Shown here in pieces: positions 1 to 64,000 of a stretch of DNA of 64,000 nucleotides. The position numbers were made by a program, and so were the translations under genes. The notes under the pieces were generated by a model that saw only the letters and a program-made list of their open reading frames with translations, was not told where the DNA came from and ran no database searches. Each line of letters opens with the position of its first letter. The first letter of the stretch is position 1. Source of the stretch: Candidatus Heimdallarchaeota archaeon (GTDB taxonomy: Archaea > Asgardarchaeota > Heimdallarchaeia > JABLTI01); assembly GCA_019056785.1 (NCBI GenBank), contig DXJV01000001.1, positions 1-64,000 on the forward strand, written 5' to 3'.

Positions 1-1362
1 AATTGAACTATGGTTCACTAAATCATCAATAAATAAAACATTATAATTTGTGATTTTCGCATCACTAGCAAGTAAAATGTCAGCCCATTTCCCATTTCTA
101 ATGTCAAACTTATCCACAAAACCATAGACGGCCGTTTTCATCGCTTCATCTAATAATGGCGGTAAATCAGAATCCGTACCAAAACGTTTGGCAAAGTCAC
201 CTTTAATACTATATGGCGCAACAACAGCAACAGCTAATAAATCTTCAGACCAAAATTCGGTATTTATAGTATTCCACATAGAAGGATAAACTTCACGATA
301 ATTTTTCGTTCGAGAAGGAGAAAAAGAACTTTCAGCTTTTGCTAATGCTCTCGCAGAGACATTTAAAAATTGAAAAATATCTTCAATCGGGCTATTAGTA
401 AACTCAGAGACTATTTCTTGGTTAACACTAAAAATAGGACTAAAAGTCATTTCGGCAAAATCTAACTCAAGAGTTTCAGAAAAAAGTAAATTCTTACCGT
501 TTGTTATGCCAGTAACTGAATGAACTTTTCCTTTGGCAAAGTCTTCATGACCAATAATTAATCTATATTTACCAGAACTACTCTCACGAACTCGAGCACT
601 ATACAAATCAATTAAACCAAAGCGACGGGAAAAACGATTAAATAAGGATTCAACTTGCTTCCAAGCAGAAAATTGCCCGGAACGTAAAGCACCAAGAAGA
701 GAACCTTTAAATCTTTGAGCAAAATCATTTCGATTAATAAGCAATGACCTGGCTTCTTCGGGAACCATTTGTAAGTTATGAGCTGAGCGATACAATTGAT
801 TCAAATACAACTCTAAAGGCATAAATTTACTCAAACTAATATATCGCTGACCCTTTTGGGGACCACGATCGTAAGTTTTGATCATACCAATGACAGTACC
901 ATTCGTGGCAATAAGAGAACTCCTGAATTCAAGATCACCACAAATGGAAACAAAACGACCAAGCTCAATCCAGTTTTCACGCAAATCATCAACAGGATTA
1001 AAGCCAAAAAGATACTCATCACGACCAAAACCATGAGGCTCAGGATTAAGATACCATTGGGGCTCAAGTACTTTACCGGAACCACAATATTGAGCAAATT
1101 GCTCATAAATAGTGTAATTAAAACCTAAAAAGAGTTCATTCAAGTCTGAAGCTAAAGCAGTGAAATCTTGAAAACGCTGACGCTCAAAATTGGACAATCG
1201 AAGAGAATAATCCAAGGAATTAGAAGAAAATTGCAAGACAAGGATTGCTTGTGATGATAAGATAACTAGAGCAAAGGTTAAGAATATCTGCTCTATCCTC
1301 TTCCAAGTAATATTAAAATTTAAAAAATTACCCAGTTGATTTTTTCCTTTCAAAGTATACAC
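1..1362 (-). CDS. Hypothetical N-terminally anchored/secreted protein, partial (runs off left edge, >450 aa)
   Basis: Manually translated stop-free frame from GTG 1362 (or TTG 1353) to position 1: VYTLKGKNQ..IFLTFALVILSSQAILVL..FLGFNYTIYEQ..IDDLVNHSSI. Not in the ORF track because there is no stop codon inside the window. Confidence 0.8.
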   Translation of the reverse strand, partial: MYTLKGKNQLGNFLNFNITWKRIEQIFLTFALVILSSQAILVLQFSSNSLDYSLRLSNFERQRFQDFTALASDLNELFLGFNYTIYEQFAQYCGSGKVLEPQWYLNPEPHGFGRDEYLFGFNPVDDLRENWIELGRFVSICGDLEFRSSLIATNGTVIGMIKTYDRGPQKGQRYISLSKFMPLELYLNQLYRSAHNLQMVPEEARSLLINRNDFAQRFKGSLLGALRSGQFSAWKQVESLFNRFSRRFGLIDLYSARVRESSSGKYRLIIGHEDFAKGKVHSVTGITNGKNLLFSETLELDFAEMTFSPIFSVNQEIVSEFTNSPIEDIFQFLNVSARALAKAESSFSPSRTKNYREVYPSMWNTINTEFWSEDLLAVAVVAPYSIKGDFAKRFGTDSDLPPLLDEAMKTAVYGFVDKFDIRNGKWADILLASDAKITNYNVLFIDDLVNHSSI

Positions 1363-1561
1363 CAAGACATAATTTTTTTAGAAAAAAAGCCAAGAGAATA
1401 AACATGACAATTTTTCTACTTATTAACTGGAAATTTTTCTTTAAAAACACCTAAATGCCTTTAATCCGAAAAATTATCCCACTCAATCCAAAAAAAAAAC
1501 ACGCAATAAAAATATATAAATTTTTTTTTAAAAAAAAGAACAAAAAAGCAACGCAAAAATG

Positions 1562-1593
1562 AGTAACAACACAAAAAATAAGTAACAACACAA
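1562..1593. repeat. 13-bp direct repeat AGTAACAACACAA x2 in divergent intergenic region
   Basis: Exact copies at 1562-1574 and 1581-1593. Confidence 0.7.
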
Positions 1594-1669
1594 GACGGCA
1601 AAAATTTTTAAAGGAGTATTCTATTAAAATATAAAGACGCAAAAAAAACGCGTCAAAAAAAACTTCTAA

Positions 1670-3469
1670 GTGGAAGGTACAAAAACTTTGATCAAGAAGG
1701 ATTTAAGAAGAATGGTACTTCCTATCGCAGTAATGATATGTCTAAGTGTAATGCCGTTCATGGCAACACCAACAAAAGCTGCAAATCCGGCACCATTCTT
1801 CTCAATAAGTATACTTGCACCAAATACCAATCCAGCAAGAAACCAATGGTCGACTTTGATGGCCGAGCAATTACCCAAGATTGGTATTGGTATTGATGTT
1901 TTCGACCACACTGGTTGGTCTCAAATTTCCCCTAGGACTTGGGGTTATCCTGGTCCTTATCCTATTCCTTCCTACGCTGAGGGTGGTTATGACATTCTCT
2001 TCGTTGGTTGGTCTTGGGGTCTTGATTGGGATCCTACCGGTTTGTATGACAGTCCCTCTGTTACTCCTTATGGTGACAACTTCTATCAATATGAGAATCC
2101 TGAGATGGACTGGGCTATTGGCAACTACACCAGTTCTTTCGTCTTAGACGATCGTATTTACTGGGCCAAGCAGATTCAGGCTATCTTGTATGAAGATTTG
2201 CCTCAAACGACTATTATCTATCCTTTGAGTCTCTTTCCTCATGATTCTAATTTTGAGGGCTGGAGTGGTCTTCTCTGGGCTTCCAATTATCAGCCCATGG
2301 AGAACTGGAGCATTGCTGGTCAGACTGAATTCCACTATGCTACCCCCGCTGACTTTGAAGACTTCCACATCTATAAGTATGAGTCTGTTTATGACGCTCA
2401 ATGGTTGCGCCAGATCTACAATGGTTTGGTTGAACGCGATCCTTTGAACGACAACGCTTATGGTCCTCGCATTGCTACTTCTTTCAGTAGTACTGATGGC
2501 TTAACCTACAATATTGAAATCAACCCCGACGCTGTTTGGGCTGATGGTCACCCCTTGACTGCTTACGATGTTAACTATTCTTATCACTTGATGGTTACCC
2601 CTGAATTCAACAATCCATCCTATGCTTACTGGACCCAATACATTGACAATAATTCTGTCCAATGGGATCCTGCTACCAGCAATTACACCCTTAGCATTAC
2701 TTTCAAGAAAGAATATGTCTTCCAGGATAGTAACATTGGTTTAGACCTCATTCCAATGCACATTTGGGGAGCCATTGATTACGCCGACCAAGAAGCTCAA
2801 GCTATTGACTGGGCTACCAATGACCCCGGCAAGCTTTTTGGTTGTGGTCCGTATATGCTTGAAGAGTATGATGCTACGAACGGCATTATTCATCTGACTA
2901 AGAATCCTCACTTCAAGGACTGGTTTGGTTCTGATCCCAAATTCGATGACATCTACTTCGAATTCTATGGCAGCAAAGAAGGTGCTCTCAGCGCCCTTGC
3001 TTCTGGTGCTATTGACATGGTTGACGCCCAATTCTCACCCCAGCTTGATGAGATTCCTGCTGGTGCCGGCTACACTCTCGTTCGAGATCCTGGCACCCAA
3101 GAAATTGCTTTCAACACCAAGCATCCCTACCTTGGTACAGGTGAGAGCTGTCCCATTAGCGACACCGAATCCGGTAAGCACATCCGCAAGGCTATCAGTC
3201 ACATGATCCCAAGAGAAATCATTGTTGAAGAGATTCTCAATGGTCTTGGTGCTCCTGGTGTCACCGGTTGTCCTAACGTCGCTGTTGGTTATGACGAGTC
3301 TCTCGAACCCTACGAATACAGCATTGACTTAGCCAAAGCCGAGATGGAAGCCGCTGGATTTGAATATCCACCTGATACTGCCACCACTGGTATTGGCTTA
3401 TACGTTGTCATGAGCATCTTGGCTCTTGCTGGTGCAAGTCAAGTAATCTTCTTAAAGAGAAGAAAATAA
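1670..3469 (+). CDS. ABC transporter substrate-binding protein, family 5 (OppA/DppA-like), C-terminally membrane anchored
   Basis: WADGHPLTAYDV and GCGPYML motifs, IRKAISH; signal peptide; C-terminal TM helix followed by KRRK. The true start may be slightly downstream. Confidence 0.9.
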   Translation: MEGTKTLIKKDLRRMVLPIAVMICLSVMPFMATPTKAANPAPFFSISILAPNTNPARNQWSTLMAEQLPKIGIGIDVFDHTGWSQISPRTWGYPGPYPIPSYAEGGYDILFVGWSWGLDWDPTGLYDSPSVTPYGDNFYQYENPEMDWAIGNYTSSFVLDDRIYWAKQIQAILYEDLPQTTIIYPLSLFPHDSNFEGWSGLLWASNYQPMENWSIAGQTEFHYATPADFEDFHIYKYESVYDAQWLRQIYNGLVERDPLNDNAYGPRIATSFSSTDGLTYNIEINPDAVWADGHPLTAYDVNYSYHLMVTPEFNNPSYAYWTQYIDNNSVQWDPATSNYTLSITFKKEYVFQDSNIGLDLIPMHIWGAIDYADQEAQAIDWATNDPGKLFGCGPYMLEEYDATNGIIHLTKNPHFKDWFGSDPKFDDIYFEFYGSKEGALSALASGAIDMVDAQFSPQLDEIPAGAGYTLVRDPGTQEIAFNTKHPYLGTGESCPISDTESGKHIRKAISHMIPREIIVEEILNGLGAPGVTGCPNVAVGYDESLEPYEYSIDLAKAEMEAAGFEYPPDTATTGIGLYVVMSILALAGASQVIFLKRRK

Positions 3470-3630
3470 GCCGTCTGGCTATTTTCTTTTTTTCTTTTTC
3501 TTTTTTTTGTTCTTCTTCTCGAAAGTTCTTGTCGTTCTTTTGAATTTTAATTTTAAGCAAAATCCTTTAAAGTGATAGCACTTACATAATTTCAAGACCA
3601 CAAAAATATATAAAAAACCATTTCATCTTT

Positions 3631-3653
3631 GATTACCATTAGTGATGGTAATC
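3631..3653. promoter_or_regulatory. Perfect inverted repeat GATTACCAT-N5-ATGGTAATC, putative operator downstream of a TATA-like box
   Basis: 9-bp arms; ATATATAAA lies at about 3606-3614; the next gene starts at 3701. Confidence 0.5.
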
Positions 3654-3700
3654 TTCCGATAAAATAATTACACAAGTCTGAGAAGAGATGTGAACTACAA

Positions 3701-5116
3701 ATGAATTCAACCAAATTGAGACATCTAAGTGTTATTTTCGTTGTAACAATCGCCGCTGTTATTCTTGTTGGTGTGCCTTTTCTAACTGTTCGTGCTGAAA
3801 CAGTTCAAATGGCTTACTATGATTTTTACATTCAACCCTCTCGTCCTGAGGTTATTGCTGAGAGTAGTTTTGTTCTTAGCGCGGAAAATCAGTATGTCGA
3901 AGGCATTCCTGAGGACTATGCCATTGGCCATCGTTCTGATTCTGGGACTTATTATCTCGAGGTCTGGAGTGATGCCCGTGTTGAAGTTTACATTCTTGAT
4001 TCGAGTGGTTTTTTCAGTCAATATGCTGAATATATCTCAGAATTTGTTGGCAATAACCCCCCTGATCCTTACACCTTCTTCTTTATTTGTGATGGCTATT
4101 TAAAGGTTGAATTCACTACTACCATCTCCCCCAAGCTTATTTTCTTTTCTGAGGGCGTTCACGTTTCAGGCAATTATTTGCTTACAGAGGGCACTGGTGA
4201 GATTATCTATCAGCCCTATCATATGCAAATTGTTGGTGGCGACCGAACCACCTTTGACACTGTTCATATCTTTAACCTTAATGCCTCTGTGAATGTTTAC
4301 ATTTTAGATGATGATCAATATACTTCCTACAAGTTAACTCCCCAAACTCCTCCCAGCAGTTTAAATAACATTGCCTATGAGACCGGCATTACTGAAACCA
4401 AACTCAATTACACTGCCGAAGCAGGGGTTACGTATCATCTCATCATTTGGCATTATGAATTTCATGACGGCGTTTCCGGGACAATTATTTATACCTATAC
4501 CTACAAGCCGGGCTTTTTCGAGTCTTACTGGTCCCTCTTACTCCTCGTTGTTCTGGCCATTGGCTTGACCGTGTTCTTAGTCTTCCACAAGAAGACCCTC
4601 CCCCCTGTTGTGTGGACTTTCTCCAAAGCACGCTTTTATGTTCTTAAGAAACCCTGGGAAGCTTTCAAGAAGTACCTTGTTGAGATTAAAGGTAATTACA
4701 TTGATATTAGTGAATCCATCCGGGGCATTTCGGACTTGGAACAGTACCGGAAAGAAAAAGAGATTATTTCTCCCCATAATCAATGGCTTGTTGCCTCTCT
4801 CAGCCTTATCTTTCCTCTGAGTCTTCATCACTTTATTGTCAAGAAGTTTACAAATGGTATTTATTCCATCCTTCTGAATGTCCTGGCTATTCTCCTCTTC
4901 TTAGGTGCTGCAACCGAATTTAGCAATCAGATTATCGGTTTGGGCATTATTTTCTTACTCTTAGGGGTAGTATTGATAGTCCCCTACATTCTCGATATTG
5001 TTGCAGCGTTTGTTGGTGTCTTTAAAGATAACAAAGGACGAGTAATAAATCGCAAACTCTCCAAAATTGATGAGGAAAAAGAGGAGCAAGAGAAAACAAA
5101 AGAAAGCAAACAATAA
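3701..5116 (+). CDS. Membrane protein: extracellular beta-rich region, TM helix and C-terminal TM2-like domain
   Basis: Signal peptide; TM at about aa 277-295; C-terminal LSLHHFIVKK..GI..LDIV..FKDNKGR resembles TM2 domains. Confidence 0.6.
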   Translation: MNSTKLRHLSVIFVVTIAAVILVGVPFLTVRAETVQMAYYDFYIQPSRPEVIAESSFVLSAENQYVEGIPEDYAIGHRSDSGTYYLEVWSDARVEVYILDSSGFFSQYAEYISEFVGNNPPDPYTFFFICDGYLKVEFTTTISPKLIFFSEGVHVSGNYLLTEGTGEIIYQPYHMQIVGGDRTTFDTVHIFNLNASVNVYILDDDQYTSYKLTPQTPPSSLNNIAYETGITETKLNYTAEAGVTYHLIIWHYEFHDGVSGTIIYTYTYKPGFFESYWSLLLLVVLAIGLTVFLVFHKKTLPPVVWTFSKARFYVLKKPWEAFKKYLVEIKGNYIDISESIRGISDLEQYRKEKEIISPHNQWLVASLSLIFPLSLHHFIVKKFTNGIYSILLNVLAILLFLGAATEFSNQIIGLGIIFLLLGVVLIVPYILDIVAAFVGVFKDNKGRVINRKLSKIDEEKEEQEKTKESKQ

Positions 5117-5213
5117 TCCTCCCTTTCTCTCTCCCCCTCTTTTTTTTTGATTTTTTTACGAACATTTCTATATTTGAATTGAATAGTGAAAAGTAAAGTT
5201 GTTGTGATAAGCC

Positions 5214-5678
5214 TTGCCAAGTGATTCCGAAGAATTGGTTTCTATTTCAGAGGAGCATTCTACTGAACCGCCATCTGTTCCCCCGGCAACTCCCCCCGCC
5301 GGGGATGGTAGCATCCCCTATGAGACAATGGTTGTCAAATTGAATTGGTTCCGAGTCGTTCTTGTCTCCCTTATTGTGACGGCCTTCATCACAGCCCTTA
5401 CCTTTTTCGTTGTCTGGCTCATCGCTTTTAATTACTCTGTTGTCTGGGCATTTCTTGATTGGATATTCTTTATTGAATGTGGCATTTTATTCACTTTTGG
5501 TGGTTGTTTAGGCACCTGGAAACAATCCTTCTCCTTAAATGTTATTAACCGTCGATTATTCAAAGGCGACAAGCTTACCGGTGCAGACACGAAACTTGCG
5601 ATTGGAAGTTCTTATTCCTACATCTTTTCCGCTCTCCTTTTAGGTCTTATCTCTGTAATTCTCTTTATTATTTACTGA
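5214..5678 (+). CDS. Small 3-TM membrane protein (paralogue of the next gene)
   Basis: Three hydrophobic segments; WIFFIECG motif. Confidence 0.65.
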   Translation: MPSDSEELVSISEEHSTEPPSVPPATPPAGDGSIPYETMVVKLNWFRVVLVSLIVTAFITALTFFVVWLIAFNYSVVWAFLDWIFFIECGILFTFGGCLGTWKQSFSLNVINRRLFKGDKLTGADTKLAIGSSYSYIFSALLLGLISVILFIIY

Positions 5679-5767
5679 CATTTGAGTCATTTATTCAACT
5701 CGATTTTTTTTTATTTGTGAAAAGTGACAAATAATTAGTAACTAGTAAGATTCTCAAAGGTATTAAG

Positions 5768-6307
5768 TTGGTAAAACAACCGGGCGGCAAAGAACAGATT
5801 TCCTCACCCAAAAAGTTCGACGATTTCCAAGAATTCTCTGAGAATTTGTTTGCCAGCTCTCCCCCTAAGGAAATACACCCTTCATATGAGGATCCGGCTT
5901 TTCTCATGGTTTCCTCGGATGGTGTTCGTCGGAGTGTTTGTCGTCAGGATTATCAAATCTACCGTTTTAATTTTGCCAGTTGTTGTCAAGCAATCGCTCT
6001 TATTCTGACGTTTTTAATGCTTATCAATTCACTGCTCTATTTAAGTTTTCAACTCCAGGCTGCTCCTCGTCCTGATTGGCCGTATGTTCTTTCTTGGATC
6101 TTTTTTGCTGAAAGTGGTGGTTTGCTCTTGTTCTCTGGATTAGCCATCCCAAAGTTCACTATTACTGTTAAGAAGTTTCGTTTATCAAAGAATTTTAACC
6201 CTCATATAAGTCAGCTTCAGTTTGCTTTTGTCCATTCTTTGACTTATTTCATTAGTGGTCTTCTTATGGTTGCTCTTTCTTTTATTGCTTATAATGCTTT
6301 GACATGA
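5768..6307 (+). CDS. Small 3-TM membrane protein (paralogue of the previous gene)
   Basis: Three hydrophobic segments; WIFFAESG motif. Confidence 0.65.
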   Translation: MVKQPGGKEQISSPKKFDDFQEFSENLFASSPPKEIHPSYEDPAFLMVSSDGVRRSVCRQDYQIYRFNFASCCQAIALILTFLMLINSLLYLSFQLQAAPRPDWPYVLSWIFFAESGGLLLFSGLAIPKFTITVKKFRLSKNFNPHISQLQFAFVHSLTYFISGLLMVALSFIAYNALT

Positions 6308-6355
6308 ATTGCAAAAAGAAAGTGCCGGGAAATTTTCCCAGCTTGATCCTTGTCC

Positions 6356-9300
6356 TTAGAGCTGTTCTATTGCTAGTCCCAATTCCCGTTTTGCGACTTT
6401 AATTCTTTTTGTTACTTCCTCAGTCTTTGCTCTTGTTATCTCTTTTGCTAATGTTTCCGTTGTTATGTGCGTTTTAAATTGTTCTAAAAGCTTCCAAAGG
6501 AAATCGTCCGTAGCAACTTTTATCCTTATTTTGTTATTCAGCTGTAAATTTAGTTCTTTTCGCATTGTTTGGATAACACGTATTATGTCTCGTGCGTAAG
6601 CTTCAAACAAAAGCTCTTCTGTTAATTTTGTATCCAAGGCAACAGCAAAGAAGTCATTTGTTGCTATTGCGTGTTGATCTTCTGAAAGGACATTGACCAA
6701 TAAATCTTCGTTGAGTTTTAATTTGAGTGGTGGTTCTTGTGCACTTGTGCTTATTTCTAGCAGTTGGTTTCCTTGATAGAACGCTTTCTGGATTTCTGCT
6801 TGTGGGATTGTTGTAAGTGCTTCTTCCAAAGCTTTTATTTTTCCTTTTAATTTCGGTCCGAGGACCGGGTAATTTGGTTTTACTGTGAACTTGAGCATCT
6901 GAAGCGGTTTCTTTGCGATTGTCAATTTCTTGACATTTAGTTCTTCTTGGATGACTTTTTTGAATTCCTGCAAGATTGTTTCATGTTGTTTCTTTTTGCA
7001 CCACACAAAGAATTCCTTCAAAGGTTGGCGTAGTCGGAGGTTTGCCTTGCTTCTTGTCATGCGTCCCAGTTTCACGACAGAAAGGACCACTGCCATTTTT
7101 TCTTCCAGCTCAACATTTATTTTTCGTCTGTTTGTTTTTGGGTAAGAAGAAAGGTGGACACTTTCAGGATAGCGCCGAAGATTGGCAGTAAGCATTTGAA
7201 ATAGTTTCTCGCTAAAGAATGGCACAAAGGGAGCTATAAGACGGGTTAGTGTTAGAAGAGTTTCATAGAGGGTATGATATGCACTCAGTTTATCTTGCGT
7301 CATTTTCGATACCCAAAAGCGTCGTTTCCCGCGGCGTAAATACCAGGTGGACATTTTTTCAACGAACGTTTCCAAGTCTATTATCGCTTGGCTAAAGTGT
7401 GCTTTGTCGCAATTTTCTCGTACGCGTTTGATTAAACTATTGAGAGATGACAGCAGCCATTGATCTAAAAGTGGTGGTTCATAGTTTTCCGGCAGTCTTT
7501 GTTTTACAGGGTTAAATTTGTCTAATGTTGCAAGTGAGGAAAAGAATGAATAGGTGTTCCAAATTGTTAAGAAGAACTTTTTCACTTCTTTCTCGAGATA
7601 AAAACCAAAGTTCATTACTTGATGGAGTGGTTGTTTGGCAAATGCCCAGCGCATCACATCTGCGCCCATTCGTTCTACTACCTCTTTGAACCAGATGGCA
7701 TTTCCCCAGCTTCGATGCATTGGTCTCCCATCTTTGTCATGAACTTTTTCATGGACTATGACTCGTTTGTAGGGTGGTTCTCCGGTAAGGGTGACGCTGA
7801 TAAAGAGTAGCGAGTAAAACCATAATCGTATTTGTTCGCGCATCTCACAAACGGCGTCTGCAGGGAACCATTGTTTCCAATAGTGTGGCTCTGTAAGATA
7901 TTTTAGTGTCGAGTAAGGCACTATGCCAGCGTCGAGCCAACAATCGCCAACTTCTTTGACCTTTGGTACTTGCGCGTTGCATTTTGGGCAGTTGATAACT
8001 ACGTTATCGATCCAAGGGCGGTGTAATTCCTCCAGTTTCTCTGTTCCGGCTATCGCTCTCTCGAGTAATTCTTCCTTCGAACCAACCACTGTTAAAGTGT
8101 TGCACTCAGGACATTCGAAGAAGGGTAATGGTAGCCCCCAATAGCGTTTTCTCGAGATGCACCAATTGCCCATATTGTTTAACCAGTCAAGCATTCGTTT
8201 GCCATAGTAGTTTGGTACCCATTCTACCTTTTCTATTGCTTTCTTTAAGAGAGGGCGAATTTCTGTCGAGTCGATAAACCATTCATCTACAAGGCGAAAG
8301 ATTAACTCTTCATGGCAACGCCAGCAGGTGGGATAGCGATGCGTATACTCCTCTTTCTTATAGAGTAATGCCCTTCGTTGAAGCTCTTCTATAACTCTTT
8401 TAGATGCTGCTTTGGTATCAAGTCTAGCTAAGAACCCATATTCCTTGAAAAAAACGCCGAATTCATCCACTGGAGAAAGAACCTCAAGGTTATGACGCTT
8501 TCCAAGTTCGTAATCCTCTGCACCACAACCCGGTGCGATATGTACAAACCCCGTCCCTTCTTCTGCTGAAATATCGGTCCAATCAACAACGACATGCTGA
8601 ACCTTCTTCTGTGCAGGTAAGGCTTTAAACGGCGTGAGATAGTGTTTGCCAAGGAGCTCTTCCCCTTGAACTTTTGATAAGAGCTGGTAGTTTCCTTTTA
8701 GGATATGAAGAGCTTCTTTTGCTAGATAAAAGGTCTCGTTTCCTTGTTTTACTTTACAGTAAGTGTTTGTAGGATTTACAGCCACAGCCGTGTTTGCTGC
8801 CAGCGTCCAGGGTGTGGTTGTCCATACAAGAAGAAACTCCGGCTCGGTGGTAGGAGTTTGATCCAACTGGAATTTTACGAAAACACTTGTGTGGGTTAAT
8901 TGTTTATATGCGTCGTATTGCTCATGTTGAGAGAGCGATGTACCACAGCGAGGACACCAAGGCATAGGATAGTGCCCTTTTATCAGCCACCCTTTTTCTT
9001 GACATTTTTTCAAAAAATACCAGATGTAGGAGATATTTGTGTCTGTATGTGTGAAATAGGAGTTCTCCCAATCCATCCATTGTCCCAGCCGCTTCGAATC
9101 CTCTGTGATGATCGCTGAAAATTTCCGAATCCGGGTTTTACATTTCTCTGAGAATTGCTCTAAGCCATATTCTTCTATCGCTCTCTTCGAGTTCAAGCCA
9201 AGAGCTTTTTCAACTTCGACTTCAATCCATAACCCTTGACAATCAAAACCGTTCTGAAATCTTTGTGCATAACCTTTCATCGCCCAGTATCGTTGTATGA

Positions 9301-9547
9301 TATCTTTAAGCGATCTGCCCCATGTATGATGTAAACCCATGGGATTATTTGCAGTTATAGGTCCATCGATGAATGAGAACTTTTTTTGATAGCTTTGATT
9401 TTGTGTCAAGAATTTTTTAAAAACGTTTTGTGAACTCCAAAAGTTAAGCATTTCATGTTCAAGTTTCACTAAGTCAAGCTCTGCATCCACAGGAGGGAAG
9501 AGAGCTTCCTCTACCGTATCCATCTTCATATTAGAAGTGGTTTTCAT
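6356..9547 (-). CDS. ileS: Isoleucine--tRNA ligase (type 2, non-canonical GXHH signature)
   Basis: DGPITAN..GLHH, GFDCQG, WTTTPWTL, GTGFVHIAP, WCISR.RYWG, PMHRS in place of KMSKS; 1063 aa. Confidence 0.95.
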   Translation of the reverse strand: MKTTSNMKMDTVEEALFPPVDAELDLVKLEHEMLNFWSSQNVFKKFLTQNQSYQKKFSFIDGPITANNPMGLHHTWGRSLKDIIQRYWAMKGYAQRFQNGFDCQGLWIEVEVEKALGLNSKRAIEEYGLEQFSEKCKTRIRKFSAIITEDSKRLGQWMDWENSYFTHTDTNISYIWYFLKKCQEKGWLIKGHYPMPWCPRCGTSLSQHEQYDAYKQLTHTSVFVKFQLDQTPTTEPEFLLVWTTTPWTLAANTAVAVNPTNTYCKVKQGNETFYLAKEALHILKGNYQLLSKVQGEELLGKHYLTPFKALPAQKKVQHVVVDWTDISAEEGTGFVHIAPGCGAEDYELGKRHNLEVLSPVDEFGVFFKEYGFLARLDTKAASKRVIEELQRRALLYKKEEYTHRYPTCWRCHEELIFRLVDEWFIDSTEIRPLLKKAIEKVEWVPNYYGKRMLDWLNNMGNWCISRKRYWGLPLPFFECPECNTLTVVGSKEELLERAIAGTEKLEELHRPWIDNVVINCPKCNAQVPKVKEVGDCWLDAGIVPYSTLKYLTEPHYWKQWFPADAVCEMREQIRLWFYSLLFISVTLTGEPPYKRVIVHEKVHDKDGRPMHRSWGNAIWFKEVVERMGADVMRWAFAKQPLHQVMNFGFYLEKEVKKFFLTIWNTYSFFSSLATLDKFNPVKQRLPENYEPPLLDQWLLSSLNSLIKRVRENCDKAHFSQAIIDLETFVEKMSTWYLRRGKRRFWVSKMTQDKLSAYHTLYETLLTLTRLIAPFVPFFSEKLFQMLTANLRRYPESVHLSSYPKTNRRKINVELEEKMAVVLSVVKLGRMTRSKANLRLRQPLKEFFVWCKKKQHETILQEFKKVIQEELNVKKLTIAKKPLQMLKFTVKPNYPVLGPKLKGKIKALEEALTTIPQAEIQKAFYQGNQLLEISTSAQEPPLKLKLNEDLLVNVLSEDQHAIATNDFFAVALDTKLTEELLFEAYARDIIRVIQTMRKELNLQLNNKIRIKVATDDFLWKLLEQFKTHITTETLAKEITRAKTEEVTKRIKVAKRELGLAIEQL

Positions 9548-9551
9548 AGTT

Positions 9552-9572
9552 TCAAATTTGATGATTCCTCAT
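9552..9572 (-). other. Putative uORF2 MRNHQI ending 4 nt before the ileS ATG
   Basis: ATG AGG AAT CAT CAA ATT TGA with GGAGA upstream. Confidence 0.3.
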
Positions 9573-9644
9573 TTCAATTATTCTCCAAAAATATTTTGTC
9601 TGCAAGAAAAGTAGGTTCCACTAGGTATAGTAAGAAAATGCTGT

Positions 9645-9671
9645 TCAGGATATAATTTCTTGATCCCTCAT
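9645..9671 (-). other. Putative uORF1/leader peptide MRDQEIIS in the ileS leader
   Basis: ATG AGG GAT CAA GAA ATT ATA TCC TGA preceded by SD-like AGGTGA. Confidence 0.35.
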
Positions 9672-9944
9672 GTTTTTTCACCTAATGGGACTTCTTGTAA
9701 ATGTTTTGAAGCTAAAAGTTTCTTTTAAAGTTTTCCATAAACGGCGTTCTAAACTCTTTTCTAATCCAAACTGCCTGAGACGCTCCTCGAGCTTCGAGAG
9801 AAAAGCTCTTTCTAAGCAAAACCCTTTTAAAATCATTTAAAAAGCTTCATTTATAAATAGAGCTTTATAAAGGATAAATACCTTATAAAAGCAATTAACA
9901 ACAGTGGAATACTTGAATAGTCTTTAGTTAGGAGAAAAAATACT

Positions 9945-10520
9945 ATGGTTAAAATCGAATATGAAATTCAAAATTGTGTTGCCTCAGGGAGTGTTGAAAC
10001 CTCTCGTATAGATCTCTATGCTCTTGCAGATCAATTAAGTGAAAAGCCTGAATACTTTGTCTCATACGAGCCTGAGAAATTCCCCGGGTTGGTTTTAAAA
10101 ATCCCCAAGCCAAAGGTAAGTTCGCTCATTTTTGCTTCTGGAAAAATGGTCATCACCGGCGCGAAAAGTGCAGAGCAATTGCATTCTGCTGCTGAAGAAA
10201 TTGTTAAAGTTTTAAAGGCTGCAGGCGCAAAAATCACGGGAAAACCACAAGTCACGGTTCAGAACATTGTTGCTTCTGGCAACATCAATGCAATCATCAA
10301 CCTCGAGTTAGCATCTATCATGCTTGAAGGTTCAATGTACGAACCCGAACAATTTCCAGGCTTGATCTACCGGATCCGCGAGCCCAAAACTGTTCTACTG
10401 CTCTTCCAAAGTGGTGCTTTTGTCTGTACAGGTGCTAAAAAAGAAGAGTTCGTCAGTGAATCAACCCGAAAGACTTATGAGATTTTGAAAGAAGTTGGTG
10501 CTTTAGAGGAAGAATTCTAA
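9945..10520 (+). CDS. tbp: TATA-box-binding protein
   Basis: Two TBP repeats (IQNCVAS/VQNIVAS, YEPEKFPGL/YEPEQFPGL, IFASGKMVITGAK); acidic tail. Confidence 0.97.
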   Translation: MVKIEYEIQNCVASGSVETSRIDLYALADQLSEKPEYFVSYEPEKFPGLVLKIPKPKVSSLIFASGKMVITGAKSAEQLHSAAEEIVKVLKAAGAKITGKPQVTVQNIVASGNINAIINLELASIMLEGSMYEPEQFPGLIYRIREPKTVLLLFQSGAFVCTGAKKEEFVSESTRKTYEILKEVGALEEEF

Positions 10521-10615
10521 TAATATTTTTCCTTTCTTTTTTGTTTTATTTGAGAGAGGGAGAAAAAGGGACTATTTCTCAGCTGAGAAATAGCATAAAT
10601 TGTTCTTTTCTATTA

Positions 10616-11329
10616 TTACTTTTGAACAAAGTCTCGATAGGCTTTGAAAACGAAATTAAACCCACCGGTTTCCTCGCCTTCATTTATTGTTATTGTTTGT
10701 GGTGCTTCTCTGAATTCTCGGTCAATCAAATCCGATTTTAGGGCCCCGAAGAATTTTTCTTTCGGTCGAGCATTCTTTCCGACCCAAGTATAGATCATCA
10801 TTGCTTCTTCGCCCATTAGTGCAGCAACGATAAATACGTCATTCGAATCTAAAGAATCTCGAGAGAATTCTACATCTGTATATTCAATGTTCTCGCCCAC
10901 TTGTTGAACACGGATCATTCTGAATTGCGGTTTGAAGCTGGTATCAATATGAATTAACATGGAGGGTGTGTCTCCTTCCACCACTTTGAAATCCGGACCC
11001 AATTTTTCAAGTAATTCTGGGTCTTCTTCTCCTTCGAAGCAGGAGTCTACTTTTGGCAATCCTCGTCGTTCGAAGTCTAATTCTTGGGCTGTTTTTGCTG
11101 CGATGAATTTCTCATCGACTTGGGAGCCACTACCAACCCAAATCCAAATTTGTTTTCCTGCGTCAATGACATAGGAATCTCCGCGATTGAATTTGGGCTC
11201 TTTAACAGGCACTAATTCACCTTTTGCAACTTGATAAATCATTATGTCTTCTGGCAAAAAATCACCTAACTTTTTTTCGCTCATTTTTGGTGTTTTACGT
11301 ACGCTATTCATTCCTAAAAAATCTTTCAC
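10616..11329 (-). CDS. Two-domain gelsolin-like actin regulator (Asgard ESP)
   Basis: FNRGDSYVID..IWIWVGSGS..EK and LDSNDVFIV..IYTWVGKNA..EK..EGEE are gelsolin repeats. Probable start is MSEKK at about 11284. Confidence 0.9.
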   Translation of the reverse strand: MKDFLGMNSVRKTPKMSEKKLGDFLPEDIMIYQVAKGELVPVKEPKFNRGDSYVIDAGKQIWIWVGSGSQVDEKFIAAKTAQELDFERRGLPKVDSCFEGEEDPELLEKLGPDFKVVEGDTPSMLIHIDTSFKPQFRMIRVQQVGENIEYTDVEFSRDSLDSNDVFIVAALMGEEAMMIYTWVGKNARPKEKFFGALKSDLIDREFREAPQTITINEGEETGGFNFVFKAYRDFVQK

Positions 11330-11429
11330 TATGACCTTTGTTGAGCAAATTCCTTTTAAATTATCGATAATATATTCTAGCTATAAATTTTACAAAATTT
11401 GATTACTAATAGTTATAGGTGGTAAAGTT

Positions 11430-12011
11430 TTGAATTATCGGAAATCTTGTAAGCTCTTTTTTGGTTTGGTAATAATTCTCTCAACAATGCTCTCTTCGAC
11501 CTTTGTTCTTGCGAATCAACAGGTTACTCACTCGGCACAGCTTCTTATCGACGATGATCCTACAATCCGCAAAGTCCCTTTCTTGAAATCTGGCGTTTTA
11601 GGAGCATTAATGGATTATGACAGTTATCATCTGCAACTTAAGAAAGATGTAGAATATTTCTGCTGGGCGAACATAAAGATTACAGAAGGAACCTTCCTGA
11701 TTACCGCTGTTGGCGCTCCAGACTTTTTTTCAGCAAGTAACTCTTGGAATTCTTCAACTCCTAACCGTAAACATGTTGTAAAACTGACATTCTTTGCTTC
11801 CCACGATGGCGAATACACAATTTCGGTTTCAACTGTGGCTGCAAGTGAAGAGGGTAAATACACTCTTTATATAAATAAAGCAGGTTTTGCTGGCATTTGG
11901 TGGATGGTGCTTATTCCGATTGTGGTTTTGCTTTTAATTTTTAGTCTTATATACTTCTTAAGAGTGAGGAAAAGACGAAAAAAGAGGAGACCCCGAAAAC
12001 GGAAGCGTTAA
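11430..12011 (+). CDS. Secreted protein with one beta-sandwich-like domain, C-terminal TM and very basic tail
   Basis: Signal peptide; GEYTISV..GKYTLYI; TM followed by RVRKRRKKRRPRKRKR. Confidence 0.7.
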   Translation: MNYRKSCKLFFGLVIILSTMLSSTFVLANQQVTHSAQLLIDDDPTIRKVPFLKSGVLGALMDYDSYHLQLKKDVEYFCWANIKITEGTFLITAVGAPDFFSASNSWNSSTPNRKHVVKLTFFASHDGEYTISVSTVAASEEGKYTLYINKAGFAGIWWMVLIPIVVLLLIFSLIYFLRVRKRRKKRRPRKRKR

Positions 12012-12054
12012 ATCTACTTTTTTTCTTTTTTTATACATCAATTAATAAATATGC

Positions 12055-13077
12055 TTGTTTTTAAGGGTGCGTGAAATGATCGTCCAGATTACAACTCCAA
12101 GTCGATTGCATTTTGGACTTATCGATTTGAATGGTGAACTAGGCAGAATTAACGGTAGTCTTGGCGTGGCACTTGAAAATCCTTCCTGGTTGATTCACGC
12201 TGGAGAAAGTGTCAGTCCAAATGATACTATTCTTTCTGAAGAATTTAAGAAGCAATTTTCTTCTTTTAAAGCGCGCTTTGATCAGCAATTCAAAACGAAT
12301 TCTAAACAAATTAACTTTTCTTTTGTTAAAGATATTCCTGCTCATGTTGGTTTGGGTTCGAAAACACAATTCTTGTTAGGAATTGGCGCTCTTTTAGCAA
12401 AAATACACCATCTTGACCTTGAAGCTCGACCCCTAGCAAAACTGGCAGAAAGAGGGGGAACTAGTGGAATTGGCGTTGCTGCTTTTACTGCAGGGGGATT
12501 TATTGTTGATGGTGGGCATTCTTTTGGCCCTGGAAAAACAACAACTACTTTTCAACCGTCGAGTACATCAAAAGCGCCACCGCCACCTGTGCTGTTTCAA
12601 ACCCCTCTCCCAGCTTCTTGGCGATTCCTTATCATCACACCTAAGGGGTTCAAGGGTTTTTTTGGTTCTAAAGAACAACAGCTTTTTACCGAGTGCTGCC
12701 CTGTCCCGGCAAGAGAGGCAGAGCAGCTTTCACGTTTGATCTTGATGAAAATTTTACCGGCCTTGAAAGAAGCAGATATTCAAACTTTTGGTGCAGGCCT
12801 TACGGAACTTCAGACTAAGTTCAAACGTTTTGGCTTTGAAAAATACTCAGGGACGATTGTTGCTGAACTCCTTGAACTCGTGCGAAAGCAGGACTTTATT
12901 TTTGGCTCTGGCATCAGTTCCTTTGGTCCCACAATTTTTGGCCTGACCAATGCTCTGAAAAAGGCATCTCAATTTCTGGAAGAACTTGCTCAAACTTTTT
13001 CTCCGAAACGATTCGAAATTCTAGAGGTAACAACTTGTAATACTACTGGTGCAAAGATTAATTTTCTCAAGGTCTAA
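12055..13077 (+). CDS. mptG: Beta-ribofuranosylaminobenzene 5'-phosphate (RFAP) synthase, GHMP family
   Basis: TPSRLHFGLID, PAHVGLGSKTQ, RGGTSGIG, GGFIVDGGH, GISSFGPT. Confidence 0.88.
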   Translation: MFLRVREMIVQITTPSRLHFGLIDLNGELGRINGSLGVALENPSWLIHAGESVSPNDTILSEEFKKQFSSFKARFDQQFKTNSKQINFSFVKDIPAHVGLGSKTQFLLGIGALLAKIHHLDLEARPLAKLAERGGTSGIGVAAFTAGGFIVDGGHSFGPGKTTTTFQPSSTSKAPPPPVLFQTPLPASWRFLIITPKGFKGFFGSKEQQLFTECCPVPAREAEQLSRLILMKILPALKEADIQTFGAGLTELQTKFKRFGFEKYSGTIVAELLELVRKQDFIFGSGISSFGPTIFGLTNALKKASQFLEELAQTFSPKRFEILEVTTCNTTGAKINFLKV

Positions 13078-13124
13078 ATTCCATAGAAAAAAAGAAAAAA
13101 AGAACGAGAGATCTGTTCTCTTTT

Positions 13125-13574
13125 TTATGTAATTCCTAATTTTGTTTTTGCCATTTTGTAGACTTCGCCACCGATCTTTGTTGCAATTTGTTCATAGAAA
13201 TACTGATAGCCAAAAACAACTGCTCCGAGTTCGGATTTAAATGAAACAATGTCAGTTTCAACTGGCAAGTCATTTTCAGAATAAATATTTCCTTTTGGAT
13301 CAATTGAGTAGGTCACTTCATTTAGATTGAAATTCGCTAACAAGAGGTTTGCATGAATGGCAGGAACTAATTCTTTTGGAATTTCATTTTCGGCCATTAT
13401 CAAGCAGAATAATTGCATCCAATCTGGTGCAATAACAATCCGTACATTGAATGTTCTTTGATCGATTTTGTACGGGAGCATTATTTCGGTTCCTTCTTGG
13501 GAAACATAATAATTTAGGTCAAGCTCATCGAGCCAACCTTTTACTTTCTCAAGGGTTTCATTTACGTCTGCCAT
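13125..13574 (-). CDS. YbjN/CesT-like chaperone-fold protein
   Basis: Size and pattern (LL.ANF..YSIDPKGNIY) fit the YbjN family. Confidence 0.6.
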   Translation of the reverse strand: MADVNETLEKVKGWLDELDLNYYVSQEGTEIMLPYKIDQRTFNVRIVIAPDWMQLFCLIMAENEIPKELVPAIHANLLLANFNLNEVTYSIDPKGNIYSENDLPVETDIVSFKSELGAVVFGYQYFYEQIATKIGGEVYKMAKTKLGIT

Positions 13575-13787
13575 GATTGTTAGACTCCATATTTCTTAAG
13601 CTTCGAATGATTTCTTAACAAAAAAACTTTTCCAAATATGCTAAGTAGTGGGCTTATTTTTGTCGATAAGAGCAAATTATTTAAGGATAAAAGAGAAATG
13701 GAAACAATAATGCTCATGTTAGAAAATTTATAAATGGTGAGTTGATAGAGAAAGAGAAGATTACTGTTTGGGAGTACAACAACACCA

Positions 13788-13955
13788 ATGAATGAAGGTT
13801 CGATTAAAGTAAGCGAAAAATGCCCTCTTTGTGGGAGTAAAACTGTGAAAATAGTTTATCATACAGAGGGTGGGGTGGTGCTTCTCTCTGAGTACAATTG
13901 TCCGACTTGTGGGACCTATACTCGCATGAATTTTCTCGTGTCTGACGAAAAATGA
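13788..13955 (+). CDS. 55-aa zinc-ribbon microprotein (not in ORF track)
   Basis: MNEGSIKVSEKCPLCGSK..YNCPTCGTYTRMNFLVSDEK; two CPxCG knuckles; GGAG upstream. Confidence 0.75.
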   Translation: MNEGSIKVSEKCPLCGSKTVKIVYHTEGGVVLLSEYNCPTCGTYTRMNFLVSDEK

Positions 13956-13971
13956 ACAACATTGCTTTTAG

Positions 13972-14994
13972 TTAACTAATGATTAACCAAATTCCTGTTG
14001 TTGTTAGTAATGTTCCTAGTATAAGTCGAAAAGAAACGCGTTCCTTGAGAAAGAGTATGGAAAGTGGCGTGGCAATAAGTGGTGCTGCTGCGGAAATAGC
14101 AGCAGTTGTGGATGCTTCTGTAAAGCTTAATGCAAAAACATACAAAAGGCTTCCAATAGTATTGCCAATTATGCCGGCGATTAATACGAGTAAGATACTC
14201 TTCCAATTAAATTTTGTTTTTAATTTACCTCGATTTCCGGCGAGAAAAATAAGTACGGATGCCGGGGCAATGAGTGCAATTCGATAAGCATTCGCTGAAA
14301 TTCCTGACACGTTGTTCTTCAATCCTTGGTCCATCATAATTGTTCCGATTGCCCAACAAAAAGCTGTTGTCGTTGCGAGGAGAATTCCCAAGATGATCTT
14401 TTGTTTTGCTTTTTTCTTTTCAAGTGCAATTTCACTTATTTTTTTAGCAATAATTTCCTCCTCTTCTTTGGTGCGTTCTTTTCTTGTAGTAATCTCTACA
14501 GTTGGAGCTGACTGGCGAATTGTCAAAATGGATTGATCTTCCGTCGATGTTGAAACTAGATAAACTCCAAGAACAACCAATAAGACACCTTGAATTTTGA
14601 AAAAGTCATAAGTCTCAAAATGAAAGGCAATCCCTAATAAATATGTCACGAGAGGATAGCTAACAGCAATAGGATAAGCTTTAGACAAACCAATAAGCTG
14701 CTGACTAAAATAAAAAATGACATCACCTATAACTACACCCAAGAGCGAACCACCAACAAGCAAAAGACCCGTTTTTGCATTGTAGCTAAAAGTTTCTTTT
14801 AATGTTCCTAAGGAAAGAACGAGTATGAGATAAAAAACAGCCGAGAAAGAAAGGCGAATGGCATTAATAGCTATAGGGTTTATTTTTTTTCCTTGAGATT
14901 TGATGATTACATTTCCTACACCGAAACAAATTGCTCCGGCAATTGCAGCGAGTTCGCCATAATAGTTACTAAGCGTCATTGTTTGTAGTCTCAA
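13972..14994 (-). CDS. DMT/EamA family transporter
   Basis: Two 5-TM EamA repeats with a charged linker; FLKERVS motif. Confidence 0.9.
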   Translation of the reverse strand: MRLQTMTLSNYYGELAAIAGAICFGVGNVIIKSQGKKINPIAINAIRLSFSAVFYLILVLSLGTLKETFSYNAKTGLLLVGGSLLGVVIGDVIFYFSQQLIGLSKAYPIAVSYPLVTYLLGIAFHFETYDFFKIQGVLLVVLGVYLVSTSTEDQSILTIRQSAPTVEITTRKERTKEEEEIIAKKISEIALEKKKAKQKIILGILLATTTAFCWAIGTIMMDQGLKNNVSGISANAYRIALIAPASVLIFLAGNRGKLKTKFNWKSILLVLIAGIIGNTIGSLLYVFALSFTEASTTAAISAAAPLIATPLSILFLKERVSFRLILGTLLTTTGIWLIIS

Positions 14995-15005
14995 AACTTG
15001 CTAGT

Positions 15006-15509
15006 TCATTTTTTATCGGCATATAAGATGGTAATTTTTTTCATTAGTTCCTCATATGTTTCTTCTAGTGCTTGAGAGAGAACTCGCGTGTTCGCAACTA
15101 CAGGCATAAAGTTTGTGTCCCCGCCCCAACGTGGGACAATATGGACATGAACATGAGTCCGTAAGCCTGCACCGGCAACTTTCCCTAGATTTATGCCAAC
15201 ATTAAACCCTTGAGGGTGTATTGTTACTTTTAAAAGTTCGATTGCTTTTGTAGTAAGGTTCCAAATCTCCCTTCCTTCTTCTTCTGAGAGATCGGCAAGA
15301 TTTGGGCAGTGTTTTAGTGGAGCGATCATTAAATGCCCGGTGATATAAGGATATTTATTCAAAAGAACAATGGCTTTTTTCCCACGATAGAGCAAAAGAT
15401 TTTTTTTGTCCTCGGATTCGGGTGCTTTTATCATATCACAAATGAAGCATCCTTGATCTTTTGGTTGTTTGATATATTCTATTCGCCATGGTGCCCAAAT
15501 TTTTTCCAT
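15006..15509 (-). CDS. HIT family hydrolase (Fhit/Ap4A phosphorylase-like)
   Basis: WAPWR, CFIC, NKYPY..GH, HVHVHIVPRW.GD.NFM. Confidence 0.92.
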   Translation of the reverse strand: MEKIWAPWRIEYIKQPKDQGCFICDMIKAPESEDKKNLLLYRGKKAIVLLNKYPYITGHLMIAPLKHCPNLADLSEEEGREIWNLTTKAIELLKVTIHPQGFNVGINLGKVAGAGLRTHVHVHIVPRWGGDTNFMPVVANTRVLSQALEETYEELMKKITILYADKK

Positions 15510-15587
15510 CAGATATCACTTTTATTTTGCGGTTATTTTTTAGTACTTTCTTTTCCTTATAATCGTTTTCAAAGAGTAAAAGTTTGT

Positions 15588-15860
15588 TTAATCTAGAGGT
15601 TCGAGAGGAATGGCTTTCATGAGGATGAGATAAACAATAGCCATCAATCCACCAGTTATGATCGTAAGGAAGATATAGAGTAGTCGTATCAGAGTTGAAT
15701 CCATGTTCCAGAGATTTGCCAGGCCACCACAAACACCGGCAAAGAAATAATCATCCTGTGATCGGTAGAAAATGCGTTTTTTCTGTGCTGTCCTCTCTTT
15801 TTCTAGTTCAAAGGGGAGCAGTAGTGTTTCGTTAGCAGCTTTTTCTTGCATCATTATCAC
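15588..15860 (-). CDS. pspC: PspC domain membrane protein
   Basis: YRSQDD..FAGVCGGLA....DSTLIRL..YLIL...IP. Confidence 0.88.
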   Translation of the reverse strand: MIMMQEKAANETLLLPFELEKERTAQKKRIFYRSQDDYFFAGVCGGLANLWNMDSTLIRLLYIFLTIITGGLMAIVYLILMKAIPLEPLD

Positions 15861-15889
15861 TTCTAAATAATCATCGGTAAAATGATAAA

Positions 15890-16603
15890 TTATTGTGAGT
15901 TGTTTCGTTGTAATTTATAATAGTCTTTTAATGCTTCAGGAAAATCCTCGAGTCTTTCAAGATAGGTTAAAATAATTTGCGGAAAGAATGATGCTTCTAC
16001 AAACCGTATACCCATACGTTCTGCCCACGCTTTAATGCCCGAATCGGCTGAAACAACGCCAGCGTTCAATTCTTTTGCGAGAATTAAAGTATCAATGTCT
16101 GGCAAGGAGTCTAGCACACCTCTCCGCATCTTTTGCCGGTATTTTTCCTCAAAATTCCTTGTCAGCGAATGTTCTATATCCTTAATATTTTTGCTATGGT
16201 TGTCTTCAAAGATATTTTTCTCACAGTACTTAAGTGCTTCTTTAATAGCCTTTCTAACGATGCTCATTCCTTGATCAAGTCGCTTCCGGACATCACTAAC
16301 ATATTCATAAATCACATGTGAGGATAACATTACGGAATATCTATCCGGGGTTTTCCGGACAACCCATGCTTCTACTTGGTCGACATCGCGTAGAGAGCAT
16401 TTGTTTTCCAGCAAAAATTCCTTAAGCTCTTTAAAAGTGGAAGGTGGCATATAACAAGAAATGTTTAATCGTAAGCGACCGATGCTAATCAATTCAGTTA
16501 AACGAATGACAACATCGCTAATTGTCCCACCAAATTGTTCTAAGAGTTTTGAATCTGTAAAAGCAGTCGTGTCGAGAACGAATCTTTGCCTGGGAAAAGA
16601 CAT
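15890..16603 (-). CDS. HARP: protein-only RNase P (PIN domain, UPF0278/'RNA ligase partner' family)
   Basis: RFVLDTTAFTD, CYMPPS, R.GVLDS..DID.L.LAKEL.A.VVSAD.GI..WAE. Confidence 0.9.
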   Translation of the reverse strand: MSFPRQRFVLDTTAFTDSKLLEQFGGTISDVVIRLTELISIGRLRLNISCYMPPSTFKELKEFLLENKCSLRDVDQVEAWVVRKTPDRYSVMLSSHVIYEYVSDVRKRLDQGMSIVRKAIKEALKYCEKNIFEDNHSKNIKDIEHSLTRNFEEKYRQKMRRGVLDSLPDIDTLILAKELNAGVVSADSGIKAWAERMGIRFVEASFFPQIILTYLERLEDFPEALKDYYKLQRNNSQ

Positions 16604-16755
16604 TTACTTTACTCCTTACTCGAGAGATTTTCGTGCTGTGTTAAGTATTTTACCATAATTAAAATGATTTGTGGTAAAAGCTATTTAAGTTTGAATGGTA
16701 CAATTAATGCTGTAAATTAGCAAATACTACTAAAAGCAAAGGTTTGTGAATTTTT

Positions 16756-18300
16756 ATGTCATATTTATTGAGATCTTCGACACTTCCGCCAGCAAAAATT
16801 GGGATACTTTCTTTTACTGACCCTCGAAAAGATGTTAAATTAGTAGAGGAGCGAGAGCAATTCATTCAGAAGCAGCATTCGCTCCTTGTCTCGGCACTTC
16901 AACAACAAGGTTTTGTTGTCGTTGATCCATTGCAAACTCGAGGAAAGAAAGAAGGCATCTGGGCAATTAGTACCCAAAAAGAAGCTCTTGCACTTCTCTC
17001 TCAATTGCAATCAGAAGAAATTTTTGCGTTGATTGTTGGTTGCTTTACGTGGAATGAACCCAATGTCCCTCTTTCTCTAGCAGAGAAATTACAAACACCT
17101 GTTGCTCTGGTTACCTCAACAAATAAGGATTGGCCCGGCATAACCGCTCTCGCATCAACTGGCGCCTCGTTTTGGGAAAATGCGAAAAATGTGTTTATTA
17201 AAAAACACGCTCGCTTTCTGTTTACTCGAGAAGCAGACATTGAAAAGATGACACCATGGTTAAAGGCAATGAGAGCCTTACAACATGTCAGAACCGGTAA
17301 ATTGTTGCTCTGGGGATCCGGCCCTGCTTTGCACATGGAGCACTTAACAGATGATATTTCAACTTTACAACGCCTTAATCTTATTGAAGAAGTTTTCACA
17401 GAAGGGCAATACCAACTGATTCAAAAAACAGAAGAGCTTCTTCTTCGGGCGCCGGAAAGGATCTCTGCTTTTAAAAATTGGCTCGAGACAAATCAAGTAA
17501 AGATTCTCTATGATGATAAAATGCTCTCAGAACAGACTTTGCAAAAGCAAATTGCTCTGTATTTGGTGGCGAAAGATATTATTAAAACTTATATTCAAAA
17601 TGGCGAACGAATTATTGGCGTTTCAATAAAATGTCAACCTGAACTAAGCGTACAGTATGGCATCACCCCTTGTTTCTTGCCGGCTTTTCTTCCTTTCAAT
17701 AGTGATAGTGAGGAACCCGAGAAAGAGATAATCCCAACTGTTTGTGAAGGAGATATTAAAGGTCTCATAACCTCTGCTCTTCTTTATGGTTTAAACCCGC
17801 AATATCCTCCGCTTTTTGGTGACGTTCGATTTTTTGAAGAAAATTATTTTGTCCTTGGTAATTGCGGAGCGGCAAGTATTTTTTATGCTACTCTAAAAGA
17901 AAATCCTTTGGAAAACCTCAAGCAAATCTCTCTTGAGCCACAATGCCAAGGTGTTGCAGGAGCGGCGATCAAATATCATACTCCCCCAACCACGGATGGA
18001 GTAGTGACTTTTGCAAGGCTAATCCGCATTGCAGGGAAGCACTATTTCCAAGTTGGCACAGGAAAAATTGTTCCAGGAAAGGAACCAAAAGTAGGAACAT
18101 GGGGCGCAACTTGGCCCTATACCGCAATTGAGGTACCGGTAGAACAAGACCTTTTCATAAAGGCGCTTGGCACTAATCATTTGTCAGTTACGCCGGGAAA
18201 CTTTTCAAAAGAATTTGCGATTCTCAGTCAAATGCTCGAAATTCCAGTAATAAATCTAAATGATTCAAAAGCTCTCGAAAGATTTTTGGCAGAAATATAA
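16756..18300 (+). CDS. L-fucose isomerase family protein
   Basis: IKCQPEL, PTVCEGD.KG, FGD, NCG, VTFARL, TWP, NH motifs. Confidence 0.8.
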   Translation: MSYLLRSSTLPPAKIGILSFTDPRKDVKLVEEREQFIQKQHSLLVSALQQQGFVVVDPLQTRGKKEGIWAISTQKEALALLSQLQSEEIFALIVGCFTWNEPNVPLSLAEKLQTPVALVTSTNKDWPGITALASTGASFWENAKNVFIKKHARFLFTREADIEKMTPWLKAMRALQHVRTGKLLLWGSGPALHMEHLTDDISTLQRLNLIEEVFTEGQYQLIQKTEELLLRAPERISAFKNWLETNQVKILYDDKMLSEQTLQKQIALYLVAKDIIKTYIQNGERIIGVSIKCQPELSVQYGITPCFLPAFLPFNSDSEEPEKEIIPTVCEGDIKGLITSALLYGLNPQYPPLFGDVRFFEENYFVLGNCGAASIFYATLKENPLENLKQISLEPQCQGVAGAAIKYHTPPTTDGVVTFARLIRIAGKHYFQVGTGKIVPGKEPKVGTWGATWPYTAIEVPVEQDLFIKALGTNHLSVTPGNFSKEFAILSQMLEIPVINLNDSKALERFLAEI

Positions 18301-18361
18301 AAACAAAGAAAGAAAAGAAAAGAAAAGAAAAGGGAAGAATAAGATTGAAATCAAAAAAGCA

Positions 18362-18508
18362 TTAACGCTGATCCCAGAGTTCTTCTCGTAAGAGATCGCG
18401 AATTGCTATTCTAATGATTTCGCTTCTATTTGCGTACCGTTTTTGTCGTACGAGTTCATCTAGCCCTTCTAAAAATCCATCAGGAACGTGCACTGTTAAT
18501 AGTCTCAT
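18362..18508 (-). CDS. cdrS: 48-aa ribbon-helix-helix regulator, CdrS-like (not in ORF track)
   Basis: MRLLTVHVPDGFLEGLDELVRQKRYANRSEIIRIAIRDLLREELWDQR; GGTGA SD upstream. Confidence 0.8.
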   Translation of the reverse strand: MRLLTVHVPDGFLEGLDELVRQKRYANRSEIIRIAIRDLLREELWDQR

Positions 18509-18527
18509 CAAACTTGTTCACCTCAGC

Positions 18528-18589
18528 TGACAGTTCTGAACTGTCATCTTTCGACACACTACATCCTCGGCTTATTTGTGGTGTCGAAA
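18528..18589. promoter_or_regulatory. Two inverted repeats in the leader of the RHH gene
   Basis: TGACAGTTC-T-GAACTGTCA (18528-18546) and TTTCGACAC..GTGTCGAAA (18549-18589). Confidence 0.5.
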
Positions 18590-18736
18590 TTTCATATATC
18601 GGTAGATATTCTTCTGCAAATACGTTATTTAAATAGGGTTAATATAAGGTTAGTACTCCAGTATTACCTGAGGATATACAGAAGTATTACTCTTCTAGTA
18701 TTTTTCTCTATCTCATAGGGAAAGAGAATTTAAAAA

Positions 18737-19462
18737 TTATTCTAATTTTTTTAATTGAAAGAGCATTTCTTCTTTAAAAGCAATCCAATCGTCAAGCAGG
18801 TCACGATTCTCTTCCGCGAAATCGAGGAAGATAAAGTCCCCGGCGATCTGTTTAAGTCGCTCTTGTAATTGTTCATTGAATTCAATTATTGCATTTAAAA
18901 TCCTATTCCGATGTTCGATGGCTTCTTCTTTTATCCCTGATTCGTATATCCCGGCAATCCGTTTTACAGAATCACGGATGTTGCTTTTCGAATCATCTAA
19001 AAATTCCTTTAGTTCCTCTCGTCTTTCAATAAAGAGCTTTCTTTCTTCTTCCTTTAGCTCTGCTTGTTCTTCCTGTGTTGCTTTTGCTTGCCTTGTGAGG
19101 ATGGTTCTCACGCGGTTGCTTTCCTCAAGTGCTTCTTCATTTTTTGGTTCTATCTCGAGAATATCTTCATAGACGAACAATGCCAGGTCGAATTTCTTTT
19201 GCATTTTCAATGCTCTGGCTTTATTTATCATCGCTCGTATTAGTTTTGGTTCAATACTCAACGCTTTATTAAAGCATTCAATTGCTTCTTCAATTTTTTT
19301 CAGTTTCCGTAATGCTACGCCTTTATTGTTCCAAGCCATTGAGTTAGTAGGGTCGATTTCGAGAATCTTCTCAAAGATTTGCAATGCTTCGTTATTTTTA
19401 TTTTGCCGTAAAGCAATTAACCCTGCTGAAAGCATTTTGTTTAACTTTTGCTCTTGAACCAT
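18737..19462 (-). CDS. TPR-repeat protein with helical/coiled-coil C-terminus
   Basis: AWNNKGVAL..EEAIECFNKAL.IEP, about 3 TPRs. Confidence 0.85.
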   Translation of the reverse strand: MVQEQKLNKMLSAGLIALRQNKNNEALQIFEKILEIDPTNSMAWNNKGVALRKLKKIEEAIECFNKALSIEPKLIRAMINKARALKMQKKFDLALFVYEDILEIEPKNEEALEESNRVRTILTRQAKATQEEQAELKEEERKLFIERREELKEFLDDSKSNIRDSVKRIAGIYESGIKEEAIEHRNRILNAIIEFNEQLQERLKQIAGDFIFLDFAEENRDLLDDWIAFKEEMLFQLKKLE

Positions 19463-19546
19463 TTTCCACCCTCTTTTTCTCTGCTGTTTTGTCAGTTTTG
19501 AGAAATATACTAAAAAGATGGTATAAATTTTTGCAAAATTTTAAAA

Positions 19547-20371
19547 TTAGCCGCTTTGTGCCATTGCAATCCATTCTTTCTCAAGTGCTTTTTCAATTAT
19601 TTTTGCGATTTGCTCAAAAATTAGTGAGAGTTTGGATGATAGTCTTTCTTTCTGTTCCTCTGCATTGTTTGTCAATGCTCGCCCAGCTATGAAATAGCTT
19701 GTTGAACTGATACGTTTTATCATCCACGCTTCAAAATCTGTCATGATGTCGTCATTCAAGTCTAAAATGTTGTAATTCGAGGTTTTCCCTTCAGCCATCC
19801 AGCTCATCTCAAGAGGGATTTTCGATATGATATCCAGGAATTGTTTCATAATACTGGGGTTGATAGGTCGGCGCCAAACTTGAATGATGCCATGATTTAT
19901 ACTCGAGAGAAACATTAAATCAAAATTCAGTCCGGAAGAAGCGATGATTTCTTCAATTTCGTTATTGATTGTTTTTAGGATGTTCACCGGGAAATATTCT
20001 GTTTCAATGAGGTTGGTGATTTCTTTTGTAATTGTCTTTCGCACCTGTTCTAATGCGAGGTTCATTGTTAAAAGTTCGTCATGATAGATGTCAATAATTT
20101 CTTTTAGTGCCAAGCGAGCAAATGGCTCATTATCAAATAGATCTTGAAAGACGGCATAAGTTAGGTGGTCGCGAGTGATTAAAGAAAACCGATTGTCACC
20201 GAGGTCTGCTCCTTTGAACTCAATAGACTCCTCTCCTAAACATTTAGCAAAAGCGCTTAAAGCTGAAATGAAGCCTGTGAGTAGGTCGGTTTCTAAAGGA
20301 ACAAGCCCATCATCATAGAGCACTTGCCCTACGGTTGTTCTTTGGTCGATGACAATTATTTTATGAATCAT
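19547..20371 (-). CDS. Longin-like domain protein with a second (roadblock/longin-like) domain
   Basis: N-terminal IIVID..G....DLLTGFISALSAFA is typical of Asgard longin domains. Confidence 0.6.
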   Translation of the reverse strand: MIHKIIVIDQRTTVGQVLYDDGLVPLETDLLTGFISALSAFAKCLGEESIEFKGADLGDNRFSLITRDHLTYAVFQDLFDNEPFARLALKEIIDIYHDELLTMNLALEQVRKTITKEITNLIETEYFPVNILKTINNEIEEIIASSGLNFDLMFLSSINHGIIQVWRRPINPSIMKQFLDIISKIPLEMSWMAEGKTSNYNILDLNDDIMTDFEAWMIKRISSTSYFIAGRALTNNAEEQKERLSSKLSLIFEQIAKIIEKALEKEWIAMAQSG

Positions 20372-20581
20372 ATAAGAGCCTTCTTTAATTTAGTTGCTTT
20401 TAAGTTCATAATTTTACATTTACATATTGCCATTTACCTAGAGGAAATATGGCATTTTAACAATTAATATTATAATTGTCCCTGTAATTTGTTGTATTCT
20501 AAGCTTACTCTTGTCGCACTATTAAATATGAGTTTCGAATGCGGTAAAATTCGTTTTAATTTTTGGTTGAAAATTTTTCTA

Positions 20582-23500
20582 TTAAGGAGGATCGACTTGA
20601 ATATTTTTCTCCTTTTCTTTTATTTTTTTCATCTTTTTACGATAGCGGATTTCTAAATAGAGAATTAAAGAGCTTAGAAGGATAATTGGGAGACTTGTGT
20701 TAAGAATAATGCGTTTAACCTTTTGTGTCAAAGGATTGTCCTGTTTCTTCAGAGGGTCAGTTCCGGCATTTATTTCTTCTCTGTCTGTGAATCCGTCTCC
20801 ATCGGTGTCAGGTAATAGAGGGTTCGTTCCAAATCGCAACACTTCATCAGCATCACTAATTGTATCAGAATCTGTGTCAATATTCAATGGATCGGTGTAC
20901 CAATCTTTGACTTCTGCACCATCCGACAGGCCATCGCCATCAGTATCATTTACAAGTGGGTTGGTTTTACTGCTAAATTCCTCAAGATTAGTTAGTCGAT
21001 CATTATCGAGGTCAAGATAGCTATCGTTGGTTAAGGGGTCAAGTGAGTAGAATACTTCCCAGGCATCCGGTGTGCCATCGCCTTCTGTGTCGTTATTTGT
21101 TGGGTCAGTAAAATAGATGAAAATTTCGTCAAAATCATCCAATCCATCTGAATCCGTGTCATCTGTTGTGGGGTCAGTATGCCAGATGGTTGCTTCCTCC
21201 CCATCAAACAACCCATCATTATCTGTATCGATTTTCAATGGGTCTGAAAAATACTGAGAAACTTCTACCCCATCTGAAAGATTATCCCAATCCGTGTCGC
21301 TCAAGGCGGGATTTGTAAAATAGGTGTAAATTTCCACGCCATCTAATAACGTGTCGTTATCGCTATCTGGCACATTTGGATTGGTGCCGAAGTATTCCTC
21401 ATCGAAATCCCCAAGATTATCATTGTCTGTATCAATTTGTCTCGAGATAAAATGAAATTGCGTTTTTGGTCCTCGTCGTTCCTGGACCCCTATAATAACA
21501 TTGTTTCTAATGGTATCATAGAGTCCAAGAGGTTCACTTCCAAATGCCGGATTATTAAACAATATTTCCCTTTTTGCCCACCCTGTGATGGTCTTTATTC
21601 GAACAGCCACCAAATCCACGCCTTCTTGTGTAAATTCATCAGTCGGGAGATTCGTTAAATGCTGTACGTAGATCAGTGAGCCATTCGCCAGGTTGAAAAA
21701 CGCGTGGTAATTTGTTCCTTCTTTTTCAAAAACAGCGCCAATTTTCTTCCAATTGCTGCCAGGTTTTTTTGTGAAAAGGATTGAATCTGACACGAGGTAG
21801 GGACCACTATAGTATTTTTTGAGAAAAATAATCTCGAGGGTATCTTGTGAATCAATTAGTTGTAATGGCCGGACCAATAAACTATTTGTTGCTACTTCTA
21901 GGGTTTGCTCTTCTAACCAATCTTTTGCATATGGTTTTGAGTTATATTTAATATAGCTGGCAGGAATATTGCGGTCAAAAAGTGTATAAGATAAATGGAG
22001 GGTCCCGAGAGAATCAACAATAAGATTAGGGGTAATGGCTGAAATTTGTTGCGAATTTTCCAATAAAGTCATTGATGTGAAATTTTGTTCTCCCTCGAGT
22101 TTGTAACTATAGTAGAGTTTATTTTGATAGATGCTTATTTGTTCTCCCCAAACAATATGAAGAGTATCATTAGCATCAATAATTGCATCATAATTATTTT
22201 TTTCAGCATAATTCTCAGGTTCCTTAATCAATAGAGGCTTACTCCAATTCTCTTGATGGAAATTTTTTGTCATAAGGAATAACCCATCGAACGGACCCAT
22301 GATATCATCAGCAATAAAAAGACAGTAGAGGGTATTTTTCGAATCGATTAATAATTTTGGATTTTCAGCTTCAATAATCCCTCCGGCAGTAATACTTCCA
22401 ATAAATTCCCAAGAATCATTTTGATATCTTCGTTGATAATAGATTTTTGAGTTAAACCACCCCGCATGTTCCCAAACAAAATGTATAACCCCCTCTTGAT
22501 CAACAACGATTGACCCTTTGTTATTTTCAACAGTAGTAAATAGCACCTTTTCTGCAGAAGAAAGGTCTCCTGATTTATTGAAACCCATTGCTACTAAAAC
22601 GTCAAGATCAAAAAAGAAAATGTCGCCCAAGTATCCTGTTTCTTGGGAGTAACTTGGAATAAAAAGCGAGTTGGTTGCTTTCCCGGTTGTTGTTATCGCT
22701 TCACTGATTTGCCAAGTCTGCGTGTCACCAAATCGCTTTTTATAAAATATATTCATTTGAGCACTAACATCTTCTTCATAAAAAACATAAAGATCATTGG
22801 TAAGCTCATCTTCCACAATGCCAGCAATAAAGGCGTTATAATTTGGATTATTCAAGATTCGTTGTGGAGTATTGATAGAACCGTTAGCAAAAACTTCGAG
22901 ATAAACAAGTTCTTTGGAAACATCATCGGCAGTCCAAAGAATATGAAAACCTTTTGTAAGATTACTTTTGAAAACATGAAGCTCATCAATGGGAACATCA
23001 TAAGTATCCAACAAAGAAATGTTTTCCCAGCTAATTCCATCATTTAAAGATGCTGCCATGTAAAGTTCATTTCCTTCAAATGAACCGTCCCATGTAACTA
23101 TAATGGCTCCCAAGACCCCAGAAAGAAAAGTCTTTAAGTGAATTTTAAGTGGCGAGTATTCTTTAAAGAGTTGTAGTGGAGTTGATATTGAACCATCCGG
23201 AAGAAATATTCGGACTAGTTGTACTGCACTTACTACCTCATTGTTCTCTGTCTCTTTTTTCGTGCTCACCCAGGCTATGTCAAGAACGTTTTTTTCGGCT
23301 AATTCCATCGTTAGACTCGAGTAATGTTGTTTTAAACTGCGGCTAATAGTTGTTATATTGGACCAATGATTACTCTCAATGTTTTTGAATAAAAATACGA
23401 CTTCGTTCTGAATTTCTCTTCTTGCTATAAATGCTAAATAGAGGGTATTGTTTGCTAATACGAGCTGAAGGTTTTCTATAGTCGAATCCATCACTTTGAA

Positions 23501-23884
23501 CTGTTGTGGTAGGGCCCAATGAGCAGTGGTGTTTGTGTCGCTCTTCATGTAATTGAGACTGTAACCATATAATGAGAGATGTTTAATGAAAATGCAATGA
23601 TACACGCCGGTAGAATCGTGGCGAATAATATATTCTCCATGCTCCAATGCCGGAAACGTCACCTGTTGAGGTTGGCTCCAAACGGAGTTTTCTGAGAAGG
23701 CTTTTGTATCGTTCATTGTTATTTGGTGAGTTTTTCCTTCAAGCTCCGGCTGTGAGTTTGATTTCAAGTGAAAATTATTAATTGGACCGTTATACCAAAA
23801 GCTATTAACAATAAGTAAAGATAGGAGTATCGTTAAAAGAAGTTTGGAATACTTCATGTTATGGTTGGATGCTTTTGGGTTCAT
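20582..23884 (-). CDS. Large surface protein: propeller-like repeats, TSP3-like Ca-binding repeats, C-terminal TM
   Basis: Repeated I.VD..G.(I/L)H.VW..IYY; many DTDxDGLxDGxE..GTNP repeats; signal peptide; TM plus basic tail. Confidence 0.85.
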   Translation of the reverse strand: MNPKASNHNMKYSKLLLTILLSLLIVNSFWYNGPINNFHLKSNSQPELEGKTHQITMNDTKAFSENSVWSQPQQVTFPALEHGEYIIRHDSTGVYHCIFIKHLSLYGYSLNYMKSDTNTTAHWALPQQFKVMDSTIENLQLVLANNTLYLAFIARREIQNEVVFLFKNIESNHWSNITTISRSLKQHYSSLTMELAEKNVLDIAWVSTKKETENNEVVSAVQLVRIFLPDGSISTPLQLFKEYSPLKIHLKTFLSGVLGAIIVTWDGSFEGNELYMAASLNDGISWENISLLDTYDVPIDELHVFKSNLTKGFHILWTADDVSKELVYLEVFANGSINTPQRILNNPNYNAFIAGIVEDELTNDLYVFYEEDVSAQMNIFYKKRFGDTQTWQISEAITTTGKATNSLFIPSYSQETGYLGDIFFFDLDVLVAMGFNKSGDLSSAEKVLFTTVENNKGSIVVDQEGVIHFVWEHAGWFNSKIYYQRRYQNDSWEFIGSITAGGIIEAENPKLLIDSKNTLYCLFIADDIMGPFDGLFLMTKNFHQENWSKPLLIKEPENYAEKNNYDAIIDANDTLHIVWGEQISIYQNKLYYSYKLEGEQNFTSMTLLENSQQISAITPNLIVDSLGTLHLSYTLFDRNIPASYIKYNSKPYAKDWLEEQTLEVATNSLLVRPLQLIDSQDTLEIIFLKKYYSGPYLVSDSILFTKKPGSNWKKIGAVFEKEGTNYHAFFNLANGSLIYVQHLTNLPTDEFTQEGVDLVAVRIKTITGWAKREILFNNPAFGSEPLGLYDTIRNNVIIGVQERRGPKTQFHFISRQIDTDNDNLGDFDEEYFGTNPNVPDSDNDTLLDGVEIYTYFTNPALSDTDWDNLSDGVEVSQYFSDPLKIDTDNDGLFDGEEATIWHTDPTTDDTDSDGLDDFDEIFIYFTDPTNNDTEGDGTPDAWEVFYSLDPLTNDSYLDLDNDRLTNLEEFSSKTNPLVNDTDGDGLSDGAEVKDWYTDPLNIDTDSDTISDADEVLRFGTNPLLPDTDGDGFTDREEINAGTDPLKKQDNPLTQKVKRIILNTSLPIILLSSLILYLEIRYRKKMKKIKEKEKNIQVDPP
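20740..21435 (-). repeat. Tandem bacterial-type thrombospondin type 3 (DTDxDGLxDxxE) repeats, about 10 copies
   Basis: Seen directly in the translation. Confidence 0.85.
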
Positions 23885-23981
23885 TTTCCTAACTAATTAT
23901 TCATTCTTTTTTTGCTATTACAATTTAATGGTAAATCTTATTCCTTTTCAGAATTATTTTTGAAAAATTCCTCGTACGCCT

Positions 23982-25070
23982 TTAATCAAACGATTCATCG
24001 ATAATTTTTATGCGATTCATCCTTCCCCAGCGTTCACGCTGTATGACCCCCTTCTCTTCTAACTGAGAAAGGTAGTAAGAGACTTTTGCCTTTGAAAACC
24101 CACTTATAGAACCAATTTTACTTTGTGTTGTAACGCCGTTTTCTCGTTTAATTATTTCCAAAATTTCTCTCTCGGGCTCTGAAAGTAATGTTTCAACTAT
24201 TTCTTTTTTCTCGAATTCTGCCTTTGACTTTAAATAGAAATACGTTGAAAGGCTCCCTACAATACCACCTAGAAGAAATGTTACAATTAAAAATGCCCAA
24301 AATTTCATATTGAAAGTATTGATATTGTCGGTTGATGGATATTCTTGGAAACGAACGATCCATGTTTGGGTGTCATCCATTTTGATATTATTGTAATTCC
24401 ACTCGAGTCGCCTGCCATCGCTGGATTGGAAATTTGGTGCAGGCTCGATATTTGTTTTATTATATAGCTTAAATGGTGTTGGTAGTGTTAATGTTAGGGA
24501 AAATTGTTCCACATCTTCGTCGTGAGTAATCGACCATTCAAAAATGTATAATTTATTTAATTCTGCCTGAAAAACAATGGAATTTTCTAAAATGTATGAA
24601 ACTGTGAAGGAATAGAAACCAAATGGTTCCAGGGGTTCCCGTAAAGAAATATTGATTAAATGATAATTTGTGAAAATTTCCCATTGATAATACAAATTGC
24701 CTTTCGAGTCATAAACAGTAATAGAAGACAATCGATTATTTGTCAAAATAGTGACAATATCGAGGCGATGTATAATGTAACTGACATTTGCATATCCGGT
24801 ATTCTGATACGTAAATTGGGTGCTAAATTCTGCATCATTGCCGTTCTCATCAACATTCACAGATAGCTTGTAAAGCAATCTTGAAAGATTCTTATTGAGG
24901 TCTCTAATTGTAAATAGTCTGGCTTGTTTTATTGCTACTCCTTGACTGATCGGTCTCTCTTGAGGGAGAGACAACTCGTTTTTTTCTCCTACAATATTGA
25001 TAATGATTATTGCATTAAAAATAAAGCCGAGAATTAAAATGTGAGTTAAGAATCTTATTCTTTTATTCAT
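23982..25070 (-). CDS. Membrane-anchored transcriptional regulator (extracellular domain, TM, C-terminal winged HTH)
   Basis: LSEPEREIL..I....G..TQSKI....GFSKAKVS..LS.LEEKG.I.RE..GR.N.I. Confidence 0.85.
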   Translation of the reverse strand: MNKRIRFLTHILILGFIFNAIIIINIVGEKNELSLPQERPISQGVAIKQARLFTIRDLNKNLSRLLYKLSVNVDENGNDAEFSTQFTYQNTGYANVSYIIHRLDIVTILTNNRLSSITVYDSKGNLYYQWEIFTNYHLINISLREPLEPFGFYSFTVSYILENSIVFQAELNKLYIFEWSITHDEDVEQFSLTLTLPTPFKLYNKTNIEPAPNFQSSDGRRLEWNYNNIKMDDTQTWIVRFQEYPSTDNINTFNMKFWAFLIVTFLLGGIVGSLSTYFYLKSKAEFEKKEIVETLLSEPEREILEIIKRENGVTTQSKIGSISGFSKAKVSYYLSQLEEKGVIQRERWGRMNRIKIIDESFD

Positions 25071-26031
25071 TGCGCACCCCTCTTTTCCTTCTTTGGTTTA
25101 ACCATTTTTTAGAATAGAGCATTGTTGCTAAGGAAATTATAATGGCTATCATAGTAAACCCATTTGTAGATGCTGTTTGTTGGGGAATAATTGTACAAAC
25201 AAATGTTAGGATGATTTTTCTGATGTCACCTCGAGAAGGGATTGATACCCAAAAGTCTGCTGGTGCATGCTCTTTTGTAGCAATGTTGTAATTGACAAAA
25301 AACATTGAAAAGTACGATTCTTCTTTTTGTTTGTCTGTGAGAATCGTCAAAAACTGGTTAAAACGTAGCTCGAAGATGTACTGCGCTCCCAGAATCTGGA
25401 CAACATATTGATCATTCTCAATGTCTACAAAAGGTCCAAGGCGTTCATAATAATTCGGCTCTTCTAAGAAGGTTACAATTCTAAATGCTAAACCATTTGT
25501 GCCAGCAGAAAAGGTCCAATTTGTTAATGTTAATTCCAAGAAAGTGGATTCCAAAGGAGTAATCTTGTATCCATTGATGGATTTATTTGTATCTAACGAC
25601 ACAATAGAAAATGTGAGAGAAGCATTGTGGTCAAGTGCACCTCGAGACATGTTCACATATGCTCGTGTCGGTTCTGAAACACCAAAAGCTTCCCATAAAA
25701 GATAATTGAGGTTGTAAGCTTTTCCTGTCAAGTGTTCCATCGAACTTAGATAGGTGGAAGGCGAAAAGTATTCTGAGAGATAGCTAAACTTGAGCTTCAA
25801 CTCACCAAAATTCGTTTTCTCGAATGAAATTTCCGGCCCTTTGTTTTTAGGAATTATTATATTATAATTTTCGCCTGAGTAGATTCTAAAGAGATCCTCT
25901 TCCTCCACTAAATTCACTTGTCCAAAAACAGGAGTAAATAATTGAAAAAAAGGCGAGAGAAATAGCAGTAAAATGCTTAACCCCAATAACATGTTCTTTT
26001 TAGGTAATATCATTTTTCTCCTCAAACTCAT
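25063..26031 (-). CDS. Secreted protein with C-terminal TM anchor
   Basis: Signal peptide, beta-rich body, TM plus RRKR; overlaps the downstream gene by 8 nt. Confidence 0.75.
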   Translation of the reverse strand: MSLRRKMILPKKNMLLGLSILLLFLSPFFQLFTPVFGQVNLVEEEDLFRIYSGENYNIIIPKNKGPEISFEKTNFGELKLKFSYLSEYFSPSTYLSSMEHLTGKAYNLNYLLWEAFGVSEPTRAYVNMSRGALDHNASLTFSIVSLDTNKSINGYKITPLESTFLELTLTNWTFSAGTNGLAFRIVTFLEEPNYYERLGPFVDIENDQYVVQILGAQYIFELRFNQFLTILTDKQKEESYFSMFFVNYNIATKEHAPADFWVSIPSRGDIRKIILTFVCTIIPQQTASTNGFTMIAIIISLATMLYSKKWLNQRRKRGVRNE

Positions 26032-26093
26032 GAATATAGCTTGTTTTTTCTATATTTCAAATGCTTTCCTACCTTAAAAAGCTATTTGCTATT

Positions 26094-26300
26094 GTTCAGA
26101 TATTTTTGAACAGTTCATGAACAAAAAGTTTTTCAAACTTAAGGGACTCTTTTTGAAAGGTTGTGGGATTTTCAAGTGATTTTTTAAAAAAAGGATTAAA
26201 GAATTTCCTAGGAATACAGTGTATAAATTAGGTTGGGAAAAACGTTAAAAAATGGTTCAGCATAGTTCACAAAAGTTTAGAAAAGTACTGAACAGTTCAT
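26094..26300. promoter_or_regulatory. Cluster of GTTCA/TGAAC half-sites including two TGAACAGTTCAT copies
   Basis: Palindrome TGAAC-A-GTTCA at 26107-26117 and 26289-26299; further half-sites at 26094, 26118, 26255 and 26265. Confidence 0.55.
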
Positions 26301-26344
26301 AGATTGTCATAAAGGAGTATTTAATTATTTTCAAAACAATAATG

Positions 26345-26464
26345 TAACTATCTTTGGCACTCTTGCAATTGCTTTAGTAGCTGATAAGAAAGCAAAATGC
26401 GAAGGAAGGCCGAAAATCCCTCTTGATTAATGCCTGGTCGGGGAGCAATTCCCCGCCATCATTT
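26345..26464 (-). other. GC-rich structured element 3' of the 26465-27124 gene (possible ncRNA or UTR element)
   Basis: Minus-strand stems TGGCGGGGA/TCCCCGACCA and TTGCTTT/AAAGCAA. Confidence 0.3.
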
Positions 26465-27124
26465 TTATTCTTCTTGTAATTTCTCTACGGGCGAAAGGGG
26501 TTCTTCTTCTGTTTCCTCCGTTGCAGCTTCTTCTATAGGTGGTTCTTCTAAACCAAGTTCGATCCTGCTTTTGCGTAGTTCTGCTATCAAAGCTTCATCA
26601 CTTTCCCGGGGAATAGAACTATCTCCAATCCTTCGATAGATCCCTCTTATTCTTGCCAAAGTATATGTTAAGGCAATTTCCAACAGATAGAAAACAATAG
26701 GTATAGCGATCACGGTATAAACATTAAATTCAAATGGTTGGGGAATACCCAACGTTACCTCGACAATAATATAGACAACTAAAGAACTGATTATTGCACT
26801 GGCACCAACAATGGCACTTACACCAACAGCTTCTTTCTTATTCTCAACAAGATAGGATATTGCTAAACCTGTAAAAGGGGCAAAAATAAAGATGCCAAAG
26901 TCAAATAAACCTTGTTCATATCTATTTAGAAATCCATAGGTAAAAGCGAGTATCCCAGCAATTTGTAAAACGCTGAAAACAATCGTTAAAATTATGAATC
27001 GTTTTTTATTTGGAACAAATTCCAAGTCTGCCCATTTTGGGAGCATGGACTTTTCTTTCTCAGCTTCTGGAACTTCGGGCTCCAAAGTTACATTGGAGGT
27101 GTCGTTAGTAGTTTCATCCGGCAT
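26465..27124 (-). CDS. 4-TM membrane protein with acidic termini
   Basis: Four hydrophobic segments; 219 aa. Confidence 0.75.
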   Translation of the reverse strand: MPDETTNDTSNVTLEPEVPEAEKEKSMLPKWADLEFVPNKKRFIILTIVFSVLQIAGILAFTYGFLNRYEQGLFDFGIFIFAPFTGLAISYLVENKKEAVGVSAIVGASAIISSLVVYIIVEVTLGIPQPFEFNVYTVIAIPIVFYLLEIALTYTLARIRGIYRRIGDSSIPRESDEALIAELRKSRIELGLEEPPIEEAATEETEEEPLSPVEKLQEE

Positions 27125-27256
27125 AGAAAAACACCGACTTCAATAATTACTTTGATGCTTTAAACAAAAAATTTCCCCTATTATACTTTTAGATAAATCT
27201 TTATTGCTCTCCTCAAAATACTACTTGCTAATTAATGAAAAAAAAGGTTACTGCCA

Positions 27257-27928
27257 ATGGAAAAATTACTTCTACAATTAGTAAAAAAATGGGGCGTAGA
27301 TTGCATTATTTTCGACTTAGATGGCACTTTAGTTGACACGCTCGAATTTCACATCAAAGCTTTTCAACAATTGTTCGCTGAAAAAGGATTAAAAATTTCG
27401 TATGATAAAATAGCTGAAAACATGGGTCGAACACCAAAAGATACCCTTCTAACTTTACTCTCTAATTTGGTTGATGCTCCGAAAAAACTTGAAATGCTCA
27501 CACAGGAAAAAGAGCAAAAACTCAGCAAACTTTTAACTACTGTTTATAAAATGCCTGGGGCTGAAGAGATCCTCAAGCTCTTAAAAGCAAACCATAAAAC
27601 ACTTTGTTTGGCTTCCTCAACACCAAGCTATAATGTTAAAAAAATCCTCGAAGCAACTACCCTGGAAGTTTATTTTGATGCCATTGTGACCGAGGAAGAT
27701 ATCTCAGTTGGAAAACCAAATCCTGAAGTTTTTCTTGTTGCAGCAAAAAAGGGCCGTTGTTCAATAGACAGCTGTTTAGTAATAGGCGACTCGACACATG
27801 ATATTAAAGCAGCAAAAAATGCGGGCATGAAAGTTATTGCTGTAGCAAGCGGAAAACATTCGAAAGTAGAGCTGGAGCAAGAACAACCTGACTTTCTCGT
27901 ACAAACATTAAAAACCCTTATAACATAA
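27257..27928 (+). CDS. HAD-superfamily phosphatase (beta-PGM/Gph-like)
   Basis: FDLDGTLVDT, LASS, GKPNPE, IGDS..D..AA..AGM. Confidence 0.92.
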   Translation: MEKLLLQLVKKWGVDCIIFDLDGTLVDTLEFHIKAFQQLFAEKGLKISYDKIAENMGRTPKDTLLTLLSNLVDAPKKLEMLTQEKEQKLSKLLTTVYKMPGAEEILKLLKANHKTLCLASSTPSYNVKKILEATTLEVYFDAIVTEEDISVGKPNPEVFLVAAKKGRCSIDSCLVIGDSTHDIKAAKNAGMKVIAVASGKHSKVELEQEQPDFLVQTLKTLIT

Positions 27929-28020
27929 TCACTCGAGATAAACTGGTGGAATTAGTAATAGTGAAAAATCTTTTAAGTAAACGAAAAATTAGAATAATAA
28001 AAACTATGATGGTGTATTAA

Positions 28021-28182
28021 ATGGCAGGTACTCCGACTATTGGATGGGCGATATTTGGAACGTTTTTATGTGGACTAGTTCTGACAATTCCGGTTATTAT
28101 CGTTTATTACATTGTAAGAATGGTTCAAAATCAAATTAAGAAAAGAAAAGAACGAATCGAAAAAGAATCAACCATTATTTAA
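28021..28182 (+). CDS. 53-aa single-TM microprotein (not in ORF track)
   Basis: MAGTPTIGWAIFGTFLCGLVLTIPVIIVYYIVRMVQNQIKKRKERIEKESTII; GGTG upstream; T-run downstream. Confidence 0.7.
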   Translation: MAGTPTIGWAIFGTFLCGLVLTIPVIIVYYIVRMVQNQIKKRKERIEKESTII

Positions 28183-28237
28183 ACACCCTATTTTTTCTTT
28201 GATTCTTACTTTTCACTTTAGAGAAGCATAATTGAGA

Positions 28238-30994
28238 TTAGTTGTTCTTTTCATCATTATTTAAATACCCACTAAGTTTTGTTTGTTTTGATCTTTTTCT
28301 CCGAGAATGGGTGTAACTGTTTTCTTCCTCCTTTTTGGCAGGAAGTCTCTTTAAAATCTCATCGATGGGTTCACACGAAAAAGCCATTTTTATTTCTCTC
28401 ACTGATAATTTTATGCCAAACCCTCTGGATGCTCGTAGAATCTCGGAGAGATAATATTCGCGATCGATTTCTTTGGCATATTTTGGGTGTCGCGCTCGAT
28501 CGCTAATTATTCCTTTGCCGGGGGTAATTACCCAAGGAAATTTATCAAATTCTTGCCAAGCGGTGTCAGGGTTAAGCCCTTCTCTTTTCACATAATCAAG
28601 AAACGCTTGGATTACTGGAACTTTAGTTTTGTATTCCTTTGGATTTTTTCTTAGTGGAGAACGAATCAGTGTTTTAGGGAGCAATTCTTCGAAAGGCATT
28701 GTTAAAATTTGCTCGACCAAGTTTAGTAAGTATTCTTTTGCTTTCTGTACTCCTGTATCTTTTTCAATTTTATTCGAGGATGTTGTTAGAAGGGATTTTT
28801 CATCAACCACAGGTTCAGTCAGAATGTATTTTAAAACCTTTTTTTGTGATTCGCGCGCCAATAAAGACCAATCTGATCTTATAGCTTCAAAGCCGGTGAT
28901 TTTCAATTCATTTTTGAGAATGCTGAAGTAACTATATGCTTTGGCTCGGCCTGGTTTAAAGATCAATTTATAAGCGATGTCTTCAAGAGTGAGCTCCATT
29001 GCTGAAGGGAATTGTTTGTTTAAAACGGCAAGAATTTTAGCAACTTGTTGGTGAAGCTGATGAAGGTAGCGCTCTTTGGTTGCAGGATTTTTTTCAGTAT
29101 AAACTTTCAATACCAATGACGGGTCCTGCATTTTAATAAAGGCAGAGTCTGTGTCTCCATAAATTATTTCAACTGGGGTGACTTTTTTTGAAACTGTTTT
29201 GAGGTACTCTTCCATTCGTAAAATATATGTTCGAGCGATATTGGTTATTGCATTTCCTAAAGTGATGGAATAAAAACGACTTCGAATGTAATTATGTGCT
29301 CCATACATACTATTAGCAACAATTTTCAAAGAATATTGCTCTTTATCAAGGATTTCCAGCTCTTCTTGAAGTTGTCGTAATTTCGAAGGGCTTTTTTCTT
29401 GAGCAATTTTATGTTCAAGGCTTTTAATGCGTTGTTTTGTTTCTTGCCGGCGATTAATGAGTGTCTCTTCCATTAATGACAGGCAAGATTGCGGTTTTGA
29501 GCGAAAAAGCTCCAAAGGATTGGCATTTCGGACTTCCTTTAATCGTTTTAAAGTTTCACCACCAATATTATGAGCGACACAAACGCTGGGATACATGCTT
29601 CGGAAATCACTGATAATCACCGCTAAATGGAGCCTCCCTTTTGGAACAAGAACGGTTCCGCCGGCATGAGGATTCTTTCGATGTTCTTCTCTTCGTCGGA
29701 CAATTTCGTCATCAGAGGGGGCCATCGGAATTAGCACCCCTTTCTTCTTTGCAAAACGCATTAATTCAAATTCGCCCTGGATCCGTTCGGTGCTTCCGGG
29801 CGCTTCACCAGGTGGGTAGCCGGTTAATCGTATTATCTCGAGCCAACCATTAATTCCAAGTTTCCAAAAAAGATCATATGTTAATTGACTATCCATTAAG
29901 GAGTAGTGATAGAGTTTTTCTTTAGCTGCACTATCACCATTTAAAAAGGCTTTTCGCCATAACTCGCCAGTTGGCTGAGAAATTTCTACCTTTGTTCTCC
30001 CGAGAAGTGTTTCAGCAATATCACCCAAACCTTTTTTCCCAGAGATGGGATGAATCCCCCAAGTACGGGGAGAAAGATCATAAGAGATACGTCCCTTAAT
30101 ACGGTAACAGCGATAACGACTCGAGTAAAAGACTTGATCTTCTTGAAAAAGGGATAAGCGCCGAGAAGGAATGTTTAATTTCTCCATTCGGGAAAGCAAA
30201 TAGGGCAAGTCAAATTTATCCCCGTTGAATGTCGTTAAAACATCAGGTTGAATGATTTCAAGCTCGTGTAGGAAATCTTCTAAAAGTGTTCTTTCAGCAT
30301 CGTTAGTCAATTTCTCTAATAGGAAAACTTTAGAGTGCTTTTCTTGACTGGTTGTGCCCCAAACAATAGAAATAACGGTAATTCTTTTGTCTTTTTTCTT
30401 GAGTAATTGTTGGATAGTCTCATTTTGCTGGTCAACTTCAATATCAAAAGCCAAAATTTTCAATTTATAAAAAAAATCCGCTGAAGGTATTTCTGTTTTA
30501 GAAGTGGCTCTCAAATGGCGATAACTGCCTTCACCTACTATTTTATTCTGAAATTTCTCAAGCTTGTCTAATCCCATTGTTAAAACGTTTAAACCACCAA
30601 CGGCAGTATCAAGGAGGAAGCGTTTCACAAATGGAATATCGGCTTCATGTATTTCAAAGCCGGCTCGTTGGATGCGCTCACGAATTTGTGGTGTTCTTTC
30701 TGGGTGAGAGCCATAAACTTTCAAGAGTGAAAGAATCTCTCCTCCAAAATAGCGCTTTTTTTTCACTTCTTCAATTTTTTGAAGCCATTGTTTCACTTGC
30801 AGATCTTGCGTTAAAAATTCTCGTAGCCCGGCTTTTTTCGTAATAAAAAAATAGGGTAAGAAATCTTTAATCTTGATAAGAACAAGTTCCTTCTTTGTCT
30901 TGCCAAATAGCCGTATCGCCGGAGCAGTATCTGATTCATCAATAATATAATCAATGTCGAGTAAAATGAACGTTAGTTCTTTTTGGTCTAGCAT
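28238..30994 (-). CDS. polB: Family B DNA polymerase with proofreading exonuclease and C-terminal PIP box
   Basis: ExoI FDIE, ExoII FNGDKFD, ExoIII YSLMD; SDFRSMYPS, KIVANSMYG, YGDTDS; QTKLSGYL. Confidence 0.93.
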   Translation of the reverse strand: MLDQKELTFILLDIDYIIDESDTAPAIRLFGKTKKELVLIKIKDFLPYFFITKKAGLREFLTQDLQVKQWLQKIEEVKKKRYFGGEILSLLKVYGSHPERTPQIRERIQRAGFEIHEADIPFVKRFLLDTAVGGLNVLTMGLDKLEKFQNKIVGEGSYRHLRATSKTEIPSADFFYKLKILAFDIEVDQQNETIQQLLKKKDKRITVISIVWGTTSQEKHSKVFLLEKLTNDAERTLLEDFLHELEIIQPDVLTTFNGDKFDLPYLLSRMEKLNIPSRRLSLFQEDQVFYSSRYRCYRIKGRISYDLSPRTWGIHPISGKKGLGDIAETLLGRTKVEISQPTGELWRKAFLNGDSAAKEKLYHYSLMDSQLTYDLFWKLGINGWLEIIRLTGYPPGEAPGSTERIQGEFELMRFAKKKGVLIPMAPSDDEIVRRREEHRKNPHAGGTVLVPKGRLHLAVIISDFRSMYPSVCVAHNIGGETLKRLKEVRNANPLELFRSKPQSCLSLMEETLINRRQETKQRIKSLEHKIAQEKSPSKLRQLQEELEILDKEQYSLKIVANSMYGAHNYIRSRFYSITLGNAITNIARTYILRMEEYLKTVSKKVTPVEIIYGDTDSAFIKMQDPSLVLKVYTEKNPATKERYLHQLHQQVAKILAVLNKQFPSAMELTLEDIAYKLIFKPGRAKAYSYFSILKNELKITGFEAIRSDWSLLARESQKKVLKYILTEPVVDEKSLLTTSSNKIEKDTGVQKAKEYLLNLVEQILTMPFEELLPKTLIRSPLRKNPKEYKTKVPVIQAFLDYVKREGLNPDTAWQEFDKFPWVITPGKGIISDRARHPKYAKEIDREYYLSEILRASRGFGIKLSVREIKMAFSCEPIDEILKRLPAKKEEENSYTHSRRKRSKQTKLSGYLNNDEKNN

Positions 30995-31075
30995 AAACTT
31001 ACCACGCAGAAGGACTTGTTGTTGTTTGTACTCTTTAAAATGACCCTTTATTATTTTTTATTAATAAAAGAAAAA

Positions 31076-32068
31076 TTATTTGAAAGTTTTTTGCAAACGT
31101 TTAACTTCTTCTTCATTTAAAATCGTCTCTGGAGCAAGGATGATCTTGTAAAGACATTCTCGACAAATATCGGTACCAATTTTTCGTCCATAGATTTGTG
31201 AAAGAATCAGTGCGTCTTCATACCTTTTTACGCTGCACTTAATTCCGCGTGTTTCAATTATTTTCTTTGTCACCGGGCAGCGAAGATATTTCTCATTATT
31301 GATAACAATACAGAAGTCAGGGCAAATATCTATTCCAACTGTTTCGAATGATTCTTTTTGAAGTTCTGGGATAGCTTTAAGAACCATCTGGTTTACTTCC
31401 TCATGAAACCCAAAAATTAATCTTTGTGTTTCGATAAACTCATTTTGATTCAAGCAAAAAGTTGCGCCATCAGGCATTTCTTTTAACATCGGACAGGGAT
31501 AGTGAAAAGTATATCTGTCTTCTTTTTTTCGTGGAATTTCAAATTTGTAAGTTTCGCCTATTGTTTCTTCCAGGATCCAATCATAAAGTTCCTTCAACCC
31601 CTCAAGAGTCACAGCACTACTACTAATCACCTTCCAATGGCGATTTATTACGCGTTTTAGTCCTAATTTTGAGATGATAACATTCGTTTTCATGACTTTT
31701 TTTAAATCCGACTTGTGGCGAAGGACACAGATGGGCGTTAGTTTTTTCTTGCTGTTTTTCAAGATGCGTTGGAATTCATTCTGCACTTCTTTAAATCGTT
31801 TCACATCTGCACCATCGATAACAAAGACAATCGCATCGGCAAAAGGCAATAAAGGGATGATCTCTTCCCGGAATTTCTCCTGTCCACCCAGATCAAAAAT
31901 GCGAAAATTCATATCTTTTACTTTAAAGGTACTCAGTGAAATGCCTAAAGTAGGAGCCGTTTTATAGACATCACCTTTGGTGAAGATATTTAAGATGGTT
32001 GTTTTTCCGGCATTGGAAAGTCCGCAAAAAAGAATTACCTGCGATTTTTCCTTTCCTACTAAGGACAT
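31076..32068 (-). CDS. Arf-family small GTPase fused to a Cys-rich C-terminal domain
   Basis: GLSNAGKTT, PTLG, DLGGQ, FVIDG, HKSD, SSA; about 160-aa C-terminal extension with 8 Cys. Confidence 0.88.
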   Translation of the reverse strand: MSLVGKEKSQVILFCGLSNAGKTTILNIFTKGDVYKTAPTLGISLSTFKVKDMNFRIFDLGGQEKFREEIIPLLPFADAIVFVIDGADVKRFKEVQNEFQRILKNSKKKLTPICVLRHKSDLKKVMKTNVIISKLGLKRVINRHWKVISSSAVTLEGLKELYDWILEETIGETYKFEIPRKKEDRYTFHYPCPMLKEMPDGATFCLNQNEFIETQRLIFGFHEEVNQMVLKAIPELQKESFETVGIDICPDFCIVINNEKYLRCPVTKKIIETRGIKCSVKRYEDALILSQIYGRKIGTDICRECLYKIILAPETILNEEEVKRLQKTFK

Positions 32069-32128
32069 ATCTTTACTAATTTAATTTATGAGTAAAATAT
32101 ATTTCGATTGGTAATAACGTCACTTTTT

Positions 32129-33193
32129 TCATTGGATAATGTCTCGCCGTTTTCTACTCAGAAAAGCTTGGTAGAGCTCCGGGGAATCGTCGAGAACACT
32201 TTCAATAATTAAATTAACTAATCGTTCTCCTAATTGTGGAGACATATGCGCGCGTTTATGTGTTAAATAGGGAGGAGTGATAAAGCCATTGTCATCATGA
32301 TAAGTTACCATCATTTCTTGAATGTCCTTTAGTTTGTCTTTTTGTGGGAGCAAAGAATCAACCCGGATAGGAATAGCATTCTCTTTCAGAATAAAATAAG
32401 TTAAATAATAGCTTTGTAATTTTTCATTGGTAAAAACATTGGCAGCTTCCCAGATGCGTTTACGAATGTCACGAATTCGCGGTTTAAAATCAATTGGTGT
32501 GGTAAAGCCTGTTTTTCCCCCTTCTTTTAAACGAATCAATGATGTGTCGCTAATTGCAGGTATCTTTTTTTTACCATAAAGTTTTTTCACTAAGACATTT
32601 GCTCTCGAGTCTTTTGAAACACCAATGAGAATGACGTCATTAGCAATGCAGGTCTCAATCAGTTCGTAAGCTTTTCGTAGATATTTCAGAAACAATTTGT
32701 GAAAGCGCGATCCAATACCCTCTTCTGAAAGCTCCTTTTTTTCCTCGAGTAAGAACTGAAGGCTCCGAGGAATCCCTTTATAGCCAAGATTTGTTATCGA
32801 ACCATCAAGAAGGAGAAAGTCGGGTTTATGTTGGGCTAATTCTATTGCTACTTCAACTTCTAAAATGTCACGCAGTAATGAGCCGAAGTTTTTCGGGTCC
32901 TCCTCGATAGTCAATATATCAACGTTATTTTTCTCAATCCAAAGTGGCTCTTTCCCTTCCTCGAAAACGGCACCCGCAGCCCTTACAGGAAAAATCGTAA
33001 CACCAAATAATTCTGCAGAATACCCGCCACCATCTAAAGCAGCAATTCTCTTGGAAGTAACTGGAGCAGGCAAAGGCGCAAGAGCGAGTTCCAATGTTTT
33101 TACTTCTTCTGTTAAAGCTTTTAGCTTTGCTTTTGCAAGGGAGATTTTCGAAGAAATTTCTATGTCAAAACCATTGATTTGTTTTTCAGACAT
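32129..33193 (-). CDS. nurA: NurA-family nuclease
   Basis: AALDGG, LLLDGS, IGVSKDS, PPYL.HKRA. Confidence 0.8.
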   Translation of the reverse strand: MSEKQINGFDIEISSKISLAKAKLKALTEEVKTLELALAPLPAPVTSKRIAALDGGGYSAELFGVTIFPVRAAGAVFEEGKEPLWIEKNNVDILTIEEDPKNFGSLLRDILEVEVAIELAQHKPDFLLLDGSITNLGYKGIPRSLQFLLEEKKELSEEGIGSRFHKLFLKYLRKAYELIETCIANDVILIGVSKDSRANVLVKKLYGKKKIPAISDTSLIRLKEGGKTGFTTPIDFKPRIRDIRKRIWEAANVFTNEKLQSYYLTYFILKENAIPIRVDSLLPQKDKLKDIQEMMVTYHDDNGFITPPYLTHKRAHMSPQLGERLVNLIIESVLDDSPELYQAFLSRKRRDIIQ

Positions 33194-33287
33194 GGTAATT
33201 CCCGGAATCCAAACTCTTTTATCAGTTCTATATTAAAAAAGAAGGTTATAAACTTCTCCTAAATAGTTCTTCGAGGAAAAGCGGTTC

Positions 33288-33692
33288 TCACTTCTCAGCT
33301 CTTCTTAAAGCGAGCTTCATAAACTCTTTAGCTTCTTGTTGCCGGTTGAGGGACTTTAAAACAAGTGCTTTGTTAAAAAGTACATCGCGATTCGTTGGGT
33401 CAAGAGCAAGGAGCTCATCAAATACCGGTAACGCTTCAGTATATTTACCACACTCAAACATAACGATCCCTTTCATAAATTTATATTCAAAGTTTTCAGG
33501 ATAGAGTGTGATTAATTGTTCATGCACTTTCAGTGCCTCTTCGTAATTGTTAAGATGACGAAGGCAAGAAGAAATTTCTAAGAGTACATCTGCTCTTGTC
33601 GGTTCTTTCTCTAAAAGCTCTTGAAGCCTTTGCAACTCCTTCTTAATCTCTTCAGGGTTTTTCTCATGAATATCTTCCAACAAAGAAGTCAT
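33288..33692 (-). CDS. Small TPR protein
   Basis: About 3 TPR motifs. Confidence 0.85.
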   Translation of the reverse strand: MTSLLEDIHEKNPEEIKKELQRLQELLEKEPTRADVLLEISSCLRHLNNYEEALKVHEQLITLYPENFEYKFMKGIVMFECGKYTEALPVFDELLALDPTNRDVLFNKALVLKSLNRQQEAKEFMKLALRRAEK

Positions 33693-33857
33693 CTCGGAAT
33701 GTTGTTTTTATCAAGGAATTTTTCTGTGAGCTTTTAAGGCTTCTTTTTAGTAAGAAAATGCCCAGCTTGAAGCCTATGAAAAGGTAAAAATGGTATAAAG
33801 AATTAAAATCTCCACAAAGGAAAGATTATCATAACCAAAAATACAAGATGATTTTTC

Positions 33858-35291
33858 ATGCCTTCTCAATATAAAACCAAGAAAAAGAAAGCAATCCTTA
33901 CAGAGGTAGTTTTCAATAGACGAGAAGGTGACCATCTTGCAGAATTATCCGAATTAGCCCATGTTGCCGGATATGAAGTCGTTGATAGAATAACCCAAAA
34001 ATTAGACGCTCCAACAGCCCCCTACCTTTTCGGGAAGGGTAAAGCCAAAGAAATAAAGGGACGCATTAAAGAACTTGAAGCAGATGTGGTGATAATTGAA
34101 AATAAAATCGATGCCATTCAACGGAAAAATCTCCAGGCTATGTGGCATGCCCCCATAATTGACCGGTTCGAATTAATACTCGAGATTTTCATAAACCGAG
34201 CCGGCACACAAGAAGCAATAACACAAATCCGTTTAGCAGCGTTAAAAAAGGAAGGAGGAGCAAGGTCTGAGAGTCATCGCACAGTTACTTCGCGTCATGC
34301 TCTAATAAAAAAACTTGAAAAAAAACTCGATTTGATCCGAAAGTCAAAAGATGTCCGCCGAAAAAGGCGATTACTATCAGGCTTTGATTTAGTGGCAATA
34401 GCTGGCTATACTAATGCCGGGAAAAGCACTTTAATGAATTGTTTAACTAGCGCAGGCGTCGAAGTAAGTGGAAGAATGTTTACAACCCTTGATACTACTA
34501 CAAGAAGTTTTGATGCTTTAGGTAGAAAAATTCTCATTACCGATACTGTTGGGTTGATATCAAGGCTACCCCATGCATTAATCGAAGCTTTTTATGCTAC
34601 CCTCAAAGAAATCAATGAGGCTGATCTGATACTCCTACTTATTGATGCGAATGATTCTATTGAGAATATCAAGAAGAAAGTCTTGGCTTCCATCAATACT
34701 TTAACTGCAATTGAGGCAGAACAAATTCCCCTCCTCCCGGTTCTAAATAAAATAGATATCGCTCAAAAAGTAGAGGAGAAAGCAGCTGTTGTCGAAACAC
34801 TGACAGGGAAAAAGGCTGTTTGTATAAGCGCTAAAAAAGGGCTTCATTTAGATTTGCTGGTTAATCGGATCCTCAAAATTTTAAAAACCTATTGTTTTCA
34901 TTTGATTCTCCCAAACACCCCGGAAGGCATGTCGTTGTTTTCACGAATTCATGATAAGACAAGGCTAACTGAGAAAACATATCATCCGAGAAGCATTGAA
35001 ATTCGATTCGAAACAAATGAACGAATTGCACGTTACCTTTTCAATATTATTAAAAAAAGCAAACTACCAATTGACTTTGTGAATTGTGAAGAAATCGAAA
35101 AACAATTATTAAAGACGAAAGAATCGCAAACTGGTGACAACTATAGTGTTTTCACAACTGATGAGGGTGAAGAATTCATTGTTTTTAATATTATCGAAGA
35201 TGATACGGAAAAGACGAATGCCTCTGAAAAAGAAGGGGCAACAACACTCAGCAAAAAATGGGGCTCAAAAACAACGATGGGTGAGAAATAA
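33858..35291 (+). CDS. hflX: GTPase HflX with C-terminal extension
   Basis: GKGK..E, IDR..LILEIF..RA, GYTNAGKST, FTTLD.TTR, DTVG, NKID. Confidence 0.92.
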   Translation: MPSQYKTKKKKAILTEVVFNRREGDHLAELSELAHVAGYEVVDRITQKLDAPTAPYLFGKGKAKEIKGRIKELEADVVIIENKIDAIQRKNLQAMWHAPIIDRFELILEIFINRAGTQEAITQIRLAALKKEGGARSESHRTVTSRHALIKKLEKKLDLIRKSKDVRRKRRLLSGFDLVAIAGYTNAGKSTLMNCLTSAGVEVSGRMFTTLDTTTRSFDALGRKILITDTVGLISRLPHALIEAFYATLKEINEADLILLLIDANDSIENIKKKVLASINTLTAIEAEQIPLLPVLNKIDIAQKVEEKAAVVETLTGKKAVCISAKKGLHLDLLVNRILKILKTYCFHLILPNTPEGMSLFSRIHDKTRLTEKTYHPRSIEIRFETNERIARYLFNIIKKSKLPIDFVNCEEIEKQLLKTKESQTGDNYSVFTTDEGEEFIVFNIIEDDTEKTNASEKEGATTLSKKWGSKTTMGEK

Positions 35292-35868
35292 CTTGGTGAT
35301 AAATATAACGCGTTTTTGGAAGAGTAACCAGCTTGTTTTCATAGGCATTCTCATAATCTTAGGAATAACTTCTGTACAAATAACAACAGCTTCTTACACC
35401 AAACAGAATTTTATAATCAATCAAGACAGCAAGGTTTTTTTGGACCTTCATTCTGACAAAAATTACAATGGAAGTATTACAGTTACTGTCACAACAGGTG
35501 CTGTAAATGCAACTGTTAATGGTAAAACAAAAGAAGTAGTAGCAAGCTCTTCTCAGACTTTTCTAATCGTGAATACAAGCACCATTTATTTTGCCTTGGC
35601 TTCGACAGGTTATGCAGAAGGGTATTTTGAAATAGAATTGAATTTAGCAATCAATGGTTCAGGAAGAAATCCAATCACAATTACTATTGGAATACTTGCA
35701 GCATTTCTAGTGGTATTATCTACGGTAACTTATTACATCCGCGCAAAACGTATGGAGCCAAAACCCGGCGAAGAAAAGGATGAATTCTTGGATGAAGAAA
35801 CTTTGCGACGGCGTAAGGAAGCAGCAGGAGCAGAAAAACGCTATTTAGGCTTAGATGATAAGATTTAA
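35134..35868 (+). CDS. Membrane protein (two TM flanking a beta domain); true start probably near 35295
   Basis: The long overlap with hflX suggests a later start; two hydrophobic segments. Confidence 0.65.
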   Translation: MTTIVFSQLMRVKNSLFLILSKMIRKRRMPLKKKGQQHSAKNGAQKQRWVRNNLVINITRFWKSNQLVFIGILIILGITSVQITTASYTKQNFIINQDSKVFLDLHSDKNYNGSITVTVTTGAVNATVNGKTKEVVASSSQTFLIVNTSTIYFALASTGYAEGYFEIELNLAINGSGRNPITITIGILAAFLVVLSTVTYYIRAKRMEPKPGEEKDEFLDEETLRRRKEAAGAEKRYLGLDDKI

Positions 35869-36373
35869 GGAGAAGAAAATACAAGGAAAACGCCCCAACA
35901 AAGGAAGGATTGGATTGAGCTTTACAATATTTATCATTCGAGATGGAGAACTATTTGGCTCTGAACTCCCACAAACAGCAGAAGACTTTGAAAAGATTAA
36001 AGCATTGAGAATTAAAGTAATCATTTCCCTAGCAGAAGAGATCAACATTGTTAAATCCCAGATAAATTTCACGAAAGATTTCGAACATTATGAACTTTTT
36101 ATTGAGGATTATACCACACCAACACCAGCACAAGTGAAACGTTTTTTGGAGATTCTGAAAGAAAAAAAACGAGAGCAGAAAGCTGTGCTTGTACATTGCA
36201 TTGGCGGATGTGGGCGCACCGGTTTAATGCTCGCTCTTGCAGAGAGATTTCTATATAATGTTTTTGATGGAAAAAAGTCCATTGCAAAAATAAGAGAAAT
36301 ACGCTCCTGTGCACTAGAAACACCGGAGCAGGAAGAATTTGTCATAAATTTCGATCTTGATGGTTTCTCTTAA
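35855..36373 (+). CDS. Dual-specificity/protein-tyrosine phosphatase
   Basis: VHCIGGCGRTG (HCx5R), IEDYTTP, ETPEQ. Confidence 0.9.
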   Translation: MIRFKEKKIQGKRPNKGRIGLSFTIFIIRDGELFGSELPQTAEDFEKIKALRIKVIISLAEEINIVKSQINFTKDFEHYELFIEDYTTPTPAQVKRFLEILKEKKREQKAVLVHCIGGCGRTGLMLALAERFLYNVFDGKKSIAKIREIRSCALETPEQEEFVINFDLDGFS

Positions 36374-37533
36374 AGCTCCTCCAGTTCCTCAGAAATGACA
36401 ATTTGACGTTTTCGTAATTCTTCGAGCATTTTCCCGGATGGGATGTTGAACTCTTGAACAATCACACCCTTTTTGGTTATCTCCCCCTTAGTAATCATCC
36501 TGGCAATAATGGCTACCGGGAATGCAGTCATTCGCATCATAGATGTTAGGTTAGTTTGTTCATCAAAATAATCGATTATCTGTAGTGTGAATCGTTTTCG
36601 GTTGTTCTTTTGTTTACCAATAACCCACAAGCGAAGTAAAGTAACATCTTTTGTGTCTTTATGGGTGAGCGACTTAACAAGCATGAATTCTAGAAACTCT
36701 CGTGGGGAAATTTTACACCCTTTAAAGTTAATTTTTTGTTCTTCTCTAAAGCCTAAGTCGAAAATCGTTTTGATTCTCTCACAATGTCCCTTATACCGAA
36801 TGGTTTTATAATCTAATTCTCGAACTTTTCCAAGAAAGGTTTTTGGGAGTGTGGAAGTTCCTCCGGAGGTCTGGAACGCCTCAAGTTTTCCAAATGGTGA
36901 GGGAAAAGTAATTTCTTCAATTTCCGTAAGAGATTCGACTTTCATTAACTTGCCATCATGAATGATTTCTGCCGGCTCGAGATATTCGTTTGTTAGCCCT
37001 TTCACATTAAAAATTAATGAATAGTTTAAAGGTGGTTTGGGGTTTTGTGGCAAACCGCCAACACGAATATGTATTTCTTCTAGCGTATCAAATTTCTCTG
37101 TGGCATAGGCAGTAAGGATACTTGCAACGCCGGGAGCAAGCCCACAATCAGGTATAATCGTTATCCCTGCTTTTTTTGCTTCTTCATGTAGAGAGAATTG
37201 TTGTGAAACAACAGTATTATTTCCCCCTAGATCACAATAGTTTGTTTTAGTTTCAATGGCAGTTTTCGAAAGTTCATAATTAAACTGATACGAAACACAA
37301 CCAATGGCTGTATCTACCTGTTCCATTGCCTTTCTAACATGCTCTTTTTTGGTGACATCTAAGGTTAGAGGTTTCACACGTGGGTCATTTATCCATTGAG
37401 CTACTTTCTTTGCTTGTTCAAAGTTAATATCTGCAAGCAAAATTGTTTTTGTGTCTTCATGCCGTAATAAATCAAATGCTGCTGCGCGACCCATTAGTCC
37501 TGCGCCTAAGATAAGATAGTTCATATTTCTCAC
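36370..37533 (-). CDS. Saccharopine dehydrogenase / lysine 6-dehydrogenase family
   Basis: GAGLMG, DCGLAPG, VGGLP, YKTIRY.GH, SMMRMTAFP. Confidence 0.9.
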   Translation of the reverse strand: MRNMNYLILGAGLMGRAAAFDLLRHEDTKTILLADINFEQAKKVAQWINDPRVKPLTLDVTKKEHVRKAMEQVDTAIGCVSYQFNYELSKTAIETKTNYCDLGGNNTVVSQQFSLHEEAKKAGITIIPDCGLAPGVASILTAYATEKFDTLEEIHIRVGGLPQNPKPPLNYSLIFNVKGLTNEYLEPAEIIHDGKLMKVESLTEIEEITFPSPFGKLEAFQTSGGTSTLPKTFLGKVRELDYKTIRYKGHCERIKTIFDLGFREEQKINFKGCKISPREFLEFMLVKSLTHKDTKDVTLLRLWVIGKQKNNRKRFTLQIIDYFDEQTNLTSMMRMTAFPVAIIARMITKGEITKKGVIVQEFNIPSGKMLEELRKRQIVISEELEEL

Positions 37534-37735
37534 ACAGAAATTCTTCCCATAAATAGTCTTAAAAGTATTTTTAAGCTCTTTGTTCAGACTTTTTTGGTAA
37601 AATGAAACTTTTTGAGTTCTTTTTCTTCACTTATGGCTTGAATGAAAAATTAAAATATATAAAAGAACTTCTTTTTAGCTACTTGATTTTGGAATAGAAG
37701 AATTCCAGTTAAAATCAAACTAGATAAAAGCTTAT

Positions 37736-39388
37736 TTGGAGAAATTAATATTGAACAAGAAAGTGGTTTTTTCAATTGCAGTAATTGCTTTGATGCTATT
37801 TCTTCCTATGTTCTCAGGGCAAGCAGTAGTCACACCTGACGATTTAAATGATTCTTCCCTTATAACTTCAGCAGGTGACGGTTCGACGGAGATCGCCCAA
37901 CCAGATGGAACATATGTTGTGAATGGGACAACAATTGAGGTAAATAGCATTAATAGCGATGAAACAGAAGTAATCTTAAACAACACTTACAAAGTACATA
38001 TAACCCAAGCACCAAATGTGTTTCAAGCAGACTTCTATGAAATGTCCGGTGGTGGAGGACCACATATCGAAGCTGACACTCGAATATTGGGCGTCACAGT
38101 CGCAACATATGAGACAAATACAACAGTATCGGTCTATATCTCATCTTTTGGAGAAATAAAAATCATCAATAAGGGTCCTGACACGTGGATGGTTGAACTT
38201 CCAGATCTCGTCGTTCATTATGATGGTACAGTAAATTCACTTGTGATATTAACACCAGACTATGTGATAATTGTTGACGAACATCTCATAACGATAAATT
38301 CTCCTTCCTATATGCCTATTGCTTTGGAAAAGTATGAAGAGCGTTTCTGGAGAATTCATGTTTTGGCCGGAATAATGAATGTCACATATTTCCCAACACG
38401 TTATTTTGCTCCCAATGACAATCTCACTGTTACAGACGATCTTGGTAACGTTATTTTTGGTCCTGCAAAACCTGTGCCTTTTAACATCGTTAATCCAACA
38501 GGTGTAACCTTCACATTTCAAGATGAAGTGTTGGTTATTTCATACCTCTATTGGACCGTTTCGTTCTATCCTGATTTCATCGTTCTTCAATACTTTGACA
38601 TAGCAATTACTTTATACTTCGACTATTATGGCATCCTTGAGCGAGTTATAATTCTTATTCTAGACTTTACCTTTGTTTTCTACTACATCAATGTCCTCAT
38701 TGAACTTTATTTTGTCATCATTTACTATGACTTCGAAATAAAATTCTATTACACACAGGTCGTAATAGTATACCAAACGATAGAAATAGTGATCGTTTTT
38801 ATCTCAATTACATTGTGGGAAATAACTATCATCTGGCATATTGATGTCTGGCTCATTCAAATTGTCATCCTTATCCAACTAAATGTTGTCATCGTTCAAC
38901 CTGTGAGACTTATCTTTATCCCCGTAATAGTCCCAATATTCATTCCAATTGTATATTATGTCCCTGTCTTTATCACAAACATAATTCAAGTGTACATACC
39001 CTATGCTGCTTTACAAGTCTATATTGATGTCTATTCTCAAGAATTACGAAAACCAACGCACACTATTCAATACTTTGTCTATGATCAAACTGGTGCGCCA
39101 ATCAATGATGCAACAGTAACAGTAGCTTACAATGGCACTGTTTATCCTGCGGCCTTCATTGCAAATGGTATTTATGAAGTCAACCTTCCAGCATCTGACA
39201 AGAAAGAAACAATCACTGTTACAGCTATGAAAGATTGGTATCCTGATGGCATTCTCACTTATGACTTGAATGTTACATGGGTAACTGAGGTCGTTACACA
39301 AAATACCCCCTTATACATCCTTCCAATAATCGCCTCGCTTGCATTCTTGGCAGTTGGTACAACCATTATCCGGAAAAGAAAGAGGTAA
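37736..39388 (+). CDS. Surface protein with an extremely hydrophobic beta-strand-rich central region, Ig-like domain and C-terminal TM anchor
   Basis: Signal peptide; aa about 256-430 dominated by I/V/Y/F/L; D..G.PI.DATVTV..GIYEV; TM plus RKRKR. Confidence 0.8.
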   Translation: MEKLILNKKVVFSIAVIALMLFLPMFSGQAVVTPDDLNDSSLITSAGDGSTEIAQPDGTYVVNGTTIEVNSINSDETEVILNNTYKVHITQAPNVFQADFYEMSGGGGPHIEADTRILGVTVATYETNTTVSVYISSFGEIKIINKGPDTWMVELPDLVVHYDGTVNSLVILTPDYVIIVDEHLITINSPSYMPIALEKYEERFWRIHVLAGIMNVTYFPTRYFAPNDNLTVTDDLGNVIFGPAKPVPFNIVNPTGVTFTFQDEVLVISYLYWTVSFYPDFIVLQYFDIAITLYFDYYGILERVIILILDFTFVFYYINVLIELYFVIIYYDFEIKFYYTQVVIVYQTIEIVIVFISITLWEITIIWHIDVWLIQIVILIQLNVVIVQPVRLIFIPVIVPIFIPIVYYVPVFITNIIQVYIPYAALQVYIDVYSQELRKPTHTIQYFVYDQTGAPINDATVTVAYNGTVYPAAFIANGIYEVNLPASDKKETITVTAMKDWYPDGILTYDLNVTWVTEVVTQNTPLYILPIIASLAFLAVGTTIIRKRKR

Positions 39389-39483
39389 AACTCTTTTCTC
39401 CCTTTTTTTTCTTTTTTACTTTCTTACTTTAAAAAGAGCAAGCTTTTAATTTGAGCAGAGGAATGTGACAGCTTAAAAGAACA

Positions 39484-40617
39484 ATGCTCGTGAGAAAAAT
39501 GCAAGTCAGACAACCAACAGTTTTTATTGATAAAGCAAAAGTTTTGGCCAATATCGAACGAATGTGTAAAAAAGCTCAAAACAACAAAGTGCTTTTGCGC
39601 CCTCATTTTAAAACCCATCAATCAGCAACTATTGGTGAGTGGTTCAGGAAAGCAGGTGTCAAAGCAATCACTGTTTCTTCCGTTGAGATGGCTGAGTACT
39701 TTGCCGAACATGGTTGGAACGACATTACAATTGCTTTCATTGTTAATGTCCAGCAAATCGAACAAATCAATGCTCTGGCAAACAAAATCACTTTGAATCT
39801 ACTAGTTGATTCTTTTAATACGGTGGAGTTTTTAGACAAACACTTAACTGCGAATGTAAACCTCTGGATAAAAGTTGATACCGGTTACCATCGAACAGGC
39901 ATTAATTGGGATGACGAGGCAACATTATCACATCTCATTCGCCGGATTAAGAACTGTGAGAAAATGCATTTCGAGGGGTTATTGACCCATAATGGGTTAA
40001 CTTACAATGCTAAATCTCGCGAGGAAATAAAAGACTTGCATGAAGATTCTATCATTAAATTAAAAGATATCCAAGAACGGTTGTTTTTGCAAGGTTTTTC
40101 CATCGTTAAACTATCTATTGGTGACACTCCGGCTTGCAGTGTGGTTGAAGATTTTAAAGGTATCAATGAAATACGTCCTGGTAATTTCGTTTTTTATGAT
40201 GTTATGCAATTAAAATTAGGTTCCTGCACAGAAGAACAAATTGCTATGGCAGTAGCTTGCCCAGTTGTGGGAAAATACCCGGAACGGAACGAATTGGTAA
40301 TCTATGGAGGAGCAGTTCATCTTTCAAAAGAGTATGTTAGTGGTTTTTTTGGTAATGAGATTAATTATGGATTAATAGCTTTTCCGAAAGAGAAAGGCTG
40401 GGGAAAAATCGAACAAAACGTCTACCTTGCAAAGCTTTCACAAGAACATGGCATTATTTCTGCTCCAAAAGATTTTATTGAAAAAATTCATGTTGGCGAC
40501 ATTCTTTTTGTTTTACCAATTCATTCTTGTCTTACAGGTAATCTCCATCAGCATTATTTTACTTTAGATTCAAAGGAAATTACAACAATTAAAAGAAATA
40601 AGAGAAACCAAGTATAA
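39484..40617 (+). CDS. Fold-type III PLP enzyme (D-threonine aldolase / D-serine dehydratase-like)
   Basis: RPHFKT, DTGYHRTG, TH.G..Y, GDTP, EIRPGNFVFYD, SQEHG, PIHSC. Confidence 0.88.
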   Translation: MLVRKMQVRQPTVFIDKAKVLANIERMCKKAQNNKVLLRPHFKTHQSATIGEWFRKAGVKAITVSSVEMAEYFAEHGWNDITIAFIVNVQQIEQINALANKITLNLLVDSFNTVEFLDKHLTANVNLWIKVDTGYHRTGINWDDEATLSHLIRRIKNCEKMHFEGLLTHNGLTYNAKSREEIKDLHEDSIIKLKDIQERLFLQGFSIVKLSIGDTPACSVVEDFKGINEIRPGNFVFYDVMQLKLGSCTEEQIAMAVACPVVGKYPERNELVIYGGAVHLSKEYVSGFFGNEINYGLIAFPKEKGWGKIEQNVYLAKLSQEHGIISAPKDFIEKIHVGDILFVLPIHSCLTGNLHQHYFTLDSKEITTIKRNKRNQV

Positions 40618-40630
40618 GAAATGCTTGGCG

Positions 40631-41242
40631 TTATTTAATATCAATTTGTGCTTTACAAATTGGACAATGTTGCTTGGAAGAAAGCCATTCGATTAAATGG
40701 TCGTCATGGAAGAGAGTATAGCAATTGGGGCACTGGAGGACGAGGTCATCTTTTGTTAAGATTAGTTTGCAAATGCCACAAGTCTGTTCTTCCAATGTTC
40801 CTCTGTAAATTAACGGGGCAATTTTCTGCCAATCGACTTCGTAGGTTTCAGCTTGTTCCTGCAAGCGTATTTGTGAATTCTCTTCAACCTGTTTTGGTAT
40901 CTTTAATGGTGAGTCATCAATTGCTTCTGAGGATTGATACGGTGCTGCTAATTTGGTAGAAGAAACTCTCTCTCCGGATGGCGTTTGTTTCTTTAAAGCA
41001 CTGAATGCTCCTGTAAAAGTCGCTATTGTGGTAAATATTACGACTATGATAAATACAGACATGCCAATGCCACCAACTATCACAAATGGTAAATACGTTT
41101 TAAAATCCATTAAGCGATTAAAATCTCCGCCAATTAATCCAACTCTAATTACCAATGCAATTCCTGATAAGATAACAAGCCCAAAACTGATAAAACCAAT
41201 AATTAACGGAATTGAAAAACGTACAGTTTTTTTTGTCTTCAA
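40631..41242 (-). CDS. Two-TM membrane protein with C-terminal RING-type zinc finger (putative E3 ligase)
   Basis: CGIC..CPNC..H..H..EW..CPIC. Confidence 0.82.
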   Translation of the reverse strand: MKTKKTVRFSIPLIIGFISFGLVILSGIALVIRVGLIGGDFNRLMDFKTYLPFVIVGGIGMSVFIIVVIFTTIATFTGAFSALKKQTPSGERVSSTKLAAPYQSSEAIDDSPLKIPKQVEENSQIRLQEQAETYEVDWQKIAPLIYRGTLEEQTCGICKLILTKDDLVLQCPNCYTLFHDDHLIEWLSSKQHCPICKAQIDIK

Positions 41243-41388
41243 TTTAGTTCCTATTGATGATTATTTTTTAATTATTAAAACCTTTGTAAAAATAACATAG
41301 GCATAAAAATAGAATTAAAAGTAGTCAAAAAAGGCGTTTAAAATTTTGTCGAAAGAAATTTCAATAAAAAAGAAAAAAAAAGAAGTTA

Positions 41389-42291
41389 TTATTCGCTAAC
41401 TTCTTGTACCTGAATGGCTGCTTTTTTAATATCATGAGAAGAACTGAAGGAATAAATAATATGCATGCCTTCTCGTTCTTTCATGGTTCGTACAATCCAG
41501 GCTTTTCCGCGAATTCTTTTCTTTAACCAATCTGGTAAGATCCAACCGAGATAGCCAAAGATCAGCCGTAAAATTGTTGCCGCTAATCGCAAGGCTTGTA
41601 AGAAAAGCATTGCTTTTGAATTCGAATAAATACTTGGGAGGTAAAACAGCACGAGTACAACGGTACTTCCTATCAGAGAAACAATACTTATGTCAATGTA
41701 CAATATTCCTCTTTTTGGCACCGGTTCGGTTATTTTCCTATCAATAATAACAACATTGTAGCTAATTCTTAGCAAGACAAAGATAAGTAATGGAATAAAC
41801 AATACGAGTGAAAGAGCTGCTACCGGCGCAAAAATCTCAATGTTCGTATTTGGCAATAAGAAGAGGTCACTTGTATTAATATACAAGTCCTCTCCAAGTA
41901 ATAACTCTGAAAACATGGTAGTAGTAACTACTGCGATTGTTTCACTGAGGAACACACCCATGAGTGATTTGACAAAGTCATTGTCCTTGAGAATATGTCG
42001 TGTGGAAAAGAAATAGAAGAATAAGATACTTAAGGCATACAAGTTCAAGAATAGTATTTGGAAAATTCCTGAGAGATTTTTTGAACTAATATTAAAAGCC
42101 TCAAACCAATAGGATAGTGTATTTGCACCCTCTCCTAAACCGAGTAAAGTAAAAGTGAACAATAAAAATGCTGTACCAAGAGTCTTTTTCTTGATAAAAG
42201 CATAAAGCAAGAATAATGCATAACTAATTGCGAAAATCCCAAGAAACAAAGAGGTAATGAGATAAAACCATGTTTGACCTGTAAGTGCCAT
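41389..42291 (-). CDS. Seven-TM membrane protein of unknown function
   Basis: About 7 hydrophobic helices by eye; ends YLGWILPDWLKKR followed by a soluble tail. Confidence 0.75.
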   Translation of the reverse strand: MALTGQTWFYLITSLFLGIFAISYALFLLYAFIKKKTLGTAFLLFTFTLLGLGEGANTLSYWFEAFNISSKNLSGIFQILFLNLYALSILFFYFFSTRHILKDNDFVKSLMGVFLSETIAVVTTTMFSELLLGEDLYINTSDLFLLPNTNIEIFAPVAALSLVLFIPLLIFVLLRISYNVVIIDRKITEPVPKRGILYIDISIVSLIGSTVVLVLFYLPSIYSNSKAMLFLQALRLAATILRLIFGYLGWILPDWLKKRIRGKAWIVRTMKEREGMHIIYSFSSSHDIKKAAIQVQEVSE

Positions 42292-42295
42292 TTTT

Positions 42296-42829
42296 TCATT
42301 CTCCTAAAATTTTTATGAACCAAGACATTGATTCAAAAATACCTTCACCTGTTTTAGCTGAAGTTTCAAAGACTGCCCACGTGATTTTTAAATTTGGGTC
42401 CATTAAACCAAAATCGCCGACAAATTATACACGTTCCATCCTATCGGGCAGATTAATTTTACTAAGAATTATCAACAATACCGGAATTTCAGGATTGATT
42501 TGGTTTTTAATTATGTTGTGGAAAATTTCCTTTGTCTCTTCAAACCAGAGATAATCTGTGCTATCTACAACATAAATAAGTGCATTTGTTTTTTCATTGA
42601 TATCTGTTCATAGAGGCCGAAAATCTTCTCCTCCCAAATCAAAAATATGGATGTCTAAATTTGGAAAGCTAATTGTTTTACGATTCAATCCCATTGTTGG
42701 TGCTGTTTCTTTGAATTCTTCTTCGATTAAATAGTTTAAATAAGTAGTTTTCACTGCTTTGTCCAAGCCGCAAATTGTTAGATTAACTGGTTTCGACTTG
42801 CGTCTGAAGAGCCTGCGGAGAAATACCAT
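42296..42829 (-). pseudogene. Pseudogenised Arf-family small GTPase (178 codons, two in-frame stops)
   Basis: The frame continues past TGA 42608-42610 (RPL*, normally RPLW) and TAA 42425-42427 to ..ALIYVVDST..ETSAKTGEGIFESMSWF..; the P-loop reads GLDKAVKTT, G3 DLGGE and G4 SKIN. Confidence 0.88.
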
Positions 42830-42856
42830 TTGTCTCTTGCCCCCTCCTCTTACTTG

Positions 42857-43357
42857 CTATCTCCAAATGTCGTCTTTAACAGACTCGAGAAATTCTTCAC
42901 CTCGATCTTTCTTTTTCTTTTTTGAATCGTCATCAAAGTTGAATTCTAAGGTGACAACAGAACTGATTTTAATCTTAACTTTCCCTTTTTTGAGACCTTC
43001 CAACATACTTGACAGAATCTTAGAGAAGGTATTGGTATCGCTCATGTTGTATCTTTGAAGTTCCATGATCGTGGAGAAGAATTTCCGAACAGTATCACGG
43101 TCATAATTTGGATTGTCGTAGATAGCCACTAAGGAGGCAATGTTCTGCCGTTCATCACTGGGAACCGAGAAAATAAAGCACTCTATTTGATAGCCTTCTA
43201 CTGTACTAGAGGCAAAATCACCTGCTTTGGCACTAAGGGGCATACTCTTCAAGACAATTTCATTCAAAATAATATTGGGTATGGTATCAGGGACAACTGT
43301 GACAAGTTCAAGCCCAGACTTTCCAATGCTCGTTAAACAAAGGTTTGTTGGTTTCAA
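42857..43357 (-). CDS. Longin/uDENN-like small protein
   Basis: Strand/helix pattern (..IVLKSMP..ECFIF.V....RQNIASLVAIY..) resembles uDENN/longin; sits directly upstream of an Arf gene. Confidence 0.5.
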   Translation of the reverse strand: MKPTNLCLTSIGKSGLELVTVVPDTIPNIILNEIVLKSMPLSAKAGDFASSTVEGYQIECFIFSVPSDERQNIASLVAIYDNPNYDRDTVRKFFSTIMELQRYNMSDTNTFSKILSSMLEGLKKGKVKIKISSVVTLEFNFDDDSKKKKKDRGEEFLESVKDDIWR

Positions 43358-43641
43358 AAAACCCCTTACAAAATGATTTTCTTGTAAAACACTCGTTTTT
43401 AAGTTTTAAAGGAAATTGTTTAGGCAAATGAAAAGCATTTTAAGCAAGTTATTTAGTAGAAAAAGAATAAATGTACTTCAAAACAGCAACTTTTCTTTGA
43501 CTTTTTTTTGGGAAAAATACGTTTTTTTAATGATTTTAGTTTCAAAACTATTTTGAAACAATTATTAGAGAATATTCATTTATTTTTTTGACCTTATTTA
43601 ATGTGAACACTGGAGATAGTAAGTAAAAAGGAGGAAAAGAA

Positions 43642-45777
43642 ATGGTCAAACAAAAACAAACAATCCTTTTGGTAAGTCTAATAGTCATTTCAAGTTTTTT
43701 TTTGTGTTTTAGTATACAGAGAAATTCCAGTGGGGTATCTGCTTTTGACTATCCTGTTACTCGCAGCCAGGAAGACCTTACAATTGAGTTCACCACAAAC
43801 CAATCTGGCATTGGAAAAGACAGTGGTGCTTTAGGAACCTTGGTCCTAAGAAATAATGGTGCAAATGCCATTGGGAACATCGCTATTGACTTTGGTCTTA
43901 ATGGGAAATACGTAGAAATAACTACTAGTTATGCTCAGCATCAAGAGCTAAGCCTGTTAAACCCCGGCTATTCTGAAACATTCAATATCGAAGTTGGATT
44001 AAACAAGTCAGAATTTACCGGTGAGGAACCATTAAACATGGTAGATCTTTGTCTCGTCTTTGATAGTAGCGGTTCAATGGGTGAGGAAATCGAGGCTGTA
44101 AAAAATGCGTTCTTAGACATTGTAAGCAATTTAACTGAACAGATCGATTCTCTCCAAATTGGTGCTATTGCCTATGGTTGGGCGAAATACTCGGAATATC
44201 CACAAGAAAGTCCAAACAATTACGTTCCCTTTACCGAAGACTTTGATTGGGTGAATGATTTTATTAATAGCCTTTATCCTGCAGGAGGGACCGAACCGTG
44301 GGGAGACGCTCTCTACCTGGCAAATAGCTGGAATTGGCGCCCGGATGCAAACAAACTTCTCATAATTGTTGGAGATGAGGATTGCGACCCGGGTAAAATT
44401 GTTGGGGCCGGTTCTTCCGGTTCTTATTATAATGGTTCACAATTGGTGGAGGTCGTTGAAAACCTGAAGGCAAAAGAGGTCAAGATTAATTCAGTTCGTA
44501 CAGGAAATGAAGCAATTTTCGTTAATCAATTCACATGGATAGCTGAAGCCACAGAAGGTATAAGTGTAGATCTTGAGGAGCTTCAAAATGGCGATCCACC
44601 GATCACTCTGCCTGAGCTAATTGAATCATGGACCTTGGAACTCAAGCGAGAATACTATATCTATCTTTATGCTAATATTACTTGGACAGAATTTGATGTG
44701 GGAGGAGATATTACTTATTCCACCCAAAAAGGACTTTATTTGTTATTTGATGTTGCTCCACCTTTTATTAGCGTTTCAACATTAGTAATAGCAAATCCTG
44801 ATTCCACATTTACATTTCAAATCTATGCAACAGTCAAAGATTTATCAGGCATCGCTACGACCAGTATTTACTGGACCTTTGATGACCTAGACGGTGGGTC
44901 CGAACCTCTCTGGCATTTTGAGATTTTAAGTAATATTTCCAATCATGTCTATTTGAAAGAATTAACAGGGTTAGCTCTCGGGGAAAACCTTTCGTTTTAT
45001 TTTGTTGCATTTGATTCATTATACAATCGCGGAGAAAGCCAGATATACAACTGCACAGTGGAAATTCAAAAAAATGTCTTTGGGACAACAACAACAGTCT
45101 TCTTTCCGGCTAATAATACAATGGTCGCCCTCTATTTCGACTTAGCGAAAAAGTCGTATGGGTATTTGAGACTTGATAATTTTATTGGTAGCTATTCACT
45201 TTTGCCAAATTCAAACTTCACTCTTGAAACCAAATTTGTCAGTGAAGATAAGCAAATCGTTCGTGTGATTAAAACGGGTTTAGAGGATTTCGCAGTAATC
45301 ACCTTTGTTGGCAATACAACAACTGACCCAACAATAATCTTCTGGAACTTCGATATTTTCTTAATAGAGGAAGAATTAAATGGCTATAGTTCCTATTTCG
45401 ATGCTAAAAGAACAAACCTTTTGATTCGTGTTGAAATTAGCAATGAAAATCAACTCTGCTTGGTTAGAATTGATCCAGAGCTCATAGCAGTTGTCAAAGT
45501 CTTCGATGAAAATTGGAATTACATCGGAAAAGCCAGTTTCACAGAAGCGTTAACACTAGTAGAAGGGACTTATTATCTTTGGGCGTATAATGTCTTACGA
45601 GATGGATCCTTTAAATTCTATTTCGGGAATGATCCCCCCCTAGAAACAGATAACTATTATAACCAGGTGCCAATTCCATTCCCGATACTTCTTCTTATCG
45701 TTATTCTCACACTAAGTGGGTTTTCCCTCTTTAATCGAAGAAAGAAGCACCGGGGAAAATATAAACAAAGGATTTAG
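43642..45777 (+). CDS. Membrane-anchored vWA (MIDAS) / Ig-like surface protein
   Basis: VDLCLVFDSSGSM (DxSxS), GGTEPWGDAL, WRPDANKLLIIVGDE; signal peptide; C-terminal TM plus basic tail. Confidence 0.88.
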   Translation: MVKQKQTILLVSLIVISSFFLCFSIQRNSSGVSAFDYPVTRSQEDLTIEFTTNQSGIGKDSGALGTLVLRNNGANAIGNIAIDFGLNGKYVEITTSYAQHQELSLLNPGYSETFNIEVGLNKSEFTGEEPLNMVDLCLVFDSSGSMGEEIEAVKNAFLDIVSNLTEQIDSLQIGAIAYGWAKYSEYPQESPNNYVPFTEDFDWVNDFINSLYPAGGTEPWGDALYLANSWNWRPDANKLLIIVGDEDCDPGKIVGAGSSGSYYNGSQLVEVVENLKAKEVKINSVRTGNEAIFVNQFTWIAEATEGISVDLEELQNGDPPITLPELIESWTLELKREYYIYLYANITWTEFDVGGDITYSTQKGLYLLFDVAPPFISVSTLVIANPDSTFTFQIYATVKDLSGIATTSIYWTFDDLDGGSEPLWHFEILSNISNHVYLKELTGLALGENLSFYFVAFDSLYNRGESQIYNCTVEIQKNVFGTTTTVFFPANNTMVALYFDLAKKSYGYLRLDNFIGSYSLLPNSNFTLETKFVSEDKQIVRVIKTGLEDFAVITFVGNTTTDPTIIFWNFDIFLIEEELNGYSSYFDAKRTNLLIRVEISNENQLCLVRIDPELIAVVKVFDENWNYIGKASFTEALTLVEGTYYLWAYNVLRDGSFKFYFGNDPPLETDNYYNQVPIPFPILLLIVILTLSGFSLFNRRKKHRGKYKQRI

Positions 45778-45788
45778 GAGGAACAAAA

Positions 45789-48700
45789 GTGTTACGTCGG
45801 AAATTGCAGCGATATGTCATAATAACCAGCACTATCTTAGTCATCCTATTAGTTGCAACAATAACAACTTATGCGTTTCAAAAGGACCAAAAATTAACGA
45901 ATCCACAATTAGTGGAAGATTATTCGTATACATTAATTGACAACACTTCTTTCAATTTTTCTACCATTGAATTTGAGAGCATTAATTATAATAGTTCAAT
46001 GACTGTTGTTGATGTTCTCTCGATTGATGATTCTCTAACTAGCCCTCCGAATCTAATCATGGTTTATGGTTCAAAAGAAAATACTACAGGGTATCAGCAT
46101 GGATTCATTGAGCTTTATGCTGTAAGCCAAGTTGGCTACCAAGCGGCGCTCCAAAAAGTGGCGGGATTCCTTGATGCTTCCCTAGACAATGAGACAGTAT
46201 TCCAAAAAGGATGTTATTTTATCAATAACATTAATGACCTTTTCTTCTATATGTTAAAGCAGAAAGGTCCGGATTATTTTATTGATATATTGGCTTATCA
46301 GAATCAGCACTTGGAATTAAACGCCTCCATCCCAATTAACTCTTTACTGTTAGAAGAAACATGGGATTTTGCTGTCATGGATAAAGAACCGGACAAACTT
46401 GTCAATCTCTTTCTGGTCGGGCAAAATCAAACCACACATAAAATTTCCTTAGTAGAGTTTCAGTTAAATGTGACAACCACAAACATGAATTATATTCAAT
46501 CATTTTCTTGGGATTTTCAAGGAAAAACCTTTGTTGATTTACAGACAACCTTGGAAGCTGACGCTGCGTACTTCTATCTTTGTAGCGTGGGAACGAGTCC
46601 AGCTTTATATACTTCCATGACTGTTTTTTCAGTTCAAAAAACCCTAGAAAGCTCCCTCACACTGGTAAGTAATAACAGCTATACTTATGGGGGCAATTCT
46701 TTCAGAGCTTACTCAACAAAATTCTTGTCAAGAGCTAACACCGGGCACAAACAGCTAGCATTGTTTGGAACATTAATTATCGATGGTGTAGATAGCTATC
46801 CTTATTGTCTAATTCTCTCCTATACAAATGGCGTTCCAACAGCAGCGGAGGGAATACAACTGGAGCAAACGCCTAGTTGGTGTTTAACAGGTTTTATTGC
46901 TGATTTAAACTATGACAGCGAAAGAGAACTTGTGCTTTTCACATATGACTTTGTTTATCATCAGCGAAGTGAGTTTACACTTCTTTCTAACACCACTAAG
47001 CAAGAACTTACTAGCGGTTTGTACTCTTTTTCACAAGTCAAAAGCAGCGCTTTGTTAACAATTGAGGGGTTGAGTATAAGCGCCATCTTAGCTAAAGACT
47101 CGAGTCAAAACGATGTTTTAGTTTTTCACAAACTCGGGTTTACACCCTTTAAATTACGAGCAAATTCTGAATTATTGCAAATTAATGCTCTAAACAGTTT
47201 ACTCTTAGAAAGCTATGGCATAAATGGTACACCTATTACGGTCTCAAATGCAATTACTAATTTTGCTGTACATGGGGTGGTGAATTTAGACACAACTATA
47301 ACAATAATGCCTTCAATAATAACCTTAGAAATACCTAGCGTTGCTCACTCGAGTGATCTTTTACAGTTCTCTATTGATATCTTTCAAAATTCGTTCGTTA
47401 TTTACAGTAAAACATTTTATGTGTCGTTGGGATATGTGCCAAAGATAACTGTGATTGCCCCAGGGTCACCAATAGCAATCCGTTTGAATGAGTCTAAAAC
47501 CGAGATTTTTGAATTTTTAGTAAACAATCAACTGCCGGTTACTTTAATCGGTGAAATTTCTATTATTAGTTCGCAAAGAACAAAGACTACCCAAATCAAT
47601 TGTTTGCCAGCCGAAGAGACCGAAATAGGCATCAACTTCAATTTTGCAAAGCCTGTCGGAACAAAACAAGCAGTTGAGAATCTATCAATTCTAATTAAAA
47701 CTCAAATTGGAACTTTCAGATTCCAATATGCTGTAGTAGTTTCAACTGGTTTGACAATTGGCTATATGGATCTAACAGCAATAACGGTTACTTTACTCCT
47801 TATAACAACGATAGGTTATTTAGCTTTTGTTTTTGCCATCTCTCGAGAGACAGAAGAAAGTCTCGAAGCCTATTACTTGTTAAAGGAACCCAAGAAGCTG
47901 GAGTTCAAAAGATTTGAAAAACAAGCACAAAGACATTTGCTTCAAAAATGCCTTCAGAATAAAAACTGGCAAGTGGGGTTGGAATTAGCAAAGGCTCGTT
48001 ACCCCGAGTACGTTGCGAAATTCCTAAAGTTCAAAGCAGACGAACAATTACTCATGGCTCAAAAGCTTCTCCAGAATGGAGAATTTATCAAAGGTTTATC
48101 CCATTTGGAATCTGCTCGCGAAGCTCTAGAAATGATCCGTTCCAAACCAATCGTTGAGCTCCTTGATGGGTTCATTATACCCTTAAAGAAGCTCTTAGAT
48201 GCTATAGAACATATGAAAGGGTTAGAGAAAGTTGCCATGCTCAAAGATGCTTTTCAGAAGTTGCTGCGATTACGTAAAAAGAAAGAAGAAGAGAAAAAAG
48301 GAGAAGAGGAAGCGTTTTCCTTAAAAGAATTCCCATTCTATCTTATCGCCAAAGAATTAGCTGTTGCTTTCAAAGAAAATGGTGACTTGGAAAATGCATT
48401 GAATTTCTTGCAAATCGCATATCAGGACGCTCCCAATGGGAAGAAAAATGACATCGTGCTGGAAATCACAGACCTTATTCGCCTCGGATTAAAGCCGAAA
48501 GAACTAACAATTCCAGATGATTTTGAGGTAATAAAAGAGCGGTTAAAGAATAAAAAAATAATGTGCTTTAATTGCGGGTTCAAATACTTTGACTCTGAAC
48601 CAACTTGTCCGCAGTGTGGTACCGGAACAGTTAAATGTTCTGTTTGTAAACTGCCGATTTCTTTTGGTTCTTTAACACTCGAGTGCCCTCATTGTCATAC

Positions 48701-48809
48701 CATTGCTCACCAAGAACATCTCCTCGAGTGGATAAAAGTCAAAGGCACCTGTCCGGTCTGCCAGCAAAAATTGAAGCTTGATGAGTTTTCTCCAATAACT
48801 CAAATATAG
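45789..48809 (+). CDS. Single-pass receptor-like protein: large ectodomain, TM, helical region, zinc ribbon and RING finger
   Basis: Signal peptide; IADLNYDSERELV; TM at about aa 661-684; CFNC..CPQC; CSVC..CPHC..H..H..EW..CPVC. Confidence 0.85.
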   Translation: MLRRKLQRYVIITSTILVILLVATITTYAFQKDQKLTNPQLVEDYSYTLIDNTSFNFSTIEFESINYNSSMTVVDVLSIDDSLTSPPNLIMVYGSKENTTGYQHGFIELYAVSQVGYQAALQKVAGFLDASLDNETVFQKGCYFINNINDLFFYMLKQKGPDYFIDILAYQNQHLELNASIPINSLLLEETWDFAVMDKEPDKLVNLFLVGQNQTTHKISLVEFQLNVTTTNMNYIQSFSWDFQGKTFVDLQTTLEADAAYFYLCSVGTSPALYTSMTVFSVQKTLESSLTLVSNNSYTYGGNSFRAYSTKFLSRANTGHKQLALFGTLIIDGVDSYPYCLILSYTNGVPTAAEGIQLEQTPSWCLTGFIADLNYDSERELVLFTYDFVYHQRSEFTLLSNTTKQELTSGLYSFSQVKSSALLTIEGLSISAILAKDSSQNDVLVFHKLGFTPFKLRANSELLQINALNSLLLESYGINGTPITVSNAITNFAVHGVVNLDTTITIMPSIITLEIPSVAHSSDLLQFSIDIFQNSFVIYSKTFYVSLGYVPKITVIAPGSPIAIRLNESKTEIFEFLVNNQLPVTLIGEISIISSQRTKTTQINCLPAEETEIGINFNFAKPVGTKQAVENLSILIKTQIGTFRFQYAVVVSTGLTIGYMDLTAITVTLLLITTIGYLAFVFAISRETEESLEAYYLLKEPKKLEFKRFEKQAQRHLLQKCLQNKNWQVGLELAKARYPEYVAKFLKFKADEQLLMAQKLLQNGEFIKGLSHLESAREALEMIRSKPIVELLDGFIIPLKKLLDAIEHMKGLEKVAMLKDAFQKLLRLRKKKEEEKKGEEEAFSLKEFPFYLIAKELAVAFKENGDLENALNFLQIAYQDAPNGKKNDIVLEITDLIRLGLKPKELTIPDDFEVIKERLKNKKIMCFNCGFKYFDSEPTCPQCGTGTVKCSVCKLPISFGSLTLECPHCHTIAHQEHLLEWIKVKGTCPVCQQKLKLDEFSPITQI

Positions 48810-48832
48810 AGACTTTCCAAAGGGGGACCATT

Positions 48833-48864
48833 GACTATCCCTCACAAATGCGTGGGGGATAGTC
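48833..48864. terminator. 13-bp GC-rich hairpin between convergent genes
   Basis: GACTATCCCTCAC-AAATGC-GTGGGGGATAGTC followed by a T-run. Confidence 0.5.
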
Positions 48865-48892
48865 GCTATTTTTTTATTTGAAACAATGGCGA

Positions 48893-49444
48893 TTAATTGA
48901 TTCGTTGAAGTAACAGGTCGCTGTAAGAATAGCTTTGGATTTCTTCTTTCTTAATGGCAAATTTTTCTATGAATGTTTGCACCTTTTCTTTAAGCTCAGC
49001 AAACTCATGGGGCGTTTCTGTCATAGCTTCAATTTCAATGAATGTCCCTAACCCCTCCACATTGTCCAGATTAAATTTAATATTTTGGATCCAGACAACT
49101 TCTCGAATTTTTTTTACTTCCACTAAGACTTCAAAAGCTGCTCGTAATACTTTCTCAAGTTTCGCTGGTGTGGCAGTGGGATAGAGTTCAAAATGACTTG
49201 GCCTAATCTCCTGGAGATCCTCTCGTTTGTAATATATCAAATAACTTTGTTTTGCTCCCTTGCGTAACTTTAACCGCCCTTTCGTTATTTTAAAATAAAT
49301 ATCCGTTTGCTCTTCTTGCCCTAGAAAAATTCCTCCTTCCTTTTCAAGAATAGCTTTTATCATAGAGAGGTCTTGGCATTTTGCTTTTATTTCAACAGTA
49401 AACATCTCTTCATCCTCAATCAATAAATACCTTCTCACTAACAA
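48893..49444 (-). CDS. cyaB: CYTH-domain protein (class IV adenylate cyclase-like)
   Basis: VEIK, Q.D.YF, RLKLR, V.K.R, D.V.GLG.FIEIE, SYSDLL; probable start is MFTVEIK. Confidence 0.85.
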   Translation of the reverse strand: MLVRRYLLIEDEEMFTVEIKAKCQDLSMIKAILEKEGGIFLGQEEQTDIYFKITKGRLKLRKGAKQSYLIYYKREDLQEIRPSHFELYPTATPAKLEKVLRAAFEVLVEVKKIREVVWIQNIKFNLDNVEGLGTFIEIEAMTETPHEFAELKEKVQTFIEKFAIKKEEIQSYSYSDLLLQRIN

Positions 49445-49510
49445 CTTCTTTAATTAAGAATGTACTGATTTGCTAAAGATTTTTATTAACAAATTTATTC
49501 TTATTTATCT

Positions 49511-50863
49511 ATGTTTTATTCCAGAGTTTTTTACCGTGGCCTTGTCGTTGCTCTTCTCTTTTTTCTCAGTTGTAATCCATTTAAAACTCAAGCGATCTCA
49601 CCAATAAGGGAAGTGACTGGCATTTTCAATCACCATGAAAATTTTCATCTCAATTTCGATGAAGGTTATGTGTGGTTTTGGGACGAATTTGCAAGTGCCG
49701 GAGGGGACGGGCCCGGGAATGACGTGGAGAATTGGGGCGGAAATTTGGGAGCATTTCATAATGCCTCTGAGATTTGGGCAAAACTTCATTCCTTAGAACA
49801 CCATTTTCCATCTATTATACAATTGGCAGATCTTGGCTTTAGTTACAATGGAAGACTTATACTACTTGTGATTATCACCGATGAAAGCGTTCAATCTTTC
49901 AAGAAAGAGGTTTTAATTGTAGCACATCACCATGGCCGTGAAGTAATTACTATTGAAAACTGTCTTTATTACATAGACAAATTGGTTTATGAGTTTCAGA
50001 ATAAAAATAGCACCATTCAGGAGTTGTTAGCTAAGAGAATAATCTATGTGATCCCTACTTTAAATCCAGATTCATTGGATATTGTTTATCGCTGGCCATA
50101 TGTTAGGAAAAATCTGCATCCTATTGATGAGGATGGTGATGGGATACGAGATGAAGAAGAAATCCTTTATAACTACGACTCGAGGGATAATGATACAACA
50201 ATAGGCGAAGATTTCCCGGGTGGAGTGGATTTGAATCGAAATTACCCCTTCCAATGGAATAACACCTCGGACAATAGTGCAGATCCGCATAGCTTTGTTT
50301 ATCGAGGTGCAAGCCCGTTTTCAGAGCCAGAGACAAGGGCTTTCGCAGAATTTGTAAGAAAGCATGACTTCCAATCAGCAACATCACTACATTCAGGGGT
50401 AGAATTAATACTCACACCATGGGCATATGACCCTCAAATAGACTGTCCTGATGAAGAAGTCTATATCAACCTGGCAGTAGAACTAACACGAGTGACAGGC
50501 ATCCCACATACAGACTTGTACCCAGCAATAGGAGAATGGGGAGATTGGATGTACGGAGCAAGGGGAATTGTTTCAGTTACAATAGAAACCTATAGACGAG
50601 AAAACGCAGCCTATGTTTGGGACTATTTCAACCCTCCGCCAAATAAAGTGCTTGCGGTGTCTGAAAGAGTATACCCAGGACTCTTGCTAATGACAAGCTA
50701 CACACGACAGGAACTGCAAATTGATCCATTGGAAAACATCACTAGAAGTAATACTTATTCTCCAACAGAGGAGACCAAACCGCCAAAAACAGCCCTTTTA
50801 GCCGGACTTTTGGGAAGCTGGATTGTTAGTATTGTCATCAGAAAAAAGGTGAAAAAATTATAG
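49511..50863 (+). CDS. M14 zinc carboxypeptidase, membrane anchored
   Basis: HGRE, NPD, RKN, GVDLNRN, FSEPET, SLHS, TIE. Confidence 0.92.
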   Translation: MFYSRVFYRGLVVALLFFLSCNPFKTQAISPIREVTGIFNHHENFHLNFDEGYVWFWDEFASAGGDGPGNDVENWGGNLGAFHNASEIWAKLHSLEHHFPSIIQLADLGFSYNGRLILLVIITDESVQSFKKEVLIVAHHHGREVITIENCLYYIDKLVYEFQNKNSTIQELLAKRIIYVIPTLNPDSLDIVYRWPYVRKNLHPIDEDGDGIRDEEEILYNYDSRDNDTTIGEDFPGGVDLNRNYPFQWNNTSDNSADPHSFVYRGASPFSEPETRAFAEFVRKHDFQSATSLHSGVELILTPWAYDPQIDCPDEEVYINLAVELTRVTGIPHTDLYPAIGEWGDWMYGARGIVSVTIETYRRENAAYVWDYFNPPPNKVLAVSERVYPGLLLMTSYTRQELQIDPLENITRSNTYSPTEETKPPKTALLAGLLGSWIVSIVIRKKVKKL

Positions 50864-50891
50864 AAAAGGTAATTTTTTTCCATTCGAAATT

Positions 50892-50985
50892 AAAAACGCG
50901 AGGCATTCTATTAAGAAGCCCCGCGTTGAAACAGGAGACAGTCAATATTCAAAATGGCGTGCTATATGGCATTAATGCACGCTAA
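50892..50985 (-). ncRNA. Candidate small RNA (about 95 nt)
   Basis: TTTATAT box about 25 nt upstream; 5' stem GCGTGC/GCACGC; 3' stem AACGCGGGGC/GCCTCGCGTT plus a short U-run. Confidence 0.4.
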
Positions 50986-51147
50986 TTAATTTTACTCTTC
51001 CATAAAATATAAACTTATTCTTACAACCGTTTTTTATTTATTTAAACAACTTTCTTACTTTTTTACCTCTTTTTTGCATTTTTTCTTGGTTCATCTGTTT
51101 TTTTTTAGTGAGAGGTATCCTCTTTTTTTTATTTTCGAGTCGGTGTT

Positions 51148-51369
51148 TTAGTGTAAAAGATCAGGTAGGTCGCCTACTTTTTTCAAAAGAAAATACGTTC
51201 CAAAAAATATTCCTACGCCAATTCCAATGGCTATCAAGACTCCCAGAATGCTGATGAATCTATCCACAAAGAAAAGTGCTATGAAGCCTATGAACACGAG
51301 TGTGATAACAATCGAAAAAGCGCTTTTTTTACTTTTAGCTGTCTTGTTTCCAAAAAACTTTAGCTTCAA
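51148..51369 (-). CDS. Small 2-TM membrane protein
   Basis: 73 aa; basic N-terminus and two hydrophobic helices. Confidence 0.6.
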   Translation of the reverse strand: MKLKFFGNKTAKSKKSAFSIVITLVFIGFIALFFVDRFISILGVLIAIGIGVGIFFGTYFLLKKVGDLPDLLH

Positions 51370-51522
51370 ACAGAGGTTCTCCAGTTTTGTTTGCTACAAG
51401 TCAATAGCATTATTCTTTGATTAAAAGGATTTTCTCCAACAAAAACGTTTTCATTACAATATCTTTTTAATATTGTTCTCAAACATTTGTCTTAGAGTTC
51501 CTTATTTGAAAGAGGTATCCCA

Positions 51523-52566
51523 ATGAGCGACTTAAAAACGAATGCTTTAAAAGAATTGGTTTCAACCCCCAAGGATTTGAACAAACTAATTCTCTATGAA
51601 GCTAATCTCAAAAAGGCTTATTTATTATTACTTTTTGACTGTCGCACTTCTCTTCTTAATAGTTTGCAAGGCGGTGGGCTTTCCCCTCGAATTGATCGTC
51701 TTTTGCGCCAATTAAAAACCAGGCTTGATTCCTTAATTGACCGGGCCCGTTATGATGAATTGCGTTTTCGTCCAGGAACAGCCGCTTCCGTTCGAAAAAC
51801 AACTGCGAATAATTGTCTGCTCTATAATTTCATCATTTTCAGTCGTGCTTGGGATTTGAAAGATTATTTAAAGGAATTTGATTCACTTCTTCTTTTTAGT
51901 GAAGAGGCGCAAACTCTTGATAAAGCAAAATCCATTTTACGTATTATTACTGATATTGATGATTTGCTCTCCAATAAAGAGAACGTTAAAACCAACATTC
52001 AATCAACAGAAGAGGTGGCTAATTCCCTGTACGAACGTTTTAACCGTGAATTAGAACTAGCTGAAACTGCTGGTGCGCTTAAAGGAATTATTAAATTAGA
52101 GAAGCCCAAGTTATTAGGGAAATCGAAATATTTCAAGCAGTTGGGAAGTTTAATCTTGAAAGTGGCTTTTTCTTTTGGCATAGAACATGCAGAGGAGCCC
52201 ATTTCTCTCATTGCCCTGACAACTCGCTTAAACGACACCTACCCTCGGGTTCGAGCTGAGCCAAAAGATATTTTTAAAGCAGTAGAAAGCCTTGCTGAGA
52301 ATGGCTTTCTCTATTTAACGAAAGACGAACATGATGTCTATTGGATCTCCTTAAAACCATCTGAAAGCGAAGCAAATGTCATTCTTTCTTTAGCTGAGAA
52401 GAAAGGGTCCTTAACACTCGAGGAAGTAGTCCGGGAAACGAATTGGTCATTAAAGAAGGCTAAGAGCGAATTAGATAAATTTGTCACAGCTGGTTGCGCT
52501 ATTAAGGATGATAACTACTCTTCTGGCCTTATTTATTACTTCCCAGCATTGCAAAACGAAGAGTGA
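51523..52566 (+). CDS. EAP30-domain (ESCRT-II Vps22/Vps36-like) protein with N-terminal helical extension
   Basis: YF.QLG..I, ISL..L...L, DI.KAV..L, IL.LA...G.LT..V.....W....A...L......G....D......YYFP match tandem winged helices. Confidence 0.72.
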   Translation: MSDLKTNALKELVSTPKDLNKLILYEANLKKAYLLLLFDCRTSLLNSLQGGGLSPRIDRLLRQLKTRLDSLIDRARYDELRFRPGTAASVRKTTANNCLLYNFIIFSRAWDLKDYLKEFDSLLLFSEEAQTLDKAKSILRIITDIDDLLSNKENVKTNIQSTEEVANSLYERFNRELELAETAGALKGIIKLEKPKLLGKSKYFKQLGSLILKVAFSFGIEHAEEPISLIALTTRLNDTYPRVRAEPKDIFKAVESLAENGFLYLTKDEHDVYWISLKPSESEANVILSLAEKKGSLTLEEVVRETNWSLKKAKSELDKFVTAGCAIKDDNYSSGLIYYFPALQNEE

Positions 52567-52574
52567 TTATTGAG

Positions 52575-55109
52575 TTACTGATACTTCACCTCAAGTTCGA
52601 GCGGGAAATCAGGATTTGGAATCATAATCGTAAAGCCTTTTTTCTCCTCTAAGTTCTTCCATGATAATTGTTGATTCTCACTTATCTTTTTGACCAGTCT
52701 ATCATTCACTTTAATTTCTTTGGGAATTTTCTCTGTAATAACAACAATCTGGAGTTCATTATTGGTTGTGGGAAGGCCTTCCAATTTCCCATCTTTGAAA
52801 ATTTCGAGAGCAAGTTTTCGTGGCTCCGTAGCTCCACGAATCAGTAAGTGTGTGTAGTTGCCTTTCTCGAACGCTTTGGTTATACCATCATCAAGATAAA
52901 CTTCCCCCGAAATTTCAGATGCAGGATAAACGTATAAGCTGAGAGGATGTTCTGAAGTTTTTTCAACAAATGGGACGGCTGATCCCATTGGAAGCACTGC
53001 TCCTTTTCGAACAAATAGCGGCACAGTTTCAAGTGGAACTTCTCTTACAAGTATTTGTCCTCCTTGAAATTCTTCTGCGCTCCAGAAGTCTATCCATTGG
53101 GTGCCTTTTGGCAAGTATATTTCTCGTGTAGCCAACTTTCCATTGTTGCCACTGGCAGTTAAAATGGGTGCTATTAACAAGTTAGAACCCACGAAAAATT
53201 GAGAATTATGCCATTTAGCATTCAATGTTTCTTTATCTTTGGGGAATTCCATGAACAAAGGGCGTATCATTGGTAGTCCTGTTGTAGAAGCTTTCCAAAG
53301 GAGCGTATAAAGATAGGGAAGCAGTTGATATCTTAACTCGAGGGTTTTTCTAATGATCGTTTCATACTTCTCACCAAAGACCCATGGCTCTTGAAAAGCA
53401 GTTCCTTTTGCTGAATGGTTTCGACAGAAGGGGTAGAAAATCCCTAATTGATACCAACGTGTGAGAAGTTCTGGCGTAGTATCAAAAGCAAATCCTCCAA
53501 GATCAGCGGCAACAAAGGGTTGTCCTGTTATGCCCATGTTCAAAATCATGGGAATGGATTGCCGAAGCGAACTCCAGCGGCTAGCATTATCGCCCGTCCA
53601 TGTAGCAGCATAACGTTGTATTCCACTATAAGCTGTTCGAGCAAAAATAAAGGTTCTTTGTTCACCTCGCAGTTTATCGAGCCCTTCGCGTGTTGCCTTT
53701 GCAAACATATTGCCATATGCATTATGGACCTTCCGATTTGGAATCTTTTTTCCGTTAATCGTGTGGAGCACATTGCTTGGGAAGGTTCTCCGCACAGAAA
53801 AGATGGATGGTTCTGCCATATCTAGCCAGAAACCTTCTACGCCAACATCTAAATAACTTTGATAGAGCGCTCCCCACCATTCCCGAACTTTTGGGTCGAA
53901 AAAGTCAGGGAAGATGCAATTACCCGGCCAAACCTCACCAATAAAAGGTTCACCAGAAGGCAATGAACAATAATATTTGTTTTCAAGGCATTCTTGGTAG
54001 ATCTGCCAATCTGGGTCAACTTTCAAACCAGGGTCAGTCATTACAATCGTTTTAAAACCTGCATTTCGCAAGTCCTGTAGTAGTTTGGCCAGTTGAGGAA
54101 AACGCGTTGAATCCCAAGTAAAAACACGATAGCCATTCATATAATCAATATCAAGATGAATGCTGTCGCAAGGGATTCGCCGTTCTCTGAATTCTCTCGC
54201 TAATTCTCGAACCTTGTTTTCGGGGTAATAACTCCAACGACACTGGTGATAGCCTAATACCCAGCGTGGTGGGAAAGGCAAGAGGCCATTTAATTGCGCT
54301 ATTTGTTTGGAGAGATCTTTTAAGGTTGGGCCGGTGAAAATATAATAACATAAAGGCTCGTTTTCGGTAAAATAAGAAACGGTTCCATCTTCCAATTTCG
54401 ATAGTTGTATTATTGAAAAGCCTGGATTGTCATAAAAAATCGCATAAGCTTTCCCATTCTCTTTAATAGAAATTTGAAATGGCTCGTTTTGATAGAGCGG
54501 GTCTTCTTTTGTGTCATAGCCAGTAGGGTCGATGTTCCAAAAAAGCATCTTTTCCTTATTTTTCAACAGTTTGCCGGTCTTTTCACCGAAGCCTAAATGA
54601 TATTCGAAAGATGCACCAGTCTTAATAATTCGCCCCCAGGAACCTTTCTTGCTCCAAGAAATAGGTTGTTTATCTTTTGTGAGAATAGAGCCATCTACGC
54701 ACTCAAAGCTGATAATTGAATCTCTTTCTTGTACTTTAATAACAATTTCTTCTCTTGTTGAAACATTTTTATCTTGCTTAATTTGCAGCAAGCCATATTG
54801 TTTGCTTAATTTCAACTGTAAACTGCTCTTTGGCTCCTCTGCAGCGAAAGAGATGTGCTCTTCCGGTAGTCTTTCTTTAGACGCCCGAACACGCCAAATG
54901 GTGGAAGTAATGATTTTGATCTCTAAAAAGCCGCGCTCACATTCGATGAGTACTCTATCTCCAAGGCTTTTCGAAGAAACGATTCCGCCGATAGATGTCC
55001 ATCGTAGGGGCTTTCTCTTATAATTCAGAATTGGAACCGTTATATTTAGAATTCCTCGAATAATCCTCGCATTAAGCTGACTCGCGAAAGTTGTTCGATC
55101 TTTTGCCAT
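52575..55109 (-). CDS. GH31 alpha-glucosidase
   Basis: GFGEK, GYHQCRWSY, LDIDYM, WLDMAEP, WTGDN, PFCRNH. Confidence 0.93.
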   Translation of the reverse strand: MAKDRTTFASQLNARIIRGILNITVPILNYKRKPLRWTSIGGIVSSKSLGDRVLIECERGFLEIKIITSTIWRVRASKERLPEEHISFAAEEPKSSLQLKLSKQYGLLQIKQDKNVSTREEIVIKVQERDSIISFECVDGSILTKDKQPISWSKKGSWGRIIKTGASFEYHLGFGEKTGKLLKNKEKMLFWNIDPTGYDTKEDPLYQNEPFQISIKENGKAYAIFYDNPGFSIIQLSKLEDGTVSYFTENEPLCYYIFTGPTLKDLSKQIAQLNGLLPFPPRWVLGYHQCRWSYYPENKVRELAREFRERRIPCDSIHLDIDYMNGYRVFTWDSTRFPQLAKLLQDLRNAGFKTIVMTDPGLKVDPDWQIYQECLENKYYCSLPSGEPFIGEVWPGNCIFPDFFDPKVREWWGALYQSYLDVGVEGFWLDMAEPSIFSVRRTFPSNVLHTINGKKIPNRKVHNAYGNMFAKATREGLDKLRGEQRTFIFARTAYSGIQRYAATWTGDNASRWSSLRQSIPMILNMGITGQPFVAADLGGFAFDTTPELLTRWYQLGIFYPFCRNHSAKGTAFQEPWVFGEKYETIIRKTLELRYQLLPYLYTLLWKASTTGLPMIRPLFMEFPKDKETLNAKWHNSQFFVGSNLLIAPILTASGNNGKLATREIYLPKGTQWIDFWSAEEFQGGQILVREVPLETVPLFVRKGAVLPMGSAVPFVEKTSEHPLSLYVYPASEISGEVYLDDGITKAFEKGNYTHLLIRGATEPRKLALEIFKDGKLEGLPTTNNELQIVVITEKIPKEIKVNDRLVKKISENQQLSWKNLEEKKGFTIMIPNPDFPLELEVKYQ

Positions 55110-55203
55110 GTGAATCCTAATTGTGCCTATGTTTTAAATTTATTTTTACAAAGGAAAAATTTTTCTTCCCTTCCTCTTTCTTCTTAGAAACCTTTTTTTT
55201 CAC

Positions 55204-56076
55204 TTGGTAGCAATATTACAAATATTTAGAAAGACTCGAGTGGAAAAGATGGAAGAAAAAGATTACTATTTGCGGGAATTGTCATTAAACGATTGGGAAA
55301 AATTCCATGAGATGGATAAATTAATTTTTCAGGAGGATTTTCTTCGTGAGGAAGGTTTCCGGCGAAGTTTAATGGGGTTAAAAAGTCTAATAGTGGTTGC
55401 AGTTGAAAAGGAGACCAAAAATTTTATTGGTTATTACAGAATCGCCATTTACGGAAGAGAGGGACACATTCAGACAATTGGGGTTCATCCTGATTATCGT
55501 CGGAAAGGCGTGGGCTCACACTTACTCGAGAGAAGTATTTATCAATTAGAAAAAAGTGGTTGCATAAATTATTTCCTTTATGTCCAGACAAATAATACAC
55601 CTGCAATTAATCTCTATAAGAAATATGGTTTTCAGGAGGAAACAAAAAGTTGGCAATTTGTTGTTCCTTTTGATCGGTTACCAAATAAACCTCGCGGAAA
55701 ATGCCGCCATGTTGAATGGGGTGAAATTCAACTCCTCTCTTTGCGCTTTAATGTTAATCCCCTACAAATCCAACAGTATTTTGGAAAAAAAGAACAATAT
55801 GTTCTTGTATATGAAATGTTGGGGCAACAGCTGGGGTTCGCAAGATTCAATCCTGCTTTTCCTGGAGCTTTTCCTTTCATCTTAAAGGACTCCAATTACT
55901 TCTTAGATATGGTTGCTATTCTTAAAAGTTATATCAGTCAAAAGAATTTCACAGAAATGAAAATAACTTTTGAGAATCAAGGTAGATTGGTAAATTATCT
56001 AAAAGAACAGAAAATTCCGCTAAATTACTCTCTCCTTAAAATGCGAAAAGAGAAAGATGATAATTCAACAAAATAG
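55204..56076 (+). CDS. GNAT acetyltransferase (RimI-like N-terminal domain)
   Basis: IGVHPDYRRKGVG, N.PAINLYKKYGF; probable start is MEEKD. Confidence 0.88.
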   Translation: MVAILQIFRKTRVEKMEEKDYYLRELSLNDWEKFHEMDKLIFQEDFLREEGFRRSLMGLKSLIVVAVEKETKNFIGYYRIAIYGREGHIQTIGVHPDYRRKGVGSHLLERSIYQLEKSGCINYFLYVQTNNTPAINLYKKYGFQEETKSWQFVVPFDRLPNKPRGKCRHVEWGEIQLLSLRFNVNPLQIQQYFGKKEQYVLVYEMLGQQLGFARFNPAFPGAFPFILKDSNYFLDMVAILKSYISQKNFTEMKITFENQGRLVNYLKEQKIPLNYSLLKMRKEKDDNSTK

Positions 56077-56178
56077 TGACAACATCGATTTTACTAATGA
56101 ATTCTATTTTCAAATGTAAAGGGCCGTTTAAAACTATAAAAGGCCATTCGAAGTAAATAGTAAGTATAAACTGTACCG

Positions 56179-56718
56179 GTGGCTCCTCTTACAATGAACA
56201 TTCTAATAACCGGTTATCCCCGGACAGGGAAAACAACCCTAATTAAAAAACTTCTCGAGAAACTAGAAGTAACACGCGCGGGTTTTTATACCGAGGAGCT
56301 GTGTAAAAATAACAGACAACGAGTTGGTTTTCAAATTAAAACAATTAAAACAAAACAAACAGGACTATTGGCACATGTAGCCATAAAGTCAAATTGGCAG
56401 GTGGGAAGATATTATGTTCAATTGCCAGAGTTTGAGCGATTGGTTATCCCAGAACTCCAAATTGCTGCAGATGTTATTGTTATAGATGAAATCGGCAAGA
56501 TGGAATTGTTCTCAGAGCCTTTCAGAGAACAGTTGCTTAAAAATTTGGCAAAAGGAAATGTCTTAGCAACAATAACCAAGAAAGGTGGCGGAAAGTTCGT
56601 CCAACAAATAAAAGAACGATCAGATGTTCAATTATTGGAGATCACAATCAAAAATAGAGATGCACTCCTCCCTCTCATCTTAAAGATGTTGTACAAAGGA
56701 CGGAAAAATAATGATTGA
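56179..56718 (+). CDS. NTPase_1 (THEP1) family nucleoside-triphosphatase
   Basis: TGYPRTGKTT, GFYTEE, R.GF, VGRY.V, IDEIGKMEL. Confidence 0.92.
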   Translation: MAPLTMNILITGYPRTGKTTLIKKLLEKLEVTRAGFYTEELCKNNRQRVGFQIKTIKTKQTGLLAHVAIKSNWQVGRYYVQLPEFERLVIPELQIAADVIVIDEIGKMELFSEPFREQLLKNLAKGNVLATITKKGGGKFVQQIKERSDVQLLEITIKNRDALLPLILKMLYKGRKNND

Positions 56719-57067
56719 GAAAAAGAACACCAATGAACTTTTAGGAGAGTTAAAAGAAAGTCAAGATGGTACACTTGTTGTGGAACTGGCACAAAATGCT
56801 TCCTATTCAATTGCTTATGGAACACTTGAACCAAAACAAGGAAATAAACGACATCGCTTGAGCTCTTCAGAAACCTATTTCTTCCTCGAGGGTGAAGGTA
56901 TTTTAATATTTGACGATCAAAAAATTCCAGTTCAGAAAAACATGCTTGTTACTGTCCCTGAAAATTGCAGCCAAAAATTAGTCAATACTTCTGAAAAAAA
57001 GTTGACCTTTTTAATGATCGTTTCACCGCCTTATAATGTCAGCCAAGAATGGATCGAAGAAGATTAG
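56711..57067 (+). CDS. Cupin-domain protein
   Basis: H.L...ETYFFLEGEG..V..VP....Q.L.N..L.FL.IVSPP. Confidence 0.85.
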   Translation: MIEKKNTNELLGELKESQDGTLVVELAQNASYSIAYGTLEPKQGNKRHRLSSSETYFFLEGEGILIFDDQKIPVQKNMLVTVPENCSQKLVNTSEKKLTFLMIVSPPYNVSQEWIEED

Positions 57068-57126
57068 CAAGTATTGAAAAATTATTTATATTATACCGAA
57101 GCGAGCTCTCTTATCTAAACACTTGA

Positions 57127-64000: not shown

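What the first reader, a model, noticed from the sequence alone, without database searches (positions are those of the whole stretch)
41389..43357. Longin/uDENN-like - Arf GTPase - 7TM operon: a GPCR-style module
Seen: three tightly packed minus-strand genes (gaps of 27 and 4 nt; strong SD before the Arf gene) encoding a longin-like protein, an Arf-family GTPase and a protein with about 7 TM helices and a cytoplasmic tail. Established: longin/DENN domains act as GEF platforms for small GTPases, and G-alpha belongs to the same GTPase lineage as Arf. Inference: a prokaryotic receptor-GTPase-regulator cassette. The GTPase is broken in this strain, so intact versions should be sought in relatives.
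Basis: partly seen in the sequence, partly recalled or inferred. Interest (0 to 1): 0.75.

Follow-up and report, generated by a model that had tools for sequence, protein, structure and literature searches.

The report
Asgard longin–Arf–7TM cassette, GTPase broken
A Heimdall-group Asgard archaeon carries a tight three-gene unit, copied many times in its lineage, that joins an NPRL2-like longin protein, its own Arf-type GTPase and a seven-helix membrane protein; this gives matched candidate partners for archaeal Arf switches, though in this copy the GTPase gene has recently died.

Summary
Three minus-strand genes lie 27 and 4 nt apart: a 166-aa protein, an Arf-family gene and a 300-aa membrane protein. 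The small protein has no Pfam match but folds as a longin domain closest to NPRL2, the catalytic GATOR1 subunit. The membrane protein has seven helices, N-out/C-in, and its nearest folds are GPCRs and bacterial 7TM sensor modules; sequence homology to either is not shown.

The linkage is not chance. I found 23 three-gene and 9 two-gene (longin–7TM) cassettes in relatives, with up to 5–6 three-gene copies per genome. The three families co-diverge, and the cassette Arfs of this genome form one clade.

The window's Arf is a real, recent pseudogene. It has two in-frame stops, a P-loop Gly→Val change, a deleted catalytic Gln and a lost NKxD Asp. A 92–95% identical relative has it intact.

Best reading: a membrane-docked small-GTPase switch module. 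The receptor role, GAP versus GEF, and direct binding are inferred; co-folding gave only weak support.

I found no published description. The nearest in print are the Asgard roadblock–Rab–DENN operon and the actinobacterial conservons. This scan has noted the same cassette before in other genomes.

The parts
42857..43357 (-). Longin-fold protein, 166 aa (P0002), of an Asgard-only family with no Pfam model. NPRL2-like by fold.
   Evidence: ORF. AF2 pLDDT 80.5 with longin topology. Foldseek best match is NPRL2/NPRL3 at 1e-6. VIA gives Z 15.4, rmsd 2.8 over 142 aa, to NPRL2 chains. No member has a consistent Pfam hit.
43148..43150 (-). Codon of Arg70, invariant in the longin family, in the beta4-beta5 loop. 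Candidate arginine finger.
   Evidence: Invariant column R70 in alignment A1. The loop position comes from the secondary structure. Equivalence to NPRL2 Arg78 was not tested residue by residue.
42841..42849 (-). Shine-Dalgarno-like GAGGAGGGG in the 27-nt spacer before the Arf ATG.
   Evidence: Read directly from the sequence.
42296..42829 (-). Arf-family (ArfR) GTPase pseudogene. The frame is kept, with two nonsense codons and damaged G1, G3 and G4 motifs.
   Evidence: Pfam Arf 3.8e-34 when read through. Compared base by base with the intact 177-aa orthologue P0063.
42752..42754 (-). P-loop codon GTG (Val) where all 20 cassette Arfs have Gly (GxxxxGKT).
   Evidence: G26 is invariant in A4.
42608..42610 (-). 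In-frame TGA at the invariant Trp after switch II (TGG in the relative). Just upstream, a 3-nt deletion removes the catalytic Gln of DxxGQ.
   Evidence: The allele is present in contigs of runs X1 and X3.
42425..42427 (-). In-frame TAA (CAA Gln in the relative).
   Evidence: Present in contigs of X1-X3, whereas X4 reads G at 42427, which gives CAA.
41389..42291 (-). Seven-helix membrane protein, 300 aa (P0003), N-out/C-in, stand-alone, of a small Asgard-only family.
   Evidence: No Pfam match in any of 27 members. Only 87 clusters were found among 1.84 billion representatives.
41977..42015 (-). Conserved motif at the cytoplasmic end of helix 3 (Y93, F95, R98 and D103 invariant).
41491..41556 (-). 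Most conserved stretch of the family, at the helix 7 end and the following basic amphipathic helix (GYLGWILPDWLKKRIRGKAWIV).
   Evidence: The same motif type recurs in distant ~250-aa relatives.

Best explanation
The three genes encode one co-evolving, membrane-docked small-GTPase switch module. The seven-helix protein sits in the cell membrane with a variable outer and intramembrane part and a strongly conserved cytoplasmic face. That face consists of the helix-3 end, the loop between helices 5 and 6, and the helix-7 end with the basic helix that follows. I propose that this face docks the longin protein, probably as a dimer, together with the dedicated Arf-type GTPase. A state change in the membrane protein would then shift the GTPase between GDP and GTP forms. 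The NPRL2-like longin would act on the nucleotide cycle, most likely as a GTPase-activating protein using invariant Arg70. The GTP form would hold onto the membrane through its conserved N-terminal amphipathic helix (MSFLxxLF) and signal to unknown effectors. The cassette family evolves by birth and death, that is, by duplication, divergence and loss. The window's copy is one in which the GTPase gene has recently been inactivated while both partner genes are still intact. It may be an intermediate towards the Arf-less two-gene (longin-7TM) cassettes seen in relatives. Shown: gene order, folds, conservation pattern, co-divergence and pseudogene status. Inferred: physical binding, sensing, GAP activity and the direction of signal flow.
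For: Linkage: 23 three-gene cassettes in 10 genomes and 9 two-gene cassettes in 7 genomes, always in the order longin-(Arf)-7TM. No recurrent fourth gene was found. The RING and VWA neighbours are absent from the genome's other cassettes.
Co-divergence: the distance matrices of the three families correlate, with Mantel r of 0.72-0.86 and 0 of 2000 permutations as high. Nearest neighbours agree in 16-17 of 23 cassettes.
The five cassette Arfs of this genome form one clade (99/99 support) among 33 Arf-family genes.
The cassette Arfs keep all G motifs and an invariant N-terminal M1/F3/F8 helix.
The longin fold is closest to NPRL2 (Z 15.4, rmsd 2.8, 142 aa), well above generic longins at Z 8-9.7. 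R70 is invariant.
The 7TM cytoplasmic side has 18 of 96 columns at 80% identity or more, against 1 of 107 on the outer side (Mann-Whitney p 2e-15).
The nearest 7TM folds are signalling 7TM proteins. These are GPCRs at Z 13-15 and HisKA_7TM / 7TMR-DISM sensor modules at TM 0.58-0.66.
Co-folding of the three chains with the 7TM as partner gave weak support. The score was 0.38 against a best control of 0.14; that control had the Arf replaced. The mark was reached by 58 of 80 solved complexes and 2 of 110 mismatches, but passes at or under 0.60 are more often wrong than right unless the guess was likely beforehand.
Pseudogene status: the intact orthologue lies in the same synteny, the broken allele is present in three runs, and Arf dN/dS of 0.08 against the relative implies a recent death.
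Against: No experiment or expression data exist; no RNA run was listed.
The co-fold support is weak, and no interface was reported.
The 7TM fold scores lie in the range the tool says helical bundles reach by arrangement alone.
No member is fused to an output domain or to the GTPase, so there is no fusion ('Rosetta stone') evidence for binding.
The longin lacks the Gly-Pro motif proposed to mark GAP-type longins. It has an invariant Gly15-Leu16 there instead (PMC12290439).
The longin does not match Pfam NPR2 by sequence, and the NPR2 model finds nothing anywhere in this genome.
Stable Arf-less cassettes show that the longin-7TM pair can persist without an adjacent GTPase. The GTPase may therefore be an accessory and not the core output.
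The outer loops are short, so any ligand site would have to lie within the helix bundle.
Confidence: 0.5

Rival explanations
1. Same module, but the 7TM protein is the regulated target or docking site and not the sensor. It could be a transporter, a channel or a membrane-remodelling site. The Arf and longin would control its activity or location, as Arf/Sar GTPases act on membrane machinery in eukaryotes.
For: The conserved cytoplasmic face fits an effector docking site as well as a receptor output face. The outer loops are short. The Arf has a membrane-inserting N-terminal helix typical of Arfs that act on membranes (PMC11914678). The longin-7TM pair persists without Arf in 9 loci.
Against: The nearest folds are signalling 7TM proteins, not transporters. 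The family shows no conserved polar or metal-binding set inside the bundle apart from E54, R175 and R235. Fast divergence of the outer half with many paralogues per genome is more typical of sensor families.
Confidence: 0.25
2. The longin is an exchange factor (GEF) or a plain scaffold, as in DENN, Mon1-Ccz1 and TRAPP longins, and not a GAP.
For: Most longin platforms are GEFs (PMC10933270; PMC12290439). uDENN modules are among the matches (DENND10 Z 10.2; DENND1A/B Z 9.1-9.6). The GP motif proposed for GAP longins is absent. There is only one longin gene, whereas the known longin GAPs are heterodimers of two different longin proteins.
Against: The best and clearly separated structural match is the Arg-finger subunit NPRL2. 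An invariant Arg sits in a loop at a similar distance along the chain. The cassette has no DENN or d-DENN domains.
Confidence: 0.3
3. The in-frame stops are read through or recoded, so the window's Arf is still made and functional.
For: The frame is preserved across both stops, both indels are multiples of three, and TGA sits at a Trp position.
Against: Three further invariant catalytic positions are destroyed: P-loop Gly to Val, the catalytic Gln deleted, and the NKxD Asp changed to Asn. The Arf gene itself ends in TGA, and long neighbouring ORFs read normally under table 11. The two stops are different codons. Another cassette of the same genome (C49) carries TGA, TAG and TAA stops.
Confidence: 0.03
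4. The adjacency has no functional meaning, and the genes are unrelated neighbours.
For: None beyond the lack of experimental data.
Against: Thirty-two loci keep the same order and orientation with gaps of 4-30 nt. The families co-diverge across paralogues, and the flanks differ.
Confidence: 0.02

Closest known systems
Eukaryotic longin-domain GAP complexes: GATOR1 (NPRL2-NPRL3-DEPDC5) on RagA/B, FLCN-FNIP on RagC/D, and C9orf72-SMCR8 on ARF1
   Same: The longin fold is closest to NPRL2. A longin protein is paired with a small GTPase at a membrane. C9orf72-SMCR8 shows that a longin GAP can act on an Arf. PMC12290439 reports Heimdall longins of this type and asks which GTPase they serve; this cassette names one candidate pair.
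   Different: This is a single 166-aa longin without DENN or NPRL2 C-terminal domains. It has no GP motif (Gly-Leu instead) and no sequence-level match to Pfam NPR2. The partner is an Arf-type GTPase, not a Rag-type one, and the longin is encoded in an operon with a 7TM protein.
LYCHOS/GPR155 with GATOR1 (PMC11525196; bioRxiv 10.1101/2024.11.21.624772)
   Same: A membrane protein with a GPCR-like seven-helix domain is described as binding the NPRL2-containing complex to control a small GTPase.
   Different: LYCHOS is a 17-helix hybrid of a transporter and a GPCR domain on lysosomes. No homology was tested here; this is an analogy only, taken from the abstracts.
GPCR with heterotrimeric G protein (G-alpha)
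   Same: Shared features are seven helices with N-out/C-in topology, a beta-hairpin between helices 4 and 5, a basic helix after helix 7, and conserved residues at the cytoplasmic ends of helices 3 and 7. The outer half is variable, and the top 50 solved-structure matches are all GPCRs. That G-alpha and Arf belong to one GTPase lineage is from my own knowledge and was not tested here.
   Different: There is no sequence match to any 7tm Pfam family and no DRY or NPxxY motifs as such. The GTPase is a plain Arf without a helical insert or beta-gamma partners. Fold scores are within the range of generic helical bundles.
Bacterial 7TM sensor modules (HisKA_7TM PF16927, 7TMR-DISM_7TM PF07695)
   Same: These are the nearest predicted structures in the ESM Atlas (TM 0.58-0.66 over 210-250 residues), and they are prokaryotic seven-helix input modules.
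   Different: Those modules are fused to kinase, GGDEF or EAL outputs. This family is always stand-alone and has no Pfam match.
Actinobacterial G protein systems / conservons (CvnA-D) (PMC13621833, PMC12236503) and MglA-MglB
   Same: These are prokaryotic operons that join a membrane sensor, a roadblock-superfamily regulator and a small Ras-like GTPase, and they have long been likened to GPCR systems.
   Different: The sensor there is histidine-kinase-like, not 7TM. The regulator is roadblock, not longin. The GTPase is MglA/Ras-like, not Arf. A DUF742 GEF-like component is present there and absent here.
Asgard roadblock (LAMTOR1-like) - Rab-like GTPase - DENN operon and NPRL2-like longins (Liu et al., bioRxiv 10.1101/2020.10.19.343400)
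   Same: This is a conserved Asgard operon linking a roadblock/longin-superfamily regulator with a small GTPase. NPRL2-like longin domains are noted there as abundant in Asgards.
   Different: The gene families differ, and no membrane protein is part of that operon. The longin-Arf-7TM cassette is not mentioned in the preprint's main text.
SR-beta with the SRX domain of SR-alpha
   Same: An Arf-like GTPase bound by a longin-fold domain at a membrane. The window Arf gives a weak SRPRB Pfam hit, and an SRP-SR entry (7obq) gives a weak match to the longin model.
   Different: The matches are distant. SR-beta carries its own membrane anchor and serves protein targeting. I found no evidence of orthology.

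Membership tests
Arf family GTPase (Pfam PF00025) | Profile match above the curated cut-off | tested here: met
   118 bits against a cut-off of 22.3 when read through; orthologues also match.
Arf family GTPase (Pfam PF00025) | Intact G1 (GxxxxGKT), G3 (DxxGQ) and G4 (NKxD) motifs and an open frame | tested here: not met
   The window copy has Gly26Val, the Gln deleted, Asp changed to Asn, and TGA and TAA stops. All 20 cassette Arfs aligned in A4 are open; they keep G1 and G3 and have [N/H/S]KxD at G4. Two further copies left out of A4, G000:C49 and G011:C212, also carry in-frame stops.
Arf family GTPase (Pfam PF00025) | N-terminal amphipathic helix | tested here: met
   MxFLxxLF with M1, F3 and F8 invariant. 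There is no Gly2, so no myristoylation site.
Longin domain fold | beta-beta-alpha-beta-beta-beta-alpha-alpha topology and similarity to solved longins | tested here: met
   secondary structure. Foldseek gives 17 matches at E <= 1e-3, all longin-containing chains. VIA Z is 8-15 to longins.
GAP-type longins (NPRL2 / FLCN / SMCR8) | Gly-Pro motif at the start of strand 2 (PMC12290439) | tested here: not met
   An invariant Gly15-Leu16-Glu17 lies at that place.
GAP-type longins (NPRL2 / FLCN / SMCR8) | Catalytic arginine finger in the longin domain | tested here: inconclusive
   Invariant Arg70 lies in the beta4-beta5 loop. The aligned ranges (model 1-143 against NPRL2 5-161) are compatible with NPRL2 Arg78. 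No residue-level superposition was available.
GAP-type longins (NPRL2 / FLCN / SMCR8) | Sequence membership (Pfam NPR2 PF06218 or Folliculin) | tested here: not met
   No hit for the protein or any of the 25 family members. PF06218 finds nothing in the genome. One Atlas neighbour cluster carries NPR2 in 19% of its members, at a score of 0.87; this is a lead only.
GAP-type longins (NPRL2 / FLCN / SMCR8) | Heterodimer of two longin subunits; measured GAP activity | not testable with these tools
   Only one longin gene lies in each cassette. Activity needs biochemistry.
G protein-coupled receptors | Seven helices, N-terminus outside and C-terminus inside | tested here: met
   The positive-inside count was read from the translation. 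All three N-x-S/T sequons lie in the predicted outer loops.
G protein-coupled receptors | Profile match to a 7tm family or signature motifs (DRY, NPxxY, CWxP) | tested here: not met
   No 7tm Pfam hit in 27 members at E <= 5. The motifs present are only positional analogues (R98 at the helix-3 end, P253 at the helix-7 end).
G protein-coupled receptors | Fold similarity clearly above generic helical bundles | tested here: inconclusive
   VIA Z is 15.4 down to 13.2, and all top 50 matches are GPCRs. The tool states that helical models reach about Z 14 by arrangement. Foldseek E values are 2e-3 to 2e-2, with microbial rhodopsins at the same level.
Bacterial 7TM sensor modules (HisKA_7TM / 7TMR-DISM) | Profile match, and fusion to a cytoplasmic output domain | tested here: not met
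   No Pfam hit. All 87 related clusters are stand-alone and at most 384 aa. The resemblance is at fold level only.
Conservon / actinobacterial G protein system | Histidine-kinase-like sensor, roadblock protein, DUF742 protein and Ras-like GTPase | tested here: not met
   Of those four, only a small GTPase is present, and it is Arf-type, not Ras/MglA-like. The sensor is a 7TM protein without a kinase domain, the regulator is longin-fold, and there is no DUF742 gene.

The most novel reading that the evidence does not exclude
The cassette is a working archaeal receptor-GTPase system. A seven-helix membrane protein would directly set the nucleotide state of an Arf-family GTPase, and an NPRL2-type longin would switch it off. 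That would make it a living relative or forerunner of both GPCR-G-alpha signalling and the lysosomal GATOR1-Rag nutrient switch.
Probability: 0.12. Interest if true: 0.95.

Novelty: new variant of a known kind. Interest (0 to 1): 0.7.

Why it matters
Asgard archaea encode dozens of Arf, Rab and Rag-like GTPases and many longin and roadblock proteins, but who works with whom is unknown. Tran et al. 2024 (PMC10933270) state that in the Lokiarchaeon MK-D1 GTPase genes are generally not in operons with their regulators, which makes matching difficult. Dey et al. 2016 (PMC4917890) listed operon analysis of these GTPases as an open question. The 2025 longin-GAP survey (PMC12290439) asks which GTPase the Heimdall GAP-like longins serve.

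This cassette gives a matched triplet of one longin, one dedicated Arf clade and one membrane protein. It comes with natural replicates in the form of many diverged paralogues, natural knock-outs such as this window's dead Arf, and Arf-less variants. That makes the partner question directly testable in vitro.

If the membrane protein proves to control the GTPase, it would be the first prokaryotic 7TM-to-Arf signalling system. That would bear on the origin of G-protein and nutrient-sensing pathways in eukaryotes.

Tried and rejected
- Sequence searches gave nothing for the two unknown proteins. Pfam at E <= 5 found no consistent family for any member. A sub-threshold KGK hit in 8 of 25 longins lies over the KGKVKIKISS stretch, and I judged it spurious.
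- A profile search of PDB sequences with A1 found only nanobodies, at E > 0.7.
- PF06218 NPR2 was not found in the genome.
- hhalign of the longin family against the 147-aa protein upstream of a distant 7TM relative gave probability 0.1. The idea that the distant ~250-aa 7TM family is always paired with the same longin family is therefore not supported. Two of four such loci examined have a small upstream ORF; two have none.
- No fused forms were found. There were no longer proteins related to the longin (weak evidence) and no 7TM relative above 384 aa.
- The sigma-70 promoter and intrinsic-terminator scan was at chance level and is not suited to archaea.
- No RNA holder was listed for the stretch, so co-transcription could not be examined.
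- The search for related loci by peptide patterns returned only 5 loci; the genome searches were more useful.
- I considered whether the disabling changes are enriched at invariant Arf positions. Four of about 11 changes fall on 30 invariant columns out of 177. By my own rough binomial estimate, not a tool result, the chance probability is about 0.1, so I make no claim of selection for inactivation.
- The RING and VWA neighbours are not part of the unit, as they are absent from the other cassettes.
Full report
THE OBSERVATION

The window is contig C60 of a 2.87-Mb, 82.5%-complete genome with 43 Arf-family matches. Sources that hold the proteins label them Candidatus Heimdallarchaeota.

At the stated coordinates there are three minus-strand ORFs:
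- a 166-aa protein at 42857-43357;
- an Arf-family gene at 42296-42829;
- a 300-aa hydrophobic protein at 41389-42291.

The spacers are 27 and 4 nt, and GAGGAGGGG precedes the Arf ATG. The TTG start of the first gene is native, because the close relative has it too.

THE ARF GENE IS A PSEUDOGENE

The whole gene stays in one frame but contains TGA (42608-42610) and TAA (42425-42427). Read through, it matches Pfam Arf at 3.8e-34.

A relative, GCA_021498085.1 (locus L025), has the same neighbourhood and an intact 177-aa Arf. Its longin is 92% identical to the window's at protein level and its 7TM protein 95%.

The base-by-base comparison shows these changes in the window copy:
- GGA to GTG in the P-loop (Gly26Val);
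- a 3-nt deletion that removes the catalytic Gln of DxxGQ;
- TGG to TGA at the invariant Trp;
- a 3-nt insertion;
- GAT to AAT in the (S/N)KxD motif;
- CAA to TAA.

In an alignment of 20 cassette Arfs, Gly26, Gln68, Trp75 and Asp126 are invariant.

Contigs of three sediment runs with three different study codes carry the broken allele without change at the stops. One of those runs may be the source sample. A vent run carries the intact-type allele. The break is therefore real and not an assembly error.

Arf dN/dS against the relative is 0.08, compared with 0.23 for the longin and 0.22 for the 7TM protein. Inactivation is recent, and the two partner genes look selected. Recoding is very unlikely given the destroyed catalytic residues and the normal use of TGA as the Arf gene's own stop.

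THE SMALL PROTEIN

It has no Pfam match above any cut-off; only a sub-threshold KGK hit appears. No Pfam family is consistent across its 25 relatives, and it has no sequence match in the PDB.

AlphaFold2 on a 25-row alignment gives pLDDT 80.5 and the longin order of strands and helices. A beta-hairpin and a C-terminal helix follow the longin core.

- Foldseek puts NPRL2/NPRL3 of GATOR1 first (1e-6). Yeast Npr2/3, a Lokiarchaeal roadblock-longin protein, DENND10, DENND1A, Lst4, FLCN-FNIP and SMCR8-C9orf72 follow.
- The second look gives NPRL2 Z 15.4 (rmsd 2.8 over 142 residues). That compares with 11.9 for the Loki longin, 10.5 for FLCN, 10.2 for DENND10 and 8-9.7 for SNARE, adaptor and TRAPP longins.

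It is therefore a longin, nearest to the GAP-type subunit and not to uDENN.

Arg70 is invariant and lies in the beta4-beta5 loop. The Gly-Pro motif proposed as the mark of GAP longins (PMC12290439) is replaced by an invariant Gly-Leu. Pfam NPR2 matches neither this protein family nor anything else in the genome.

THE MEMBRANE PROTEIN

None of its 27 relatives gives a consistent Pfam hit; each family reported at E <= 5 matches at most 3 members, and none is a 7tm family.

AlphaFold2 (pLDDT 83.9) gives seven long helices, a beta-hairpin between helices 4 and 5, and a long helix 7 that continues into a basic amphipathic helix. Averaged hydropathy agrees. Lys and Arg cluster in loops 1-2, 3-4 and 5-6 and in the tail, and the three N-x-S/T sequons lie in the other loops. 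The topology is therefore N-out, C-in.

- Foldseek against the PDB gives only weak matches (E 2e-3 to 2e-2). Most are GPCRs, with microbial rhodopsins at the same level.
- The exhaustive aligner lists only GPCRs in its top 50, at Z 15.4-13.2 and rmsd 3.7-4.7 over 220-240 residues. It warns that helical bundles reach about Z 14 by arrangement alone.
- Among predicted structures, the nearest are bacterial and archaeal 7TM input modules fused to kinases or cyclic-di-GMP enzymes (HisKA_7TM, 7TMR-DISM; TM 0.58-0.66). A secretin-type GPCR cluster scores 0.61.

The fold is thus that of signalling seven-helix proteins, but homology to any one of them is not shown.

A profile search of 1.84 billion representatives finds only 87 clusters. 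All are stand-alone and at most 384 aa.

THE LINKAGE

Genome searches with each protein, tblastn over the fetched loci and further regions give:
- 23 three-gene cassettes in 10 genomes. There are five in this genome (C60, C11, C14, C88, C49) and six in G010.
- 9 two-gene cassettes in 7 genomes, in which the longin gene is followed directly by the 7TM gene.

The full-length family is confined to two families of one class, in 7 of 10 and about 10 of 29 sampled genomes. It was not found in 21 genomes of a third family.

The three families co-diverge. Mantel r is 0.78, 0.72 and 0.86, with none of 2000 permutations as high, and nearest neighbours agree in 16-17 of 23 cassettes. Kinship produces such a correlation only if cassettes are inherited and duplicated as units, which is the point being made.

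The five cassette Arfs of this genome form one clade with 99/99 support among 33 Arf-family genes. No fourth gene recurs in the flanks, and the RING and VWA neighbours of this copy are not found at the other cassettes.

Copies die often. Cassette C49 of this genome has in-frame stops in all three genes. G011:C212 has a stop at the P-loop lysine. G005:C55 has two TAA codons in its 7TM gene.

THE CONSERVED FACE

Across 32 cassettes, 18 of 96 columns on the cytoplasmic side of the 7TM protein are at least 80% conserved, against 1 of 107 on the outer side (p 2e-15). The conserved residues are:
- the helix-3 end (Y93, F95, R98, D103);
- Gly195 in the loop between helices 5 and 6;
- the helix-7 end with the following helix (Y247, G249, W250, P253, W265).

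The 7TM protein also diverges fastest of the three. A constant inner face and a variable outer half are what one expects of a family of sensors that share one kind of cytoplasmic partner. A regulated target would also show a constant inner face.

CO-FOLDING

The three chains were folded together with the 7TM protein as the scored partner. The score was 0.38 against a best control of 0.14, and that control had the Arf replaced. Both partner-replaced controls scored 0.00.

The verdict was weak support. The mark was reached by 58 of 80 solved complexes and 2 of 110 mismatches, but passes at or under 0.60 are more often wrong than right unless the guess was likely beforehand. No interface was reported. 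The runs agreed in at least 77% of contacts, and the partner pLDDT was at least 79.

COMPARISON WITH WHAT IS KNOWN

- The two Asgard Arf papers I could search, a 2024 preprint (bioRxiv 10.1101/2024.02.28.582541) and Zhu et al. 2025 (PMC11914678), contain no neighbourhood analysis.
- Tran et al. 2024 say that GTPase genes of MK-D1 are generally not in operons with regulators.
- Liu et al. (2020 preprint) describe a roadblock-Rab-like-DENN operon and abundant NPRL2-like longins, but not this cassette.
- The longin-GAP survey (PMC12290439) leaves the client GTPase of Heimdall longins open.
- Functionally, the nearest prokaryotic analogue is the actinobacterial conservon.
- The nearest eukaryotic analogues are the longin GAP complexes, LYCHOS-GATOR1 and GPCR-G-alpha.

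I therefore class it as a new variant of a known kind of system: a membrane sensor plus a roadblock/longin regulator plus a small GTPase.

Earlier notes of this scan describe the same cassette in other genomes and in another contig of this genome. One earlier report was later priced at 23 in 100 for direct GTPase-membrane protein coupling. My own estimate for the bold reading is lower than that.

WHAT IS SPECIFIC TO THIS WINDOW

This is a decaying copy. The GTPase is dead, while the longin and the 7TM protein are intact. Together with the stable Arf-less cassettes in relatives, this suggests that the longin-7TM pair is the persistent core and that the Arf can be lost. That is an inference, not a demonstrated order of events.

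Noticed in passing
G000:C49:46133-48083 (locus L042): A second cassette of the same genome is degraded throughout. The longin is split with a TGA, the Arf has TAG and TAA, and the 7TM gene has a TGA. Two of this genome's five cassettes are therefore dead, which points to birth-and-death turnover.
   Followed up: partly
L017:2021-2557 (G011:C212): The cassette Arf has a stop codon exactly at the P-loop lysine (GLDKAG*TT), and the adjacent 7TM gene also carries a stop.
   Followed up: no
window 31076-32068 (-): There is a second Arf-family gene in the window. It is 330 aa, with an N-terminal Arf domain and intact motifs fused to a Cys-rich C-terminal region of about 150 aa. It is not part of a cassette.
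   Followed up: no
G000:C18:41310-43305 (locus L048): A 138-aa small ORF is followed by two tandem ~250-270-aa seven-helix proteins. These are distant relatives of the cassette 7TM family and share the Y-x-G-Y/W-x-M-P-x-W/F-basic motif at the helix-7 end. No GTPase gene is adjacent. A similar pair in G016 has a 147-aa upstream protein with a weak Fuz_longin_1 hit (E 0.035).
   Followed up: partly
window 40631-41242 (-) and 43642-45777 (+): A membrane-anchored RING-finger protein (203 aa) lies downstream of the cassette, and a VWA-domain surface protein (711 aa) is divergently transcribed upstream. The close relative keeps both in synteny, but they do not accompany the other cassettes.
   Followed up: partly
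window 42349: The window reads C where contigs of all three runs that carry the broken allele read A. This is a single-base difference inside the Arf pseudogene.
   Followed up: no
L005, L006, L007, L009, L021, L032, L033, L034, L037: These are two-gene cassettes (longin then 7TM, with gaps of about 30-160 nt) and no Arf gene within the fetched flanks. They form at least two orthologous groups across genomes.
   Followed up: partly
7TM family C-terminus (window 41389-41410): The 7TM family ends in a conserved Ser-rich stretch and an acidic E-V/I-S-D/E-P terminus in most close relatives. It was modelled with low confidence and its role is unknown.
   Followed up: no

Follow-up and report, generated by a model that had tools for sequence, protein, structure and literature searches.

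A candidate two-chain surface receptor of integrin-like layout with a cytoplasmic RING finger in a Heimdallarchaeota genome

Two adjacent genes in a window of 64,000 nt from Candidatus Heimdallarchaeota archaeon (GCA_019056785.1, DXJV01000001.1:1-64000, the whole stretch of DNA analysed) probably form a bicistronic operon for the two chains of a cell-surface complex. We put the probability of this reading at roughly 0.6; the gene structures, the modelled domain folds, the conserved pairing and a complex prediction that passed its controls are shown here, and the surface location of the chains, their binding in the cell and the ligand are parts that we infer. The product is likely a two-chain surface receptor with a RING finger of ubiquitin-ligase type, and with putative E3 activity, inside the cell. 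As a module the pair is conserved in Asgard archaea; its layout is that of an integrin, and it also resembles the receptor-type transmembrane RING ligases. We take the integrin parallel as one of similar architecture rather than of established common descent.

The gene pair and the architecture of its chains

The pair is read as an operon because of the 11-nt spacer between the TAG stop codon of gene 1 (45775-45777) and the GTG start of gene 2 (45789), the AGGAGG over that stop, and the flanking genes, which are divergent upstream and convergent downstream. A sequence-only reading of this DNA had described the 11-nt spacing and the overlap of AGGAGG with the first stop codon; both are seen, with the two ORFs at the positions it gave, and all of the motifs that it quoted are found (DSSGS, WRPDANKLLIIVGDE, GTLVLRN, ETFNIEV, YLYANITW and IADLNYDSERELV). 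Homologues exist for both genes, in 70 clusters for gene 1 (Asgard) and 16 for gene 2 (~1000 aa), and therefore neither is a chance ORF. The same DNA stretch was seen in several independent metagenomes from sediments and vents. About 2.7 kb downstream of the pair is an ESCRT-II-like EAP30 gene, which is again found near the pair in loci L001 and L087. The features of both genes are collected in Table 1.

Table 1. Features of the gene pair, in window coordinates
Feature	Position	Strand	Basis
Gene 1, surface vWA/MIDAS chain, 711 aa, ATG start	43642..45777	+	ORF, homologues, AF2 model
N-terminal signal or anchor helix, residues 7-25	43660..43716	+	hydropathy; AF2 helix 2-26
CARDB-like Ig domain, N-terminal part, residues 45-122	43774..44007	+	partial Pfam CARDB; AF2 strands
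vWA domain, residues 131-336	44032..44649	+	PF00092; VIA
MIDAS motif D-S-S-G-S, residues 141-145	44062..44076	+	invariant in homologues
Post-vWA beta hairpin, residues 338-369, tip 351-356	44653..44748	+	two 13-residue strands in AF2 model
Beta-rich stalk, several beta-sandwich domains, residues 375-662	44764..45627	+	AF2 strands
Transmembrane helix (678-697) and 14-residue basic Lys-rich cytoplasmic tail (698-711)	45673..45774	+	sequence, hydropathy
AGGAGG Shine-Dalgarno-like site, over gene 1 TAG stop, 7 nt before gene 2 GTG	45776..45781	+	sequence
Gene 2, propeller-Ig-transmembrane-helical-zinc ribbon-RING chain, 1006 aa, GTG start	45789..48809	+	ORF, homologues
7-bladed beta-propeller, FG-GAP type, residues about 54-451	45948..47141	+	AF2, VIA, ESM Atlas
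Ca-loop site 1, FG-GAP-type, residues 198-206, degenerate in this copy	46380..46406	+	family motif
Ca-loop site 2, FG-GAP-type, residues 372-380 (D-L-N-Y-D-S-E-R-E)	46902..46928	+	motif in 13/13 family members
Two Ig-like leg domains, residues about 463-557 and 569-652	47175..47744	+	AF2 strands
Transmembrane helix, residues 662-684	47772..47840	+	sequence; AF2 helix
Conserved cytoplasmic region, residues 686-920, helical as read from sequence	47844..48548	+	46% identity
Zinc ribbon C926, C929, C940, C943	48564..48617	+	all four Cys invariant
RING finger, ligands C950, C953, C966, C969, H974, H977, C988, C991	48636..48761	+	zf-RING_2; PDB neighbours

Both chains carry a hydrophobic helix at the N terminus and a single transmembrane helix further on. 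The AF2 model of gene 1 (pLDDT 83.8) runs from Ig strands through the vWA domain and the hairpin to further beta domains. The vWA domain scores 38.8 bits with Pfam VWA (PF00092; cut-off 23.8) and superposes on known vWA domains with Z of about 21 and rmsd of 2.2 A by VIA. The proposed MIDAS metal site is borne out, as D-x-S-x-S and the distal acidic residues are kept in 46 homologues; D141, S143, S145, M146, E149, E218-P-W-G221 and D245 are invariant in this set and D222 is nearly so. Positions 389-461 of the gene 1 family profile match the Ig-like domain of peptidylarginine deiminase (E 7e-4). The ectodomain holds only 4 Cys, and the cytoplasmic tail has four Lys in its 14 residues and no NPxY.

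The vWA domain had been proposed to be inserted into an Ig domain. Its flanking by Ig-type strands is supported indirectly by a truncated CARDB match, alignment lengths and predicted contacts, and these, with the two-strand hairpin after the vWA domain, are consistent with insertion. The Pfam CARDB match covers only profile positions 3-73 of 101 and stops just before the vWA domain, the Foldseek alignments of gene 1 to integrin beta headpieces span 380-400 columns, and in the predicted complex described below the hairpin tip residues 351, 353 and 356 lie beside Ig loops 72-78 and 104-110. Read from these residue lists and alignment lengths, the vWA domain is probably carried on and inserted into a CARDB-like Ig domain, and the post-vWA hairpin probably completes the Ig sandwich.

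The AF2 model of gene 2 (pLDDT 86.6) shows ~28 strands, two Ig-like domains and a transmembrane helix. AF2 strands, Foldseek and VIA agree on a 7-bladed propeller, as had been expected for this chain, and the Ca loops and the Atlas neighbours point to the FG-GAP type. By VIA the propeller scores Z 26-27 to integrin alpha and 7-blade WD40 propellers alike (integrin alpha-M, Z 26.8, 428 aligned, rmsd 7.3 A; Ski8, Z 26.7, 324 aligned, rmsd 3.6 A). The ESM Atlas clusters closest to the ectodomain are archaeal FG-GAP proteins (TM 0.70, 417 aligned residues), in which 100% of the members carry FG-GAP_3 and 96% carry FG-GAP. Pfam gives no FG-GAP match on the gene 2 protein, and within its family FG-GAP_3 appears in 4 of the 13 members, with E no lower than 0.05. 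At Ca-loop site 1, the motif D-x-[DN]-x-[DN]-x3-[DE] is present in 10 of 13 family members and lost in this copy. The Ig-like legs align with the thigh and calf region of integrin alpha. There are 13 N-glycosylation sequons in the ectodomain and 0 in the cytoplasmic part.

Contact between the chains and the integrin parallel

Complex prediction for gene 1 with gene 2 gave 0.72 (runs 0.72, 0.78 and 0.72), with 0.00 for the best of 3 controls. Of 80 solved complexes 58 attain the 0.72 mark, as do 2 of 110 mismatched pairs; this calibration holds only roughly here, our own alignments having been used. At least 82% of contacts agree between runs, with a partner pLDDT of 82 or more. In the predicted complex, whose docking geometry is taken from residue lists, the Ig part of chain 1 binds the propeller of chain 2; gene 1 residues 45, 72-78, 104-110 and 351-356 contact the propeller, and the confident interface includes no vWA residue. 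An interface between the chains, as proposed earlier, is predicted with its controls passed, but in this prediction the propeller docks on the Ig part and not on the vWA domain as the proposal had it. The prediction is unlikely to reproduce solved integrin structures because its interface is unlike that of integrins. Conservation at the interface is not significantly above that of the surrounding residues (gene 2, p = 0.07; gene 1, p = 0.4 to 0.67).

Conservation of the pair in relatives, also anticipated, is what we find. Every gene 2 relative examined directly follows a gene 1 relative (8 distinct loci and 4 look-ups, partly on the same contigs). The gene 2 ectodomain family occurs in 8 of 10 congeners. 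The propeller-RING form is confined to one genus, with these 8 of 10 congeners and none (0 of 72) of the remaining genomes in the class. The vWA family comprises three clades, each with its own single-pass partner bearing a cytoplasmic zinc finger; in the two other clades either a WD40 propeller or a short beta domain takes the propeller's place in the partner. No RING gene is near three paralogues of gene 1 in clade A, and for one of these the contig ends just after the gene. The confinement of the propeller partner to one genus, together with other partners elsewhere, speaks for partner swapping and against an ancient alpha/beta pair.

Like an integrin heterodimer, the pair consists of two single-pass chains, one with a MIDAS vWA domain flanked by Ig strands on a stalk and the other with a 7-bladed Ca-loop propeller on Ig-like legs, and a heterodimer is predicted. 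In contrast to integrins, the alpha-like chain stands on two Ig-like legs instead of three and lacks GFFKR after its transmembrane helix, which is followed by ~320 cytoplasmic residues ending in the RING. In gene 1 no PSI domain, I-EGF repeats or beta-tail domain was found (Pfam, 4 Cys, beta-sandwich stalk), and NPxY is likewise missing. The propeller is predicted to touch the Ig part, whereas integrins use beta-I. The description of the pair as integrin-like thus holds for the layout, but not for the docking; the vWA domain is generic, the hallmarks are absent and sequence similarity is marginal.

We consider it quite unlikely that the pair shares an ancestor with eukaryotic integrin beta and alpha, as a forerunner or sister in which a RING was added to the alpha-like chain. 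Both chains are independently best matched to integrin chains by Foldseek in the PDB, the top ranks going to integrin beta headpieces for gene 1 (E 1e-11 to 1e-9) and to integrin alpha ectodomains for gene 2 (E 1e-10 to 1e-8). Over the Ig-strand/vWA junction, the gene 1 family profile finds matches to integrin beta-1, beta-3 and beta-6 (E 0.08 to 0.5), and Integrin_beta (PF00362) appears below its cut-off in 10 of 46 family members (best E 9e-4), with no match at E <= 0.1 on the gene 1 protein itself. A clade-C relative from Heimdallarchaeum aukensis reaches 21.9 bits with this model (cut-off 24.8); integrin beta chains make up 33 of its 36 PDB sequence matches (best E 0.002), and the alignment pairs D-x-S-x-S-M-D-D (D-L-S-A-S-M-D-D in integrin beta-6), P-L-T-x-D, a P-x-G-D-A stretch and W-R-x-D...L-I-V...D. 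The FG-GAP-type Ca loops and FG-GAP Atlas neighbours of gene 2 point the same way, as do the integrin repeats reported from Asgard genomes (Liu et al. 2021, cited by PMC9197732 and PMC9258230). However, the vWA domain is structurally generic. As a rigid domain it is closest to TFIIH p44, ITIH1, CMG2 and alpha-I (Z 19-21), with no beta-I domain among the 50 structural matches listed, and its own sequence finds nothing significant in the PDB, the weak top matches being alpha-L I domains (E 0.3). WD40 propellers tie with integrin alpha in Z, the Pfam FG-GAP models stay below threshold, and PSI, I-EGF, beta-tail, GFFKR and NPxY are all missing. Docking through the Ig part, the restriction of the propeller partner to one genus with other clades swapping partner type, and the occurrence of a vWA domain within a beta sandwich in pilus-tip adhesins and ITIH also argue against homology. 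Among the Asgard modules of a vWA chain with a zinc-finger-tailed partner, the propeller-RING pair is the most integrin-like. More doubtful still is the wider proposal that such modules were the prokaryotic stock of eukaryotic integrin-type adhesion receptors, with the coupling of receptor and RING to ubiquitin and ESCRT being ancestral; if true, a receptor coupled to a membrane RING would make outside-in signalling and receptor down-regulation older than eukaryotes.

Parts of the architecture recur in other surface proteins. The Gram-positive pilus-tip adhesins PitA and SpaC, and ITIH1, share the collinear order of strands, MIDAS vWA domain and strands; PitA (7w6b) is the fourth Foldseek match of gene 1, the family profile finds SpaC with E 0.004, and ITIH1 aligns with model residues 42-334 over 250 residues at Z 20.6. 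Unlike gene 1, these proteins are secreted or pilus-linked, without a transmembrane anchor, propeller partner or RING. Like the Dictyostelium Sib proteins, the gene 1 product crosses the membrane once and exposes a beta-like vWA domain. With the Pfam model vWA_SIBA-E the clade-C relative has a match below threshold (E 3.2e-5), and only 1 of 46 members of the gene 1 alignment matches that model. The Sib proteins differ in their talin-binding NPxY tail, which gene 1 lacks, and we know of no propeller partner for them. Archaeal and bacterial FG-GAP/VCBS propeller surface proteins are the closest predicted structures to the gene 2 ectodomain and share the Ca-loop motif. Gene 2 differs in falling below the Pfam FG-GAP threshold, in a family that keeps two Ca loops of which one is lost here, and in adding the transmembrane helix, cytoplasmic region, zinc ribbon and RING.

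The cytoplasmic RING and its possible role

The conserved cytoplasmic region of gene 2 has no Pfam match and no PDB sequence match. The zinc ribbon and then the RING that had been noticed at the end of the chain are confirmed by passage of the Pfam cut-off and by retention of the ligands. With zf-RING_2 the whole protein reaches 23.8 bits and the cytoplasmic part by itself 27.9 bits (cut-off 27.3), all eight RING ligands are invariant or nearly invariant in the family, and the zinc ribbon gives weak matches to the DZR and Zn_ribbon models. The nearest PDB sequences to the RING are those of RNF126, EL5, RNF38, synoviolin, Arkadia, RLIM, AMFR and RNF13, and these matches to E3s are marginal (best E 0.0013). 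The ligand set, C4-H2-C2, is unusual, as ligands 3-6 follow the PHD-like spacing C-x2-C-x4-H-x2-H instead of the C-x-H-x2-H of RING-H2 fingers. We are aware of no E3 activity described for fingers of this kind. The gene 2 family conserves a V/I after the first RING Cys (V952), W981 and the proline of C-P-x-C (P989), which align with the same positions in RNF126, EL5 and RNF38 and which we take to be the E2-contact positions of RING-E2 structures. Judged from its sequence, the RING looks able to bind E2. In the host genome, three matches to the UBC fold and one to ubiquitin pass their Pfam cut-offs. The same RING type is present in 13 ORFs of this genome, only gene 2 following a vWA gene, and the RING module is therefore not specific to the vWA pairing.

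Mean pairwise identity in the gene 2 family rises from 24% in the legs and 30% in the propeller to 46% in the cytoplasmic region and 66% in the zinc ribbon and RING. Such a gradient, with a fast ectodomain and a conserved interior, is a receptor-like pattern. In the mechanism that we propose, chain 1 would present a MIDAS vWA domain on an Ig domain and beta-rich stalk, with a single transmembrane helix and a Lys-rich tail, and chain 2 a Ca-loop propeller on two Ig-like legs, followed by a single transmembrane helix, the conserved cytoplasmic region, the zinc ribbon and a RING of E2-recruiting type. With the Ig part bound to the propeller, the MIDAS face would remain open to a metal-dependent ligand. 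Contact of the fast-evolving ectodomains with a ligand or a cell may then be coupled to the intracellular RING, which, with the organism's own E2 and ubiquitin, would ubiquitylate a nearby target. Chain 2 itself could be this target, as could the Lys-rich tail of chain 1 or a cytoplasmic partner held on the conserved region, and the outcome may be signalling or ubiquitin-dependent turnover. The RING features and the E2 and ubiquitin genes of the genome are consistent with signalling by ubiquitination.

The same components could instead serve a membrane E3 of the ZNRF3, RNF43 and MARCH kind, in which the propeller-RING chain ubiquitylates the Lys-rich tail of the vWA chain and sets its surface abundance, possibly via ESCRT, without outside-in signalling. 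The four Lys in the 14-residue tail would suit a substrate, the vWA chain is constant across the three clades while its RING partner varies, the complex that this would require is predicted, and the EAP30 gene downstream recurs in L001 and L087. However, the positive-inside rule leads one to expect basic residues after any transmembrane helix, the recurrence of EAP30 may reflect a gene order common to one genus, and turnover and signalling overlap as readings, the present results fitting both. We regard turnover without signalling as unlikely. It is decidedly improbable, in our view, that the pair is a surface adhesin or coat complex whose RING-like finger is a structural zinc module, tethering it to cytoplasmic proteins, cytoskeleton or membrane, and not a ligase. 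The C4-H2-C2 ligands with PHD-like spacing at ligands 3 to 6, the marginal matches to RING E3s and the long conserved cytoplasmic region without a known family would fit such a tether, but the finger passes the Pfam RING cut-off, its PDB sequence neighbours are all active RING-H2 E3s, the hydrophobic E2-contact positions are kept and E2 and ubiquitin genes are present in the host genome.

For a receptor with a ligase-type RING, a close known arrangement is that of the eukaryotic receptor-type transmembrane RING-H2 ligases (PA-TM-RING proteins such as RNF13 and plant RMR, and ZNRF3/RNF43), which combine a protein-binding domain on the extracellular or luminal side, one transmembrane helix and a cytoplasmic RING; the gene 2 RING has both RNF13 and AT5G66160, a plant RMR protein, among its PDB sequence neighbours. 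For ZNRF3 and RNF43 the protein acted upon is a partner receptor at the cell surface, in parallel with the possibility that the vWA chain is a substrate of its partner. The gene pair differs from these ligases in that the ectodomain is a propeller with Ig legs and not a PA domain, and in the ~235-residue conserved region and zinc ribbon that precede a RING with C4-H2-C2 ligands. It further differs in its archaeal host and in having the partner encoded in the same operon.

Two-gene unit and architecture of its chains

The vWA gene (gene 1) and the propeller-RING gene (gene 2) are flanked by a divergent gene upstream and a convergent gene downstream, and because of these flanks we regard the pair as a two-gene unit. 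The AGGAGG that the sequence-only reading had seen overlapping the first stop codon is confirmed there, and the motifs quoted in that reading were all found in the two genes. Homologues exist for both proteins, and the stretch recurs in several independent metagenomes (sediment, hydrothermal vent); none of the public runs listed for it is an RNA run.

In gene 1 the vWA domain scores 38.8 bits against a Pfam cut-off of 23.8, and MIDAS residues D141, S143, S145 and D245 are invariant across the family, which bears out the MIDAS vWA first proposed. An E-P-W-G stretch is also invariant, and the next Asp nearly so. The Pfam match to a CARDB Ig domain is partial, covering residues 45-122 and only profile positions 3-73 of 101. 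An AF2 model based on an alignment of 46 homologues (pLDDT 83.8) yields the order of elements listed in the table.

Gene 2 had been described as beta repeats, two Ig-like segments, a TM helix, a zinc ribbon and a RING finger. This layout is recovered by an AF2 model of residues 30-692 (pLDDT 86.6, pTM 0.75), with about 28 strands, two Ig-like domains and the TM helix in that order, together with the conserved ligands of the zinc ribbon and RING. The presence of 13 N-glycosylation sequons in the ectodomain vs none in the cytoplasmic part fits the proposed topology. An FG-GAP-type Ca-loop motif at residue 372 is present in 13 of 13 family members; a further one at residue 198 occurs in 10 of 13 and is degenerate in the window copy.

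Upstream of the vWA gene, four relatives (L001, L085, L086, L087) have a D-serine-dehydratase-like gene at a distance of 150-300 nt, whereas the window has an insert of about 3 kb between these two genes (the 40631-43357 region). Downstream, the CYTH-domain and EAP30/ESCRT-II-like genes recur in L001, L084 and L087, where gene 1 is only 40-46% identical; this may reflect one genus's shared gene order or a ubiquitin-ESCRT link. The M14 zinc carboxypeptidase, kept beside the pair in L001, has an N-terminal signal-like helix, a C-terminal hydrophobic anchor and a basic tail end, and is probably a further surface protein.

Features of the locus, of its two chains, and of related RING-type ORFs in the same genome (nucleotide positions in the window unless a contig or residues are given)
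Feature	Position	Strand	Remark
Small TM protein	40631-41242	-	same RING type as gene 2; within ~3 kb insert
Multi-TM protein	41389-42291	-	within ~3 kb insert
166-aa protein	42857-43357	-	weak KGK match; within ~3 kb insert
Gene 1	43642-45777	+	ORF, 711 aa, ATG start
TAG stop of gene 1	45775-45777	+	read in sequence
AGGAGG	45776-45781	+	overlaps gene-1 stop; GTG of gene 2 starts 7 nt after
Gene 2	45789-48809	+	ORF, 1006 aa, GTG start
CYTH-domain gene	48893-49444		convergent
M14 zinc carboxypeptidase	49511-50863		E 3e-49
EAP30/ESCRT-II-like gene	51523-52566		
Gene 1, N-terminal helix			first element of AF2 model
Gene 1, six strands	residues 46-120		AF2 model
Gene 1, vWA	residues 131-336		AF2 model
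Gene 1, hairpin	residues 338-369		two 13-residue strands; AF2 model
Gene 1, further beta domains	after hairpin		~290 residues; AF2 model
Gene 1, TM helix	residues 678-697		
Gene 1, basic tail	C-terminus, after TM helix		14 residues, four Lys
Gene 2, TM helix	residues 662-684		
Gene 2, conserved cytoplasmic region	residues 686-920		putatively helical, as read from sequence
Gene 2, zinc ribbon	C926, C929, C940, C943		
Gene 2, RING finger	C950, C953, C966, C969, H974, H977, C988, C991		
RING-type ORF	C47:102312-103532		example, own genome
RING-type ORF	C47:59408-60682		example, own genome
RING-type ORF	C14:37362-39215		example, own genome
RING-type ORF	C14:28097-30196		example, own genome
RING-type ORF	C99:3666-5024		example, own genome
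RING-type ORF	C51:55540-56748		example, own genome

Comparison with integrins and predicted docking

Foldseek comparison of the models with the PDB, a check proposed from sequence, placed integrin beta headpiece chains at the top for gene 1 (E 1e-11 to 1e-9) and integrin alpha ectodomains at the top for gene 2 (alpha-V, alpha-X, alpha-M, alpha-IIb, alpha-5; E 1e-10 to 1e-8). The alignments to beta headpieces run to 380-400 columns, well beyond the length of a vWA; high-ranking matches to gene 1 also include PitA, a pilus adhesin. For gene 2, sialidases, MET and plexins rank below integrin alpha. Compared alone as a rigid body, the vWA of gene 1 is generic: its best matches are ordinary vWA domains (TFIIH p44, ITIH1, Mfa5, CMG2, alpha-I; Z 19-21, rmsd 2.2-2.9 A), and a shape search of gene 1 in the ESM Atlas returned generic vWA clusters only. 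Rigid-body comparison of the gene-2 propeller gave Z 26.8 to integrin alpha-M, with 428 residues aligned including the first leg, and Z 26.7 to Ski8, a 7-blade WD40 protein (324 aligned, rmsd 3.6 A). In Z score the propeller thus ties with WD40 propellers, and both rigid-body results qualify the Foldseek ranking. The two propeller matches do indicate seven blades, in agreement with the propeller initially suggested and the strand count of the model, and a propeller-plus-legs layout as in integrin alpha. The propeller type is best indicated by the two conserved Ca-loop motifs and the nearest ESM Atlas structures of the ectodomain, which are archaeal FG-GAP repeat proteins (TM 0.70, 417 residues aligned).

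At the level of sequence the likeness is marginal. Full-length gene 1 had no phmmer match at E <= 1 among PDB sequences, its vWA alone found alpha-L I domains at a non-significant E of 0.3, and the profile of the gene-2 ectodomain gave only chance-level matches in the PDB. With the gene-1 family profile, matches to integrin beta-1, beta-3 and beta-6 have E 0.08 to 0.5 and extend from the last Ig strands into the MIDAS strand; the integrin beta chains are outscored in this search by SpaC and collagen VI. The Pfam Integrin_beta model gives sub-threshold matches in 10 of 46 family members. Integrins have PSI, I-EGF, GFFKR and NPxY elements, and none of the four is present in either Asgard protein. 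The original label of integrin-like thus stands for the layout and does not extend to the sequence. The family member closest in sequence to integrin beta chains is a distant one, the clade-C vWA of Heimdallarchaeum aukensis: its best PDB match is integrin beta-6 (E 0.002), integrin beta chains make up 33 of its 36 PDB matches, and the beta-6 alignment pairs the MIDAS/ADMIDAS stretch and a W-R-x-D...L-I-V...D stretch.

Complex prediction with the gene-2 propeller and gene-1 residues 43-480 supports the interface expected between the chains, with a score of 0.72 (0.72, 0.78 and 0.72 over the runs) vs 0.00 for the best of three controls. Among solved complexes 58 of 80 attain 0.72, as do 2 of 110 mismatched pairs; both counts apply only roughly here because alignments made in this analysis were used. 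Contact agreement between runs was at least 82%, as was the partner pLDDT (at least 82). The sequence-only reading had proposed looking for a propeller docked on the vWA, and in this respect the prediction differs: the confident chain-1 interface (residues 45, 72-78, 104-110, 351-356) is formed by N-terminal Ig-part loops together with the tip of the hairpin that follows the vWA, and contains no vWA residue. Hairpin and Ig part are predicted to be neighbours that share the end at which their loops lie, as would be expected of a single sandwich interrupted by the vWA. The predicted contacts are other than those of integrin docking, and so the score is unlikely to come from recall of solved integrin complexes. 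The chain-2 interface includes the invariant Y308 and the nearly invariant R306 and W364; overall, interface residues showed no significant excess of conservation over background (p = 0.07 for gene 2, p = 0.4 to 0.67 for gene 1).

Partners of the vWA chain in Asgard archaea

The gene-1 family consists of ~700-residue proteins, all of those found being from Asgard archaea. A scan of species-representative genomes gave 47 full-length loci, which fall into three well-supported clades in a maximum-likelihood tree. Clade A comprises the window and 10 further loci, and a ~1015-aa propeller-RING protein is encoded directly downstream in 8 of the 11. The remaining three form a sub-clade of paralogues with no RING gene nearby, and one of their contigs ends just after the gene. 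Viewed from the gene-2 side, all four further homologues looked up sit 38-54 nt after a vWA gene; the synteny to be checked across Asgard genomes holds in these relatives. The gene-2 ectodomain family was found in 8 of 10 other species of the genus, the two congeners without it being 83% and 69% complete, and in 0 of 72 other genomes of the class.

Clade B (14 loci, in genomes labelled Hod-, Thor-, Hermod-, Prometh- and Heimdall-) lacks this RING type. In 8 of these loci the vWA gene adjoins a gene for a ~790-aa protein (L020:8170-10509; L003, L015, L016, L017, L022, L024, L026). This protein combines a signal peptide and a 7-blade WD40 propeller with TSP3 repeats of the bacterial kind, which are calcium repeats; a TM helix separates these from Cys-rich zinc fingers in the cytoplasm. 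Given the signal peptide, the WD40 propeller should be extracellular, an unusual location for this fold. In clade C (21 Heimdall loci) an overlapping gene always follows the vWA gene. Its ~440-aa product has a signal peptide, some 300 residues of beta-rich ectodomain, a TM helix and a RING of the type seen in gene 2. At the Heimdallarchaeum aukensis locus (L050:5524-8987), a 720-aa vWA chain is joined by an ATGA overlap to a 434-aa partner with signal peptide, beta ectodomain, TM helix and RING (zf-RING_2, 29.1 bits). Clade-A and clade-C partners have only the RING in common (hhalign probability 98%, 52 columns). Proteins above 1245 aa that fuse the vWA chain to a partner were searched for and gave no hit; this is weak evidence. 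That the vWA chain stays constant and its partner is swapped among the three clades suggests a modular receptor system peculiar to the Asgard archaea.

Common descent of the pair with integrins is possible, and the top-ranking Foldseek matches of both chains are to the corresponding integrin chains. A simple ancestral alpha/beta pair is argued against by the swapping of partners between vWA clades, by the restriction of the propeller partner to one genus, and by the non-integrin docking in the predicted complex. Within the gene-2 family, mean pairwise identity rises from 24% (legs) through 30% (propeller) and 46% (cytoplasmic region) to 66% (zinc ribbon plus RING). Identity to one and the same set of relatives is 44-63% for neighbouring genes, 39-46% for gene 1 and 22-29% for the gene-2 ectodomain. 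Within the locus, then, change is fastest in the part of chain 2 outside the cell and among the slowest in the part inside, as would be expected of a receptor.

The RING tail and a proposed surface complex with a possible link to ubiquitin

The RING model scores 23.8 bits on whole gene 2 and 27.9 bits on the cytoplasmic part alone, against a cut-off of 27.3. The nearest PDB sequences of the finger in the cytoplasmic-profile search are all RING-H2 E3 ligases (RNF126, EL5, RNF38, synoviolin, RNF24, Arkadia, RLIM, AMFR, RNF13 and plant RMR; E 0.0013 to 0.4), and the other matches are TRIM RINGs and zinc-ribbon matches. A likeness to the ZnF-RING tails of GATOR2 was considered and rejected, as no such PDB chain was matched. 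RING-H2 E3s have a C-x-H pair, which in gene 2 is replaced by C966/C969; with H974 and H977 at ligand positions 5 and 6, the ligand set is C4-H2-C2. V952, W981 and P989, which we take from RING-E2 structures to be E2-contact positions, are conserved. The genome itself holds three UBC-fold matches (C84:3485-3859, C52:10466-10729, C47:89345-89596) and one ubiquitin match (C18:48270-48467) above Pfam cut-offs. It also has 13 ORFs with this RING type at the C-terminus, 9 of them with hydrophobic helices, together an expanded family of RING proteins with membrane anchors. RING tails of this type are therefore common as a module of Asgard membrane proteins; what sets this locus apart is that the RING protein is paired with a vWA chain.

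On the best-supported reading, the two chains form a surface complex in which metal-dependent binding outside the cell would be coupled to a cytoplasmic RING of the ubiquitin-ligase type. Its layout is integrin-like, and its logic is closest to that of eukaryotic receptor-type TM RING ligases. The RING may serve in signalling or may mark the complex for turnover. Of the archaea known, those of the Asgard Heimdall group are among the nearest to eukaryotes, and the way their cells sense partners and stay attached to them is a question of eukaryogenesis. The locus offers a concrete candidate, an integrin-layout complex linked across the membrane to a ubiquitin-ligase-type RING; E2 enzymes, ubiquitin and ESCRT-II-like proteins are encoded in the same genome. 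Should the RING prove active, the complex would represent a receptor-type membrane E3 in a prokaryote, and one could test directly whether ubiquitin-dependent receptor signalling or turnover predates eukaryotes. The searchable literature on integrins, RING and vWA proteins in Asgard archaea yielded no account of a gene pair of the vWA and propeller-RING kind. For integrin repeats in genomes of Asgard archaea, PMC9197732 and PMC9258230 cite Liu et al. 2021, and a separate integrin-beta-4-like family adjoins tubulin/FtsZ genes (PMC9258230).

In an ESM Atlas feature search, the nearest clusters to gene-2 residues 686-991 (47844-48761) were coatomer-alpha C-terminal and IFT121 TPR/zinc-finger clusters, at scores of 0.80 or below, which a third of shuffled proteins reach by chance; these neighbours are a lead only. 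The proto-coatomer order of propeller, helical region and C-terminal zinc finger is similar to that of gene 2, which differs in having the membrane between the propeller and the rest.
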